From Chiloscyllium plagiosum (taxonomy: Eukaryota), in NCBI RefSeq assembly GCF_004010195.1, contig NC_057760.1:2030386-2094385 (forward strand): 64,000 nucleotides of DNA, read 5' to 3'. Both the position numbers and the translations under genes were made by a program. Below, piece by piece: positions 1-64,000 of the stretch. Numbering within the stretch: the stretch's first letter is position 1; each line of letters begins with the position of its first letter. A model generated the notes under the pieces. It was not told the origin of the DNA. It made no database searches and was given only the letters and a program-made list of their open reading frames with translations.

Positions 1-57
1 GGTGTGCACTGGTTGGGCCGAAGTGCCTGTTTCCACATTGTAGGAAATCTAATCTAA
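1..57 (+). mobile_element. HE1-type SINE 3' tail
   Basis: gggccgaag...cctgtttccaca...aatctaatct, same as the tails of the full copies in this window. Confidence 0.7.
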
Positions 58-524
58 ATATTAGAACAGAAATAATCCACAACAGCAACTTGGTGATTTT
101 GTACTATGAATTGTGCCTTGGCTGATGCAGCAGATGTTAAATATTGCACATTTCATACACATTTCATAGCCCTCACTTCCGCCTAGTACAGAACTGTGTC
201 CCCACCGTATAGTGCTGTCCCCCCCCTGCATAACCCCACGTTATTTCAGCGGAGACAACTATCCAGTACCCCGTGGAATGCCACGATCGAACCTTCCTCC
301 ACTACACTTAAAAGCAGCATATTTCAAGCCATGACTACTTGCTGCGTGAAAAAAAAAGGTTTGCATTGCATTTGCTTCTTTCGCAAAACACAAACTAAAT
401 CCTCAGTCTGTCTACAAGTGGGAATAGGTTTTCCCTATCTCGCGACTTTCAGAACCATCAAATCTCCTAGTTGTCATTTCCAAGGAAAAAAAAGTTCAAT
501 CTTACCTCCAAGAGGAATATTTCA

Positions 525-817
525 GCTCAGTGGTTAGCACTGCTGCCTCACAGCAACAGGGTCCCAGGTTCAATTCCAGCCTTGAGTGACTGTCTGTGTG
601 GAGTTTGCACATTCTCCCCGAGTCTGCGTAGGTTTCCTCCCACAGTCCAAAGATGTGCAAGTCAGATGAACTGGCCATGCTAAATTCCCAGTGTTAGGTG
701 CATTAGTCAGAAGGAAATGTGACTGGCTGGATTGCTCTTCGGATGGTCGGTGTGGACTTGTTGGGCCGAAGGGCCTGTTTCCACACTGTAGGGAATCAAA
801 TGTAATCTAATCTAATC
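525..817 (+). mobile_element. HE1-type V-SINE (tRNA-derived)
   Basis: A-box-like gctcagtggttagc, B-box-like ggttcaattcc, central domain 'tgtgtggagtttgcacattctcccc', (AATCT)n tail. Confidence 0.88.
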
Positions 818-1344
818 CTTTCAAGTATACACCAATCTTGTAAAGGCTCTTCAATGCTTTCATATCATTCCTATAGTCTGATGCCCACAGCTGTATGCAG
901 CACTCCAACTGAGGTCTAACCAGCATTTAAATGAGTTCATAACCTACCTCCATATGTTCTATCCCAACTTAATTATGCACTATTCTAGTCTTCATAACAG
1001 CTGTCTCCCTGTCTTGCTACTTTTGTAATTTATGCACATACACACCCAGGTCTCTGCTTGTTTGCTCTAAAATAATTCCCTTTATATTGTACCGTCACTC
1101 CATGTTCTTTATGGCATCACCTCACTTCTGTATTGAACGTTATCTGCCACTTATTCCTCTACATCAGTGTTTACATCCTATTGAAGATCTTTAGCACTTT
1201 GTTGTCCCTTGCACAAACATCAGGTAGTTTATATTGTAGAAAAGTAACATTCATTCATATTATAGAAAAATAAAAATGACCCAAGGTATCTTCATTACAA
1301 AACCCATTCCTCCCAGCCGAAAAATATCCATGAGAGACAAAAAA

Positions 1345-1660
1345 AACTGCAGACTCTGCAACTCAAAGTAGTCAAACAGGAAGCTGGAAGAACACAACAA
1401 GCCAAGTAGCATCAGCGGTGGAGAAGTCAACCTTTCAGGTATAATTGTTCTTCATGACTAGATTTGGGTGAGCTACAGATAAAGAAGGGAAGGTGTGGAG
1501 GGGAGTAGCAGAAGCTTAGGTAGTGACTACCTCACTAATCTGCTACTCTTCTCTCCCTACCCTCTCTTTTTCTTAGCTCCCCCTTCCCCGTCTAGTCATA
1601 AAGAACAGTTATACCTGAAATGTTGACTTGTCTACCTCCTAATGCCGCCTGGCCTGCTGT
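1345..1660. mobile_element. Old Penelope-derived fold-back element
   Basis: Imperfect inverted arms at about 1424-1461 and 1591-1629 resembling the family B repeat. Confidence 0.6.
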
Positions 1661-2329
1661 AAAAATATCTATTAACTGTTGCTAATTACTATCCCTAACC
1701 ATTTGTGGTATCAGTAAGAGTAAGGAGTTATTTATTGAATCACTTAAGAGCAGTAAAGACTTTATAAACTGCAAGCTTGCAAAACCCACAAATGTACACA
1801 TGCACAATCATTAAGACAGACAGTTTAACACATTGTGATGGAAAAAGAATCTAGATAGGGTAAACAAAATTCCAAAGAAGAGAAGTCCAGACCACAAGAT
1901 GGAAACTTTCAGCTCTTGTGTTTCTATTTGTTTTACAATGATGAGATGCTGTTATCTCTATGTGATGATGGTCCTTTCATCATGAGAACTTGGGTCTTTT
2001 CTTGCATGAATTTTGGATTGGATTTTATGACTTTTACCCTGTACAGGATGAGGCGAGAGGGAGAAAGGGTGATTGGGGGTCTTTTTCCTCTGTTGCTGTT
2101 GGCCCCTACAGATTTTTTTTGCCAGGCAGAATTTCCTTCAAGATTTTTAGCTCTGTTCAGTCTATAAAATTTCCCTCCTATTGCTTCCAAAAAACAACTT
2201 TGTACAGCTCAAAAAAATGCCACCCTTGTTTTTCAAATTGCAAAATGTTCCTGGTATTCCAGCCACAGCAGTCCAACTCCCAGTTCAGTTTATACAAAGA
2301 AGACAGTGTAGAAATGGACCATTCAGCCT

Positions 2330-4900
2330 GATGGATCTGCTTTACCAGTGAAGTAGCTACAGAGATAGTGGATGCATTGATCGTAATGTTCCAAGAACCT
2401 CTAGATTCCAGTAAAGCCCCAATGGATTGGAAAATTGCTATTGTAACGTTGTGACAAAAGCCAGGTAACTAGAAACCAGTTAGCTTAATATCTGTTATTG
2501 GAAAAATATCAGAGTCTATTATAAAGACTAGGCTATCAGAGTATTTAGAAATGATCAAACAGTGTCAGCAATCAGGAGAAATCATGCCTGACCATTTTGC
2601 AAGAATTCTTTGGAATGAAAACAAGCAAAGTGGATAAAGGTAAAGTGGTGGATGTAATATGGGGATTTACTGCTCAATTAGATTAATAACTTGCAGAAGG
2701 AAAGTGAATATACTGTAGCCAAGCCTGCAGATGACAAAATGATGAGAAGGCAAGTGGTGAGAATGTAAAAGTCTAGTGGAATATAGACAGGTTAGGCAAG
2801 TGAGCAAAAACTCGGCAGAAGGAATAGAATTTGGGAAAATGTGAGGTTATGCACTTTGACAGGAAGAGAGGGGCTCAATATTTATTAAATGGAGAAAAAC
2901 TGCAGAAAAATTTGGAGGATCCATATGCATGAATCACAAGAAGCTAGCATCCAAGTTCAGTGGGTGATAAGGAAGGCAAGTGGAATGTTGGTCTTTATTT
3001 CAAAGGGAATGGAGTACAAAACTAGAGCAGTTTTGCTAGAACTACACAAGACATTAGTCAGACCACAGCTGGAATACTGTGAATAGCTTTGGGCCTTTTA
3101 TCCAAGGAAAGATATATTAGCATTGGAGGCAATCCAGGGAAGAATCAATAGGTTGATACCAGACTTGGAGGGACTGTTATGAGGACAGGTTGAGTAGGTA
3201 GGACTTGTACTCATTGGAATATAAAAGAATGAGAGGTAACTTTATGCAAGTAACAAAGACTTAGGAGGCTTGACTGAATAAATGCAGAAAGGTTGTTTCC
3301 CTTTGAAGGAGAGTCTAGGATCAGAGCATGTAATCTCAGAATAAAGGGTTGCACAATTAAGACAGATGAGGAGGAAGAGTTTGCCAATTGGATACAAAAT
3401 TGGCTTAATGGCAGGAGACAGTGGCAGTGGAGGGTTTTTTTTAAGACTGCAGCCTGTGATCAGCCATGTTCCACAGGGATCGGTGCTGGGTCTACTTTTG
3501 TCTGTCATCTATTTAAATAATTTAGATGAAAATGTAGAAGTTTGCAGATTACACCAAAATTGGCATCAGTGGACAGTGGAGAAGGGGGTTGTTTAAAATT
3601 ACAAAGCTCTTGATCAACTGAGTCAATGGGCTGAGACGTGGCAGATGGAATTTAATTTGGACTAATGCAAGCTGGTGAAACAAACAAGAACAGGACTATA
3701 CAGTTAATGGTAGGACCCTGGGGAGTGTTGTAGAACAGAGACCCCTAGGGGTTTATGTACACAATTCATTGAAGTTTGCATCAGGGTTGTTAAGGCAGTG
3801 TTTAGCACACTGGTTTTCATTGTTCAGGTCATTGAGTATAGGAGTTGAGGTTGAGTTGAATGTTGCTGAGGCCTTTTCTGGAGTACTGTGTCTAGTTCTG
3901 GCTGCCCTGTTAACAAGCTGGAGGGGGTTCAGAAAATATTTATCAGGGTGTCACTGCAAATGGAAAGTTTAAGTTATAGGCAGAGGCTGGAACATTTTTC
4001 ACTGGAGCATAGAAGATGGCGGTGTGACCTTTAGAGGGTTTTTAAATCATGAGGGGTGTAGATACAGTGAATGGCAGATAGCTTTTCCCTAGAGTGGGAA
4101 ATTTCAAAACATGGGGCATATTTTTAAGGAGATAGGATTTTAAAAAAGGGGGAGATTTGTTTAAAAATAGTGGTTCATGTGTGGAATGAACTTCCAGAGG
4201 AAATAATCAGTATGGGTAGATTAGATTACATTACATTACAGTGTGGAAACAGGCCCTTCAGCCCAACAAGTCCACACCGACCCGCCGAAGCGCAACCCAC
4301 CCATACCACTATATTTACCCCTTACCTAACACTACGGGTAATTTAGCATGGCCAATTCACCTGGGTTGCACATCTTTGGACTGTGGGAGGAAACCAGAGC
4401 ACCCGGAGGAAACCCACGCAGACACGGGGAGAATGTGCAAACTCCACACAGACAGTCGCCTGAGGCGGGAATTGAACCCAGGTCTCTGGCGCCGTGAGGC
4501 AGCAGTGCTAACCACCATGCTGCCCATACAGTTGTACAGTTACAATATTTAGAAGCCATTTGGATAGTTACATGAATATGAAAGGTTTGGAGGGATATGG
4601 GCCAAGCACAGCCAGGTGGGACTAGTTTAGTTTGGGATTATGGTCAGCATGGACTGGCTGGACCAAAGGGTCTGTTCTGGCCATATTATCTGAGGGCAGG
4701 GAATCTGTGAAATTCTTTATTGCAGAGAGCTATCAAGACAGGGCTGTTAAATAATATTCAAGACTGAGCCACAGACTTTTAATCAGTAAGGGAATCTCAT
4801 TCTGTGGGGTGGATAGAGTGGAGGAGGTCAGCAGGAAAGTGGAACAAGTGTTATTCAATCAGCCATGATTTCAATGACTAGCTGAACAGACTATGGGCTG
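2330..4900 (+). mobile_element. Nested decayed CR1 LINE ORF2 and 3' fragments
   Basis: Peptides LVRPQLEYC and VPQGSVLG; CR1 3' UTR; at least two nested copies, interrupted by a SINE. Confidence 0.8.
4219..4525 (-). mobile_element. HE1-type V-SINE inserted into a CR1 3' end
   Basis: Reverse complement of the same head, central domain and tail; CR1 sequence continues on both sides. Confidence 0.88.
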
Positions 4901-5149
4901 AATGGTCAATTACTACTCCTGCATCTTACATAGGATGATATCAGAACTCAATTCTAGAATGACAGATCCTTTCAGTGAAAGAGTCAAGATGGATTTCATC
5001 CCAAAATCTAACATTGCTAATAAAATAGTAGATACAACAGTCTTAGTCTTTCAAAATACACCTTGTTTCAGGAAAAAGGAGTCATAACATGGAAAAATAA
5101 TCCCTTCAGTTCAAGGAAAGTAGAATATCGGAAACCATAGACCATTTCA

Positions 5150-6385
5150 ACATGACGTGGAGGAGCCGGTGTTGGACTGGGGTGGGCGACAAAGTTAAAA
5201 ATCAAACAACACCAGGTTATAGTCCAACAGGTTTATTTGGAGGCAGTAGCTTTCAGAGCCTTTCTACTTCATCAGGTAGTTGTGAAGTATAAAGATCATA
5301 AGGTACAGAATGTATAGCAAAAGATTAGTGTTATAATGATATATTGAACAAAACTGGATTGTTAAGTCTTTCATCTTTAGAATGCAGGTTTTGGTGCATT
5401 AATATGTAAATCCCAGAACTACTTTTAACTCATCTTCGAGATAGCTTAAGGTTTTATAAAAAAAGGTGACATCTCATCTCAGACAAGGCATTAAAAGTTG
5501 TGAGGTCACAGTCTGTCTGTGTCCCAATCTTGAATCAGATGGGGAAGAAGAGAGGGGAAAGAGTGAGTGGAAGAAAGAGTGAGTGAGTGGGTGGAGAGAA
5601 AACAGGGGAGGGGGGGGGTGTGAGGGGAGAGAGAGAGAGCGAGCGAGCGCGAGAGAGAGCGCGCGATCTGGATGGGTTACTCTACAGAGGGTCAATGTGG
5701 AGTTGTTGGGCTGAAGGGCCTGTTTCCACACTGTAAGGAATCTAATTAGAGAGAGACAGAGCGAGAGAATAGTGCAGTGGAGTCACCTGTAGTGTGACAT
5801 GTACCCAAGATCCCAGTTGAGGCCATCCTCATGAGTACTAAACTTGTTGGTCACATTCCTCCTCATCTGAGCAGATTCTGTGTATGCATAGGGCTTGTCT
5901 GTAGGGGATGGCTGTTTTAGTATGTTAATGGTGGGAGCTAGAGAAGTGTAGCATTTGTAAGGTTATCTGTGTGTTTGCAATAGAGTGAGGTACTGAGGTA
6001 CCTATCCTTGATGGAGATACACATGTCCAAGAATGAGTAGTCTATGCTCAGTCTGATGGTGGGATGAAACTCATTGATATCACTGTGTAGTTGTTTCACT
6101 GACTCCTCACCATGGGTCCAGTGGAAGAAAATGTCATCAATATATCTGGTGTTTAGTGTTGGTTGGAGGTCCTGTGCAGCAAAGAAGTCTTGTTTGAGCT
6201 AGTGCATGAAAATGTTTGTATATTGGGGTGCAAATTTGGTCCCCATGACTGTTCTGTGCATCTGGTTTGTCAGATGGTGCTCAGCGATTGGCAATTGTTG
6301 GTATCGAGTACGGAGGCTGTTGCAGGAATACTATCATCATGGTGGATACTGGTGTAGAGTGTTGAAATGCCCATTGTGACCATTT
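5150..6385 (-). mobile_element. Penelope-like element (family A): RT remnant plus terminal repeat
   Basis: Minus strand near 6150-6040 reads RYIDDIFFHWTHGEESVKQLHSDINEFHPTIRLSIDYS; repeat at 5150-5277 matches the 11.3-12.1 kb units; interrupted by a GA-rich tract and SINE tail at about 5540-5770. Confidence 0.8.
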
Positions 6386-7320
6386 AGAGTGTCCTGTCAT
6401 GGGAACATGATAGACTTGATCATTAGAGGTTATAGCTGCATACTTAAATGGGAAGAGTCAATGGAAAAGCACATTAACTAATTTATCAGAGCAATAACAC
6501 TGTAGGTAAAGGGGAGCTTTTGGATGTATTGTACTTGCATTTTCAAAATCACATCAAAAGCACCACATCAAAAGTTATTGCAGAAAATTAAAGCTTTAGT
6601 GCAAAGGGTAAAATACTAGAATGGACAGAAAATTGGCAGACAGAAAACCATACACAAATAGATTTGTGCCCGATTGGCAGAATGTGATATGGAGTCAATG
6701 GTCAAAGAGGAGATAGTAAGGGCATAATAGCTAAATTCATAGCTGATAAAGGTAGGTAGTATGATGTGGGCAAAAATCTGGTAGGAGTGTAATAAGGTTG
6801 TGAAGTTGTTCACTTTGGCAGGGAGAATTAAAAAGTAGACTATTAAACAGAATGACTGCAGAATTCCAACATTCAGACATGCTGGTTGGTGAGTCACACA
6901 AGTATATAGATACAGCACAATCAAGGCAGCTAATGGGATACAAATCTGTTAGGAGAATGGAAAATGAAAAGAAAAGGATGTATAACTGACACCCATCTGA
7001 TACTGTATGCAGGTTTGATCGGATTTCAAAGGGCAATGGAGACATGTCCAATGCATTTTGGAGGTCTAGTAGATTTTCACCTACAGCGAGCAGGTTGTCT
7101 TAAAGGTAGTTTGGACAGAACTAAGTGAGACAGCTTTAGAACTCCACCTCAGGAGGAAGTGGAATTGAATGTTATACAGCACAGATTCTTGTTAGACTGG
7201 GAAAAACAAAAGGTTTTCAGGATGTGAAAGTTTGGAACTCAAAACAAATCAGCCATGATCTAATGAAATGGATGAACAGGCTCAAGGAGCTAAAACAATT
7301 GGCTTGTTTTTGTTCTATGA
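6385..7320 (+). mobile_element. Old CR1 LINE fragment
   Basis: Degenerate RT and 3' region similar to the other CR1 copies. Confidence 0.6.
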
Positions 7321-7954
7321 AAAAGCTAAACTATGGATGCACTAAGACCTGAACTCTTCTAGTTTTCTCCCCCTACCCATGCTTATTTATCATTTGAAAT
7401 TCAGCATCAGATTCAACTCCAACTTACTGCTCTTCCTAACAGAAGTGAAGTGGGTATACCTATACACTAGGCTGTAGCTGTGAAGGCAACAGCTCACCAC
7501 CTTACCTTCAAAGGCCCTTAGGGTATAGGGAATAAATACTAGTCCATTTAACAAGACCTACAGCCCATGAACAAATAATTAAGAAAAACAAAATATCACC
7601 AATGATTGCAATTCTACTACAGTTACAGGTCCCTCAAAATAAAAAAACAGAAATTCTCACCATCAACTCATTCATCCCTTCCAGAATCCCTAGTCCAAAC
7701 CAAGCTTGTCTTTAACCCCACTATCACAAACAGCCAATAACTAACTTCTACTATTACTCTGATCTTCTAGGTTTAAGTAACAAGTTGATGACTTTGTCAA
7801 ACAAGATGACGGCTCAACTGCCCAATCAGCTGTGCACCCACTTTATAAGCTTTCCAATCAAAGTTCTAAGGCCATTATTGCACTGCAATTTAACAATGCA
7901 TCTATTGCAACTAGCCAATAGGATGGCAACCCATTGCTATCAAGGCAAGAAGCC

Positions 7955-8111
7955 TAAACAGGAGTGTCAAAAAAAAAATAAACAGGAGATTTGCTGCACG
8001 CAGCAGTCCCCTGCAACCGCAGATTGCGGTGGTTCACGGACTCCCAGCCCAACTGCTTGTTCTGTGGCGCTGTGGAGTCCGTGGACCACGTATATATTGG
8101 GTGTAAAAAAA
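7955..8111 (+). mobile_element. Short Tx1/L1-clade LINE-derived insertion with 13-bp TSD
   Basis: 7991-8104 reads LLHAAVPCNRRLRWFTDSQPNCLFCGAVESVDHVYIGC (CCHC, zf-RVT-like); direct repeat AAGGCAAGAAGCC at 7942-7954 and 8112-8124. Confidence 0.75.
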
Positions 8112-8927
8112 AAGGCAAGAAGCCCATGCTACCAAAGTGAGAATGATCCAACACAGAAGGAGGCTGTTTAACCCCCTGATTGAGCCTGAGCAAGCCAATT
8201 AATTCCACTCCTCTGCTTAATCCCTGTACTTTTTTCTTTCCAATACTTATTCATTCTCTTTTGAATGTTACCATTCTAGACTGTACATTTCAGATCAACA
8301 ATTCGCTGAATAAATAATGCTTTTCATCTCTCCCCTGGTTCTTTTACCCATCATTTCCAACTTTCTTGCCAATGTAAACCATTTCTCCCTTTTCACACAA
8401 ACAGACAATTAATGATTTTGAGCATCTCCAACAAATCTTTATCACTTTCTTCACTCTAGGGAGGAGGACAACCTAGATATTCAGTTATCTTCCACGAGGG
8501 AGATACCACCAACACCTCTGGTGTATTGTAAATACCTGAAATTTCAGAAACGCTAGTAGAGGAATGTTAATAGAGACATAGCTATGTTATTACACTTCAG
8601 CACAAGGTTACAGAGCAGCAAATGAGTGATCTAAAAGAAAGACATGCATGTGTCTGGGCAGCACAGCTCATTCAGTACTTTTGGAATGTAGTTATACCTC
8701 TCAGAAAGTATTCTTCTCCAACCCACCTTAAATTGAAATATGTAAAATCAACCTGCTTGGATATGCTGGGACACATTTTCAGCGCATGTCGGACTTGAAT
8801 CCAGACCTTCTGGCCCAGAGACAGGGACGTTATCGCTGTACCATAGGTGCCCTCCACATCAATTATATACTCAGTACAAACTCTTTGTTGACATGTAGAT
8901 TTAGATAGACAATGAAGATGAGGTAAA

Positions 8928-9252
8928 GTAGTGGCATTAATGGTAATGTCAGTAGACTAGTAATCCAGAACTGCAAGCTAGTATTCTGGGGACATGGGTT
9001 CACATTTCAACTGACAGACGATGAAATTTGAATTTAATTTAAAAATGTAGGATTAGAAAATGGTCTAATGGTTGATACAATAAACACATCTGATTCACTA
9101 ATCCCCTTTAAAGAAAGAAATATACCATCCTTACCTGGCGCATCCTTTATGTGACTCCAAACAACAATGTGGTTGACCGTTTTCCATCTGGGCAATTAAG
9201 GCTGGCCAATAAATTTTGCTTCATCCAGTGTTGCCCATATCCCATGAATAAT
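8928..9252 (+). mobile_element. DeuSINE (SacSINE1-like), diverged
   Basis: tRNA-like head plus Deu-like 'ccatccttacctgg...atgtgactcca...caatgtggttgac'; similar to 48470-48772. Confidence 0.6.
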
Positions 9253-10034
9253 AAAACAAATGAAACCAGCATACACTGAACATCACTGGTTCAGGAACAC
9301 ACTCCTCTCATGTGTATCACTAATAACCCTCAAATTTGCCCTCTCGAGATCAAAAATTAATTCCAATATAATTCGGGAAGTGTCTATCAAGTAGTATTGC
9401 CCCTAGTACCAGCATTGATAGGAAAAATTCCAAGGGTACGATGTGCTGTTTGATCACATGAACATTCACCGGGTTCTAAACTGAGGCAAAAGTATTTTCC
9501 ATTCTGCCTCCTTCATTTGTTTTCAGAAAATAAGCAAAGCTGCATTCTTCGTCCATCCTTAGTTGCCCATGGGGAATGTGATGGGGGGGAAAGCCTCATC
9601 TTTGAACCACTGCAGTCCATATGGTGATGCTGATTCAATGCAATTGGGCAGGGAGGAAGTTCCGGGATTGCAGATGAAACAACCACCCACATATGTCCAA
9701 GTTAGGGTGGTCTGAGACTACAACATTCCTCTTGAGTGATAGAGGGCAAAGTGAAAGAAGGTTGGTAAGGGTTTTTTTAAGTAAGCCTATTTATTACAGC
9801 TTTACATCTTATACATCGCATCCTACATACTGCAGCCACAATATACTGGTGATGGAGGAGGATAGTAATTAAAGGGACAATCAGTGAAACTGCCTGGATC
9901 AGCATAGTGAAGGTCTGTTATTTTAACTCATTCAACAGGATGTGGCTTGCTCAGCTACGTCAGAGGGCAGTTATACAGGGTGAGATTAAGTTGAGTGGCA
10001 TGAAGCTTCTGTTGGACCAACTGGCCTGTTTCTT

Positions 10035-10420
10035 TTAAATCTTTCCCCTCTCACCCTAAACCTATGCCCTCTAGTTCTGGACTCCCTCTCCTCAGGGAAA
10101 ATACCTTGTCTGTTTACCCTATCCATGCCCCTCATAATTTTATAAACCTCTCAGGTCACTCCTCAGCCTCTGACACTGCAGGGAAAACAGCCCCAGTCTA
10201 TTCAGCCTCTCCCTGTAGCTCAAAACCTCCAACTTGGCAACATCCTTGTAAATCTTTTCTGAACCCTTTCAAGTTTTAAAACCTCCTTCCAATGGGAGGG
10301 AAACCAGAATTGTACACAATATTCCAAAAGGGGCCTAACCAATGTCCTGTACAGCCGCAACATGACCTCCCAACTCCTGTACTCAATGCACTGACCAATA
10401 AAGGCAAGCATTCTAAGCAT
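10035..10420 (-). mobile_element. CR1/HER1 LINE 3' fragment
   Basis: LAFIGQCIEYRSWEVMLRLYRTLVRPLLEYCVQFW...ERVQKRFTRML. Confidence 0.9.
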
Positions 10421-10494
10421 ATGGAGGAAAATTTTCAGATTTTATTACCCAGTAGCTTAATTCTAACATTATACTCCCTCCTACTGATTCTCGA

Positions 10495-10997
10495 ATCTGG
10501 TCTCCTTCCTATCAGAAGGATGTTGTGAAACATGAAAGGGTTCAGAAAAGATTTACAAGGATGTTGCCAGGGTTGGAGGATTTGAGCTACAGGGAGAGGC
10601 TGAACAGGCTGGGGCTGTTTTCCCTGCAGCGTCGGAGGCTGAGGGGTGACCTTATAGAGGTTTATAAGATCATGAGGGGCATGGATAGGGTAAATAGACA
10701 AGGTCTTTTCCCTGGGGTGGGGGAGTCCAGAACAAGAGGGCATAGGTTTAGGGTGAGAGGGAAAGTATATAAAAGAGACCTGAGGGGCAGCTTTTTCACG
10801 TAGAGGGTAGTACGTGTATGGAATGAGCTGCCAGACGAAGTGGTCGAGGCGACATTTAAAAGGCATAAATGAATAAGAAGGGTTTGGGGAGATATGGGCC
10901 GGGTGCTGGCAAGTGGGACTAGATTGGGTTGGGATATCTGGTCGGCATGGACAGGTTGGACCGAAGGGTCTGTTTCCGTGCTGTACATCTCTATGAA
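10495..10997 (+). mobile_element. CR1/HER1 LINE 3' end
   Basis: ERVQKRFTRMLPGLEDLSYRERLNRLGLFSLQRRRLRGDLIEVYKIM and tail ctgtacatctctatga. Confidence 0.92.
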
Positions 10998-11236
10998 TCA
11001 CACAAGAGGAAATTGTTTCTTCAGTTCTTCAGGATCAAATCGTTTTAACTTCTTAAAACACCTTGCTGATAACCATCAAGAAGGATTATCGACTTTGGGG
11101 ATGATACAGCATTGATACCTCAGGGTTCAGTTAAAGCGTGAAGTTCCAGGAACTCCAGAATTCCCTTCAGTTCAGGAGCTGGAAGGATGTTGATAATGGC
11201 ACTGGGCTTGGTTTTATTTTGCATTACCACTTCTAA

Positions 11237-11248
11237 CCACTAGAGGGC
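11237..11248 (+). promoter_or_regulatory. Candidate CTCF motif CCACTAGAGGGC
   Basis: Close match to the CTCF core consensus in apparently non-repeat sequence; motif match only. Confidence 0.4.
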
Positions 11249-11326
11249 TGACATGACGGTTGTATGACGTACCTACAAATCACAACTCGGTCTCTCTACC
11301 TCCCCCTACTGAACAGTCTCATCAGT

Positions 11327-12129
11327 TAAAAATCACACAACACCAGGTTAGAGTCCAACAGGTTTAGTTGGAAGCACTAGCTTTCGGAGCGCTCTCCTTC
11401 ATCAGGTCATGATTTGGAGACGCCGGTGCTGGACTGGGGTGTACAAAGTTATAAATCACACAATACCTGGTTATAGCCCAACAGGTTTATTTGGCAGCAC
11501 TAGCTTTCGCAACCCTATTACAGCGCTCCGAAAACTAGTGTGCTTCCAATTGAACCTGTTGGACTATAACCTGGGGTTGTGTGATTTATAACTTTGTACA
11601 CCCCAGTCCAACACCGGCATCTCCAAATCATCACAGGGAGTTAACACCTTCAATACCTTATCTGGGCCGGCATGACACCAATTGTTAAAGTGCACTTGAG
11701 AATGTAACATTTAAAAGGGTTTTGCTATTTACATATGAAAGAACTGACACCAACATGGTCATTCTAAAAGATGAGAGACTTAACAAACAATCTGGGTCTT
11801 TTTCAATATATAATTTCAGTTACATCACACTGTAAACTTTTGTTATAAATTCTGTGTCTTACAATCTTATTCTCCACAAACACCTGATGAAGGAGCAATG
11901 CTCTGAAAGCTAGTGCTGCCAAATAAACCTGTTGGGCTATAACCAGGTATTGTGTGATTTCTAACTTTGTACACCCCAGTCCAACACCGGCATCTCCAAA
12001 TCATGACCAGATGAAGGAGCAGCGCTCCGAAAGCTAGTGCTTCCAAATAAACCTGTTGGACTATAACCTGGTGTTTTGTGATTGTTAACTTTGTACACCC
12101 CAGTCCAACACCAACGTCTCCAAATCATG
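11327..12129. mobile_element. Penelope-like (family A) composite insertion: inverted and tandem terminal repeats of about 124 bp with hammerhead cores, 12-bp TSD
   Basis: Two minus-orientation units (11324-11510) and three plus-orientation units (11521-11630 partial, 11881-12006, 12007-12130); TSD AGTCTCATCAGT at 11315-11326 and 12130-12141. Confidence 0.85.
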
Positions 12130-12583
12130 AGTCTCATCAGTACCTGACTCGTAATTTACTCACAATAAATTGCACCTGTATTTCAATTTTACTTTGTCAA
12201 CCCTCCCAAGTCACTTAATGGAGGTTATTAAACCAAACTTGACACTGACCCACATCAGGGGTCTCTATTTGGTCTCAGAAATAGTTTTTTGACAAGTGAC
12301 ATAAAGGAGTAGAGATGAAAATGTTTGGGTTGGGAATTCCAAATCTAGCACCAAGGCAGCAGAAGGCACCTTTGGTGGGGTAATTAAAGTCGAAGATGGT
12401 TAAGAAGCCAGAATTGAAGAGACAGAGAGATATTGAACAGTTAGGCCTGGAGGAAGGTTCAGAGACAGGGATGGGTAACACCATAGAGGTATTTAAAAAC
12501 AAGGGTGAGAAATTCATATTTGTGCTATCCTTGAACCAGGTACAAAAGCAAGTGATACAGGAGTGGTGGATGAACAAGACTTG

Positions 12584-12757
12584 GAGTCGAGAGTGTGGTG
12601 CTGGAAAAGCACAGCAGGTCAGACAGCAACCGAGGAGCAGGAGAATCGGCGTTTTGGGCAAGAGCCCTTCATCAGGATTCTGACCTGACCTGCTGTGCTT
12701 TTCCAGCATCACACTCTCGACTCTGATCTCCAGCATCTGTAGTCCTCACTTTCTCCT
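12584..12757. mobile_element. Penelope-derived (family B) fold-back insertion with decayed hammerhead
   Basis: 39-bp inverted arms at 12584-12622 and 12685-12723; minus strand reads CTGATGAagggctcttgcccAAAACGCC. Confidence 0.75.
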
Positions 12758-13164
12758 AGTAAATTGGGATACAGCAATTGGATGAATTTAATTTTATGGA
12801 AATGGAAAAAGAAAGATTTAAATCATAAACAATCTGACAATGATGGATCAGCTTTTAATAGTGCACCAGAAATTTGAGAAATGCATAAAATAAAATTTCT
12901 TGCACCCAGATTTGTGATTTACCAAGCAATCTACTCTGTACATCTCAGATTTTAACCCACCTCCACCAGCTGGGTTCCACAACTGTACTTGATTTTCTTG
13001 TGCTGCTGAACCAGAGCTCCAGTGATGTCCATGAGAAAGCTCAGCTGTGACAGCAAGGTAAGGCTTGGATATACGGTCTCCAACATACACTGTGTCAGGA
13101 TCTCAACTGTAGGTAAGTCCCCATTAAACTAAGGAAGGCTAAAAGCAGTAAACAGAAGTAAACC

Positions 13165-14370
13165 AAAGAACTGCAGATGCTGGAAATCAGAAACAAAAAT
13201 AGAAAATGCTGGGAAAACTCAGGAGATCTGGCAGCATTTGTACAGAAAAAGCATAGTTAACATTTGGGTTTACTGCTTTCTTTAGAATTGAGCTAGAAAA
13301 AGGTTGGTGTATATGCTGAAGAGTGCGGGGAGTGGGGAAGGAGTAAACGATCGGTAGAGATGGAGCCCAGAGACGGAAAGATAGTTGGGCAGGCAAAGGA
13401 ATTGGGTACAGGTCACCCTGGGAGAATCAATGGCTTCTAAGGGACCATCGGTATCTGACAATGGTCATATGTGGTAGCTGCCCATGTGATGACAAGGTTT
13501 GGTGTATGTGGGGATTGGCTGAAAGATGTGGGAGAAGACTATAAAATTATTGAACTTGATATTGAGTCCCAAAGGCTGCAGAGTCCCCAAGTGGAAAACG
13601 AAATGCTGTTCTTCTAGCTTGTGCTGAGCTTTGGAACACAGTGGTGAGATGAAGTGGCAGTCAAAGGGAAGCTCACAGTCATTTTTGTAGACAGAAGGTA
13701 GGTGTTCTGCAAAGCAGACATCCAGTCTACGTTTTGTCTCCCCAGTGTAGAGGAGATCACATTGTGAGGAGCAAATACGGTAGACTACATTGAGTGAAGT
13801 GCAAGTAAATCAGTGCTTTACCTGGAAGGTATGTCTAGGTGTGTCTTGGATGATGAGGAAGGAGGAAGTAAACTGGCAGGTCATTTTCTGTGATTGTTTG
13901 GGAAGATGCTGTAGGAGTATGAGGAAGTGTTGGGTGTGGAGGAGTGGACCAGGGTGACCCGGGAGGAAAGATCCCTGTGGAAGACTGACAAGCAAAGGGA
14001 AGGGAATTTGTGAAGTGGTAGCATCCAGCTGGAGGTGGCAGAAAAAAGGTGGCTAATCATCCTTTGGATGTGGATGCTTGTGGGATGGTAAGTGAGAACA
14101 AGGGCACCCTGTCATCGTGTGTGAAGGAGGAGAAAGGGTGAGGACAAAGTGGAGAAGATGGTCAGATATGGGTCACCTAAAGTGGCGGGAATCCTGGGCT
14201 GAGAAGGAAGGTGGATATTTTGGGGGGCCCCCTGTAGAAGCTGGTATAATCAGAACAGATGCGATGGTGATGCAGAAACTTGGACAATGGAATAGAGTCT
14301 TCACTGGAAGCGGGGTGTGAGGACTTATAGTTAAGGTAACTGTGGGAGTCAGTGGATTTGTAATGGATTG
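13165..14370 (-). mobile_element. Penelope-like element 3' portion (GIY-YIG region and terminal repeat), decayed
   Basis: Collinear and similar to 22555-23760. Confidence 0.75.
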
Positions 14371-17300
14371 TAAGCTAAACTCAGGTCTGTTCAAATTCTG
14401 AAGGGTTTGTTTCCACTCGCTCTGGTTTTCAGGATTAGAGACCCTCATCCTGGATTTGTTCAGCAGATTTTTAAAGGAACTTGATGGCTTAGATTTTTTT
14501 TTAGAAGGAATAAAAGCTAACTCTAAGCAATCTGACTTTATGATTTAATACTTTCAGCACCGGACTTATTTTGCCTCCTTCCCGTCTATTCCAGAGCTAT
14601 AAAGCACAATACTGAACAGTACTCTGATGGTATCCTTTTTAGATTCCAGTCCCTTTGAGTTATAACAACTTCAAGTTCTCAGTGAGAATAAATAGTCAGA
14701 GACTCCATTTAGTTTCTAAAGCCTTTAATGAATATCCTTCGATATGATGACCCCTTAGCTTGAAGTCCAAGGCACTTTGTACAGTGAACAGTTTTAAACC
14801 ATTGATTAGACCTTGTCTGATTTTGGCTATAACAACACTGCACATATGACCAAAACAAAGCCAAGAACCAGATGGAGATGGAAAGTGGATGACCAAGCAA
14901 CATATTAGATGTCTGCAATCATTGTCAACAAATCTCAGCTTGTACCTGTGTGCACACTGCTAGTCTGATGGTGGGAAAAGAAGTTGGAGAAACTAGAAAA
15001 TAAATTATTTTCAGCTCAGCAACATCTCTGCATCCACATTCTTGTCAATTTGTATGATCTACTCTTGCAGACTGATAGCCATTTTTAGTGTACAACACTA
15101 GGCCTCATTATCCCAAACTAGTAGCCATGTATAGTTTACATGAATTGATCTAAATTTTGCAGGTTGGTAGCTATTTATAGTGTAGCTCTTTTGATTTCAT
15201 TGACCCAAACTTGCAGCCCAGTGTGGTACTGAAAGATATAGAGCAGGAAGGATTCCGTTTCAATTATTAATCTGTAATGAGTTAGTTGAACCTTAGCAGG
15301 GTCAACAATGGAGCATAACTATTTATCTTGGCATTTTTGGGAGTATAGCAGAAGAAAAGCAGGGTTCCCACTACTGAGCACTACCCCCTTTTTCATAGTC
15401 CCTTTTTCTGCAAGTCATGTCAGTTGGATGAAGATTGAACTTAGCCATGACACTTCTCATGGTTAATGTGGAACACATGGAATGATTCCAGAGCAAGAAA
15501 GAGCCTACCAAGGGTGCTAAAAGAGTGTTCCCTTTAGGATGACTTGAACATTCTGATAAAATCTAAACAACATATATGGAGGATAAACACCAGCATAAAC
15601 TATTTCTGTGCTCTAAAATTCAATGAAATATAATGGACACATTTGCTCCCAGGCACTATTAGGAACTAGATTGTAAACCAGGAGATCAATGATCACACAT
15701 GAGATCAATGAAACCAATTGTTTAATTCCATGGAAACACACATTATCCTGTCCTAAATTGGCAATCAGTAGATGACACAGGATTTGGAGGGCTCATTAGA
15801 TAATGGGGCCACAGATTTTCTTATCCCAAAATATAACCCAGTTACCGGGTTCAGAAACATAATCTCCAGTTTTCAACTTCCTTCCCACTTTGCTGACACT
15901 TGGTGGGGAACACACTTAGAATTAGATCCCAACCGCTGCTCCCTCACCTAGTTGGCTGATTTCCACATAAGCCTTGGCAGTGATGAGCATCACCAATCCA
16001 AGTCTAGTCATTTGATGTCCTCACATACCCACAGTCCTTTCTCACTATGTAGTGATGAAAGGCAGCAGGTCTTGTTGTTGAAGTCCCTTCTCAGTCTGGG
16101 AGTCACAGGTCCAACTGTAACACTTCTGTCATTGCTCCAATGAAATTAAACTAATTCATTACGGACCAAGCTGGAAACTGGGATCCACTCTGGCTCAGTA
16201 TTGCACTGGGGAGGCTGTTTGAATTCAGGTTTCAGGACAGTTCTGTGCCTTGGTTTTGTCTTAATATAAATGAGTGGCATATATATGATATATATTGTTG
16301 CCAGTCAAATGACAGGAAGCAACTTGTACAGACACCCTTAATTACCTGCAGAAAGTAGTTCAAATTAGATCTCTGGATAACAGAAGAATGGTATTTATTA
16401 TAAAAGTCAAATATTGCAGATGCTGGAAGTGTGAAATAAAAAAAAACAGAAATGCTGGAAATACTCAGATGTTCTGGCAGTCTCGTGGAGAAGGAAAAAG
16501 AGTCAACATTTTGAGTCAAATGTGACTCTTCTTCGGAATGGTATTTTTATTCCGCTTTTAATCAATGTGACTTAGAAGGGATGAAGCACTTTTTAAAATA
16601 CTTTAGCTGAAGCACTTTTTAAAATACTTTTAAATTTACCATACAGATAAAAAAATAAAAAAAACTCTATGAATCTGACCAAGGTAAGGGTATTTGGATA
16701 TTGCAAACAGCTTTCCAGACAGTTTACAGAAGGATAATTCTAGCTTTTAAGCCGTGCAAATCTAAACAAGTCATTGTTATGTAGCCTGCTATAGATTGTT
16801 ACCTGATTTTCTCTGTGCTGTTAGTCATAGTTTGTCACTGCCTTTATCATTATCCTGCTTTGCAGATCTGTATCCTTGTTCCTTTCCATGTCATTGGCCT
16901 TCTTCATTCATTTGAGATGAAACTGGACACAGGAAGGGACGTGAAACAGGAGGGGTTGAATACCTCATTCGATATACCCCACATCCAGTGTTGATTGTTA
17001 CTGGACTGAAAGTCAGGAGGAGTGTTTACAGGCCACCTCCGAACAGTTCTCATTGTTCCTCCCAAATACCAAATCTCCTTACCCATGTTTCCATCCTTCA
17101 TGTAGGTGAAATCCAGTTTCACCACACTGTCTCCTATTTCTCATCCTTTCCCCAGGATCGCAACTCATATCTTTGCCCATGACCATCCTCCCTGCTTTAT
17201 TTTTCCACTAATGTTTCTATCTATTTTTATCACTTTTCTTCAGATTCCATTTCCCTCTTTCACTCACAACCTCTTTCTATTAGGTCTCTGAGACTTTTAA

Positions 17301-18219
17301 GTGACTATCTTCCTTCACAAGTCTCTCTTCTAGTTGGGACAGGATGAAATACCAGATAAGTTTTCCCTCTGATAGATAGTCTCTCTCCTATTTCTATAGT
17401 CTCTACTATGGGTTTTGAGTGAGTTAAAAGCAGATCCAAATGATCTGTTGCAACAGCTGTTGTCTTTATTTATCAAACTAATTATGTCTGTGCTAGTATG
17501 AACTCTCCTGACCCTGCTAACGTCCCAAACTGACCCTCAACAGAAGTCTTTCTGTGCCCTGTATCCAGCCTGTGTTTCCAGAATTCAAATGCACCATCTC
17601 CAAGTCTAATTAATTCCTCCACAGAACACCAAACGAGTCAGCCTCCTTTCCTTCCTTCAGTTCTCTCTCTGAAGACTGAGCTTGGTGCCACTAGCATCTC
17701 CGTCTGTGAAAAATCAGTCTCACATGCTCTTGGTAAGATGGATAAGGTACTCGATACCGGCTTTCCCCTATTAATCCAGTATCTTCCACAAAATCAGAGA
17801 TTAATACAGAACAGGAGGCTATTTGCCCCATTGTGCTTGTAATAGAGTTTTGAAAGTTTAAATAGTGCTATATCACTTTCACCTTAGCCCAAACAGCATC
17901 CCATTAAAAATCCAACTGGAGAAAAAGGTGTAAAGAGGGCGCTGTAGGGATTGGTGGGAGCCAGGGGGGGGGGAAGGGGTTGTGGCTGGGGGGTGCTGGA
18001 GTGTTTGCAGGGCGCTGGTGATCAGTAAGTGTCAGCTAAATGATGGCGGATATGTTTCATCTTTTAAATGGACTTGGAGAAGCGTGGGTTAGAGAAGGGT
18101 TAAACAGCTATTCTTTCCATTCGTCCTCACCATCCAGAGGTTTCAGGGGGTGAGGTAAGTACAAACATGAAGCTAAAGGTCAGATTCCATTGTAATGCCT
18201 TCTGGAGTAAGCATATAAA

Positions 18220-18860
18220 CAAGGAACAAGAGTAGGCCATTTGGTCCTTTAAGCCTGCTCCATGATTCAATAAGATCATGTTTTAACCTCAACTCAACAT
18301 TCCTGCATGCACCCCAATAACCTTACATCCCCTTTATACTCAAGAATCTATCTACCTCTGTTTTAAATTGTTTAATGATTCTGTATCCACTGCCTTTTGA
18401 GAAATGACATTCCAAAGAAGTTCACAACCCTCTAAGAGAAATAAAAGTCTTCCTCTCTGTTTTAAATGGATACTTTAAACGATGATCCCTAGTTCTAGAT
18501 TCTCCCACAAGAGGAAATATCCTTTTCACATCTTCCTTGTCCAGTCCCCTCAGGACTGTCTATGTTGAATTAAGACTCTTTTAAGCACTAGAGGATAAAG
18601 GCTTAGATTGTGTAGCCTTTCCTCATAAAGCAATCTGTTCATTCCAGGTATTAATCTAGTAAGCTTTCTCTGAATTGGTTCCAATACATTAACATTTTTC
18701 CATAACTGCAGTGACCACTACTGTACACAGATGTCATCTCTCCAATACCCTATACAACTGAAGCAGAATTTTCTTACTCTTGCATTTAATTCCCCTCCAA
18801 TAAAACATAACATTCTAAAGGATTTCTTTGTTACTTGCTGTATCTGCATACTATCCTTCT
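18220..18860 (-). mobile_element. Old CR1 3' fragment (probably continues at 20135-20340)
   Basis: Reverse-complement CR1 3' region; split by SINE and younger CR1 insertions. Confidence 0.65.
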
Positions 18861-18876
18861 TAGATTTCTTAAATAC

Positions 18877-19192
18877 GGATGGCATGGTGGCTCAGTGGTT
18901 AGCACTGCTGCATCACAGCGCCAGGGACCAAGGTTCGATTCCAGCCTTGGGTGATTGTCTGTGTGGGGTTTGCACATTCTCTTTGTGCCTGCGTGGGTTT
19001 TCTCCGGGTGCTCCGGTTTCTTCCCACAGTCCAAAGATGTGCAGGCCAGGTGAATTGGCTGTGCTGAATTGCCTGTAGTGTTAGGTGCATTAGTCAGAGG
19101 GAAATGGGTCTGGGTGGGTTACTCTTTGGAGGGTCGGTGTGGACCTGTTGGGCCGAAGGACCTGTTTCCACACTGTAGGGCATCTAACCTAA
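18877..19192 (+). mobile_element. HE1-type V-SINE, full length
   Basis: ggcatggtggctcagtggttagc...ggttcgattcc...cctgtttccacactgtaggg. Confidence 0.9.
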
Positions 19193-19199
19193 AAAAAAT

Positions 19200-20133
19200 T
19201 TGGATGTGAATATAAGAAGTATGGTTAGTAAGTTCACAGCTGACTCCAAAAGTGTGATGCAATGGATAATGAAGAAGGTTATCTCAGAGTATAACAGGGC
19301 CTTGATCAGATGGACCAACCAGCTGAGGAGTCACAGATGGAGTTTAATTTAAACAGAGTTGCATTTTGGTAAGGCAAATCAGAGTGTGACTTGTACAATT
19401 AATGGCAGGGGATTGGGCAGTGTTACCGAGCAAAGGGACCAACGCAGGTTCAGAGTTCCTTGAAAGTGGAGTCTCAGGTAGATAAGGTGGTGAAGAAGGC
19501 ATTTGGCACTCTTGCCTTTATTGGTCAGTGCATTGAGTATAGGTGTTGGGACGTCATATTGTGGCTATATGGGATATTGATTAGACTATTTTTAGAATAC
19601 TGTGTTCAATTCTGGTCTCCCTGCTATAGGAAAGATGTTGTTAAATTTGAAAGAGTTCAGAAAAGATTTATAAGAATATTGCCAGGGTTGGAGTGTTTCA
19701 GCTAGAGGGAGAGACTGAATAGGCTGGGGCTACTTTCCCCTGCAGTCTCGGAGGGCGAGGTATGACTTTAGAGAGATTTATAAAATCATGAGGGGCATGG
19801 ATAGGGTGATTAGCCAAGGTCTTTTCCTCACAGTAGGGAATCCAAAACTAGAGCGCGTAGGTTTAAGTTGAGAGGGAAATGATTTTAAAGGGAGTGAGAG
19901 ACAACATTTTCACACAGAGGGTAGTGAATGTACAGAACAAGCTGCCAGAGGAATTGGTGGAGGTGGGTACAATTATAACATTTAAAAGGCATCTGGATGG
20001 GTACATGAGAAGGAAGGGTTTGGAGAGATTTGGGCCAAATGCTAGCAAAGGGAACTAGATTGGGTTCAGATATCTGGTTGGCATGGATGAGTTGGGCTGA
20101 AAGGTGTGTTTCTATGCTGTGTGACTCTATGAC
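19200..20133 (+). mobile_element. CR1/HER1 LINE 3' portion
   Basis: KAFGTLAFIGQCIEYR...LEYCVQFWSPCYRKDV..ERVQKRF and tail gactctatgact. Confidence 0.9.
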
Positions 20134-21985
20134 TGGGATACCTCAGATACCCCTCAGCATGCATCTCAGAGCTCTGCACACTCACCATTTAGAGAATATG
20201 CTTCTATTTATTCTTTCTGTCATGATGGATACTTTAATATTTTCCCACATTATACTCCATTTGCCTTATCTTTGCCAACTCACTTAACACACCTGTAGCC
20301 CTTTTTTAGCTTCCTTATATCGTCTTCACAACTTATATCCCTCAGTCTCATCATCTGGAGTCACATATGAAGAATGGGGCATGGCTAGGGGTTTGGGAGG
20401 TTGTCAATGCCTTTGGATCCTGTATTCTATGCCCCACTCCCTCATCTTCACCCCACTCCTGGAGAGAGCAGGGGAAATGCAGCAAGACGGGACTTCATAA
20501 CGAAAGGATGCACCATACTGTTGACCACTCTGGTTGAAGCTAATTTTTCACACAATGTGTGAGAGTCTATTGCCAGCCCTGGACAGTTTAACAGCTGAGT
20601 AATACTGAAGAAGCAAATCCATCACCATTATACTGATATAAAATTAATACAGATACTGATAAATAGTCCCTCTGGGGTTTCAACATTCTTCTCCGAGTTA
20701 GTCAGGTTAACCTTTCATTTTGTCTTCTTGAGAAAAGAATGAGGCATTGCAAAGGCAAGGTGCGACTACATTTGTTTTGATGCCCAGGATTGACCTGTTT
20801 CTGTGCTGTAAATTCTATGTAATTTCTAAGTAGCAGTCTCTCTTCTTTAAAAAAAAACATGTTTTGAAAGGGTCATTTCTCTCCTTGTCTAATACACACA
20901 TACAGTGCTGGGACACCACTCTTTGTTTAACTCGTTCGTTTCGCCCTATAGGCTGGCAGACAAGAATTTTGCATAAAATCAAACTTTCTGTTAGCATTGC
21001 ATCGCTGGGGAAACAGAAGGATCATTTTGGCTGGCTTTCAAACACAAAGCCAAACTGACCTCGACTGAAAGGCCCTAAGAAAGGTCAAAGTACTTTTCTC
21101 CTCCCCCAGTTGCTCCTGGTGTGGTTGTGATTTTCTCATCAGGAATCACTCCTGTTTTGTTAGGTTGCATCTGGACAAGCCAACCAGTTAACCCATTTTT
21201 GTTGCTTTGTTTTTTTTTGGTTGACGTTTGGCTCCGGAACACCAGGGAGAAATCTCTACCCAACAGAGGACGTCAGTTGTGAAATTTGTGATATCCACTT
21301 TCACCACTGTACTGGAGCATTGGTCAGCCTGGATCATGGGCTCAAATTCTGTACTGGGATTGGAAGCCACAGGCTCCTAAATGTGACCAAACCAGACAAG
21401 CTGGTGCCAAGCTTAAAGCAGGCAGGAGTATGCTGATAGCTGCACCCACCAGTGAAGAGGCTTGTGTTGTGCTTTATTCAGTTATATATATTCTTTGTTT
21501 ATATATGTATTTCTTCTTCCCTTTAAAAGAAAATCATGGTTTTGGCAACAGGCAGTGACAGGAAGGCTCCTCTCTCCTAGTGATGGCTGCAGGTTTTGCT
21601 ATTGTTTGAAGAAGACCCACATTTCAGCCCCTGTGAGAAGGCAATCCTTATTTCTGCTCCATGCCAGCAAATCCCTCACCCAGCACACTCAGTCTCCTTG
21701 TTTCAGAACTCAACCTGTTCCTATCTTTTTGCCTCATCTGGCAGCATCTTGAAAGGAGTTGAAGGGTGGGGTCTGTATAGCAGAGGAGCAGCGGAGAGGG
21801 AGTGTCAGCACCCCAAGGGGAAGAAAGAGGGTAAAAGGCAGTTCTGAGTAAGTGAAAGCTCTGGTCCTATATGCCTGTAACCCCATCTTTCTGTTCATAG
21901 AGCCAAAGTGAAGGGTGGATTGGGGGGGCTTGGGAGGGAAGTGTTAGGGGAAAAATAAATCACTCCTGGTCCAAAGTTCAGGGCC

Positions 21986-22267
21986 CTAACAACTGCTGGA
22001 ACTGGTGCAAGGAGTTGGGAAGGAGGGGGAGCTGAGTCCCAGTTGGCTGTCAGAGCGCTGGGAGTCACCATGTGTACTGCCAGCTTCAGTGATAGCGCTG
22101 AGGATCTGCTGCTGCTGTTGCTGCAGGGTGTCAGCGATCAGTCTTGGCAGGGCATGGAAGCTGCTCGTCAGTCCCTCCAACTTGTTCTCCAGGCTCATTA
22201 TCTGCTTCTCCAGGTCTTCACCTCGATCGTTCAGCTCTGTGATTAGGTCATACATGATCGTCTGCAT
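21986..22267 (-). CDS. KCNN3: KCNN3 (SK3/KCa2.3 small-conductance Ca2+-activated K+ channel) terminal coding exon
   Basis: [23 protein letters not shown]...[11 protein letters not shown]...[12 protein letters not shown] matches the recalled SK3 C-terminus ([23 protein letters not shown]...SFPTPYTSSSSC); cccag acceptor immediately upstream, so the Met is not a start codon. Confidence 0.93.
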
Positions 22268-22554
22268 CTGGGTTGCACATATACAATAAAAGCAGTGAAA
22301 TTTAGTTTGGAATGACCAGCATGCGTCCTACCTTCACCAATGCTGCTTCACCAAAATCACAAACTCCTAACTCCTTAACATCACCCATCTCTGCCCCTTC
22401 CTTATTCAGTCTGCAATAGAAACCCTCATTAATGGACTCAGGCTAGTTCATTGCTTCTACGGTCAGTCTGCTAACTTCTGTAACTGTGGGTCATCCAAAT
22501 TTCTGTTTCCCATATCCTAAATCGCACGATATCCCATCCACCCAACCCTCACAG

Positions 22555-24620
22555 GTCTAAAACAAAAACAAATTTCGAGGGAAACTTATCAAGTTGGCAG
22601 CATCTGTGGAGAGAAAGCAGAATTAAAGTTTTAGGTCCAGTTATCCTTTTCAGAACTGATGATAGCTCAGAAAGGTTAGTATATATACTGAAGATAGAGT
22701 GGGGTGAGGGAGGAGTAAACAATGGGTGGAGGTGGAGCCCAGAGAGAGAGAAAAGCACTTGTGCAGACAAAGGAATGGGTAGAGGTCAGCCTGGGAGAAT
22801 CATGGCTGCTAATGGGGACCATCAGTAGCTGACAATGGGTTGTATGTGGTAGCAGCTCATGTGATGACAAGGCTTGGTCATGAGGGTTGAGGTAAGGACG
22901 AAGGAAAAAATTCTCAAGTTCTAAAATTACTGAACTTGGTGTTGAGTCTGGAAGGCTGCAGGGTACCAAAGCAGAAAATGAGATGCTATTCTCCCAGCTT
23001 GCACTGAGCTTCATTGGAGCACTACCGCAAGCCCAAGATAGAGATGTTGGCCAGGGAACACGATGGTGTGTTGAAATGACAGGTAACAGGAAATTCAGGG
23101 TCATGTTTGCAGAAATAACTGGTCATCCAGTCTGCATGTCATCTCACCAATGTAGAGAAGACCACATTGTGAGTAGAAAATACAATAAACTACACTGAGT
23201 GAAGTGCAAGTAAATCACTGCTTTACTTGGAAGTTGTGTCTGGGGTTTTGGATTGTGAATAGGGCAGAAGAACACAGGCAGGCATTGCACCATCTGTGAC
23301 TGCATGGGAAGGTGTCATGGGGGTGTGGGAAAGTGTTGCAGTGGATGATGAGTGGACCAAGTTGTCCCAAAGGTAATGGTCCCTGTGGTAGGCTGACAAG
23401 AGAGGGGAAAGGAATATGTGTCTCGTTGTGGTACCCAGCTGGAGGTGACGCAAATGGCAGTTAATCATCCTTTGGATGTGGATGCTGTGGGGTAGTAAGT
23501 GAGGACCAGGGGACCCTGTCACTGTTGTGGGAGGGAGAAGAATGAGGGCTGAAGTGTGAGAGATGGGTTGGATATAACTGAAGGCCCTGTCAACCATAGT
23601 GATGGGGAATCCTCAGTTAAGGAAGAAGGTGGACATCTTGGAAGCCCCCTTATAGAAGGTGGCATCATCAGAACAGATGTGACGGCGATGGAGGATCCGG
23701 GAGAATGGAATAAAGTCCCACAGGTACCTGTGGGAGTTGGTGGGTTTGTAGTGGATATTTACACCATTCTGAGGAATGATCACTCCAAACGTTAACGCTG
23801 ATTTCTCTCCACAGATGCTGCCAAACCTGCGGAGCTTTTCCAGCAATTTCTGTTTTTGTTCCTGATTTACAGCATCTGCAGTTCTTTTGGGTTTTTTTGT
23901 AGTGGATATTGGTGGCCAGCTTATCCCCAGAAATGGAGACAGAGATGTTGAGGAAGGGAAGGGAGGAGTCAGAGATGGACCAGGTGAAGGTAAGAGCAGA
24001 GTAAAAATTGGAAGTGAAAGTGATAAACTTTCCTAATTCCAGAGTGAGGGAAGCAGCACCAATACTGTCATCAATCCACTGGAGAAAGAGTTGTGGGGAA
24101 GGGATTGAATAGGACTGGAACAAGGAATGTTCCACATATCCCACAAGGAGACAGGCATAACTGGGACCCATGTGAGTACCCATGGCCACACCTCTGACCT
24201 GAAGATATTGAGAGAAGTTAAAGAGGCAGTTGTTCAAAGTGAGGGTGTGCTCAGCTAGGTGGAGGAATGGGACAGTTCAGGCCCCTTTTTTTTCCAGGAA
24301 AAAGTAGTGAGCCCCAAGACAATCCTGGTGGGGAATGGACCTGTAAAGGGATTACATGTCCATGCTGAAGAGGAGGTAGCTGGAGCCCCCAAACTGGAAG
24401 CTTTGAAACTGACTTAAAGTTTCAGAAAAATCATGGATATAAATGGGAAGGGACTGGCCAAGTGGGGAAAAAAATTGAGTCAAGGTAGAAAGAGATGAGT
24501 TCTGTAGGGATTTTGGGAAGGAGGTAGAAACCACCTATGCAGGGTTGAGGGCAGACTATAGGCTTGGAGGCAATGGGGTGAGATCATCAGATAGAATGAG
24601 ACTAGTGACCATTGTGGACA
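22555..24620 (-). mobile_element. Penelope-like element, RT and GIY-YIG remnant
   Basis: YLQVRGVAMGTHMGPSYACLLVGYVE...WIDD RT motifs at 24237-24065; downstream CGLLYIG-type endonuclease remnant near 23150; terminal repeat near 22555-22660. Confidence 0.88.
23760..23895 (+). mobile_element. Solo Penelope terminal repeat nested antisense within a Penelope element, 15-bp TSD
   Basis: TTTGTAGTGGATATT at 23745-23759 and 23896-23910; body 'ccacagatgctgcc...cagcatctgcagttc'. Confidence 0.8.
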
Positions 24621-25649
24621 TGCCTCACACTGATATCTGGTCTGGCAAAACTGCAGTTTTTAATTTTTCAACCTCCTGGTCAAACCCCTTTATAGTCACA
24701 CCTCCTTTCTCTGCCCCATAATCTTCTCTTGATTCCTCTAATTTTGAACTCTTGTGTACATGTATTCACTTTCGCTTTGCTTGCTATTCATAGCCATGCC
24801 ATCATCTACCCAGCTACAAAACTCTGGAATTTCCTTGCTAAACCTCCCTGTCCCCTCCTTTAAGCTGCACCTTAAAACAGATGTCTTTGACTGGGCTTTT
24901 GCTCACCTGCCCTAATATCCCCTTATGCAGCTCAGTGTCAAATTTGTTAGATAACATCCTTGTGCAGTGCCATGGCATGCTTTACTAATGTTAAGGGTGC
25001 TACATAAATTCAAGTAGCTGTTTTTTGGTGCATTCTAGAACATAACAACATATTATGTAAAAAAAAAGTTGTCGTCTCCTCTTATGTTCTACCTAAAGCA
25101 ATTACCAGAAGGTGTGAGAGCGTCGTTAGCATTTGCTGTTTGCCTTTAAGATTTGTACCCTCTGCAGACTTTACTTGTTTTTTGCCATGAACTGAGTTAA
25201 ACAGCTTGAGGAATCCTTTCTCCATGAGTAGACTCTGCTGTTGTTGAGATGGCGATTCTTGACATAGACTCTGGATCACCAAAGAAAGAAAATTCTCCAC
25301 TCTTGACACTAAAGTTGCCCTATCCGGGCCACAGCAAAAATTTGGAACTTTAAAAAGGTGTTGGTTCAATTGGGATAGCCCATTGTAATTCACATTGGAA
25401 ACCTCATGGTGGCATCATACACTTATGAAATTAATCAGAGGCCCTGGCTCCTCTTAAACCTGAACACTTCACAACATAGCACCATTAATCTGAGAGGTGG
25501 CTAGCAACAGAGAGAAATGGCAACATGCCAGCCACTGCACTGATATATCCTGCTTTGTTGCTGACTCCCTACTGTATATTTCAAATTGTAACTGCCCCCA
25601 CATTTGTTCCACTTTACTATAGGTTCCTCCCCTTCCATTGTGTGACCAC

Positions 25650-26223
25650 AAGATCATGAGATATAGGAACAAAATTAGGCCATTCAGCCAATCAAGTCTG
25701 TTCCACCATTCGGTCATGGCTGATATGTTTGAGAACCCTACCCTCCTGCTTTGCCCATGTAACCGTTGATTCCCTTACTAATCAAGAACCAATATATCTT
25801 TGTCTTAAAGACACTCAATGACTTGTCTTCCACAGCCCTCTGTGGCAATGAATTCCACAGATTCACCACCCTCTGGCTGAAGAAATTCCTCCACATCTCA
25901 GTTCTAAAGGGTTGTCCCTTCACTCTGAGGCTGTGCCCTTGGGTCCTAATATCTCCTACTAGTGGAAACATCTTCTCCATTACCACTCTATATGAGACCT
26001 CTTGGTATCCTATAAGTTTCAATCAGATTCCCCCTCATCCTTCTAAACTCCATTGAGTACAAACCCAGAGTCCTCAACTGCTCCTCATATGATAAGCCCT
26101 TCATCCCCAGCATCATTTCTGATAAACCTCCTCTGGACTCCCTCTAATGCAAGCACATCCTGCCATAGAAATGGGGCCCAAAACTGCTCACAATATTCTA
26201 AATGTTGTCTGACCAGAGTCTTA
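25650..26223 (-). mobile_element. CR1 LINE 3' fragment truncated by the gap
   Basis: FPLVGDIRTQGHSLRVKG.PFRTEM.RNFFSQRVVNLWNSLPQ. Confidence 0.88.
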
Positions 26224-26723
26224 NNNNNNNNNNNNNNNNNNNNNNNNNNNNNNNNNNNNNNNNNNNNNNNNNNNNNNNNNNNNNNNNNNNNNNNNNNNNN
26301 NNNNNNNNNNNNNNNNNNNNNNNNNNNNNNNNNNNNNNNNNNNNNNNNNNNNNNNNNNNNNNNNNNNNNNNNNNNNNNNNNNNNNNNNNNNNNNNNNNNN
26401 NNNNNNNNNNNNNNNNNNNNNNNNNNNNNNNNNNNNNNNNNNNNNNNNNNNNNNNNNNNNNNNNNNNNNNNNNNNNNNNNNNNNNNNNNNNNNNNNNNNN
26501 NNNNNNNNNNNNNNNNNNNNNNNNNNNNNNNNNNNNNNNNNNNNNNNNNNNNNNNNNNNNNNNNNNNNNNNNNNNNNNNNNNNNNNNNNNNNNNNNNNNN
26601 NNNNNNNNNNNNNNNNNNNNNNNNNNNNNNNNNNNNNNNNNNNNNNNNNNNNNNNNNNNNNNNNNNNNNNNNNNNNNNNNNNNNNNNNNNNNNNNNNNNN
26701 NNNNNNNNNNNNNNNNNNNNNNN
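26224..26723. other. Assembly gap (exactly 500 N)
   Basis: Run of N; round length suggests a scaffolding placeholder. Confidence 0.99.
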
Positions 26724-27769
26724 GAAAGAGAGAGAGGAGAGAGAGAGGAATTACATTCGCCCCCTCATTTTCTATCACGGGTTCCCAGATTTTTGACTTC
26801 TGCACTGGGCATTCATAACGGGCACAGTCAAATGTTGCAGGGGTTGTGGGATGAGATTGGATTTAACAGCAATTCAGCATCTGTAGCGGGTTTGGGGCTG
26901 ATAACCTTGTGCCAGAGAATTGTAAATTTTAATATAAAGGCTTGCATTATAATTGCACATATCGACCTGATCATCCTGAGTTTGCCAACCCTGCTTCATG
27001 GGTGGAAGACATTTCAAACTTTGACCTTGAAAATTCGTGCTATTCCAGATTGATTACCACATGGTTCAGTTTCATTTCAGTGTTCTCCTTTTCACCTGAA
27101 GGCTGACTCTTGCTTTGGTGGGGGCCAGGGAGGAGTTACTTGCAGTCTCTGGCTCTCTTTCGACACTGCCCATGCCTCCTGAAATCCTGGAGAGTCACTG
27201 CACAGCTTATTGCCTTCTCGAGACTCAGAGATCCTTTCCTTTTCCTCACTGGAAGAGGTACCAAAGCCAACCATTTTGCCATGCAACCCCACCCCTCCAA
27301 ACTTGGCTTTCGAGCTGAAGGAGAATTCATTGGGCACCGGTGTTGGAACAATGTTGATGGGAAACTTGAGGGATCACTGCTGGTGAGCAGGAGATCCAGT
27401 CACTGCTCACTGATTTTGACATGGTTCCAGGTAAATTCATCGGGGTGCACAAATTCCCAGTGACAAATACAATTCCTTCCATTCCCAAGCAACAGACATG
27501 ATGGACCGATTGGCCTACTTTGGCTTCTTGTCCTGGGTTCTTAGGTGGGACTTGAATTCCAAACTTCAGGACGAGAGCAGGAACAGTGCCAATGAGAGAG
27601 AATTCAATTCCCCACTGTTATCAGACTTCCAAACACAACTCTCACATTTTAAATTTAAATGTTGATCTCGCTCTCTGTGCGCCTTCTCTGCAGCCATAAC
27701 CTTATATTCCTCACCCTGTTCTCTTGCCTGAATGCATTTTGTATGATATGATCTAACTGTACTGCACAG

Positions 27770-28408
27770 AGTTGGGAGGTCATGTTGCAGCTGTACAGGA
27801 CATCGGTTAGGCCACTTTTGGACGACTGCATTCAATTCCTTGTTGTAGGAAAGATGTTGTTAAAATTGAAAGGCTTCAGGAAAGATTTACAAGGATGTTG
27901 CCTTGGTTGGAGAGTTTGAACTGTGCGGAGAGGCTGAACAGGCTGGGGCAATTTTCCCTGGAGCATCAGAGGCTGAGGACTGACCTTATAGAGGTTTATA
28001 AAATCATGAGGGGTATGGATAGGATAAATAGCCAAGGTCTTTTCCCCAGTGTAGGCAAGTCCAAAACTGCAGGGGCATAGGTTTAAAGTGAGGGGGGAGA
28101 AGATTTACAAGGGACTAAAGGGACAACTTTTCCACACAGAGGGTGGTACGTGTATGCAATGAGTTGCCAGAGGAAGTGGTGGAGGCTGGTACAATTACAG
28201 CATTTAAAAGGCATCTGGATTGCTTCATGAATTTGTGGGTGGCACGGTGGCACAGTGGTTAGCACTGCTGCCTCGCAGCGCCAGAGACAATCTAATCTAA
28301 TCAGAAGGGTTCATGAGGGATGATGGGCCAAGTGCTGGCAAATGGGACTAGATTAATTTTGGAAATCTGGTCAGCATGGATAGGCTGGAATAAAGGGTCT
28401 GTTTCCAC
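27770..28408 (+). mobile_element. CR1/HER1 LINE 3' end
   Basis: ERLNRLGQFSLEHQRLRTDLIEVYKIMRGMDR and tail ctgtacagctctatgac. Confidence 0.88.
28233..28302 (+). mobile_element. Mini HE1 SINE (head fused directly to tail) inside a CR1 fragment
   Basis: ggcacggtggcacagtggttagcactgctgcctcgcagcgccagagac followed by aatctaatctaatc. Confidence 0.75.
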
Positions 28409-30099
28409 GCTGTACAGCTCTATGACTTTAAAGAACAAAGCTTTTCACTGTAACCTGGGTACGTGACAATCGTAAATCAAATTAAATCCTCCCACCCCAC
28501 CCAAATGGATTGATCTAACAAATCAGCATCCTCCTCTCATGCAGGACATAAATGACTGTTTTGCCCTTAAAGTGGTATTCTTGCAAAGTGTCCTGATGAG
28601 AACAAGATTAAAGACTTCTGCAAGAAGTGCCTTATTTCAGCAGGTTCTGTGCAACCACAATTTCTCATTTAACAATGGGACCAGGAATAAAGCAGATTTA
28701 AGGGGTGGCTCACCATTACCATTTTAAGGATAGGGTGAAGGGTGGGTGATAGATACAAGCAAAGTCCTGCCAACTGAGAATTTTATTTTTCAAAGTTCTG
28801 TTTCTTGTGACTGTTGTTCGGACCACAACCTTGGAAAAGCATCAGTTGCTTGTAGAGGATAAAATATTTAAGTTCTCAGGGGAAAAAAAAAAGCAGTTAA
28901 CTTACCATTCTCAGTCACTGCATCCCGGTTTTTGGAAATTTGACATTTGGCAATCAGAATCCCAAAGTCCAGTCGCAAAGAGAGGCAGGAACAGAAGCAG
29001 TTTGTTAGACTTGAAAAGACAGTTTACAAATGTGAAGAATTTTCATATAAAGATCTTCCTCTCTGTTCAGATATTTCTAGCAAAAGGAAATGGACAAAAT
29101 CTGATTTTATTTACATATAACCACCCCCCTCCACTTAATTCCCTTCAAGTCTCATAAACCTGCACCTCATCTGGCATCTCTCCAACTGTTGGCAAACTCA
29201 GTAAAGACGGACAATTCTGCAGGACTTGGAGGGGTGAAGTGCTGATGGTGTGGATGAATTGCTAAGGACTAGCACCATTCTGATGGCACAAATGGCCTTT
29301 CTTTGGCTGCTCCCTTCCCTTTGACATTGCTGCTGCTCCTGGAACATGCCTGATGAGGTGGGAGGCAGACAGCTACATTTGCAAAGGTCAGTTACCAGCC
29401 ACTACCAGCAAATTCAGCAGAAAAATTGGATAATCTTTAGGAAAAACATCCAAAAAGTTCATACTCCCTTGTTACCCCGAATATAAACACACATCATTTA
29501 CCCAAGAATGTACAAAAATAAATTTTATTTCAGTATGAGAACAGAGCTACCTTAATCTAACATCAACCCATGTACCATGTTCAGTTTGATTTTAGTTACA
29601 AGTAAACATTTATAGTTGTATAAAGAATGCAGTGTTGACTGCTACAGAGGACATGCAGGTTTAGTAAAAGGCTCCAGACCTCTCAGTAACTCCTTATTAA
29701 TATTAAACTTCCTCCCTCTTCAAAATTCCAACCAGTAATGGGATTTCTTTATCAAAGTGACAATTACAAACTTTGAACATTACGCCAAACAGTGTTTAGT
29801 TTTTCCTTTGGAACGATGAAAAACTGTAAGGTTAATGACATCCTTTTCTCAATTTACTCGTTCACAATTCCAAATGGTAAACAGTTTTGCAGCCCATGTA
29901 AATTACAGTACTGTCAGAGCGGTCATTAACATGGATGTGTCTTCAATTGCGACATCATAAACAAAAATAGACAATACAAATAAAAAAAAGACTAACAATC
30001 TCAAAGATTGTCCTACAAAACCCAAATTTCATGACACACAAGAAATGCACAGGTGTTTTTTTTTTAAAGATTCAATTATTACTACGACTTTGCTACACA

Positions 30100-30234
30100 G
30101 TCAGAAATTACACAACACCAGGTTATAGTCCAACAGGATTATTTGAAATCACAAGCTTTCGGAGCGTTGCTCCATCATCAGGTGTCGTATGACTTCTGAC
30201 TTTGTCCACCCCAGTCCAACACTGTGTCCTGACA
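30100..30234 (-). mobile_element. Solo Penelope family A repeat with near-intact hammerhead core
   Basis: Minus strand CAC-CTGATGA-t-GGAGC-aac-GCTCC-GAAAGCTT-GTG at 30184-30150. Confidence 0.8.
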
Positions 30235-33200
30235 TAGTCACAGGGAGTGCAGGTCAGGCAGCCTCTGCGTGGCACGAATAACGTCTCACAATGTAGGAGG
30301 TTGACTCAATGTTAACTCTGACTCCGAGCCACTTCCAGTATCCACTACCCTCCTGCTTTCTGACTAGATATGTGGGCTTTTGTTTTCCTGAAAAGTAATC
30401 ACAGAAGCCCCTACATTCCTTGTTAAATGGTAATGGCTAGGGTGATAGCAACTTGACAGTGCAGCTGAGAATCATTAAACACTGTTGGTGCTCCTATACA
30501 TTATAAACTTCAAATTAAGATTTTTAAAATAACCTGCTATGTCACAACTCCAGAACAGGTGGGATTTGAAGTAGGATCTCCGTGAGAGACACTCCAAACC
30601 TTAGATCACCCTAATACATAAGACCCTTAAAATGTATGGCAATAAATGAGTTAGTGGAACCATTACCTGAATTGGGGTAGCTTTCTGACCTTCAATATTA
30701 ATGCATTAACAACACCTAATTTATATTGCTGGCAATGTAAATCATTCCACAGACCAGATGCAATTCACATTTCTTTGTTCTGGTAGAGATAACATTGATT
30801 TTCCCTGAATGAACAAAGAGCCCTCAAACAGTAGGCACCTTGCCACCAGCTGTATTGCTCAGTTCTGTTGACCATGAGTCAGACTGGTGTGCACTGATGT
30901 TGAGAGAGAGGCCAGTTAAACCTGCTGTGGGCTATCCATGCCTTAGAATGGTGCCAGAGAAAGACAGAATGGAGAGCAGACAAGAAATAAGAAGAGCAGC
31001 GACACATTAGAAAGAACAAAAATGAAAGGTATGGTAGGAGTGGGAAGGAGAGCGCATTTCCTTAACAGAGGAGCATCATGGGTTTAGCTCACTGTCAGTG
31101 TTTAATTCCCAAATTGGGATTAAAGATGGAGTATTTTCACACAAGAAACATAAACAATGGTGTCTCACTAACCTACTTGTAACTCCATACTATCGTTCAT
31201 AGGCACTTTTTCTATTGAATGTAATGCCCAGCAGGAGTGAGGATGACAATATAATCCTTACGTACTTCTGAAAAGAAAGGATATGGGTAGAACATCATTT
31301 TTCTATCCTTGACTGCTGTCCCTCTGTTCACTAATAACAGCATTGTTTCGAACAGCAATCAGCATTAACAGCTCCTGTTCTGAAATACTTTGTAAAGAAG
31401 GGGCATTTCTTCCAACTACTGTCTTTTAAGTAGATCTTTCAGAAATAATAGATAGGAAGTGTTCTCCAATCTATTCACAGCATACCTCCCAGAGGAAATC
31501 TCAGCCCTGACGTCGAATTTACTACTATTTACTCCCAGAACGAAGCTTTAAATGCAATCATTTTTTTCAATTCAATGTAAAGCAACACTGAAAAACAAAA
31601 TTCTTAAATCTTCCAGTTTTCTTTGCCACACCTGGTGATGAGTTGGCCTGAACAGATAATGAGTTTCTCAATGGGAGGAGATAGGTAAGGACATTTTCAA
31701 CTTGTGACTTTTCTCCTAACACTGTCTGGCAACTAAAGGTTTCTCTCCTGTCTCCAAAACAATCAATTTTCATGTTACACAACTTTTGGATTGAAACTCC
31801 TGATCAGCAGACTTGACAGTTTGTACTTTCCACACAACTAACTAAAATATTTCAATTGGCACATTTCAATTTCCAACCTGATGGGATCTCCAATGAATCG
31901 TCTACAAATACCAAGCTACCTCACATACATACAATCTCATTAATATTTACAACGTGTTAAACAATACTTTAGAGCGCTTCCTCCCAAAATCATGCACAAT
32001 CCTGCAAATAGGTGAAGTATATCTCCAGATTTTGGTGGAACTCAACACTACACATCAGGGAGTTCACATCGTGGCTAATGCCACCATGTCGCTCATATTT
32101 TCACCCTGGTAGGAAAGAACAGGGATTCAAAATGCTAATTGTGATTGAGAAACACGACGAGCTATACTGGGAATCCATGATGCGATACTGCACACCAATT
32201 GACGCTCCCAGGTAAGAATGAGCAGTTACAAAACAAAGATGAGACACTACTGATCAATGCACCTGAGGTAACAGCGTTGGCCACTAAACCTTACTCACAA
32301 AATATGAAGACCCTCAATCATTACCAACTCCACAGATGGAGAAGTTAACAAATTTCCCACCACATCATGGGGCTGCTCTCCAATTAGAGAGAGATGAGGA
32401 GTGGTGGTTTACCCCGAGAGTCACCATGCCTCAGGTGAGTTTGAGGATAGTCCTTCATGGTAACCCCAGTCAATGTGGGATGTCCCACTATGTAGAGTAG
32501 ATGCGTGTGATAGCACTGATGCAGAGAAAAAGGCCAGTGATCCAAACTTGGAATTTACCTCCTGGTGAAGAAAGAGAGTAAAGAAAGTGTGACCCAAATC
32601 TCCATTTATTTCTGGTGAGCAAGAATGTCATTGGCTGGTGGGTTTGCAAACAGGGTTCCGTGCTTTATACTGAAAGAAGATAATTCCACAGAAGGGAACA
32701 TAGCACAAACCAAAGCATAGAAAAGCACAGATATCAGCAGTGTGCTTTAAAATCTTTTATTCAAACTGAGCAAACGTCAGGTACAAACACTCTACCATGA
32801 CTTTCCTATAAGTGTTTGAAATTTCACATGAACTGCTACAAGAGTTGGGCAGTCTGTGAGGTTTTAGAATCATTGTAATGGTTGCTTTCAGTCAGAATTA
32901 AATAAGATCTTAATGGATATCAAAAAAAAGGGACAAAGCCATGGATAAGCAAAGTGCTCACCAAGGTTCAGTGTCATGGTTTTACACACTTGTTAAAAGT
33001 GTCACAGTTGACAACGTTTCTCACAGACAGATCTGACTTTAAGGGAGCCTCAATCAACTGTCCAGAAACTGCAGGCTTTCAGAACACCTGGACATTGGTC
33101 ATTGTCCCACTAGAAATCCTGCCGTCTCTTCAGAGTTGGACCACTGCACCAAACAGTGAAATGGAGGATGCATTATAGAAAATAAATGGGTTAGGCATTT

Positions 33201-35395
33201 TACACTTTTTCAATTATGTTCTCGAAAGATTCAACATTAATGTCTGTATGCGATTAAGAAGAATCTTATTTTTTTTTTAAAAAAAGTTCACCAAAAGGCA
33301 AATGGATTTTGAGAAGGTAATCAAACACAGCTGCAACCATGTCTATGGGCTTCATTCTGAACTCACCCTGCCTTAAAAGATGAACAGTTTTGCCAAGAAA
33401 ACATGCAAACTAGCCCTATTGTCTCATACATCTGCTCTAACAGAAAGATGGTCATCAATGGACAAGGTATTTCTCCAGCAATTCTTGATCCAAAATAGAG
33501 TGGAAATTTGGTAAGGTAATAAACCACTTTTGTGAGCCATTGTTGACAGATCTTGCTGCCCCTATCTATTTGTCTGACAGAAGTACATAAAACAAACTGG
33601 GAGGTGAAGAGATCACTGCGTTTCTATTATCTAAACAGCTTTGTTACAAAGATGGACTGTGAGAGTGGACATTGTGGACTGTAAGTCCTAATAGAACATA
33701 ATGTTAAGAAATCAGAGCAGTAGGCAATTCACCTGCTGCACCATTTGATATGATCATGGCTGACCTCATCCCAGCCTCAAGGGCATTTTCCTACTTTCTC
33801 TGCACCACCCTTCACCCCGTTGCTCATTAAATTTCTGTCTAACTCCTCCTTAAATTCAAAGCAACAATATATACCACATTCTGAGGTAGCGAATTCCACA
33901 GATGTATGGCTCTTTAAGAAAAGCAATTTCACATCTGTCTTAACAGAGAAGTTCCGGAGTCACTCTCACTTAAATCACTGGGTTCTGAAAAATCTTTCAT
34001 GGAACACTACTTGCAGTAAACGCAAGTCTAAAACTCTGGTTACTTAAACTGGTTAAAAAAAGCCAGCTTCTGAGATAATTTTATAAAATCTGGCATTGGG
34101 TGGGGGAGAAACAAAAGAGAAAAATAAGTTTAAAACTTTACAGTTTGCCATTCTATAATGCAGAAAATCCCTTTTTAATGGTAGACTCAATGCAGCAATT
34201 CACTGCTAATTCAAAGCAGTTTTGAGGTGAGGACTTACCTTCAACAGGGCAAGTTTGACTGATGGCCATAGACTGATACAACAGCAAGAAAAATGAAAAC
34301 AGATTTGGCTGTTCTTATCCTTGTCAGGAATGGAATGTCTGAATTAAGGTACAAGTCCAACTTTGTACACCCATGCATAAGTTTCTATTTGTCATTTCAT
34401 TGTTGGTCCAAAATATAATTCACTTTATAATTTATGATTCCCCTTTAGTACTAGTAGTAGGAATTATCAATCAATCTTCAGTTGTTTGGAAACAATTTGC
34501 CAATATTTTCTTTAAAAGCCAAGGCAGCGTGCCAATAGACACATACAGGGTGGAACATACAAGCAAAGATTGTTTCAATATTGGTATATCCCCTCAAGCA
34601 GCAACAAAAAAAAACTTATTGCTGGGTTTTTTGAGGGATCAAAGGAACAAATCTACCAAACAGGTCAAGTTTTCAACATGATTCGTCATCACCACAATGT
34701 GGGAATAAGTACAATTGTTTTTTCCTCTCATCGATAACCCTTCAAGACCTTAATTGAATTCTTGAGTCTTGAACACGAACCCAAAGGACACCTTTGATTG
34801 TTAGGTTTCAGCTTTTTATTTGGGGGGGGGGGGTTCAAACCCTAATGTAGCTGCACTTTTTTCTTTTATAGAATTTTCCATGCTAGCACTGCTGTCAAGT
34901 TAAGTTTAGCTTCATTTAATTTTTGTAAGCTGTCACCATTTCTGTTGTTTCAATGAACTTATGAGCATGGCTTTGAAGGCAGGTTTTGACCAAAGTGTTC
35001 AGAGTATACACCCTCATCAATCTGAAGTGAAGAAGCTTCATAAAGAGGGGCTATTTCTCAGTGTGTACATTCTATAGCGCCTGGTACTGGGTCAGTTTTG
35101 TAGAGATAAACACTTGCCTGGAGAAGATACCAATGGGGTCCCGATTTTTAAAATTTAAAGCAAAGAGGAAGGTTAACATGGAGAATATGAATTAGGAATA
35201 ATTCATGCTCAGTTTCCATTCTTCATGGATCCTGGCTGTTACTTCAATTCTGAATGACCATTCTCCTTCTAGGATCTTCTCCAACAGCTGGTCGATTTGG
35301 AATCTGAACAAGATAGCCATAAAGAAAATGGGACGCAGCTACTCAAAGAGATGACAGAATATTTGTGCATGGTTCTTAAAAAAACACAAGAGGCC

Positions 35396-35539
35396 ACAAG
35401 AAATGTTACTGATGACATGGCCATGAAATCTACAGCCACAGCTCCAGCAAACTGCTTTCAGAAACCTATCATGGCTTCCCCTATTATTCTTTTATTAAAC
35501 GGAAGTCTTCTTTCAGCTGTACAATGTTGCCAAGCCTCT
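35396..35539. repeat. Copy 1 of a 145-bp dispersed direct duplication
   Basis: Shares AAATCTACRGCCACAGCTCCAGCAAA, TTCTTTCAGCTGTA and TGCCAAGCCTCT with 37267-37411. Confidence 0.85.
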
Positions 35540-37266
35540 TCTGATCAATCCATGGATTACTTTTCTCAACGGCTCCTTTCACAACTTGGCCCTTTGCAAC
35601 AAAGTAGTGAATTCAAAATTCCAGCTTTCTAGACTTTAAAAGACGTGGGTGGGTATCCACAGCCAAAATGCTTTTTAATCTTCCTTCGCCGTAGCTCCGA
35701 GTCTGGGGAACAGATGTACCCAAAATGGGTGAAATACCAAGATGCTTCATCCAAGCTATCTGAAGTGACCAAAGCTTCAGAAGTAGTGAACTCCTCCAAT
35801 ATGGATGGAATCATTAACATATATTCTCAGAATACAGATAACAGATCTTTTATAAGATCGTATAGGTAGGAAACAGGCAATGTGTGAGGTATTACACCTC
35901 TACACACCCACTTGCATTTACAAGTTTGATAGGAAGATCAAACAAGGTGATCAATGAAACTGGATCAAACTAGTTTCTTGGAACAATACGTCTTCACGAT
36001 GAGCCAAGGAAGTACTGATGGTTTGAAGGCGCTCCAAATGACAGCCTCCGAGATATGAAGGGTTCCTACTAAATTCAGAGGAGCTAACTCAGAAACAAAC
36101 ATGAGAGAAGTGGCTGTACCAAATATGTACGCGAAGGCTTCATTCTCAGGTGGAGGTGAAAAACTTCAAAAAGAACACATCTGACATTTGAACCGAACCT
36201 TTGCAAACCTCTCGGGGCTTTCCCATTGACGTTGATCCCAAAGCCAGGCTTGGTAGAGTTGAATGCCCAGATGCGCAAAACGTTTTATGAAATGGAGATT
36301 TTGCAACATTGGAAAATTCCCAGGTTTTGCTGGCTGTTTCTTGTTCACGTCTTGCGGGAATTTTGACCCAAAATTAGAAAGTTAAACTTCAGTGCGGGGA
36401 GAAAGGTTTTGTGTTGAGCTGCCAAATATGGGCAGGTGATGGTGAAAGAAGCTGGCAACTTTCAGAAACCTCTATCAACAAGTTAATGGATAACTACAGA
36501 AGACCTTTAGAGGGGTTTTTTTTTGGGGGGGGGGGCAGGGGCAAAGGCAAAGAAAGTGCTCCTTAGCAGTAAGTTATTCAAGAATGCCATTACAAGGAGA
36601 ACCCCATCCCTTTGTCAGCAGAAACTGACGTCACATTTCAGAGAAAATAATAGCGTATTTTTTTTAATTTGCTCATCAAATTCTCTATATTAAATCAAAA
36701 GGTATTGAAAAGAAATGGTAACTCGAACCATCCTCAATTTTGGTTCTGGCACTGGCTCCTTGGGAAAAGACATTAGATTCAAGCAATCTCAAGTTTCTTC
36801 TGCTGTTTTGTAAGAAAGCCAACTGCAGAAGGCAAACGGACAAAGCTTCCTTCCATGCAACTGTTTTAGTGTCCAAAGTTTAGGGTGGCATGCTGTGCAG
36901 TTGATGAAGTGGCCAGAACGTCTGTAGCAGCATGAAAACATCCAGTAAAACAGTTCCATGGGCAACACTTCATGCATGTATACCGAAGAGGTACGACCTC
37001 TAGAGACGTGCACTAGTTACACATATTGTCAATCTGGTAATGACACCACCCACCCCCAACCATTAGGGGCTATTTTCAGCGTGTTAATATAAAATCAGTG
37101 CAGGCTTATAATGCAGGAAGCCCTTTGACAGTCTCATTGCTGGGGGCGATTACACCACACTGCACTTTCCAGGGAAGAGGCTAAAGTATAGGTTCAGCTA
37201 TTTCCCATTCCCACCCCACCCCACCGCAGGACACTATTGCTCGTTCAAGGACTTGAATTTCTACAA

Positions 37267-37411
37267 ACAAGATATGTCACCAGTGACATGACTATGCTGG
37301 TTCAAATCTACGGCCACAGCTCCAGCAAATCGCTTTTCAAGTTGTTGCATGCCCTAGTGTTTTTTTAAAATTTGAAGTGTTCTTTCAGCTGTAGCACACT
37401 GCCAAGCCTCT
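37267..37411. repeat. Copy 2 of a 145-bp dispersed direct duplication
   Basis: Same three blocks in the same order and spacing as 35396-35539. Confidence 0.85.
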
Positions 37412-40406
37412 GGCAGTTGAATAGTGATGTCAGTTAAACACACATTTTACATAGGTCAATCGTGGGTGACCAGTACTGTCCAAATGGGGATGTTAGAGCA
37501 TTATGCATAACCCTCAGCAGACAGTATGCTGTACTGTCACTTGGAGGAGCAGCTGCAGGGATTCTAGTCAAGAAATCACCCAGTTGCCCAGTAAGAGCTG
37601 ATGTGTCTGAATTCAAGGTAACTCTTGGATTAGGAACACAGTATGCCATTTTAAGATGTGCCAGATTACCTCAGTTTTAATAGTGTATCTGTACATTAGG
37701 TGGGGAATGTGGGGGGAAAAAAAATCTACGTTGAGCCAAATGCACACAATAGCAAATTTATACAGATCTTCAGAAAACAGATTTCACCAGCCCCTTCCCA
37801 CTTGAGTAATGTGCAAGGTTCACTGCTTGCGGCAAAATGCTGAATCCTTATTCATCTCCAAAAAAAAATTAGACTTTTTTTTATTAAAGTAATTACAGGT
37901 CATTTCCAAAAGCATTTCAGTTGTCTCTCTAAAAGCAGGCAAAACTTTCACTCAGTTTGACTGTTTCTAACACAGATAGTGAAGACATCGTAATCTAAAT
38001 GCGTTGACTAGATGACATATTTACAGAGGTACGGTTTCATCTGAAAAACCACTGGATCTATAAAGTTATACCCTTCCCCTGCAGCCAAGTTACATTCACA
38101 TGTAATAACAGCGTTATGGAGAAGAGATGTGACAGATCAGTTCAGTTGTACAACTTAGCTCCAGTAGCCTTAACTTGAAAGGAATCTTCACAGCTTAAAC
38201 TTGACACTGCATCCAAATTTTACATCTATAGTGTAGTTAATAAAAATTGCTAAATGCTTACAAACTCTTCAGAAAAATAAATGGAGAACTTGATCTTCAC
38301 TTTTTAATTCAGGAAACAAAAAAAGTTTTTTTTTTTCCGTTGTTGCTACATACAACATTGTACATTTCATCTGAGTGTAAAGATAGAACGTGTTTGTTTG
38401 TTTGTGTGTGTGTGTCGATTTTTTCTTCCCCCCCCAAAAAAACTCAGTTACTAATACAGCCATTCAAAGTGCTCAGAATCAGCACGAACTAGACTGTATG
38501 GGACTAAGTCCGGTTACACTGGATCCACCTCAATTTTCATTTTAATTCTTCAAACGTCACCTTCAATAAAGCAAAGACGAGTTCTGAAACAGACTGGACA
38601 CGAGTTTTTACAAAGCTGTTCCAGTCACTGCTTGATGTTGGCTCTCTACATCTGCATCACCAACACCACCCAACCACCCCCCCCCCCCCACCCACCCATC
38701 TCTCCCCCACGTCTCTTTATAAGTCATATAAAGAGGAACAAATGTTATTCAGCCAGGTACTTCACCAGGCCAAGCATGTTACATTTAACAAAACAGTGAC
38801 TGGGACAGAACAAGCCACAGAAAAAGGCTACCAGCAGCACGTTAGGCAGTTTTAGCAGCCGATCAGCAAGCATGGGGTAGGAAAATTCAAAATACTTTTG
38901 AACAAGCTGCAGAGAATTAGGTTTTACTCTGCCTATCGCATCGCTGACTGATCGGTCTACTATAAAGAGCTTGTAAAATGACAGAGGAAGGTTTATTCCA
39001 AAGATTCACCATTTTTCTTTTGTAGATAAATGCATTTGTTTCTTTGTTAACTGCACTGCCATTAGAAACACTACACATCTTAACAGCTTAAAACTGTGCC
39101 CGTTGCACAGTCCACAGGCTCCAGTCCTGCCCGTTAAGGTTTTTAAAAAAAAAAAAATCTTCTTGTTTCCGATTGTTTGGAGTCTCGGGAGGTTCTCAGC
39201 CAGATTATTAGATGGAGCATCTTCCACCATTCCCACATCTGGGATGGACAACCAGGGGCAGTGTGCTTCAGATTCCAACACCAGCATTGGTTGCCCTCTC
39301 CTTGGCACCTTATCAGCAGCACTGGCATTGCCAAGGGGAAGACGCTCCATCCTAGTGGCTGACGGTGCTGCTCTGGAGAAAAAGACAGGTTAGTGGGAGA
39401 AACAGGGGCATGCTATACATTTCAAAACAAGGAGGGGGGATTTTGGGGGGGGGGGGGGGGGGGTTAAAAAGGAGAAACGCCCACCCTCAATGCACTGCAC
39501 AATCCACACACAGGCTGATGTGAACCCTTTGCCAAGGAGCTGAATTGACACACACTTGTTATTTACGGGGGTGCGGAGGTGGGGGGGGGGGGGGGGGGGG
39601 GGGGAGAAAGCCCGAGCTGTTGGCACAGAATCCTCTCCAGTGAGTAGGAAATGGATTGTACAGTTAACACCCACCCCGCCCAATCAACACTTTCCTCTTG
39701 AAAAGTGTCTGGTGCAGGAAACACACAACCCTCTACAAAATAGTGTTCATCGCGTTGACTCAGAAACAATGCGGTGTCAGCTTTGAAAATTCTAGCCCTG
39801 AAATTTGACTATGGGTGGAGGGGAGCGGTGTGTTTCACTTGCAAATGCTTTCAATGACAACAGAAACATTTGCAATTAACCACATTTTTCCCTCCACAAA
39901 CTAGTACACGTAGTAAAACTGTAACTTTTTTTTAAAAAAAAAACAAACACAAAATAGCAAAGGTTTCGGACAGAGGCTACAGTATCTTAAGACGGTATTC
40001 TTGATGAACTTTGCAGCAATACAAAAGTTTTACTTTATGTAAAAGTAAATGGTTCTCTAGCTCCATGTAGGATTCCTACACATCATGGAAGTTTCCAAGC
40101 TCCTCTGATGAAAACTTGCTGTGCAGTAGTTTGTAATGATACTGTACGGAAACATTTAACCTTACATACACCTCTGACCTAGCACAGCAGGTCAGCTTCG
40201 GGAAGGACAGAGTGGGAGAACAGGAAGTGAGTCAGGAGGGCAAACAGACAAGGACACCAAAAGACAAGTCAATGACTGACAATGCGCCACGCCAAACCCT
40301 TGCCACTACAGCCACAACAGCTGCTCGGAGAGCAAGGGTTAGAGATGAGTTTTCACGTAGTCTCCAACACAGAAACATTCCCACTCGTCTGCAACATCTT
40401 GCTTTC

Positions 40407-43255
40407 TCAGTACCGAGGAGGCATGTAGGGTCGTTTCGGAGCCGTGGAGAAAGGGGGGCTCCCGAATGGCAAACCGGGCCGCTTTCCACTTTGAAAAGAT
40501 TCTCGAGGCCTGAAAGAGCCCCTGAAGTCTCTCTGGAAGAATCTACCAGGGTTACTGTACTCTCGCTGGGGTGTAAAGGATTGGCTATAGTAATCCCTTG
40601 GCGACCTCTGCACTGGAGGCCTGCCGGTTAAGCCAAGGAAGTCTCTTGGAGGGCACGGTAGTAAGCCTAGGAGTTCTCTTGGGGGCCCGGCTAGTGGGCC
40701 AAGGAGGTCTCTAGGAGATCCAGGCAATGGACCAAGAACGTCCTGAGGAGGGGGGACTGGGGGTGGGACAAGTGCCAGGGGCGGGGGGCCAAGATGATCC
40801 CGTGGAGGGGGGCCAGGAGGTAAGCCAGGACCAAAGTGATCAGGGGGAGGAGCAGACGGCGGCCCGATGTGGTCAACAGAAGTGCCTGGGGCTGGCCCAG
40901 CGTGGTCCCGCGGAGGCCCGATCTTCTCATGGGTAGTACCAGGTGGTGGCCCACCGTGATCCTGAGGGGGACCCGAGAAGGAAGCGTGCTCTCTCAGGGA
41001 ACCCGACGAGACAGCCCCGTGCTCCTGGGTGGGGCCAGGAGGCCCGAGGTGGTCATGGGAGACAGGAGGAGGAGGAGGAGGAGGACCCGGGGGCAGACTC
41101 AGGTGATCCCGCGGGGGCACTGGAGGCAGCCCGATATCTCGCAAGGGCACAGGAGGGGGCGGGGGTCCGATGTGATCTTGCGGGGTGCACGGGGCAAGTA
41201 CGTGATCTGGCGGCGGACCAGGGGGGTGCCCGACGTGGTCACGGTTCGGAACGGGGGGAGGCCCGATCCGATCGTGCAGCGAGCCGGGCGGCAGTCCCAT
41301 TTGCTGGGTCTGCCTCTCAAAGGGGGAGCTAAAGCTGTTGGACCTAAAGCTGCTTGAAGTATCAGGGAACTGGAGTCGGTGCTCTTCAAACTGGCTTCTA
41401 AAACTGGGAGGAATACCTTGAGTCATCTCAGAAACGTCAAGAGAGGATGACTCATCTTCAAAGTCTGAAATGTTTTCGCTCTGTTCAAACCAACTGCTCC
41501 TAGAGCCCCCTCTCCCATGACTCAGATTACCTCTGCCTGACCCTCGGCTAGAGTCCAGAGTCTGAATAGGCTCTCCAAACATCAGCCTCCCTGCTGACGG
41601 GGTACTGGAACCTAGTGTTTCAATGGGGGCTCCTTTCTCCTCTATGCTTTTGGATAATTCAGACGTGGATATGTGAGTCTCTATACAATGCTGCTCGTCC
41701 TCCCCAGTCTCTGCAATCCCAGTCTGTCCAAAGATTGACAAGCTCCCTTTTTCGCTCACGCCTCCTGTCGGAGCTGGACTAATGGGGCTCTCTAAAGGCT
41801 TCTCATCAGTAGGCCTGCGGGAGGCATTTTTGAGCATGTTTTTAAACTCTATGGTGGAAGTGGCAGAGACAGGGGAGCCTAGCGGCCCAGCTTTCTCAAT
41901 GCTTGTGACCGGCATGCGGCTATAAGAACCGGCACTTTGTGTGGAAGACGACTGGCGGGAAGTGAGCGAGTCGGCGAACACTTTCGGAAGTGATCCCGCG
42001 CGAGACATATCTGAGAAAGAGGGCTGCAAGATGATGTTGTTAGACTCTGAGGGGAAGAACGGATTGTTCCGGCTGGGTGAAGACAGGCTCTCGTGCTCAA
42101 CCCCCTGATCATCATCTCCGTACCCCCCCCTGCTATTTGACCTGCTGCCATAAGCCTCCTGCTTCTTAAGAATGGACTTCATAGGCTTGGAGAACACAGA
42201 CTTGAGGCGACTGTAACTGGTGGAAACAGACTGGTATTCATTGGGACTCTGATCAGATTTATTTGACTTGAGAATGGATTTCGGGAGCTGCTTCGCCAAG
42301 CTGGAGACTGAAGGAGGTGGACCTGCGTAATCAAAATCAGTGCAGGATTCACCCGAGTAAAACTGTTCAGGAGGGGAATCCCTGTGGGGAGACGACTGCT
42401 CCCACATTTCGGAGGGCTTGAAAGAAGGAGGGAACGGGCTCCTGCCACGGCCGTACGAAGAGCTGCTTTGGTAAGAAGGCACAGTGTTGGAAATCTCTGA
42501 GTAAGCGGAATCTCTGTTTTGCGGGAGGGAAAGTGGGGGAGAGATAGTGCTGCTGGTTGAAGAGGAGGGCGGGCTGATTAACTTCGACAGCAAGGACATT
42601 GGATCAATCGGGCCCGGGGTGGCTGGCTTGTCCATTATTTCATCTTGGGTGGGGGTCCCACCTCGCTCGTCTCGGACGGGCGTGCCGTCCTGGTTGTCCA
42701 GCATGGCGCTGCCAGGGTTACGACTCGCGTCTGACGGCGGCAGCAGACTCTTCGAATCACCAGAGCCCAGGTTGCTCAGCAGCGGGATATTGAGATCCAA
42801 AGCCTTAAAGCCTGGGTTGACCTTCAAGAAGTTGTGAATCTTCATCTCCAAACTCGACGGCGAGGGCGGCTCGGCCTCGGTTTCCTCTGCCACCGCCTCC
42901 GCCGATGACTTCTGGCTGGTCAAGCCTCCCCTTGATCCAGAAGTGGTACTGCGGAGAGAGCTGTCAAGCACTGTAGTGTTGGCGGGGGCCTTCAGGTTTG
43001 CACTGGATAGAGCGGGGCTGTGGTTTACAGGGGCTGAGTTCACAGATGAGCCAGAGGAAACTTCAGACGCAGGCGAATTTGGAGAGCAGCCGATAAGCCC
43101 CTGGATCATAGACTGAGTACTGGCATTAATAATGGGAACACCTTTATCTATCGGACTGGTGACATTGGTCACTGCCGGGGTAGAAATATTTGAACTTGCA
43201 CTGCTGGATGGAACAGAAGTGTTTCCTGTCACACTCTGAAGCAATGACGAGAGAC
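40407..43255 (-). CDS. RPRD2: RPRD2 large terminal coding exon (Ser/Pro-rich tail, GLSSLLQSVTGN...KRPYMPPRY*)
   Basis: actag acceptor; about 949 codons open; conserved blocks SLEMKIHNFLK, DGTPVRDER.GTPTQDE, STIEFKNMLKNASR, EEKGAPIETLG, SFRSNSF and C-terminal PPRY; stop TGA at 40409-40407. Confidence 0.97.
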
Positions 43256-45005
43256 CTAGTATCAGGAGAAAGGGGAGAAAGAAAAAGGATATTTCAGTAC
43301 ATTACTTTGTACAACCATAGACTAACTTCAAACTTTTCATCCAACACAATTGGTTATAAAGTTCTGGTTAAAAAACATATACTTTGACTGTCCTTTGTTA
43401 ATTACGGTACTCCCCTTAACATGCGCTTACACTATACCTTCACTTCAGTAAAAGCACTCTGCTGTTCTCCATAAGAGATGGGAGGACTAGATTCTAATGA
43501 GAAGTTGAGTAGGCAGTTGAAAGCTTTGAGAGGTCCTGAAGGTGGGAAGGAGGTGGTCAGAAGATTTTAGAAACCTTGATAAACTGTGCAGTTGGTTGAA
43601 AGCTTTACGCACAGTGGAGTCAAAAGAACAAGGAGTGCATTAACACACCGGGTTTTAATAAGGCATCAGAGGTGCTTCACAGGAGCAGATTTAACCAAAA
43701 AAAAAGCAAACAAAACCATCAAAGGGTGCCTGAAGGACTCAAAATGTTAACTGTTGCTCACAGATGCTGCCAGGCCTGTTGTATTTCTCCAGCAATTTCT
43801 GTTTGTTTCAGATCTCGTGGTTCTTTGTTTTATTTAAGTCAAAGTGGATTGTACATCTTGGTGAAAAGAGGTAGGTTTTAAGGAGTGCCTTAGATCAGGA
43901 GAGAGAGAGAGAGAGATGTTGCAGGCAGAGGAATTTTAGGACGAAATTCCACAGCTGGAGAGCCAGGCTAGCTGACAGTTGGACAAGGGGAGTCCGGAGA
44001 TGCAGAGGAGTGCAGAGCTCTTTGAGGTGGTTTGGGGGGGGGGGGCTGTACACTTGGTAGAGGTAGCTAAGACAGGGAATGGCAGAGTCATGCAGCAATT
44101 TCACTACAGGAATGTAAAATTGGAGGCACTGCTGGCGTGGAAGTCATTCTACATCAGCAAGGGTGACAGACCAACGCAACGTGACGCAAGTCACAGAAAA
44201 GCTCAGGCTCACAGAAGGTGGGGAGAACATCGGGGTTGTCAGAAGCCCGTAAGGTAACAGAAAGCATGACACAGGAGATTTTACACCTGAGCAAGTGCAA
44301 AGCTTTCACGGGGTTTGAAGGCGAGTGCAGGCGTGCAAATGTGCTGCAGGCTCCAACTAGCAACTCTAAATGCTGAAGGAGCTCACTCGCACCAAGGGAG
44401 CCGATATTCTGCTTATTGTTAGCTGGGTTTGAGGAGGAGGACTCTTAGGCAACATTGCACGGATAGTTAACAACAGGCAGCATCCACTGGCTGGAAGGAC
44501 AACTAAAGCAGGTCCAAACAGCATGGACCTACACTCAGACATGCTAACCTCGACACTTTTGACAAGAAAACCAAGCTGAAAGCCACATTTCGACAGAGGA
44601 GTTTGAAGGTCACAATGCTGAAAACTCAATTCCGCAATTTCTCTTTCATTAAATTGGGAAGTGCTAAGGCCCATAGCTCAGGGGCCCCCCTGCACTTCGA
44701 AAGAATTAGACTGCAGCAAAATAATGAAGTTAACCACCAAGGTGACAACAAAGATGATGCTAAAAACCTGTGGACTGTTGATAAGCGTTAGGAATTAAGA
44801 TTAAGGCCCCAGAAAAGCAGTTAAAAGTGCAAAAAGATGCAATGAGCAATTGGGCTGGAATTCCAAGCTTTGGAAAACTCATCTCCAGCTGGCCTGGATT
44901 CCAAGTGACTGATGTGAAAGACTCGGGTGCTGAGTACAGACCATCAGGTGGAGGAGGAGAATCAGGGTCTGCTCAGGTGGAATTTTGTACAGTTCCCTAG
45001 TTTAC

Positions 45006-45221
45006 CTTGCAGAGCTGGAGCAGAGGGCCCCTGTGTCTTGCTGAGTGCTGACAGGATGCTCTCTGGAGTTAATTCAACTTTTGACAGGATGCTCGCCAGA
45101 GGATTGGGAGTGACTGGAGAAGGCTTCTGCGTGGGGGCCTTGAGGCCACTATTCAGTTGCCCGCCAGCAGGAGCCGCTGACGTTACCGCAAGCACAGGCG
45201 CTTGACCAACTGCTGGGCTGA
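45006..45221 (-). CDS. RPRD2: RPRD2 coding exon (216 nt; VSPAVGQ...NPLASILSKVELTPESILSALSKTQGPSAPALQ)
   Basis: tctccag acceptor, gtaaac donor; matches 'NPLANILSKVEITPESILSALSKTQTQSAPALQ'; phase 1 to 1. Confidence 0.93.
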
Positions 45222-45399
45222 CTGGAGACAGAGGGGAGAGAAAAGTAAAATCTGACAAGGTCACCGATAGCCAAGCTGAGCAATCTGACGCAGCAGCAAA
45301 GAAATTCAAACACAACCTTTGCTTCTCTCCAATTTGAAAGACCCAAGAGTTGGAAATAAAACATCCAGTTTGTGTCATCTTGAATGAAGCATATAGGCT

Positions 45400-45950
45400 A
45401 ATAGGCATGGACAGCACAGGAGATCAACTTGGCCCATCGTGTCTGTGCCGGACAATAAAGGCCAGTTCTAGACACTCAGCCCTGGAGGCTACAGCAATGC
45501 AAGTAAATATCTAAATATTGCTGAAATGTTACGAGTGTTTCTGATTCAACTACCCTTTCAATTCCAACTAGTAGCGAGTTCTAGATACCCACCACCCAAA
45601 CCGTGAAATAAACTGCCCTCAACTTTCCTCCTAACTTTCTAACTCTTCTTAAACCATCTGGTGACTGAGCCCTCTACTAATGGGAAAAAGGGCCTCTCTG
45701 TCCACTATGCCCACCCCTCAGCATCTTATACACCTCTGTCCATTTCCCTCTCCACCCCCATTTCCCTGTCCACCCCTGCTGCTCCAGGGAATAAAATCCC
45801 AGCCTTTGCAATTTTTCCTCATAGCTTAGACCCTCCAGCCCAGTTGGCATTTTGGGTGAATCTCCTCTGCACTCCCTTTAGTACAGTTACATTATGCCAG
45901 AACTGCTCGCAATACCCCAAATGTGGCCTCAACAACACTTAACATAGCTC
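45400..45950 (-). mobile_element. Old CR1 3' fragment
   Basis: Reverse-complement CR1 signatures ('gccagaactgctcgcaataccccaaatgtggcct'). Confidence 0.6.
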
Positions 45951-46663
45951 TAAAGCTAGGCCACGTATGGGTCTAAACCCTCAGGATTCCTAATATACAA
46001 CTGCCCAGGATGTTTAAGCAGGGAGAAGCACACTCCTAGCTGCTAAGACACCGTTAGGGAGGGAAATCCAGGATTTTGACCCAGCAACAGCAAGGAGACA
46101 GCGATATGCTTCCAAGTCAGGGTGGTGTATGGGTACATGCATACACACAGAACAGAAGCCTTTGCCTGCAAACACTGTGATGTTTGCTCTACATTCAACA
46201 TGAAGAATTAGCATGCTGATTATTCCACAATCTCCAGGGAGCGACTTGCTGCAAGACTTAGGCTACACCAACACAGACAACAGAAAGCAAAGACATGGGT
46301 GCTGAATTATACCCAATAAGAAAAAAAAGAGAAAACATCTCAAAAACAAGAACATGCGAGCAGCCACATTATTCAGCACTCTCTTGACGTGGCTCAACCC
46401 ATCTCCAAAGCAGAGTAAAACTCCCTCTACTTTGCCCCAGTAACGTGACACTGATGCTACTTCAGGATAGAGCACGATGTGACAGTTTCCCCGATCAACT
46501 TGCACTCCCCCAGAGACTGAGGGTCAGTGCTAAATCAGAGTATCTGTTTCTCTTAGAGTGGCAAAAATCTTATTTCGTGGATTACATTTCACTTAATGCG
46601 CACAAATAACCAATGAATTTCTCCTCCCTGACTCCAGACAAAGTAAAAAGATCAGAACAGAAT

Positions 46664-46835
46664 TTTGTCGATGCTCCCATCTTGCACTCATCAGGACATT
46701 TCACACAAGAACAGAATTCCAAAAACCAACATCTATACTCCAATAGAGGATACTGCTGATGGGCTGATTTCCTCCTTGAATTGGCATTCTTGCAAAATGT
46801 CCTGATGAGTACCAAGACAGGAAGCTTTGCCAAGT
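46664..46835. mobile_element. Inverted pair of decayed hammerhead-bearing repeats (family C)
   Basis: Minus tgtcCTGATGAgtgcaagat...atcgaca (core 46694-46688) and plus tgtcCTGATGAgtaccaagac (core 46802-46808); third copy at 28574-28625. Confidence 0.55.
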
Positions 46836-47415
46836 ACTACTTACATTTGGTAGTGGCAAAGACTTGTGTTCATTTAGCATCATATCATAACTCTACAAAA
46901 AAGCCTCTCCAAACTGCTTCACATTCGAGAAGAGTTGCCAATTTTCACAAAACATGCCCCCCCCCCCCGCCTCCCCTCAAATAATTAAAATGGATCAACT
47001 GGTCGTGCATCTTAAATTGTGTAGCCAAGGTTGGATTATTCCAACTGGGAGACGCCGTGGGATCCTTGACAAGGCTGGTGATTCCCAGACGGGGCAGGGG
47101 GACATTTCACATCTCGCCCGAAGCGCGTTTTAACCACGGCAGTAGTCACTCGCGCCTGCACTGGTGAACCAGCTTGGAACACGCGGTCAAAGTCCTGGAA
47201 CTGTGCTGAAGGGCAACAAACATCGAGCACAGGCAAGCCGCTCAGTCAAGCTGTCAGGCATGAGCAGCCTTCTGTTCGGTTAAATTAGTCACTCCTACTT
47301 GAGTGGGAAGATGATAAAAAGAACCCAACTAGCCCACCCAACCCTGGAAAAGAAAAATAACTTGTGGAGTGTTTTGTATGTGAATTGGCTACAGGCAATT
47401 TCCTGCATTGCTCAC

Positions 47416-47631
47416 CTGTGTTCTTCATGACGGTGGTCAGGCTGCTGAGGATGGAGCTGATCTTGCCCAAATCGATGTTGGCCAGGTTTGGCAGGGCCAG
47501 GGGCGGCGTTACCGTGCTGCTCTTTGCCTGCGGGGTCTCTACCGGGGTCAACACCTTCTCTGGTTGGGGACTCGCGCTCACTGCCGCTGCTGTGCTTGGA
47601 CTGGATTCCTCTTTTCTCTCCTCACTCTCTA
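47416..47631 (-). CDS. RPRD2: RPRD2 coding exon (216 nt; VESEERKEES...PLALPNLANIDLGKISSILSSLTTVMKNT)
   Basis: Tandem tag-cag-tag acceptors (start uncertain by 3 nt either way), gtgagc donor; matches 'LALPNLANVDLAKISSILSSLTSVMKNT'; phase 1 to 1. Confidence 0.92.
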
Positions 47632-48469
47632 CTGCTAAAGAGCAACGATTGACGGGGAGGGTGGGGGAGAGGCGAAGAGAGGGGGAGAGAGAGAGATAGG
47701 GAAGAGGGAAAGAGAAACAAGTTAGAATTATGTTTTCCCCAATGGTGCACTTACCTACAATATTCCTCCCATCCCACTGAATTTCATGTTTCTCAAATGC
47801 CCAGACCGCTAAAAATTAAAATGTCATGTGACTGCACAAGTGGATCCAATTCCATTCCAGCCAATCAAAAATGTATCCAATTTCGACGAGAAGCAATGAA
47901 TATGAACCCTCTCAAAGGTTGCCTTATTGGTCTCAGTGGGCACTGAAGCCAAAAGGAACACCCTAACTGACCCATCAGCTCAGATAATGGAACAGCCCAC
48001 ATGCTCAGTGACATTGTCTGCATTCAGGAGACCTCTAGCTTGACTCCAGACAGTGACAAAGCAAACATACAAGAACTTATGTATCCCACTGCTATTCCAG
48101 AGTGCCCATTTCACCCAAACCGCTCTTCCTGGGACGTACAGCTAACCAGTGATGATAAAGTTGGGCCTGTGTCATCTCCCACCATCAGGACGGTTTGGTG
48201 TCTCTGCCAAAGGAGACTCATTCAGGTCAAGGTATTCGAGGGCTGCATGAACTGGGGAAGAGAAACCCAGATCTAAAGACAAGACAGAGTAAGAAATAAG
48301 CCTGGCACAACAGAACTAATGCTACCAGTCAGAGTTGAGAGCAAAGGGAACGTTTTCATCTACAAAACAAAAGCTTAGATTTAAATGTTAAGGACTGAAA
48401 AAAATAATTTAAATGTAATAAAATAATCCTGAAAAATGACTAAAAATACTTGCGAACGGATCACAAAAG

Positions 48470-48772
48470 GGGAGGTAATGGGCCTAGTGGTCTTGCTGCT
48501 AGATTAGTAACTCAGGAAGGGCAGGTTAATGTGCTGGGATCGTGGGTTTGAATCCCACCAGTGAAACCTGAACGTAATAAAAACCTGGACTACAAAGCCA
48601 GGCTAATATAACCACCGTAGATTAGTGGTTTTACAACAATGTCCTTTATTGAAGGAAATCCTTACCTGGTCTGGTCTACATGTGACTCCAGACCCACAAT
48701 GTGACTGAATTCTAACAGCCCACTGGCGATACATGCTGGCCAAGCCAGGGATACCAATACCCCATGAGTGAA
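48470..48772 (+). mobile_element. DeuSINE (SacSINE1-like)
   Basis: Head 'gggtttgaatcccacc' and Deu-like 'ccttacctggtctggtctacatgtgactccagaccc'. Confidence 0.65.
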
Positions 48773-49015
48773 TTAAAGCAAAAAGCAGCGATGATGGCTA
48801 ATAAAAGCAGGTGAAAATACTGACAAAGCACTGAGATTTATTTAGAGGGATATGGCACTTAATTGTAGTTCTCAAACTTGCACAGGACCCTGGTCAGACA
48901 GCCCTTTGATAAGTGTGCACAGTTCCAATTCCCACGCTTCAAGAGGGACACAGCAGCACTGGAGTAAGTGCAATGAAGATGGTTTACAAGGATGGCACCA
49001 GATTGAAGGTATTCA

Positions 49016-49392
49016 GGGTGGCACATTGGCAGGTCTGTCTCACAGCGCTAGGAACTCTGCTTCCATTCCAGCCTTGGATGAGTGTTTGCATATTCTCCAG
49101 CTTTCCCCCATGTGCTCCAGTTTCCTCCCACAGTCCAAAGGTGTGCAGGTTGGGTGGATTGGCCATGCTAAATTGCCCGTAGTGTTCAGGGATGTGCAGG
49201 CTAGGTGGACTAGCCATGGGAAGTGGTCTGTAGTGACTTGGAATGTGCCGGCTTGGTGGGGCTAGCCATAGGCAATATAGGGTTTATGGGGAGAGGGTGG
49301 GAGGGGCGGGGGCAGGGTCTGGGTGGGATGCTCTTCAGAGGTTGGTGCGGATTCGGTGGGCCTAACAACCTCTTTCCGCACTGATTCTACTG
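49016..49392 (+). mobile_element. Diverged HE1-type V-SINE
   Basis: Central 'tttcctcccacagtccaaaggtgtgcagg...ggccatgctaaattgccc' block shared with the other copies. Confidence 0.8.
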
Positions 49393-49880
49393 CATTAGCG
49401 GGAGAGAGCAAACTGGTCGGATTGTAATTACTCTTCAGAAAAAGGGAAAACCGCGACAATGCCTGAGAGAAATCTTTAAAATCCTGAATGAGACAGTGAG
49501 AGTAGGGAATAGATGAGGAGTGAGTCTTTTTACCTATGGAAATATAAAACGAGGGACTATATCACATCATTGCTCATAGATCTGACCTGATGGGGGTGAA
49601 TGTTGGAAAAGTCTCATCGCCTGAGACAGTGGTTGGTATTGGAGTTCACCATCGCAGGTCACAGCCAAGGTAAAAAGCTCAGCTGCTGCTAAAAAGACAC
49701 GAGACAGGAATAAGAAAGCAGAGAAAGATGTGGTTAGGAGTCAGGAGACTGGGGGTGGCTGTGCAGTATGAATGCCAGCTCAGTCTGGTTGGGACCAACG
49801 ATGCCTGGTAGTGTGAGGGGTGATTCTGTAATTCCCTGCATTCGGAAGCACGACCGGCCGCCCCTTTCTGAGCCTGGTAC

Positions 49881-50169
49881 CTATGATATTTGCTGCTCCC
49901 GCTGCTTCGTCATCAGAGAGCTCCATGTCCTCCACATCGCAGTTATCACCCGAGGCGTCTGGCGTCAGCGGCCCGGGGCTCTCCTCCAGCTTCTTCAGCT
50001 CCACCACGGGCTCGTCGAGCGGCCGCACGGGGGACTCGGAGCCAGTCGGCGATGGAGCGTCCATGCTGGGAGACGGAATGGGAGACTCGTCTGGATCTGG
50101 CAGCGTGGTCTTCAGCTGGTCCAGCTTCTTCTTCAGGTTGTTGACTCTGTTCGCAAACGTCTTGTACGC
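49881..50169 (-). CDS. RPRD2: RPRD2 coding exon (289 nt; AYKTFANRVNNLKKKLDQLKTTLPDPDESPIPSPSMDAPSPTGSESP...DVEDMELSD...NII)
   Basis: ctgacag acceptor, gtacca donor; near identity to recalled RPRD2 'AYKTFANRVNNLKKKLDQLK' and 'DVEDMELSD'; phase 0 to 1. Confidence 0.95.
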
Positions 50170-50943
50170 CTGTCAGAAAGCAGAACGAGGCAATGGTGAG
50201 AAGATCAAAACTGAAGATATGCAGAATTACAATCAGTCCATGCTGGTGGGGTGCAAGGTGAGGATGATGGGAACACTGTTGTGGTTGGGCACGAGAGGGA
50301 GCGGGCAAGGTGACAGCAGAGGTGCAGGAATTAGGACATAGTTGGCCATCCCTTGCCTATTCCAAAAGCTCCAGCGTCTCAGTCCTGAGTTTCAGTTTTC
50401 CTGGCATTTCAACTCTCTAGTTGCTCACCCACTGACCTCCCTGCCCATGACCTCCTGTAACGTCCCAACAAAGTTTAAAGCTTCAACTTTCGACAAGGCA
50501 TCATACAACCTTCTGTGCTTATGTCAGCTCTCCTGAGTTTCATCCTAATCACTGGCCTGTTTGTGTGTGCTGTTTTCACTCTCACTCACCTGCTTCTGAT
50601 CTGGAATATTAGCTGGGTCTCTCTCTCTCACACACACTCAGAGGCTGCCTGATCTGCCTGAGTACTTCCAGCATCTTCTGCTTCCACCTCAGATCTGCAG
50701 CATTTGGCTATCGAGTTAATAGTAGAAAACTCTGAAGTAAGGTAGTTACCTTTTGCACAAGAGATGCTAAGAGTTGCAGAACAAACAATCAGGGGAAAAA
50801 GAACAATGGAAAAGGCGTGAAATGGCCCAAGGAGGAAATTAATTGGCTTGCAGGAGATACATTTGCTGAGAACCCTCTAGCAATGCAGTTACAAATGCAG
50901 TCTGCATCCCCACACAGAGAAGTCCCATCTGTAAGACACTTAC

Positions 50944-51119
50944 ATTAGCTACAATCTTCACCTCCTTGTACTGAGCCTCATAAAAGATCTCTGCATTTTC
51001 GAGTGCTTCGATCAGCGGTGGGGTCTTCTTCACCTCCCTCTCGAGCTCGGCACAGAAGTCTTCCAACTTGGAGCTGGATTCTTCAAAGTCTTTGGAAAAG
51101 CGTTTGCCTCCAGCACGAT
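50944..51119 (-). CDS. RPRD2: RPRD2 coding exon (176 nt; DRAGGKRFSKDFEESSSKLEDF...EALENAEIFYEAQYKEVKIVAN)
   Basis: tgtag acceptor, gtaagt donor; matches 'EALENAGIFYEAQYKEVKVVAN'; phase 1 to 0. Confidence 0.95.
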
Positions 51120-51611
51120 CTACACAGACAGAAAGAATGAGGGGCTCCTGTGACTGAACAAATTACCAGCAAATCGGGGCTGCTCTGAAGCAGGGAAAGC
51201 CCAGCGTGAATTAACCAAGAAAGCAGGTCTGGACAATCTATTATGAAGAGGAGATACAGGGTTACCAACTCTGAGTGGATGGCTAGACTAAATGAATGAG
51301 TGCTTTCTCCTGCAAAGCTGGGTTATAAAATTTTATTGAAGGGTTCAAGACGATCCCAAAAACACACGAGGGACATTCAATGAGAGCAACAAATGACAAG
51401 TAACATACATATCTTAAAAAACGATATAGAGTAGCATTAAAACATTGCAAATGTCCATATTTGTTGTCCCTAAACTACAGACTGTGATGACTTTTGGTCA
51501 CGTATACTATCAATACTCTTGCTTTTTTAAACAATTCAGACCAAGGGTGTGGGCATCATTGGCCAGGCCAGCATTTTATTGTTCGTCTCTAATTGACCAT
51601 GGAAAAGATTA

Positions 51612-51832
51612 AAGTTGAAACTTTATTGCTGGAACAGCACAGCAGGTCAGGCAGCATCCAGGGAACAGGAGATTCGACGTTTCGGGCACAGGCCCTTCTT
51701 CAGGCATTCCTGAAGAAGGGCCTGTGCCCGAAACGTCGAATCTCCTGTTCCCTGGATGCTGCCTGACCTGCTGTGCTGTTCCGGCAATAAAGTTTCAACT
51801 TTGATCTCCAGCATCTGCAGACCTCACTTTCT
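51612..51832. mobile_element. Young Penelope-derived (family B) palindromic insertion with intact minimal hammerhead, 15-bp TSD
   Basis: Arms 51611-51704 and 51709-51802 (94 bp, one mismatch), 4-nt spacer; TSD CCATGGAAAAGATTA at 51597-51611 and 51833-51847. Confidence 0.9.
51706..51741 (+). ncRNA. Minimal type I hammerhead ribozyme motif
   Basis: ATTC-CTGAAGA-A-GGGC-ctgt-GCCC-GAAAC-GTC-GAAT: stem I ATTC/GAAT, stem II GGGC/GCCC, GUC cleavage triplet, palindromic ACGT stem III. Confidence 0.7.
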
Positions 51833-53039
51833 CCATGGAAAAGATTATGTTGGGACTTGTTCTTGTTCATTTGCTGTTGGTAGATCCAGAGTATCGTCAA
51901 GGGGGGAATTCCAAGGTCTAGCCGCACTGAAGGAATGGACAACATATTTCCGAAAATCTAAGGATGCTGGAAATCAGAAAACACTGGAAAAAACTTGCAG
52001 CTGCTGACAGAAACAGGGTTAACGTTTCAAGTCTAGTGAACCTTCTTTCCCACCATTTTCTAACATACTTCCAAGTCAGGACGGTGCGCGGCTTGGAGGG
52101 GAACTTGCACGGGGTGGTGTTTCCAACGTACCTTGTCTTTCCAAGGTTTAGTGTTTGCAGAGTTAGATACTGTTGGCAAAGCTGCCTTGCTGAGCTAGTG
52201 CTATTTAAATAAAAAGGATCAATTATGGGCTGTGTGTTACTGGCAGAGCCCGTATTTATTGCCATTGTAACTGTCTTCGCTGCCACAATATTTGGCTGGC
52301 TTATGAATTATTCTGCAGTTTCCAGGTTATATTAAGTACAACATCACTGCAGTTGTTCAAAAGGAGTTTTGTGTAGCACTGCAATTGCAGATTGCAACCA
52401 CTGGGTAGCACCATATCCCACTGTACCCAACACAGTGAGAAACAGCAAAGGAGCCAATGCATTGTACAGACTGGGAGGAGTGTGCAGTAGGGTCAGCATC
52501 ACTTGTGAAGGATGCTGGGGAGGGTAGACGTGTGTGAAAGGGCAGCAGTGAGAGAAGATTTTAAAAACAACAGAGAACCCCTTCAACCAGCTTTCACTGG
52601 TCAGAGCTGAATTCAATTGTCACTGGAACACAGGTAGGTGACTGATGGGTATTTCGTCCTTGTCTTTTTTTGAATGGCCAAGTGATTTAAGTCGTGAGAT
52701 GGTTATTACAGCTGAAGAGTGTAGTGAGAAGATTTACTTTTAAAATATTTAACGTATAAACTCATTAAATTGAACAGAGATGGCTAGATCGGCAATGCGT
52801 TGCAGCTGCAGTATGTAGGCGCTGGTGGACACTGGTGCATTCGATTGGGTTTTTTCAGATTGGGATGAGGTAACCCGTAAACTGTTACAGGACTCTAATC
52901 TAGGTTCTTTTTTATTAATAATGTTAATGATCTGAAAGCCAAGGCAGAGTTTAATATCTATATTTGTTGACAACACAGAAAGATGTTATGAAGAGGGTGC
53001 AAGCAATCTGCAAAAAAGATTTGTTGCTTGTGGACAAGA

Positions 53040-54830
53040 TCAAAGAACAATACAGCACAGGAACAGGCCCTTCGGCCCTCCAAGGCTGCGCCAACACAGT
53101 TTGCCCTTCCGTACTAAAACTGCCTTCACTGACAGGATCCACGTCACTTTATTCCCTTCCTATTCGTCCAGGTCCTTCTTGAATGCTGCTGTTGTATCTG
53201 CTTCCATCACCTCCTCTGGCAGTGTTCCAGGCACCCACCACCCGCTGTGGGAAAAACTTGCCTCGCACATCACTTTTAAACCTTCTCTTCCCCCCCCCCT
53301 TCACTTTGACCTTGTGTCCCCTAGTCATTGACCCTGCCACCGTGGGAAAAAGCCTCATACTTCCCACTCAATTCCTGCCATTCACAATTTTTAAACTTCT
53401 ATCAGGTCGTTCCCTCAACCTTCTGTGTTCCAGTGAAAAACAAACCTAGTCTATCCAACCTTTTTGACAACTGAAATCCACCAGACCAGGCAACATCCTG
53501 GTAAACATTTTCTGCACCCCCTCCAAAGTGTCCACATCCTTCTGATAGTGTGGTGATCAGAACTGTATGCAATGGCAGAAGGAGTTTAATGTAGGAAGTT
53601 GAGAGGTCATGCACTCTGATAGCAGGGATCAAAAGCAGATAATGATTTGAATAGAGAAAAACTCAAAAATAGTGCAGCACAGAGGACCTGGGTATTTTCA
53701 TACATAAAACATAAAATGTCAGCATGCATATGCAGCAAGTAAATGGAATTTTGGCTTTTATTTCTCATGGTTAGGATTTTAAAAATAGGGAAATAATTGA
53801 CACTACAGCACAGGGTGTTGGTGACACCGCACCTGGAGTACTATGTACAGTTTTGGTCTCTAGTTAAGAAAGGATGTGCTGACATTGCATCGTGTTCGAG
53901 AGAAATTCATTAGGTTGTTTCCTGAAATAAAAGGGTTGCCTTGTCAAGAATGGCTGAGCAGATTTGTCTTTATTAATTAGAGATTCGAACGTTGTGTTGA
54001 GGTTGCAGAGGATGTTGGTGAGGCCTCATTGTATCCAGCTTGGCTCGTCTTATTATAGGAAAGCTATTGTTAAGCTGGAGAGGGTTCAGAAACGATTTAC
54101 CAGGATGTGGCCAGGAATGGAGGGTTTGAGTTATAAGCAGAGGCTGGATAAGCTGAGACTTTTTCTACTGGAGCGTAGGAGGTTGAAGGGTGATCTTACA
54201 GAGGTTTATAAAATCAGGAGGGGTATAGATAAAGTGAATGGCATGTGTCTTTTCCCTACGGCAGGGATTTCAAGACAAATTGGTCTATTTTTAAGGTGAG
54301 AGAACAAAAAGTTAAAAAGACATGAGGGGCCACATTTTTGATTTGTGTGCGGAATGAACTTCCAGAGGAAGTGGTGGATGTGGGTGCACTTATAACAGGT
54401 AAAAAACATTTGGATAAATACATGAATAACAACTGTTCAGAGGAGTACTGGCCAATTGCAGGACAGTGGGACTAGTTTAGTTTGGGATTACGATCGACAC
54501 GGATTGATTGGACTAAAGGGTCAGTTTCCGTGCTGTATGACTCCACTAGTGGGGGAAGCCTCGAACGAGGGGACACAGTCACAGAGTTGGAGGTCACTCA
54601 TTTAAAGTTGAGAAGCAAAGGAATTTTTCTTCTCCCAAGGGCTGCTGTGAATGGCTGGATTTACCAGAAAGTTATAGAGGCTGTATCACGGGAAGCTTTG
54701 AAAGACAAGCTTAGAACTGGCACATGAGAAATCGTGCCCTGGGTGTAGATCGGCCATGATTTTATTGAACGGCGAGGCAGGCTCGGGGGGCGGGGGGCGA
54801 CGACGAAGGTCCTACTCCGATTTCTTAGGG
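53040..54830. mobile_element. Cluster of CR1 fragments in both orientations
   Basis: Minus: RRFKSDVRGKFFPQRVVGAWN; plus: LERVQKRFTRMWPGMEGLSYKQRLDKLRLFLLERRRLKGDLTEVYKI. Confidence 0.85.
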
Positions 54831-54956
54831 TTTTATTCAAATCAAAAGGAGGGCATGCATGCAAGCTAATGATAAACGTAAGGTTCAAAGCCCCTCCCCA
54901 GTGTTCCGCAACCATTCATTAGGTTAATTTGCTGCATGCCAATTTCTGCACTCTAC

Positions 54957-55083
54957 CTTTCAACCGTTTCAATGTCTCTGTGCTGCAAACGTCCACGCGG
55001 AGGGTCCCAAGCTGCTTCTCCTTGAACTCTCTCTCATCCTCAGCTTGTTTGTAGGACCCGAGCTGGTCAATCAGTGCCTGAGG
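54957..55083 (-). CDS. RPRD2: RPRD2 coding exon (127 nt; PQALIDQLGSYKQAEDEREFKEKQLGTLRVDVCSTETLKRLK)
   Basis: ctgcag acceptor, gtagag donor; matches RPRD2 coiled-coil region 'KEKQLSTMRVDVCSTETLKCLK'; phase 0 to 1. Confidence 0.95.
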
Positions 55084-55484
55084 CTGCAGTGGGGGGGAAA
55101 GTACAAGTCAGATTCTGTCGAAGTGATGGCCCCCAAAACAAGCCCCCTGTGGCAATTAACACTAAATACTATAACGTGACAGTCAGACAAAGGACCAAAG
55201 AAAAACTGCAAAGGTAAATGTAAGCTGCGAGGTTTATATATTTTCCCACCTGACAGCTATAACTCAGTGGCAGCACTCATTTCTGAGTCATAAGGCTATA
55301 GGTTAGAATTTGACTGTATAATCCAGGCTGAGCCTGCCTGTCCTCCCATAAGGGCTTGAACAAAGTCCTACATCATTATTTTTAAAGCACAGAGTGCACC
55401 CCTCCAACACCCAGCAATCTCAACAAAGGACAACATGAACTTCCTGAGAGAGTGGTGGATGCGGGGCGGGGGACGGGGGGGGGA

Positions 55485-55632
55485 AGACAGACAGAGAGAC
55501 AGACAGAGAGACAGACAGAGAGACAGACAGAGAGACAGACAGAGAGACAGACAGAGAGACAGACAGAGAGACAGACAGAGAGACAGACAGAGAGACAGAC
55601 AGAGAGACAGACAGAGAGACAGACAGAGAGAC
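55485..55632. repeat. Perfect (AGACAGACAGAG)n tandem repeat, about 12 copies
   Basis: Visible 12-bp period; gives rise to the RQTE/CLSV pseudo-ORFs. Confidence 0.95.
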
Positions 55633-55779
55633 CTGCACGGTTACTGCCTTTGCTGTATGAATTCATGTGTCGCTGGACATCAGAGTCCCTCACCCCCATC
55701 TCTCATCCCCCCCGTCCCTCTTCTCCCCATCAGAGTGCGTCTGGGAAAATTAACAAACAGTAAAATTCACAACTAATCT

Positions 55780-58700
55780 TGGAGGAACTGTTTGGGAGAG
55801 GTCACAGCACAGAAACAAAACTGAATATTAAAGTGTGGCCTTACAGTAAGCCTGCAGTAGTGAGGAGAGTGGGTTATTTCTTGATAATATGTTTTATTGA
55901 GATATGTCTCTTCATTAAACTTAAAATATAAGCCATAACTATTAATTTAACCTGGAGCAGTGTTTTGTCAAGGAATAAGATGCTATTTTCCGCGTCTGTA
56001 GATCATGAGAGAACAAAAATGGCTTTTAGTAGAGTGATTTGCTCTTCTTGTCGGATGTGGGAATTTAGGGAGAGTTTACTGGTTATTGAGGATTATATCT
56101 GCAATAAATGTCGTTGGTTGCGAATCCTATCAGATCAAATGGATCGGCTGGAGAGACAGTTAGAGGCAATGAGGAATTTACAAGAGTAATGGGATGCGAT
56201 GGATGGCAGTTGTAGGAAGGGGGAAAAGTCACAGATACAGTCACATAGATGGGTTAACTCCAGGAAAGGTAAGAGAGGTTGGCAGTTAGTGCAGGAGCCT
56301 TCTGTGGCTATCCCCATTTCAAACAGGTATGCTGTTTTGGAAAATGTAGAGGGTGATGGATTCTCAGGGGAATGTAGCACGAACTGCCAAGTTTCTGACA
56401 CTGAGACTCGCTCAACGAGGGGTACATTGGGTCCCAAGAGATCAATTGTGTTGGGGGATTCTCTAGGTTGAGGTATAGACAGACACTTCTGCGGCCAGCA
56501 GCGAAAAAGCAGAATGGTGTGTTGTTTCCCTGGTTTCCCCAGGATCAAGGATGACTCAGAGAGGGTGCAGAATGTTCTCAAGAGGGGAGAGGGGCCAGCA
56601 AGAGGTCATTGTACATAAGGGAATCAATGACATAGGATGGGAAAAGTTGAGCTTCTGAAGGGAGATTACAGAGTTAGTCAGGAATTTACAAAGGAATCCT
56701 CAAGAGTTGTAATATCTGGATTACTCCCGGTGTGACGAGCTAATGAGGGCAGAAATAGGAAGATAGAGCAGATGAATGCATGGCTGAGGAGCTGTTGTAT
56801 GGGAGGATTCACATTTTTGGATCGTTGGAATCTCTTTTGGGGTAGAAGTGACCTGTACAAGAAGGACGGATTGCGCCTAAATTGGCAGAGAGATTTGCTA
56901 GAGCTGCTTGAGAGGATTTAAACTAGTTAGGGGGCTGGTGGGACCCAGGGAGATAGAGGAAAGAAATCAATCCAAGACTGATACTGTTGAGAACAGAAGT
57001 GAATCAGTCAGGGCAGGCAGGGACAAAGCAGAGAACAAGGTAGGACTGATATATTATACTGCATTTATTTCAATGCAAGGGGCCTAAAAGGGAAGGCAGA
57101 TGAACCCTGGGCATGGTTCGGAACTGGAATGTCATAGCAATTACAGAAACATGGCTCAGGGATGGGCAGGACTGCAGCGTAATGTTCCAGGATACAAATG
57201 CTACAGGAAAGATAGAAAGGGAGGCAAGAGACGAGGGGGGGGTGAGGCATTTTTGATAAGGGACAGTATTACACCTGTGCTGAGGGAGGATATTCCTGGA
57301 AGTTATTTGGGTGGACCTGAGAAATAAGAAAGGGATGATTACCTTATTGGGATTGTATTACAAACCCCCTAATAGAGGGAAATTGAGAAAAATTTGTAAG
57401 GAGATCTATTATCTCTAAGAAAAATATGGTGGTTATGGTCAGGGATTTTAACTTTCCAAACCCCTAGACTGGGACTGCCATAGCGTTAAGGGTTTAAATG
57501 GAGAGGAATTTATTAAGTGTGTACAAGACAATTTTCTGAATCAGTATGCGGATGTATTTACTAGTGAAGGTGCAAAACCTGACCTACTTTTGGGAAATAA
57601 GGCAGGGCAGGTGACTGAGGTGTCAGTGGGGGAGCACTTTGGGACCAGCGACCATAATTCCATTAGTTTTAAAATAGTGATGGAAAAGGCTAGACCAGAT
57701 CTAAAAGTTGAAGTTCTAAATTGGAGGAAGGCTAATTTCGATGGTATTAGGCAAGAACTTTCAAAAGTTGATTGGGGGCAGATGTTCGCAGATAAAGGGA
57801 CGGCTGGAATATGGGAAGCCTTCAGAAATGCAATAACGAGAGTCCAGAGGAAGTATATTCCTGTCAGGGTGAAAGGAAAGCTGGTAGGTATAGGGAATGC
57901 TGGATGACTAAAGAAATTGAGGGTTTGGTTAAGAAAAAGAAGGAGCCATATGTCAGGTATAGACAGGATAGATCGAGTGAATCCTGAGAAGAGTATAAAG
58001 GCAGTAGGAGTATACTTAAGAGGGAAATCAGGAGGGCAAAAAGGGGACATGAGATAGATTTGGCAAATAGCATTAAGGAGAATCCAAAGGGTTTTCACAA
58101 ATATATTAAGGACAAAAGGGTAACTAGGGAGAGAACAGGGCCCCTCAAAGATCAGCAAGGCGGCCTTTGTGTGGAGCTGCAGGAGATGGGGGAGATACTA
58201 AATGAATATTTTGCATCAGTATTTACTGTGGAAAAGGATATGGAAGAAATAGAATGTAGGGAAATAGATGGTGACATCTTGCAAAATGGCCATATTACAG
58301 AGGAGGAAGCGCTGGATGTCTTGAAACGCATAAAGGTGGATAAATCCGCAGGACCTGATCAGGTATACCCGAGAACTCTGTGGGAAGCTAGAGAAATGAT
58401 TGCTGGGCCTCTTACTAAAATATTTGTATCATCGATAGTGACAGGTGAGGTGCCGGAAGACTGGAGGTTGGCAAATGTGGTGCCACTGTTTAAGGAGGGT
58501 GGTAAGGACAAGCCAGGGAACTGAAGACCAGTGGGCCTGACGTTGATGGTGGGCAAGTTGTTGGAGGGAATCCTGAGGGACAGGATGTACCTGTATTTGG
58601 AAAGGCAAAGACTGATTAGGGATAGTCAACACGGCTTTGTGGTGGGAAATCATGTCTCACAAACTTGAATGAGTTTTTTGGAAGAAGTAACAAAGAGGAT

Positions 58701-59890
58701 TGATGAGGGCAGAGTAGTGGACGTGATCTATATGGATTTCAGTAAGGCATTCGATAAGGTTCCCCATGGGAGACTGGTTAGTAAAGTTAGATCTCATGGA
58801 CTACAGGGAGAACTAGCCGTTTGGATATAGAGCTGGCTCAAAGGTAGAAGACAGAGGGTGGCGGTAGTGGAGGGTTGTTTTTCAGACTGGAGGCCTGTGA
58901 CCAATGGAGTGCCATCAGGATCTGTGCTGGGTCCACTACTTTTCGTCATTTACATTACTGATTTGAATGTGAAACATAAGAGTTATAGTTAGTAAGTTTG
59001 CAGATAACACTAAAATTGGAGGTGTAGTAGACAGCAAAGAAGGTTATCTCAGATTACAATGGGACCTTGACCAGATGGGCCAATGGGCTGAGAAGTGGCA
59101 AATGGAGTTTAATTCAGACAAATGCAAGGTGCTGCATTTTGGGAAAGGAAATCTTAGCAGGATTTATACACTTAATGGTAAGGTCCTGGGGGGTGTTGCT
59201 GAATAAAGAGACTTTGGAGTGCACAGCTCCTTCAAAGTGGAGTCGCAGGTAGGTGGATAATGAAGACAGCGTTTGGTAAGCTTTCCTTTATTGGTCAGAG
59301 TATTGAGTACAGGAGTTGGGAGGTCATGTTGCGGCTGTACAGGACATTGGTTAGGCCACTGTTTATTGCGTGCAATTCTGGTCTCCTTCCTATTGGAAAG
59401 ATGTTGCGAAACCTGAAGGGGTTCAGAAAAGATTTACAAGGATGTTGCCAGGGTTGGAGGATTTGAGCTACAGGGAGAGGCTGAACAGGCTGGGGCTGTT
59501 TTCCCTGGAGGCTGAGGGGTGACCTTATAGAGGTTTATAAAATCATGAGGGGCATGGATTGGAGAAATAGACAAAGTCTTTTTCCTGGCGCGGGGGGGGG
59601 AGGTCCAGAACTCGAGGTTTACGGTGAGAGGGGAAAGATATAAAAGAGGCTTAAGGGGCAACCTTTTCACGCACAGGGTGGTACTTGTTTGGAATGTGCT
59701 GCCAGAGGAAGTGGAGGGGGCTAGTACAATCACAACATTTAAAAGCATCTGGATGTGTGTATGAATAGGAAGGGTGTGGAGGGATACAGGCCAGGTGCTG
59801 GCAGGTGGGACTAGATTGAGTTGGGATATCTGGTCAGCTTGGACAGGTTGGACCGAAGGGTCTGTTTCCATGCTGTACATCTCGATGACT
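55780..59890 (+). mobile_element. Near full-length decayed CR1/HER1-type LINE, antisense within an RPRD2 intron
   Basis: ORF1 from ATG 56019 with two CxxC pairs and an SGNH-esterase-like 'IVLGDS'; ORF2 endonuclease start 'CIYFNAR' near 57060; 'VPEDWRLANVVPLFK'; RT 'SKFADNTK' near 58991; CR1 3' tail; many stops and frameshifts. Confidence 0.9.
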
Positions 59891-61038
59891 TGGTGTCTCT
59901 TAAGTCACTCAGATCAAGGGACAAATAGCAGGTGGCCTTGCCGATGAACTCAGATTCCACTGAAGGATAATGAAATTAAACCCTGGACACTGATGGTGCA
60001 GACGGATATAACAGCCCTTACTCCCAGCAGGCTACAGTAACTGTGGCACTTTCTTTGATTCAGCAATCAGCCCAATTGGTCCTATGCTATGCAGGTCAAT
60101 GGGCTGCACCTTGGCCTAGGTTCATTGACCCAATGCAAGGAACAGAGTTCAATAACTTGCCTCAGTGAGCTGACGGACAGACCAGTCAGTTTCTATTCTT
60201 GTTGGAATAGTGCTCATGACTGTGATGGGATAAAGGCAGGATAAGGTGTGAACATTTGACTGGGCTTGCGTGCCAAGGTAAGTTAAGAGTGAGAGGCTGC
60301 TGGCAGCCATGAAGCTGTGTCACGTCGTGTTCCTGAAGGAGGAGCGGGTGAGGAACCTGCCAGCACTTACTACCAACCCTGCAAGGCACAATTTCAAACA
60401 TAATTTATTTCTGTTAGCAAGGAAAGGGAAGAGGCAGGGGCGTATTTAAAACAGAAATCACCCTGGGTTTGTCAGCATTAGTATAAAGACCAGCATTTAT
60501 TGACCATTTCCAGTAGTCCTTGGTCAGGTGGTGGTAAGTCTCTGTCCAATGCTTAAACAGACTGACAAGAAACAAAATAAAAAGAACAAATTCTATTGCA
60601 AGACACATTAAAAACATTCAGTCAAGTGAATAACTGTGCTTTTCAGGGAGATACATGGAACTACAAAGACCAGGGCAGTCCCATGTTCCAACTCTGTAAA
60701 CTGACATGAGGCTGAACACTACAAGTGCACTACAAGTCCATCTCTCCACCACAGGGAAAGGGGAAGGGATAAATAAACCAGGTCACTCTCACTGACCCCT
60801 TATGATTGTTCAGTGATCGCACCCCAGAAGACAAATATATTGGGAGGGTTTCTGATCAGGACACAATTAGACTCAGCCCTAGTGTCTCTCACCGTGGCAC
60901 AGGTTGTCTGGGTTTGCACATCTGGAATATGTGGCATCAGCAGCAAGCGCCCTGCATGGAAACCGTATCCCAACAGCTGGGAGAGGAGGAACAGAAAGGG
61001 GTGAGAGGGAGAAGAAAACGGAAAGCTGAAGCACTCAC

Positions 61039-61091
61039 CCGGAATTCAGCGAGAATCTTGGATTTCACCACAACACGGGTCTTATCGCTCA
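61039..61091 (-). CDS. RPRD2: RPRD2 coding exon (53 nt; xSDKTRVVVKSKILAEFR)
   Basis: Pyrimidine tract and ttttcag acceptor, gtgagt donor; peptide matches the recalled vertebrate RPRD2 'KSKIVAEFR'; ends phase 0, matching the next exon. Confidence 0.9.
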
Positions 61092-64000
61092 CTGAAAAGG
61101 AAGAGAAAACAGAGTCAGTCTGAACAGTGCACAACTCTGCAGGGCCACCACTACGATCTCAGCTAATCCAGAAGGTGGACACGTTTAATACATCATGAGT
61201 CTTTATCATTTGGTGCGCAGGTCACACAAACACTCTCTCACATGGTGTCCATAGCAAGAAATGCTGACAACCAAAAACACAAGGTCATGATGCAAACTTT
61301 TGATAAAAATAACATAGTGACTTTTGCCTCAGCACTCCGAAGTCCCTATAAATTGTCTACGATATTTACCCAAACCTCCAGCTATAGCGCATCTCCTGTC
61401 AATAATACACTTTCCTTGCCATTAACAAAGTGCCAAAAAAAGGGCATGGTTTCATAGAGGGATTCAGACTTGAGACTCCTCGTCTAAACCCCAGGAAGCA
61501 ATAGCTGCATTGCCATTGGATCCAATGGATTAAGGAGGAGGTGGTGAGTTAAATCAGCTTCCCTGCTCCAGCACTAAGCAAAGTTACCAAAAAGGAAGAG
61601 GACGAGTCACTCTCCAACCACAAGCAATCCCCACCTATAAGATTCCTTCCAACTCCCCATCCTACATATCCGACACTAACACTCATAGCTCTCCAGGATG
61701 GTACCCAGAAGCAGCCCAAGGCCAGAGGGGCTCTGATCTTGGGGGCTGTCCATAATAAGCACAGAGGTGAGCACTGTCAATTCTGTACCATTTCTGCTGA
61801 CTTTTTCAATAAAATGAAATACGGTGGCAAACATTTTCCTTCACTGGCTAACCAGTCTTTCATGGCTTTAGTGCAATAGATTCCGGGAGTGTGTCCATTT
61901 CTTTCCAAAGTTTGTAAACCATCCTGTTGAGAAGATACAGGGGCACAGATATCAGACCTGAATCCTCGATGCCCTATCCACAGCCAAATCAAACGGATCT
62001 ATATAGATCCATCACTAACCCTGTTGCTGTTACAAACCTGATTGCCAGTACCCTTACACTGCCACACTTCTGTCCATCAGCACTAAGAAAGCATGAGGAT
62101 ACTGCAAAGAGGGTATCGTGTGATAATCACAAAAGCTTAAGTGTTTTATTGAATACATCTGAACACCACCTTCCCCACTGCCCAAAATTTGTTCCATACC
62201 TGTTTTCACTTTTGTAAATTCAGCTGGTTTTCGTCCCACTAAAATGAATGGAAACAAGTGAAAAATAGTGAATTTCCAGATTGCTTTGTCTGAAGCCTTT
62301 TCAACAATCGTTCCAGACTGCACGGTGATATGGTTCATTTGCATTTGTTCATAAGGGAAGTGCTAATTATTAAAAGCATTTGGTGCAAAGCATCTGGCCT
62401 CATTGAACTGTTTTAACTTTGAAGACTGGTAAAATTCGGAGCCCATTCTCCCAGCCACCCATCTCTGTTCATCTGTAAGTAAAGCCCACCCCTTGCCGTT
62501 AGGCAGAGGTTGCACAAGTTGGTCTTCAGCTGCTCCTCACTTGGGTGGGAGGGGCTGTGTCTTCTCTATGTTTGGAACTTTCCCCGAATGAGATTCAATC
62601 CATTGTTACACAGGGAAATTGCAGATAGGGAGCCAAGATCGCTGATCAGTCTGTGGTTCATGGTGCACATTATTAGGCCAAAGAGAAAACGGAGTCCAGG
62701 TGATTCTGTTCAGCTCAATGCCCTCTGCTGTCCTATACACACGCGCGCGCACACAGTTCAAAATTTTCTTTCTCTCAAAATTTCAAAGCTTGTTAAAGAC
62801 AGACACAGTCACAGTCTCTTGATGAGGGACAGAGAGGGTGGAGGGACAGAGAGAGTGCAAAACCGACCAAGTATGTCCCACGGGTCTGATCCCTGCTCAA
62901 GACTGATAGAGGCAATTTCATGGAGTAGTGCAGATTAAAGCTGCCTTTGGGGTGTGAGAGCAAGGAAGAGGGGAGAAAACATATCCCAATTAGGAAGCCA
63001 TACAGGTGGACATGAGAATGGTCCAGGATAGGGGGTTCTCCACATTCCAAGTTCAGGCAAGAATGGTCCCTTAGGAATATTCAAGGGTTGTCGGGATCAG
63101 TGGTATCATTACCCAGTCAGAAACAAAAATACTCAAAACTGTTCAGAAGTATAGGCTCCCCTTTATTGGGGGCAGCAGTTCAGGTAAAAATTACACATCT
63201 CCATTAAAAGGATGATGAGATTATACAGGTGCCAGGGTAATGGAGATATTTTGCAATGCACAGACCAGTACTCTGGGAAAGATGTGCAACTGGCAGTAGC
63301 TTAGAGAGGAATTTCAAAAAGCAGCAGAGAGCTTAGGTACAGACCATGATAAAGCTACAAAGGTAGGGTGACATTTACGAAGGGTTTGAGGCTGTGAACC
63401 CAGCTGGAGAGCAAGGGAGTAATTTTCTGAGTAGAAATAAGAGGCATTGGTGATCTTTTCAGTTGCAGATGGGCTGAGTGTGAGGCAGGAGATGTTGGAG
63501 AGTAACAGCTGAGGATTAGTGATCGCTAATCTTTGAGAACTTTAAATGCATTATAACAGGAGCACTGCAGGAGAATTAGCAACAGACCAGCCGGGGCACA
63601 TACAGCCTTTCAACTCCAGCTACATTCCAGACACAAGTACCTCCAAACAGCCCACATTACAGCAGCCTAAGAGAAGTTTTAATGTAGGATGGATTTGACA
63701 TGAAGACCTTGTGCGACAATTCTACGCTATGTCACTCCTGAAAGACAAGGCACTTCTGACCAGAACATCCTCAAAGTACAGATCATGCTGGAACCATGTC
63801 CAAGCATCTGTTTACTCAGGTACCAGGAGGAGAGCTCTCAGGTGCTGAATAGCACGTTACTTCTTTCAGTCTGTCAATTACTCACGAGCTAGCTTGTGAT
63901 TTCCACGGTCACCTTTCAGTGACCTTGACGGGGACAAGGTGACGGATGGAACAAAGAGCAGCACAAAGGTTTGAATGAGTTCTTTTAAGACCTCAGTAGG

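Follow-up and report, generated by a model that had tools for sequence, protein, structure and literature searches.

The 221-bp insert at positions 51612-51832 of the window (the whole 64,000-nucleotide stretch of Chiloscyllium plagiosum DNA that was analysed) very likely derives from a Penelope-like element (PLE) and consists of two copies of its terminal repeat (pLTR), which bears a hammerhead; both are truncated at the 5' end and stand head to head between target site duplications (TSDs), probably as the result of one retrotransposition event. Sequence comparisons suggest a one-off product of insertion, generated by a very large family, rather than a palindromic element that moves as a unit. 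Directly visible are the anatomy of the insert, its membership of the family, the very large size of this family, and the combination of variable centres with fixed outer ends.

Anatomy of the insert and its host intron

The insert is flanked by an exact 15-bp TSD (CCATGGAAAAGATTA), a 15-mer that is found at only two sites in the whole 64-kb window and on a single strand. Its length and its flanking duplication were confirmed as originally predicted. Within the insert, two arms of 93 bp each (51612-51704 and 51709-51801) differ by a single mismatch (51630/51783) and enclose a 4-nt centre. The original prediction of two 94-bp arms around a 4-nt spacer was correct with respect to the one mismatch and the size of the centre. 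It has to be amended in three points: an arm length of 94 bp is reached only when the last TSD base is included, a 31-bp tail had been omitted, and the centre (CATT) is part of the direct copy because family reads upstream of 51705 carry other sequence. Arms and centre account for 190 bp (93+4+93), and the residual 31 bp form a tail on one side only. This one-sided tail is the key diagnostic feature of the insert. Copies of the family stop at 51834, and the last CC is therefore common to tail and TSD. The insert contains no ORF. Coordinates of all features are compiled in Table 1.

As had been proposed, the host gene is RPRD2, encoded on the minus strand, and the insert is intronic. The last RPRD2 exon is 95% identical to a Hemiscyllium protein and 85% identical to the whale and zebra shark proteins, and the insert lies between the two coding exons given in Table 1, approximately 490 nt from the nearest one. 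In a Pfam search with seven short exon and remnant translations a single match was obtained, which was below the cut-off; the identity of both the gene and the PLEs was taken from protein comparisons instead. The same intron harbours, 110-290 bp from the insert, the remnant of an old PLE terminal repeat (minus strand) and a fragment of another high-copy repeat (51955-52060 and 52068-52123).

Table 1. Features of the insert, its host intron and related loci in the window (positions refer to the window).
Feature	Position	Strand	Remarks
Left TSD, 15 bp	51597..51611	+	5 of the last 6 bases match the continuation of the element, and the remaining one would form a G-T wobble with the RNA template
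Inverted, tail-less PLE terminal-repeat copy, 93 bp	51612..51704	-	5' end 1 nt ahead of the hammerhead CUGA box
Minimal hammerhead motif, RPRD2-sense copy	51672..51707	-	C3 at 51703, C17 at 51676
Centre CATT, 4 nt	51705..51708	+	first four bases of the direct copy, no separate spacer
Direct PLE terminal-repeat copy	51705..51801	+	5' end 5 nt ahead of the CUGA box
Minimal type I hammerhead motif	51706..51741	+	definition according to PMC4209133
PLE tail, 31 bp, one-sided	51802..51832	+	sharp family end at 51834; loose ends behind 51834 in 268, 312 and 290 contigs
Right TSD	51833..51847	+	exact 15-bp copy
RPRD2 coding exon downstream of the host intron	50944..51120	-	
RPRD2 coding exon upstream of the host intron	54952..55089	-	tblastn limits
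Older same-family copy, 82-84%	12584..12756	.	inverted tail-less arm and more deeply truncated direct arm with tail; other centre; no clear TSD
Decayed PLE	13160..14371	-	RT/GIY-YIG remnants 14371-13552, then arm-homologous repeat (z 12.0, 0/1000 shuffles)
Decayed PLE	22540..24621	-	RT then GIY-YIG ORF 24621-22932, then weakly homologous terminal repeat (z 4.3, 2/1000 shuffles as high)

The repeat family and the age of the insert

The arms belong to a very abundant repeat family. Four public runs, three of DNA type and one of RNA, were aligned to positions 51676-52500. In the three DNA-type runs 19,739, 28,724 and 15,892 contigs matched this stretch, and the RNA run contributed 1,284 reads. 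Summed depth was in the millions at 51704-51843 as compared to approximately 8 on the unique flank (runs X1 and X2), a figure that does not represent a copy number. Beyond the sharp end of the family, the copies continue into flanks that are AT-rich and unlike each other.

Decayed ORFs matching the reverse transcriptase (RT) and C-terminal GIY-YIG protein P0121 (Pfam RVT_1 and GIY-YIG) were located at 24621-22932, 14371-13552 and 6264-5841. The first two are followed by repeats homologous to the arm, and a further arm-homologous repeat was inserted within the first of these PLEs at 23760-23900 (z 13.8). The repeat behind the third remnant belongs to another family (z 0.1 versus the arm). Given that arm-homologous repeats stand behind RT/GIY-YIG remnants, the arm was assigned as the hammerhead-bearing pLTR of a PLE. 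An ORF-attached copy of the exact subfamily of the insert was not found in the window; the link to the ORFs runs via older homologous repeats, one of which is weakly homologous. The linkage to RT/GIY-YIG remnants and the motif described below support the originally predicted Penelope origin, with a minimal type I hammerhead and a palindromic stem III.

Four loci in the window combine an inverted arm with a tail-bearing arm, and they have four different centres and recurring outer ends. Two of them belong to a second family: at 11324-12130 a tail-less inverted arm and a tail-bearing arm are flanked by a 12-bp TSD, and at 30094-30222 a tail-less inverted arm beginning 4 nt ahead of the hammerhead core is found next to a deeply truncated direct arm, with no clear TSD. 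This second family (11.3-12.1 kb) was considered as a relative of the arm and dismissed, as no homology was detectable (z 1.6). Further joints in read contigs connect 51696-51703 to 51746, 51784, 51794 and 51811 (among the 15 of 48 joints listed; the aligned stretch can reveal only left arms that end near 51696-51704). As the centres vary while the outer ends are fixed, the palindrome appears to have been built at insertion, and its original description as an element in its own right found no support.

If the palindrome were a dedicated non-autonomous element that carries a ribozyme on each strand and is transcribed and retrotransposed as a whole, this would account for the clean TSD, the near-perfect arms and the fact that both arms begin at the hammerhead edge. 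Moreover, the junction of 51703 to 51811 reached a summed depth of 460 in X1 and 264 in X2, and some junctions may be multi-copy. Such an element is nevertheless very unlikely: centres are unlike each other at all four window loci and among the contig joints, the summed depth of the left-arm bin amounts to approximately 1.5-3% of that of the direct arm, and the RNA of such an element would be a perfect hairpin with a paired core. Barely credible is the possibility that the palindrome is a fold-back artefact of sequencing or assembly. While none of the contig pieces listed (24 of 65,682) crosses the exact centre, and an N gap is present elsewhere in the window assembly, an artefact would yield neither an exact 15-bp TSD nor a one-sided tail ending where other copies end, nor an arm mismatch that equals a family variant. 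In addition, the tail-flank junction is present in X2, and older, diverged copies show the same layout.

Several other repeat structures were observed in the window and in the runs. The complex insertion at 11315-12141 (approximately 800 bp) belongs to the second family, which likewise bears a hammerhead, and comprises an inverted tandem-junction copy and a direct stub; added to these are two pLTR units in head-to-tail order and approximately 250 bp from the upstream part of the element. Its inverted part mirrors 11905-12090 including the junction, and the template RNA was therefore probably already tandem. An older head-to-head PLE palindrome at 1335-1660 is homologous to the family of the insert (z 12.2); its centre is near 1527, approximately 75 nt upstream of a decayed hammerhead, unlike in the younger families. 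A head-to-tail junction of 51834 to 51706 (tail end, eight extra letters, hammerhead start) was found with a summed depth of 84.5 in X1 and 74.1 in X2, and retrozyme-like tandems of the insert's family probably exist elsewhere in the genome. In the RNA run X21, 164 reads exit the tail at 51833 into one common flank (agreement 0.9); an abundant poly(A) transcript seems to contain a family copy from another locus. An inverted pair of LINE-like 3' fragments, which we take to be of the CR1 type, is located at 10148-10657 (arms of 86 and 74 bp, approximately 90%). Finally, a stop-free frame on the minus strand (21986-22327) resembles the C-terminal exon of a neighbouring gene; its product is coiled-coil-like and ends with PTSSSSC.

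The presence of the insert was compared between runs X1 and X2, flank coverage of the related organism B (X11) being sparse. Record 7 of X1 (338 nt) begins to match at 51833, where the right TSD starts, and shows 0 differences from there on, while its 51 leading letters depart from the tail; from this record we infer an empty site in the X1 sample. Record 23 of X2 (308 nt, three other letters) starts at 51812 and includes 21 nt of the tail, the TSD and the flank, which indicates a filled site in the X2 sample; its tail overlap of 21 letters is below the 31-letter bridging rule, and the records stem from 24 of 65,682 pieces. Relative to the depth at 51757, the subfamily-specific segment at 51790 reached 5.6% in X1, 16% in X2 and 0.001% in organism B (90% likeness). 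This near-absence of the subfamily from organism B argues for a young copy. Thus, both youth and likely polymorphism, as stated in the original prediction, are supported, the former by the subfamily depth in organism B and the latter by the empty-like and filled-like contigs, and the data point to a young subfamily with a segregating insertion. Derivation of an age from the single arm mismatch was rejected because G at 51783 occurs in the family as a standing variant (1.7-5.2% of summed depth) and the 95% upper bound is 5%. Although the flanks are equally deep in both runs, the summed depth of the subfamily-diagnostic segment 51788-51792 in X2 exceeds that in X1 by a factor of approximately 2.5; this excess could reflect a copy-number difference between individuals or an assembly effect.

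Hammerhead motifs and the predicted hairpin

Hammerhead cores (CTGAAGA..GAAACGTC) begin at 51710 on the plus strand and at 51703 on the minus strand. The descriptor of the minimal type I hammerhead (CUGAnGA, stem II, GAAA, palindromic minimal stem III, NUH, stem I) is complete in the plus copy, which consists of stem I (51706-51709/51738-51741; ATTC/GAAT), CUGAAGA (51710-51716), an unpaired A (51717), stem II (51718-51721/51726-51729), GAAA (51730-51733), the palindromic ACGU, and C17 at 51737. The minus copy has a G-A mismatch in stem I, a consequence of the arm being cut within this stem. The predicted difference between a full plus and a mismatched minus stem I was thus correct. A ribozyme core on both strands had also been predicted; there is indeed one core on each strand, yet each transcript contains only one and therefore no dimer can form in cis.

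Among the variable sites listed within 51710-51737 (51714, 51722 and 51724), all fall on free hammerhead positions (p approximately 0.003-0.006). This confinement to free positions implies that the core is kept under selection in the source elements. An Rfam search of the whole window returned no family at gathering score. Within 51500-52200 seven weak matches were obtained, none of them to a hammerhead model; six of them concerned generic miRNA hairpins and one an lncRNA region, none reached the gathering score, and all were discarded as hairpin artefacts. The published form of the minimal hammerhead is set by a descriptor and not by Rfam models. A 30-letter motif was found neither in metagenome contigs nor in viral contigs (0 matches each). 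As a weak test of cleavage after C17, the read ends of the poly(A) single-cell RNA run were considered, and no pile was listed.

The minus-strand hairpin was predicted to fold with -215.1 kcal/mol (z -27.8), and none of 200 shuffled sequences was equally stable. In the predicted fold of the RPRD2-sense pre-mRNA, each core base is unpaired with a probability of at most 0.003, which agrees with the original proposal of a pre-mRNA hairpin that sequesters the ribozyme. On either strand, the antisense arm is transcribed ahead of the sense core. In RPRD2 pre-mRNA, the single sense hammerhead would thus pair on emerging and never cleave. With the core predicted to be locked shut in the hairpin in this way, the pre-mRNA is not expected to be cleaved.

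Long intronic duplexes and A-C mismatches are favoured substrates of ADAR. With one A-C mismatch (51630) in a predicted 93-bp pre-mRNA duplex, the stem is a plausible ADAR substrate. That the hairpin serves a function for RPRD2, changing its splicing or level through use by ADAR or Dicer, is highly improbable, even more so than an element moving as a unit. The site looks empty in one sample, it lies approximately 490 nt from the nearest exon and represents one of four such structures in 64 kb, and the A-to-G and T-to-C differences in the RNA run were all present in the DNA runs too. A strand-biased T>C difference at 51757 in X21 (30 reads, 4 starts) was rejected as editing because all three DNA-type runs show T>C. 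On the unique flank (51844-51983), X21, sampled at about 2 in 100, reached a depth of 0-0.14. An index search for RNA data sets containing the locus listed none.

Insertion mechanism and relation to known systems

The following events would give rise to the insert. The PLE GIY-YIG endonuclease presumably nicks the two target strands 15 nt apart, and uncleaved PLE RNA would then be reverse-transcribed from each nicked 3' end, which primes at one of two start sites located within the RNA and separated by 31 nt. Priming of the bottom strand would occur at 51832-51834 by a 2-nt match (the CC common to tail end and target), and that of the top strand at 51801, where the last six bases of the target match the continuation of the template at five positions. 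Both cDNAs extend 28-32 nt past C17, and the templates were therefore uncleaved or religated. The two cDNAs would finally be joined without overlap, resulting in a nearly neutral, still-segregating intronic 93-bp hairpin.

Alternatively, the mirror half might have arisen by self-priming, with one cDNA folded back and copied into the inverted arm. Self-priming has been proposed for head-to-head PLE palindromes (PMC3846280), the centre of the insert is near-symmetric (GG-CATT-CC), and GG/CC would close a 4-nt loop. We regard this origin as unlikely. At 12584-12756 and 30094-30222, the tail-less arm has hammerhead sequence that is missing from the tail-bearing arm, whereas the tail is present only in the latter. 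As each arm holds sequence that the other lacks at both loci, neither was copied from the other unless a later deletion occurred. In addition, the single mismatch of the insert is a standing family variant, as expected from two templates, and both strands were primed in vitro (PMC11167929). Two templates are thus favoured, fold-back being the less probable origin of this near-symmetric copy.

The inner ends of the arms are of interest with respect to the start of the template RNA. Among 12 segments of the two younger families in the window, six begin 1-5 nt before the CUGA box, four begin 16-47 nt after it, and two reach 173-252 nt upstream. Two of the six edge starts stem from a single junction that was duplicated. 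With the family-1 reference an extension further upstream would escape notice, although all three edge ends of this family abut another arm. Likewise, 4 of the 12 contig joints listed return to 51706-51707. A template RNA that starts at the hammerhead edge is the simplest reading that these ends suggest. Initiator elements have the consensus YYANWYY. The upstream letters of the family together with CATTCC fit this consensus, but a chance fit is expected at about 1 per 128 positions, so this agreement is weak. In Drosophila virilis, the start of Penelope is well upstream, with an intron in between (PMC4209133, PMC2377424). We also considered whether, as in D. virilis, an intron ends at the hammerhead edge; this was rejected because in neither family does the upstream sequence have an AG in front of the edge.

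We tentatively propose, as a model that has a real chance of being correct but falls somewhat short of being probable, that in a still-active PLE subfamily the 5' end of the RNA lies at the front edge of the hammerhead, so that reverse transcription first gives a 'strong-stop'-like cDNA of 95-130 nt. Both nicked strands would prime on two RNAs, neither cDNA would jump onward, and palindromes would be formed by joining. The origin of tandem and inverted PLE repeats has been called unresolved (PMC8557442, PMC11167929), and the available part of the latter paper is silent on where the cDNAs stop.

The insert is a new example of a known PLE insertion product whose layout has already been published. 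Arkhipova et al. (2013; PMC3846280) described that a pLTR is accompanied by an adjacent inverted one, that one of the inverted pLTRs carries a 31-bp 'tail', and that a TSD as well as abundant head-to-head junctions occur, and Craig et al. (2021; PMC8557442) gave the same insertion picture for PLEs in general. Like EN+ PLE insertion units in these papers, the insert has head-to-head inverted pLTRs, a 31-bp tail (30-40-bp class) on one arm, a TSD, and an inverted arm that is shorter than the direct arm. Unlike them, it has no ORF between the repeats, measures 221 bp overall and resides in a vertebrate (shark) host. Its TSD of 15 bp compares with 8-10 bp in rotifer PLE examples.

Cervera and De la Pena (2014; PMC4209133) defined the minimal hammerhead and described dual motifs 100-700 bp apart on opposite strands, solo motifs tied to truncated PLEs, and cleavage that was absent in monomers and low in dimers. 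With these minimal hammerheads the insert shares a 4-bp stem I, the unpaired base before stem II, the G-C pair closing stem II, and a loopless palindromic stem III. In contrast to the dual motifs, its putative ribozyme cores are approximately 7 nt apart and stem II has 4 bp.

Frangieh et al. (2024; PMC11167929) studied PAc (Poseidon of Anolis) in vitro: each of the two target strands was cut and extended, two RT start sites delimited the tail, and the reaction did not depend on hammerhead cleavage. As in PAc, the tail of the insert is bounded by two fixed ends and the cDNAs extend past the cleavage site, as they would with an uncleaved template. Counted from the start of stem II, the tail ends after approximately 115 nt, which is similar to the 111-118 nt found for PAc. 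The priming site of PAc is non-homologous to the cut DNA, whereas the insert has matches of 2 nt and of 5 of 6 nt at its two ends.

Similar to non-LTR retrozymes (PMC7229834; bioRxiv 10.64898/2026.07.22.740005), the insert is a short, non-coding, PLE-derived repeat with a type I hammerhead. Retrozymes are head-to-tail tandems with at least two same-strand ribozymes (PMC7229834), whereas the insert, being head to head with one core per strand, lacks this arrangement. The literature search, covering the available parts of papers, found none on this shark PLE family; the bioRxiv preprint samples one cartilaginous fish, and its supplements may list the family.

Taken alone, the locus matters little: it is a young, likely segregating intronic retroelement stub that is usable as a presence/absence marker. 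Its value is that of a clean PLE integration product in which both start sites, the junction matches and the stop points are readable. If the stop points mark the 5' end of the RNA, this bears on how PLEs form tandem and inverted repeats. Should the proposed model be true, young polymorphic copies would be a natural record of how the PLE integration cycle proceeds in its second, as yet unresolved half.
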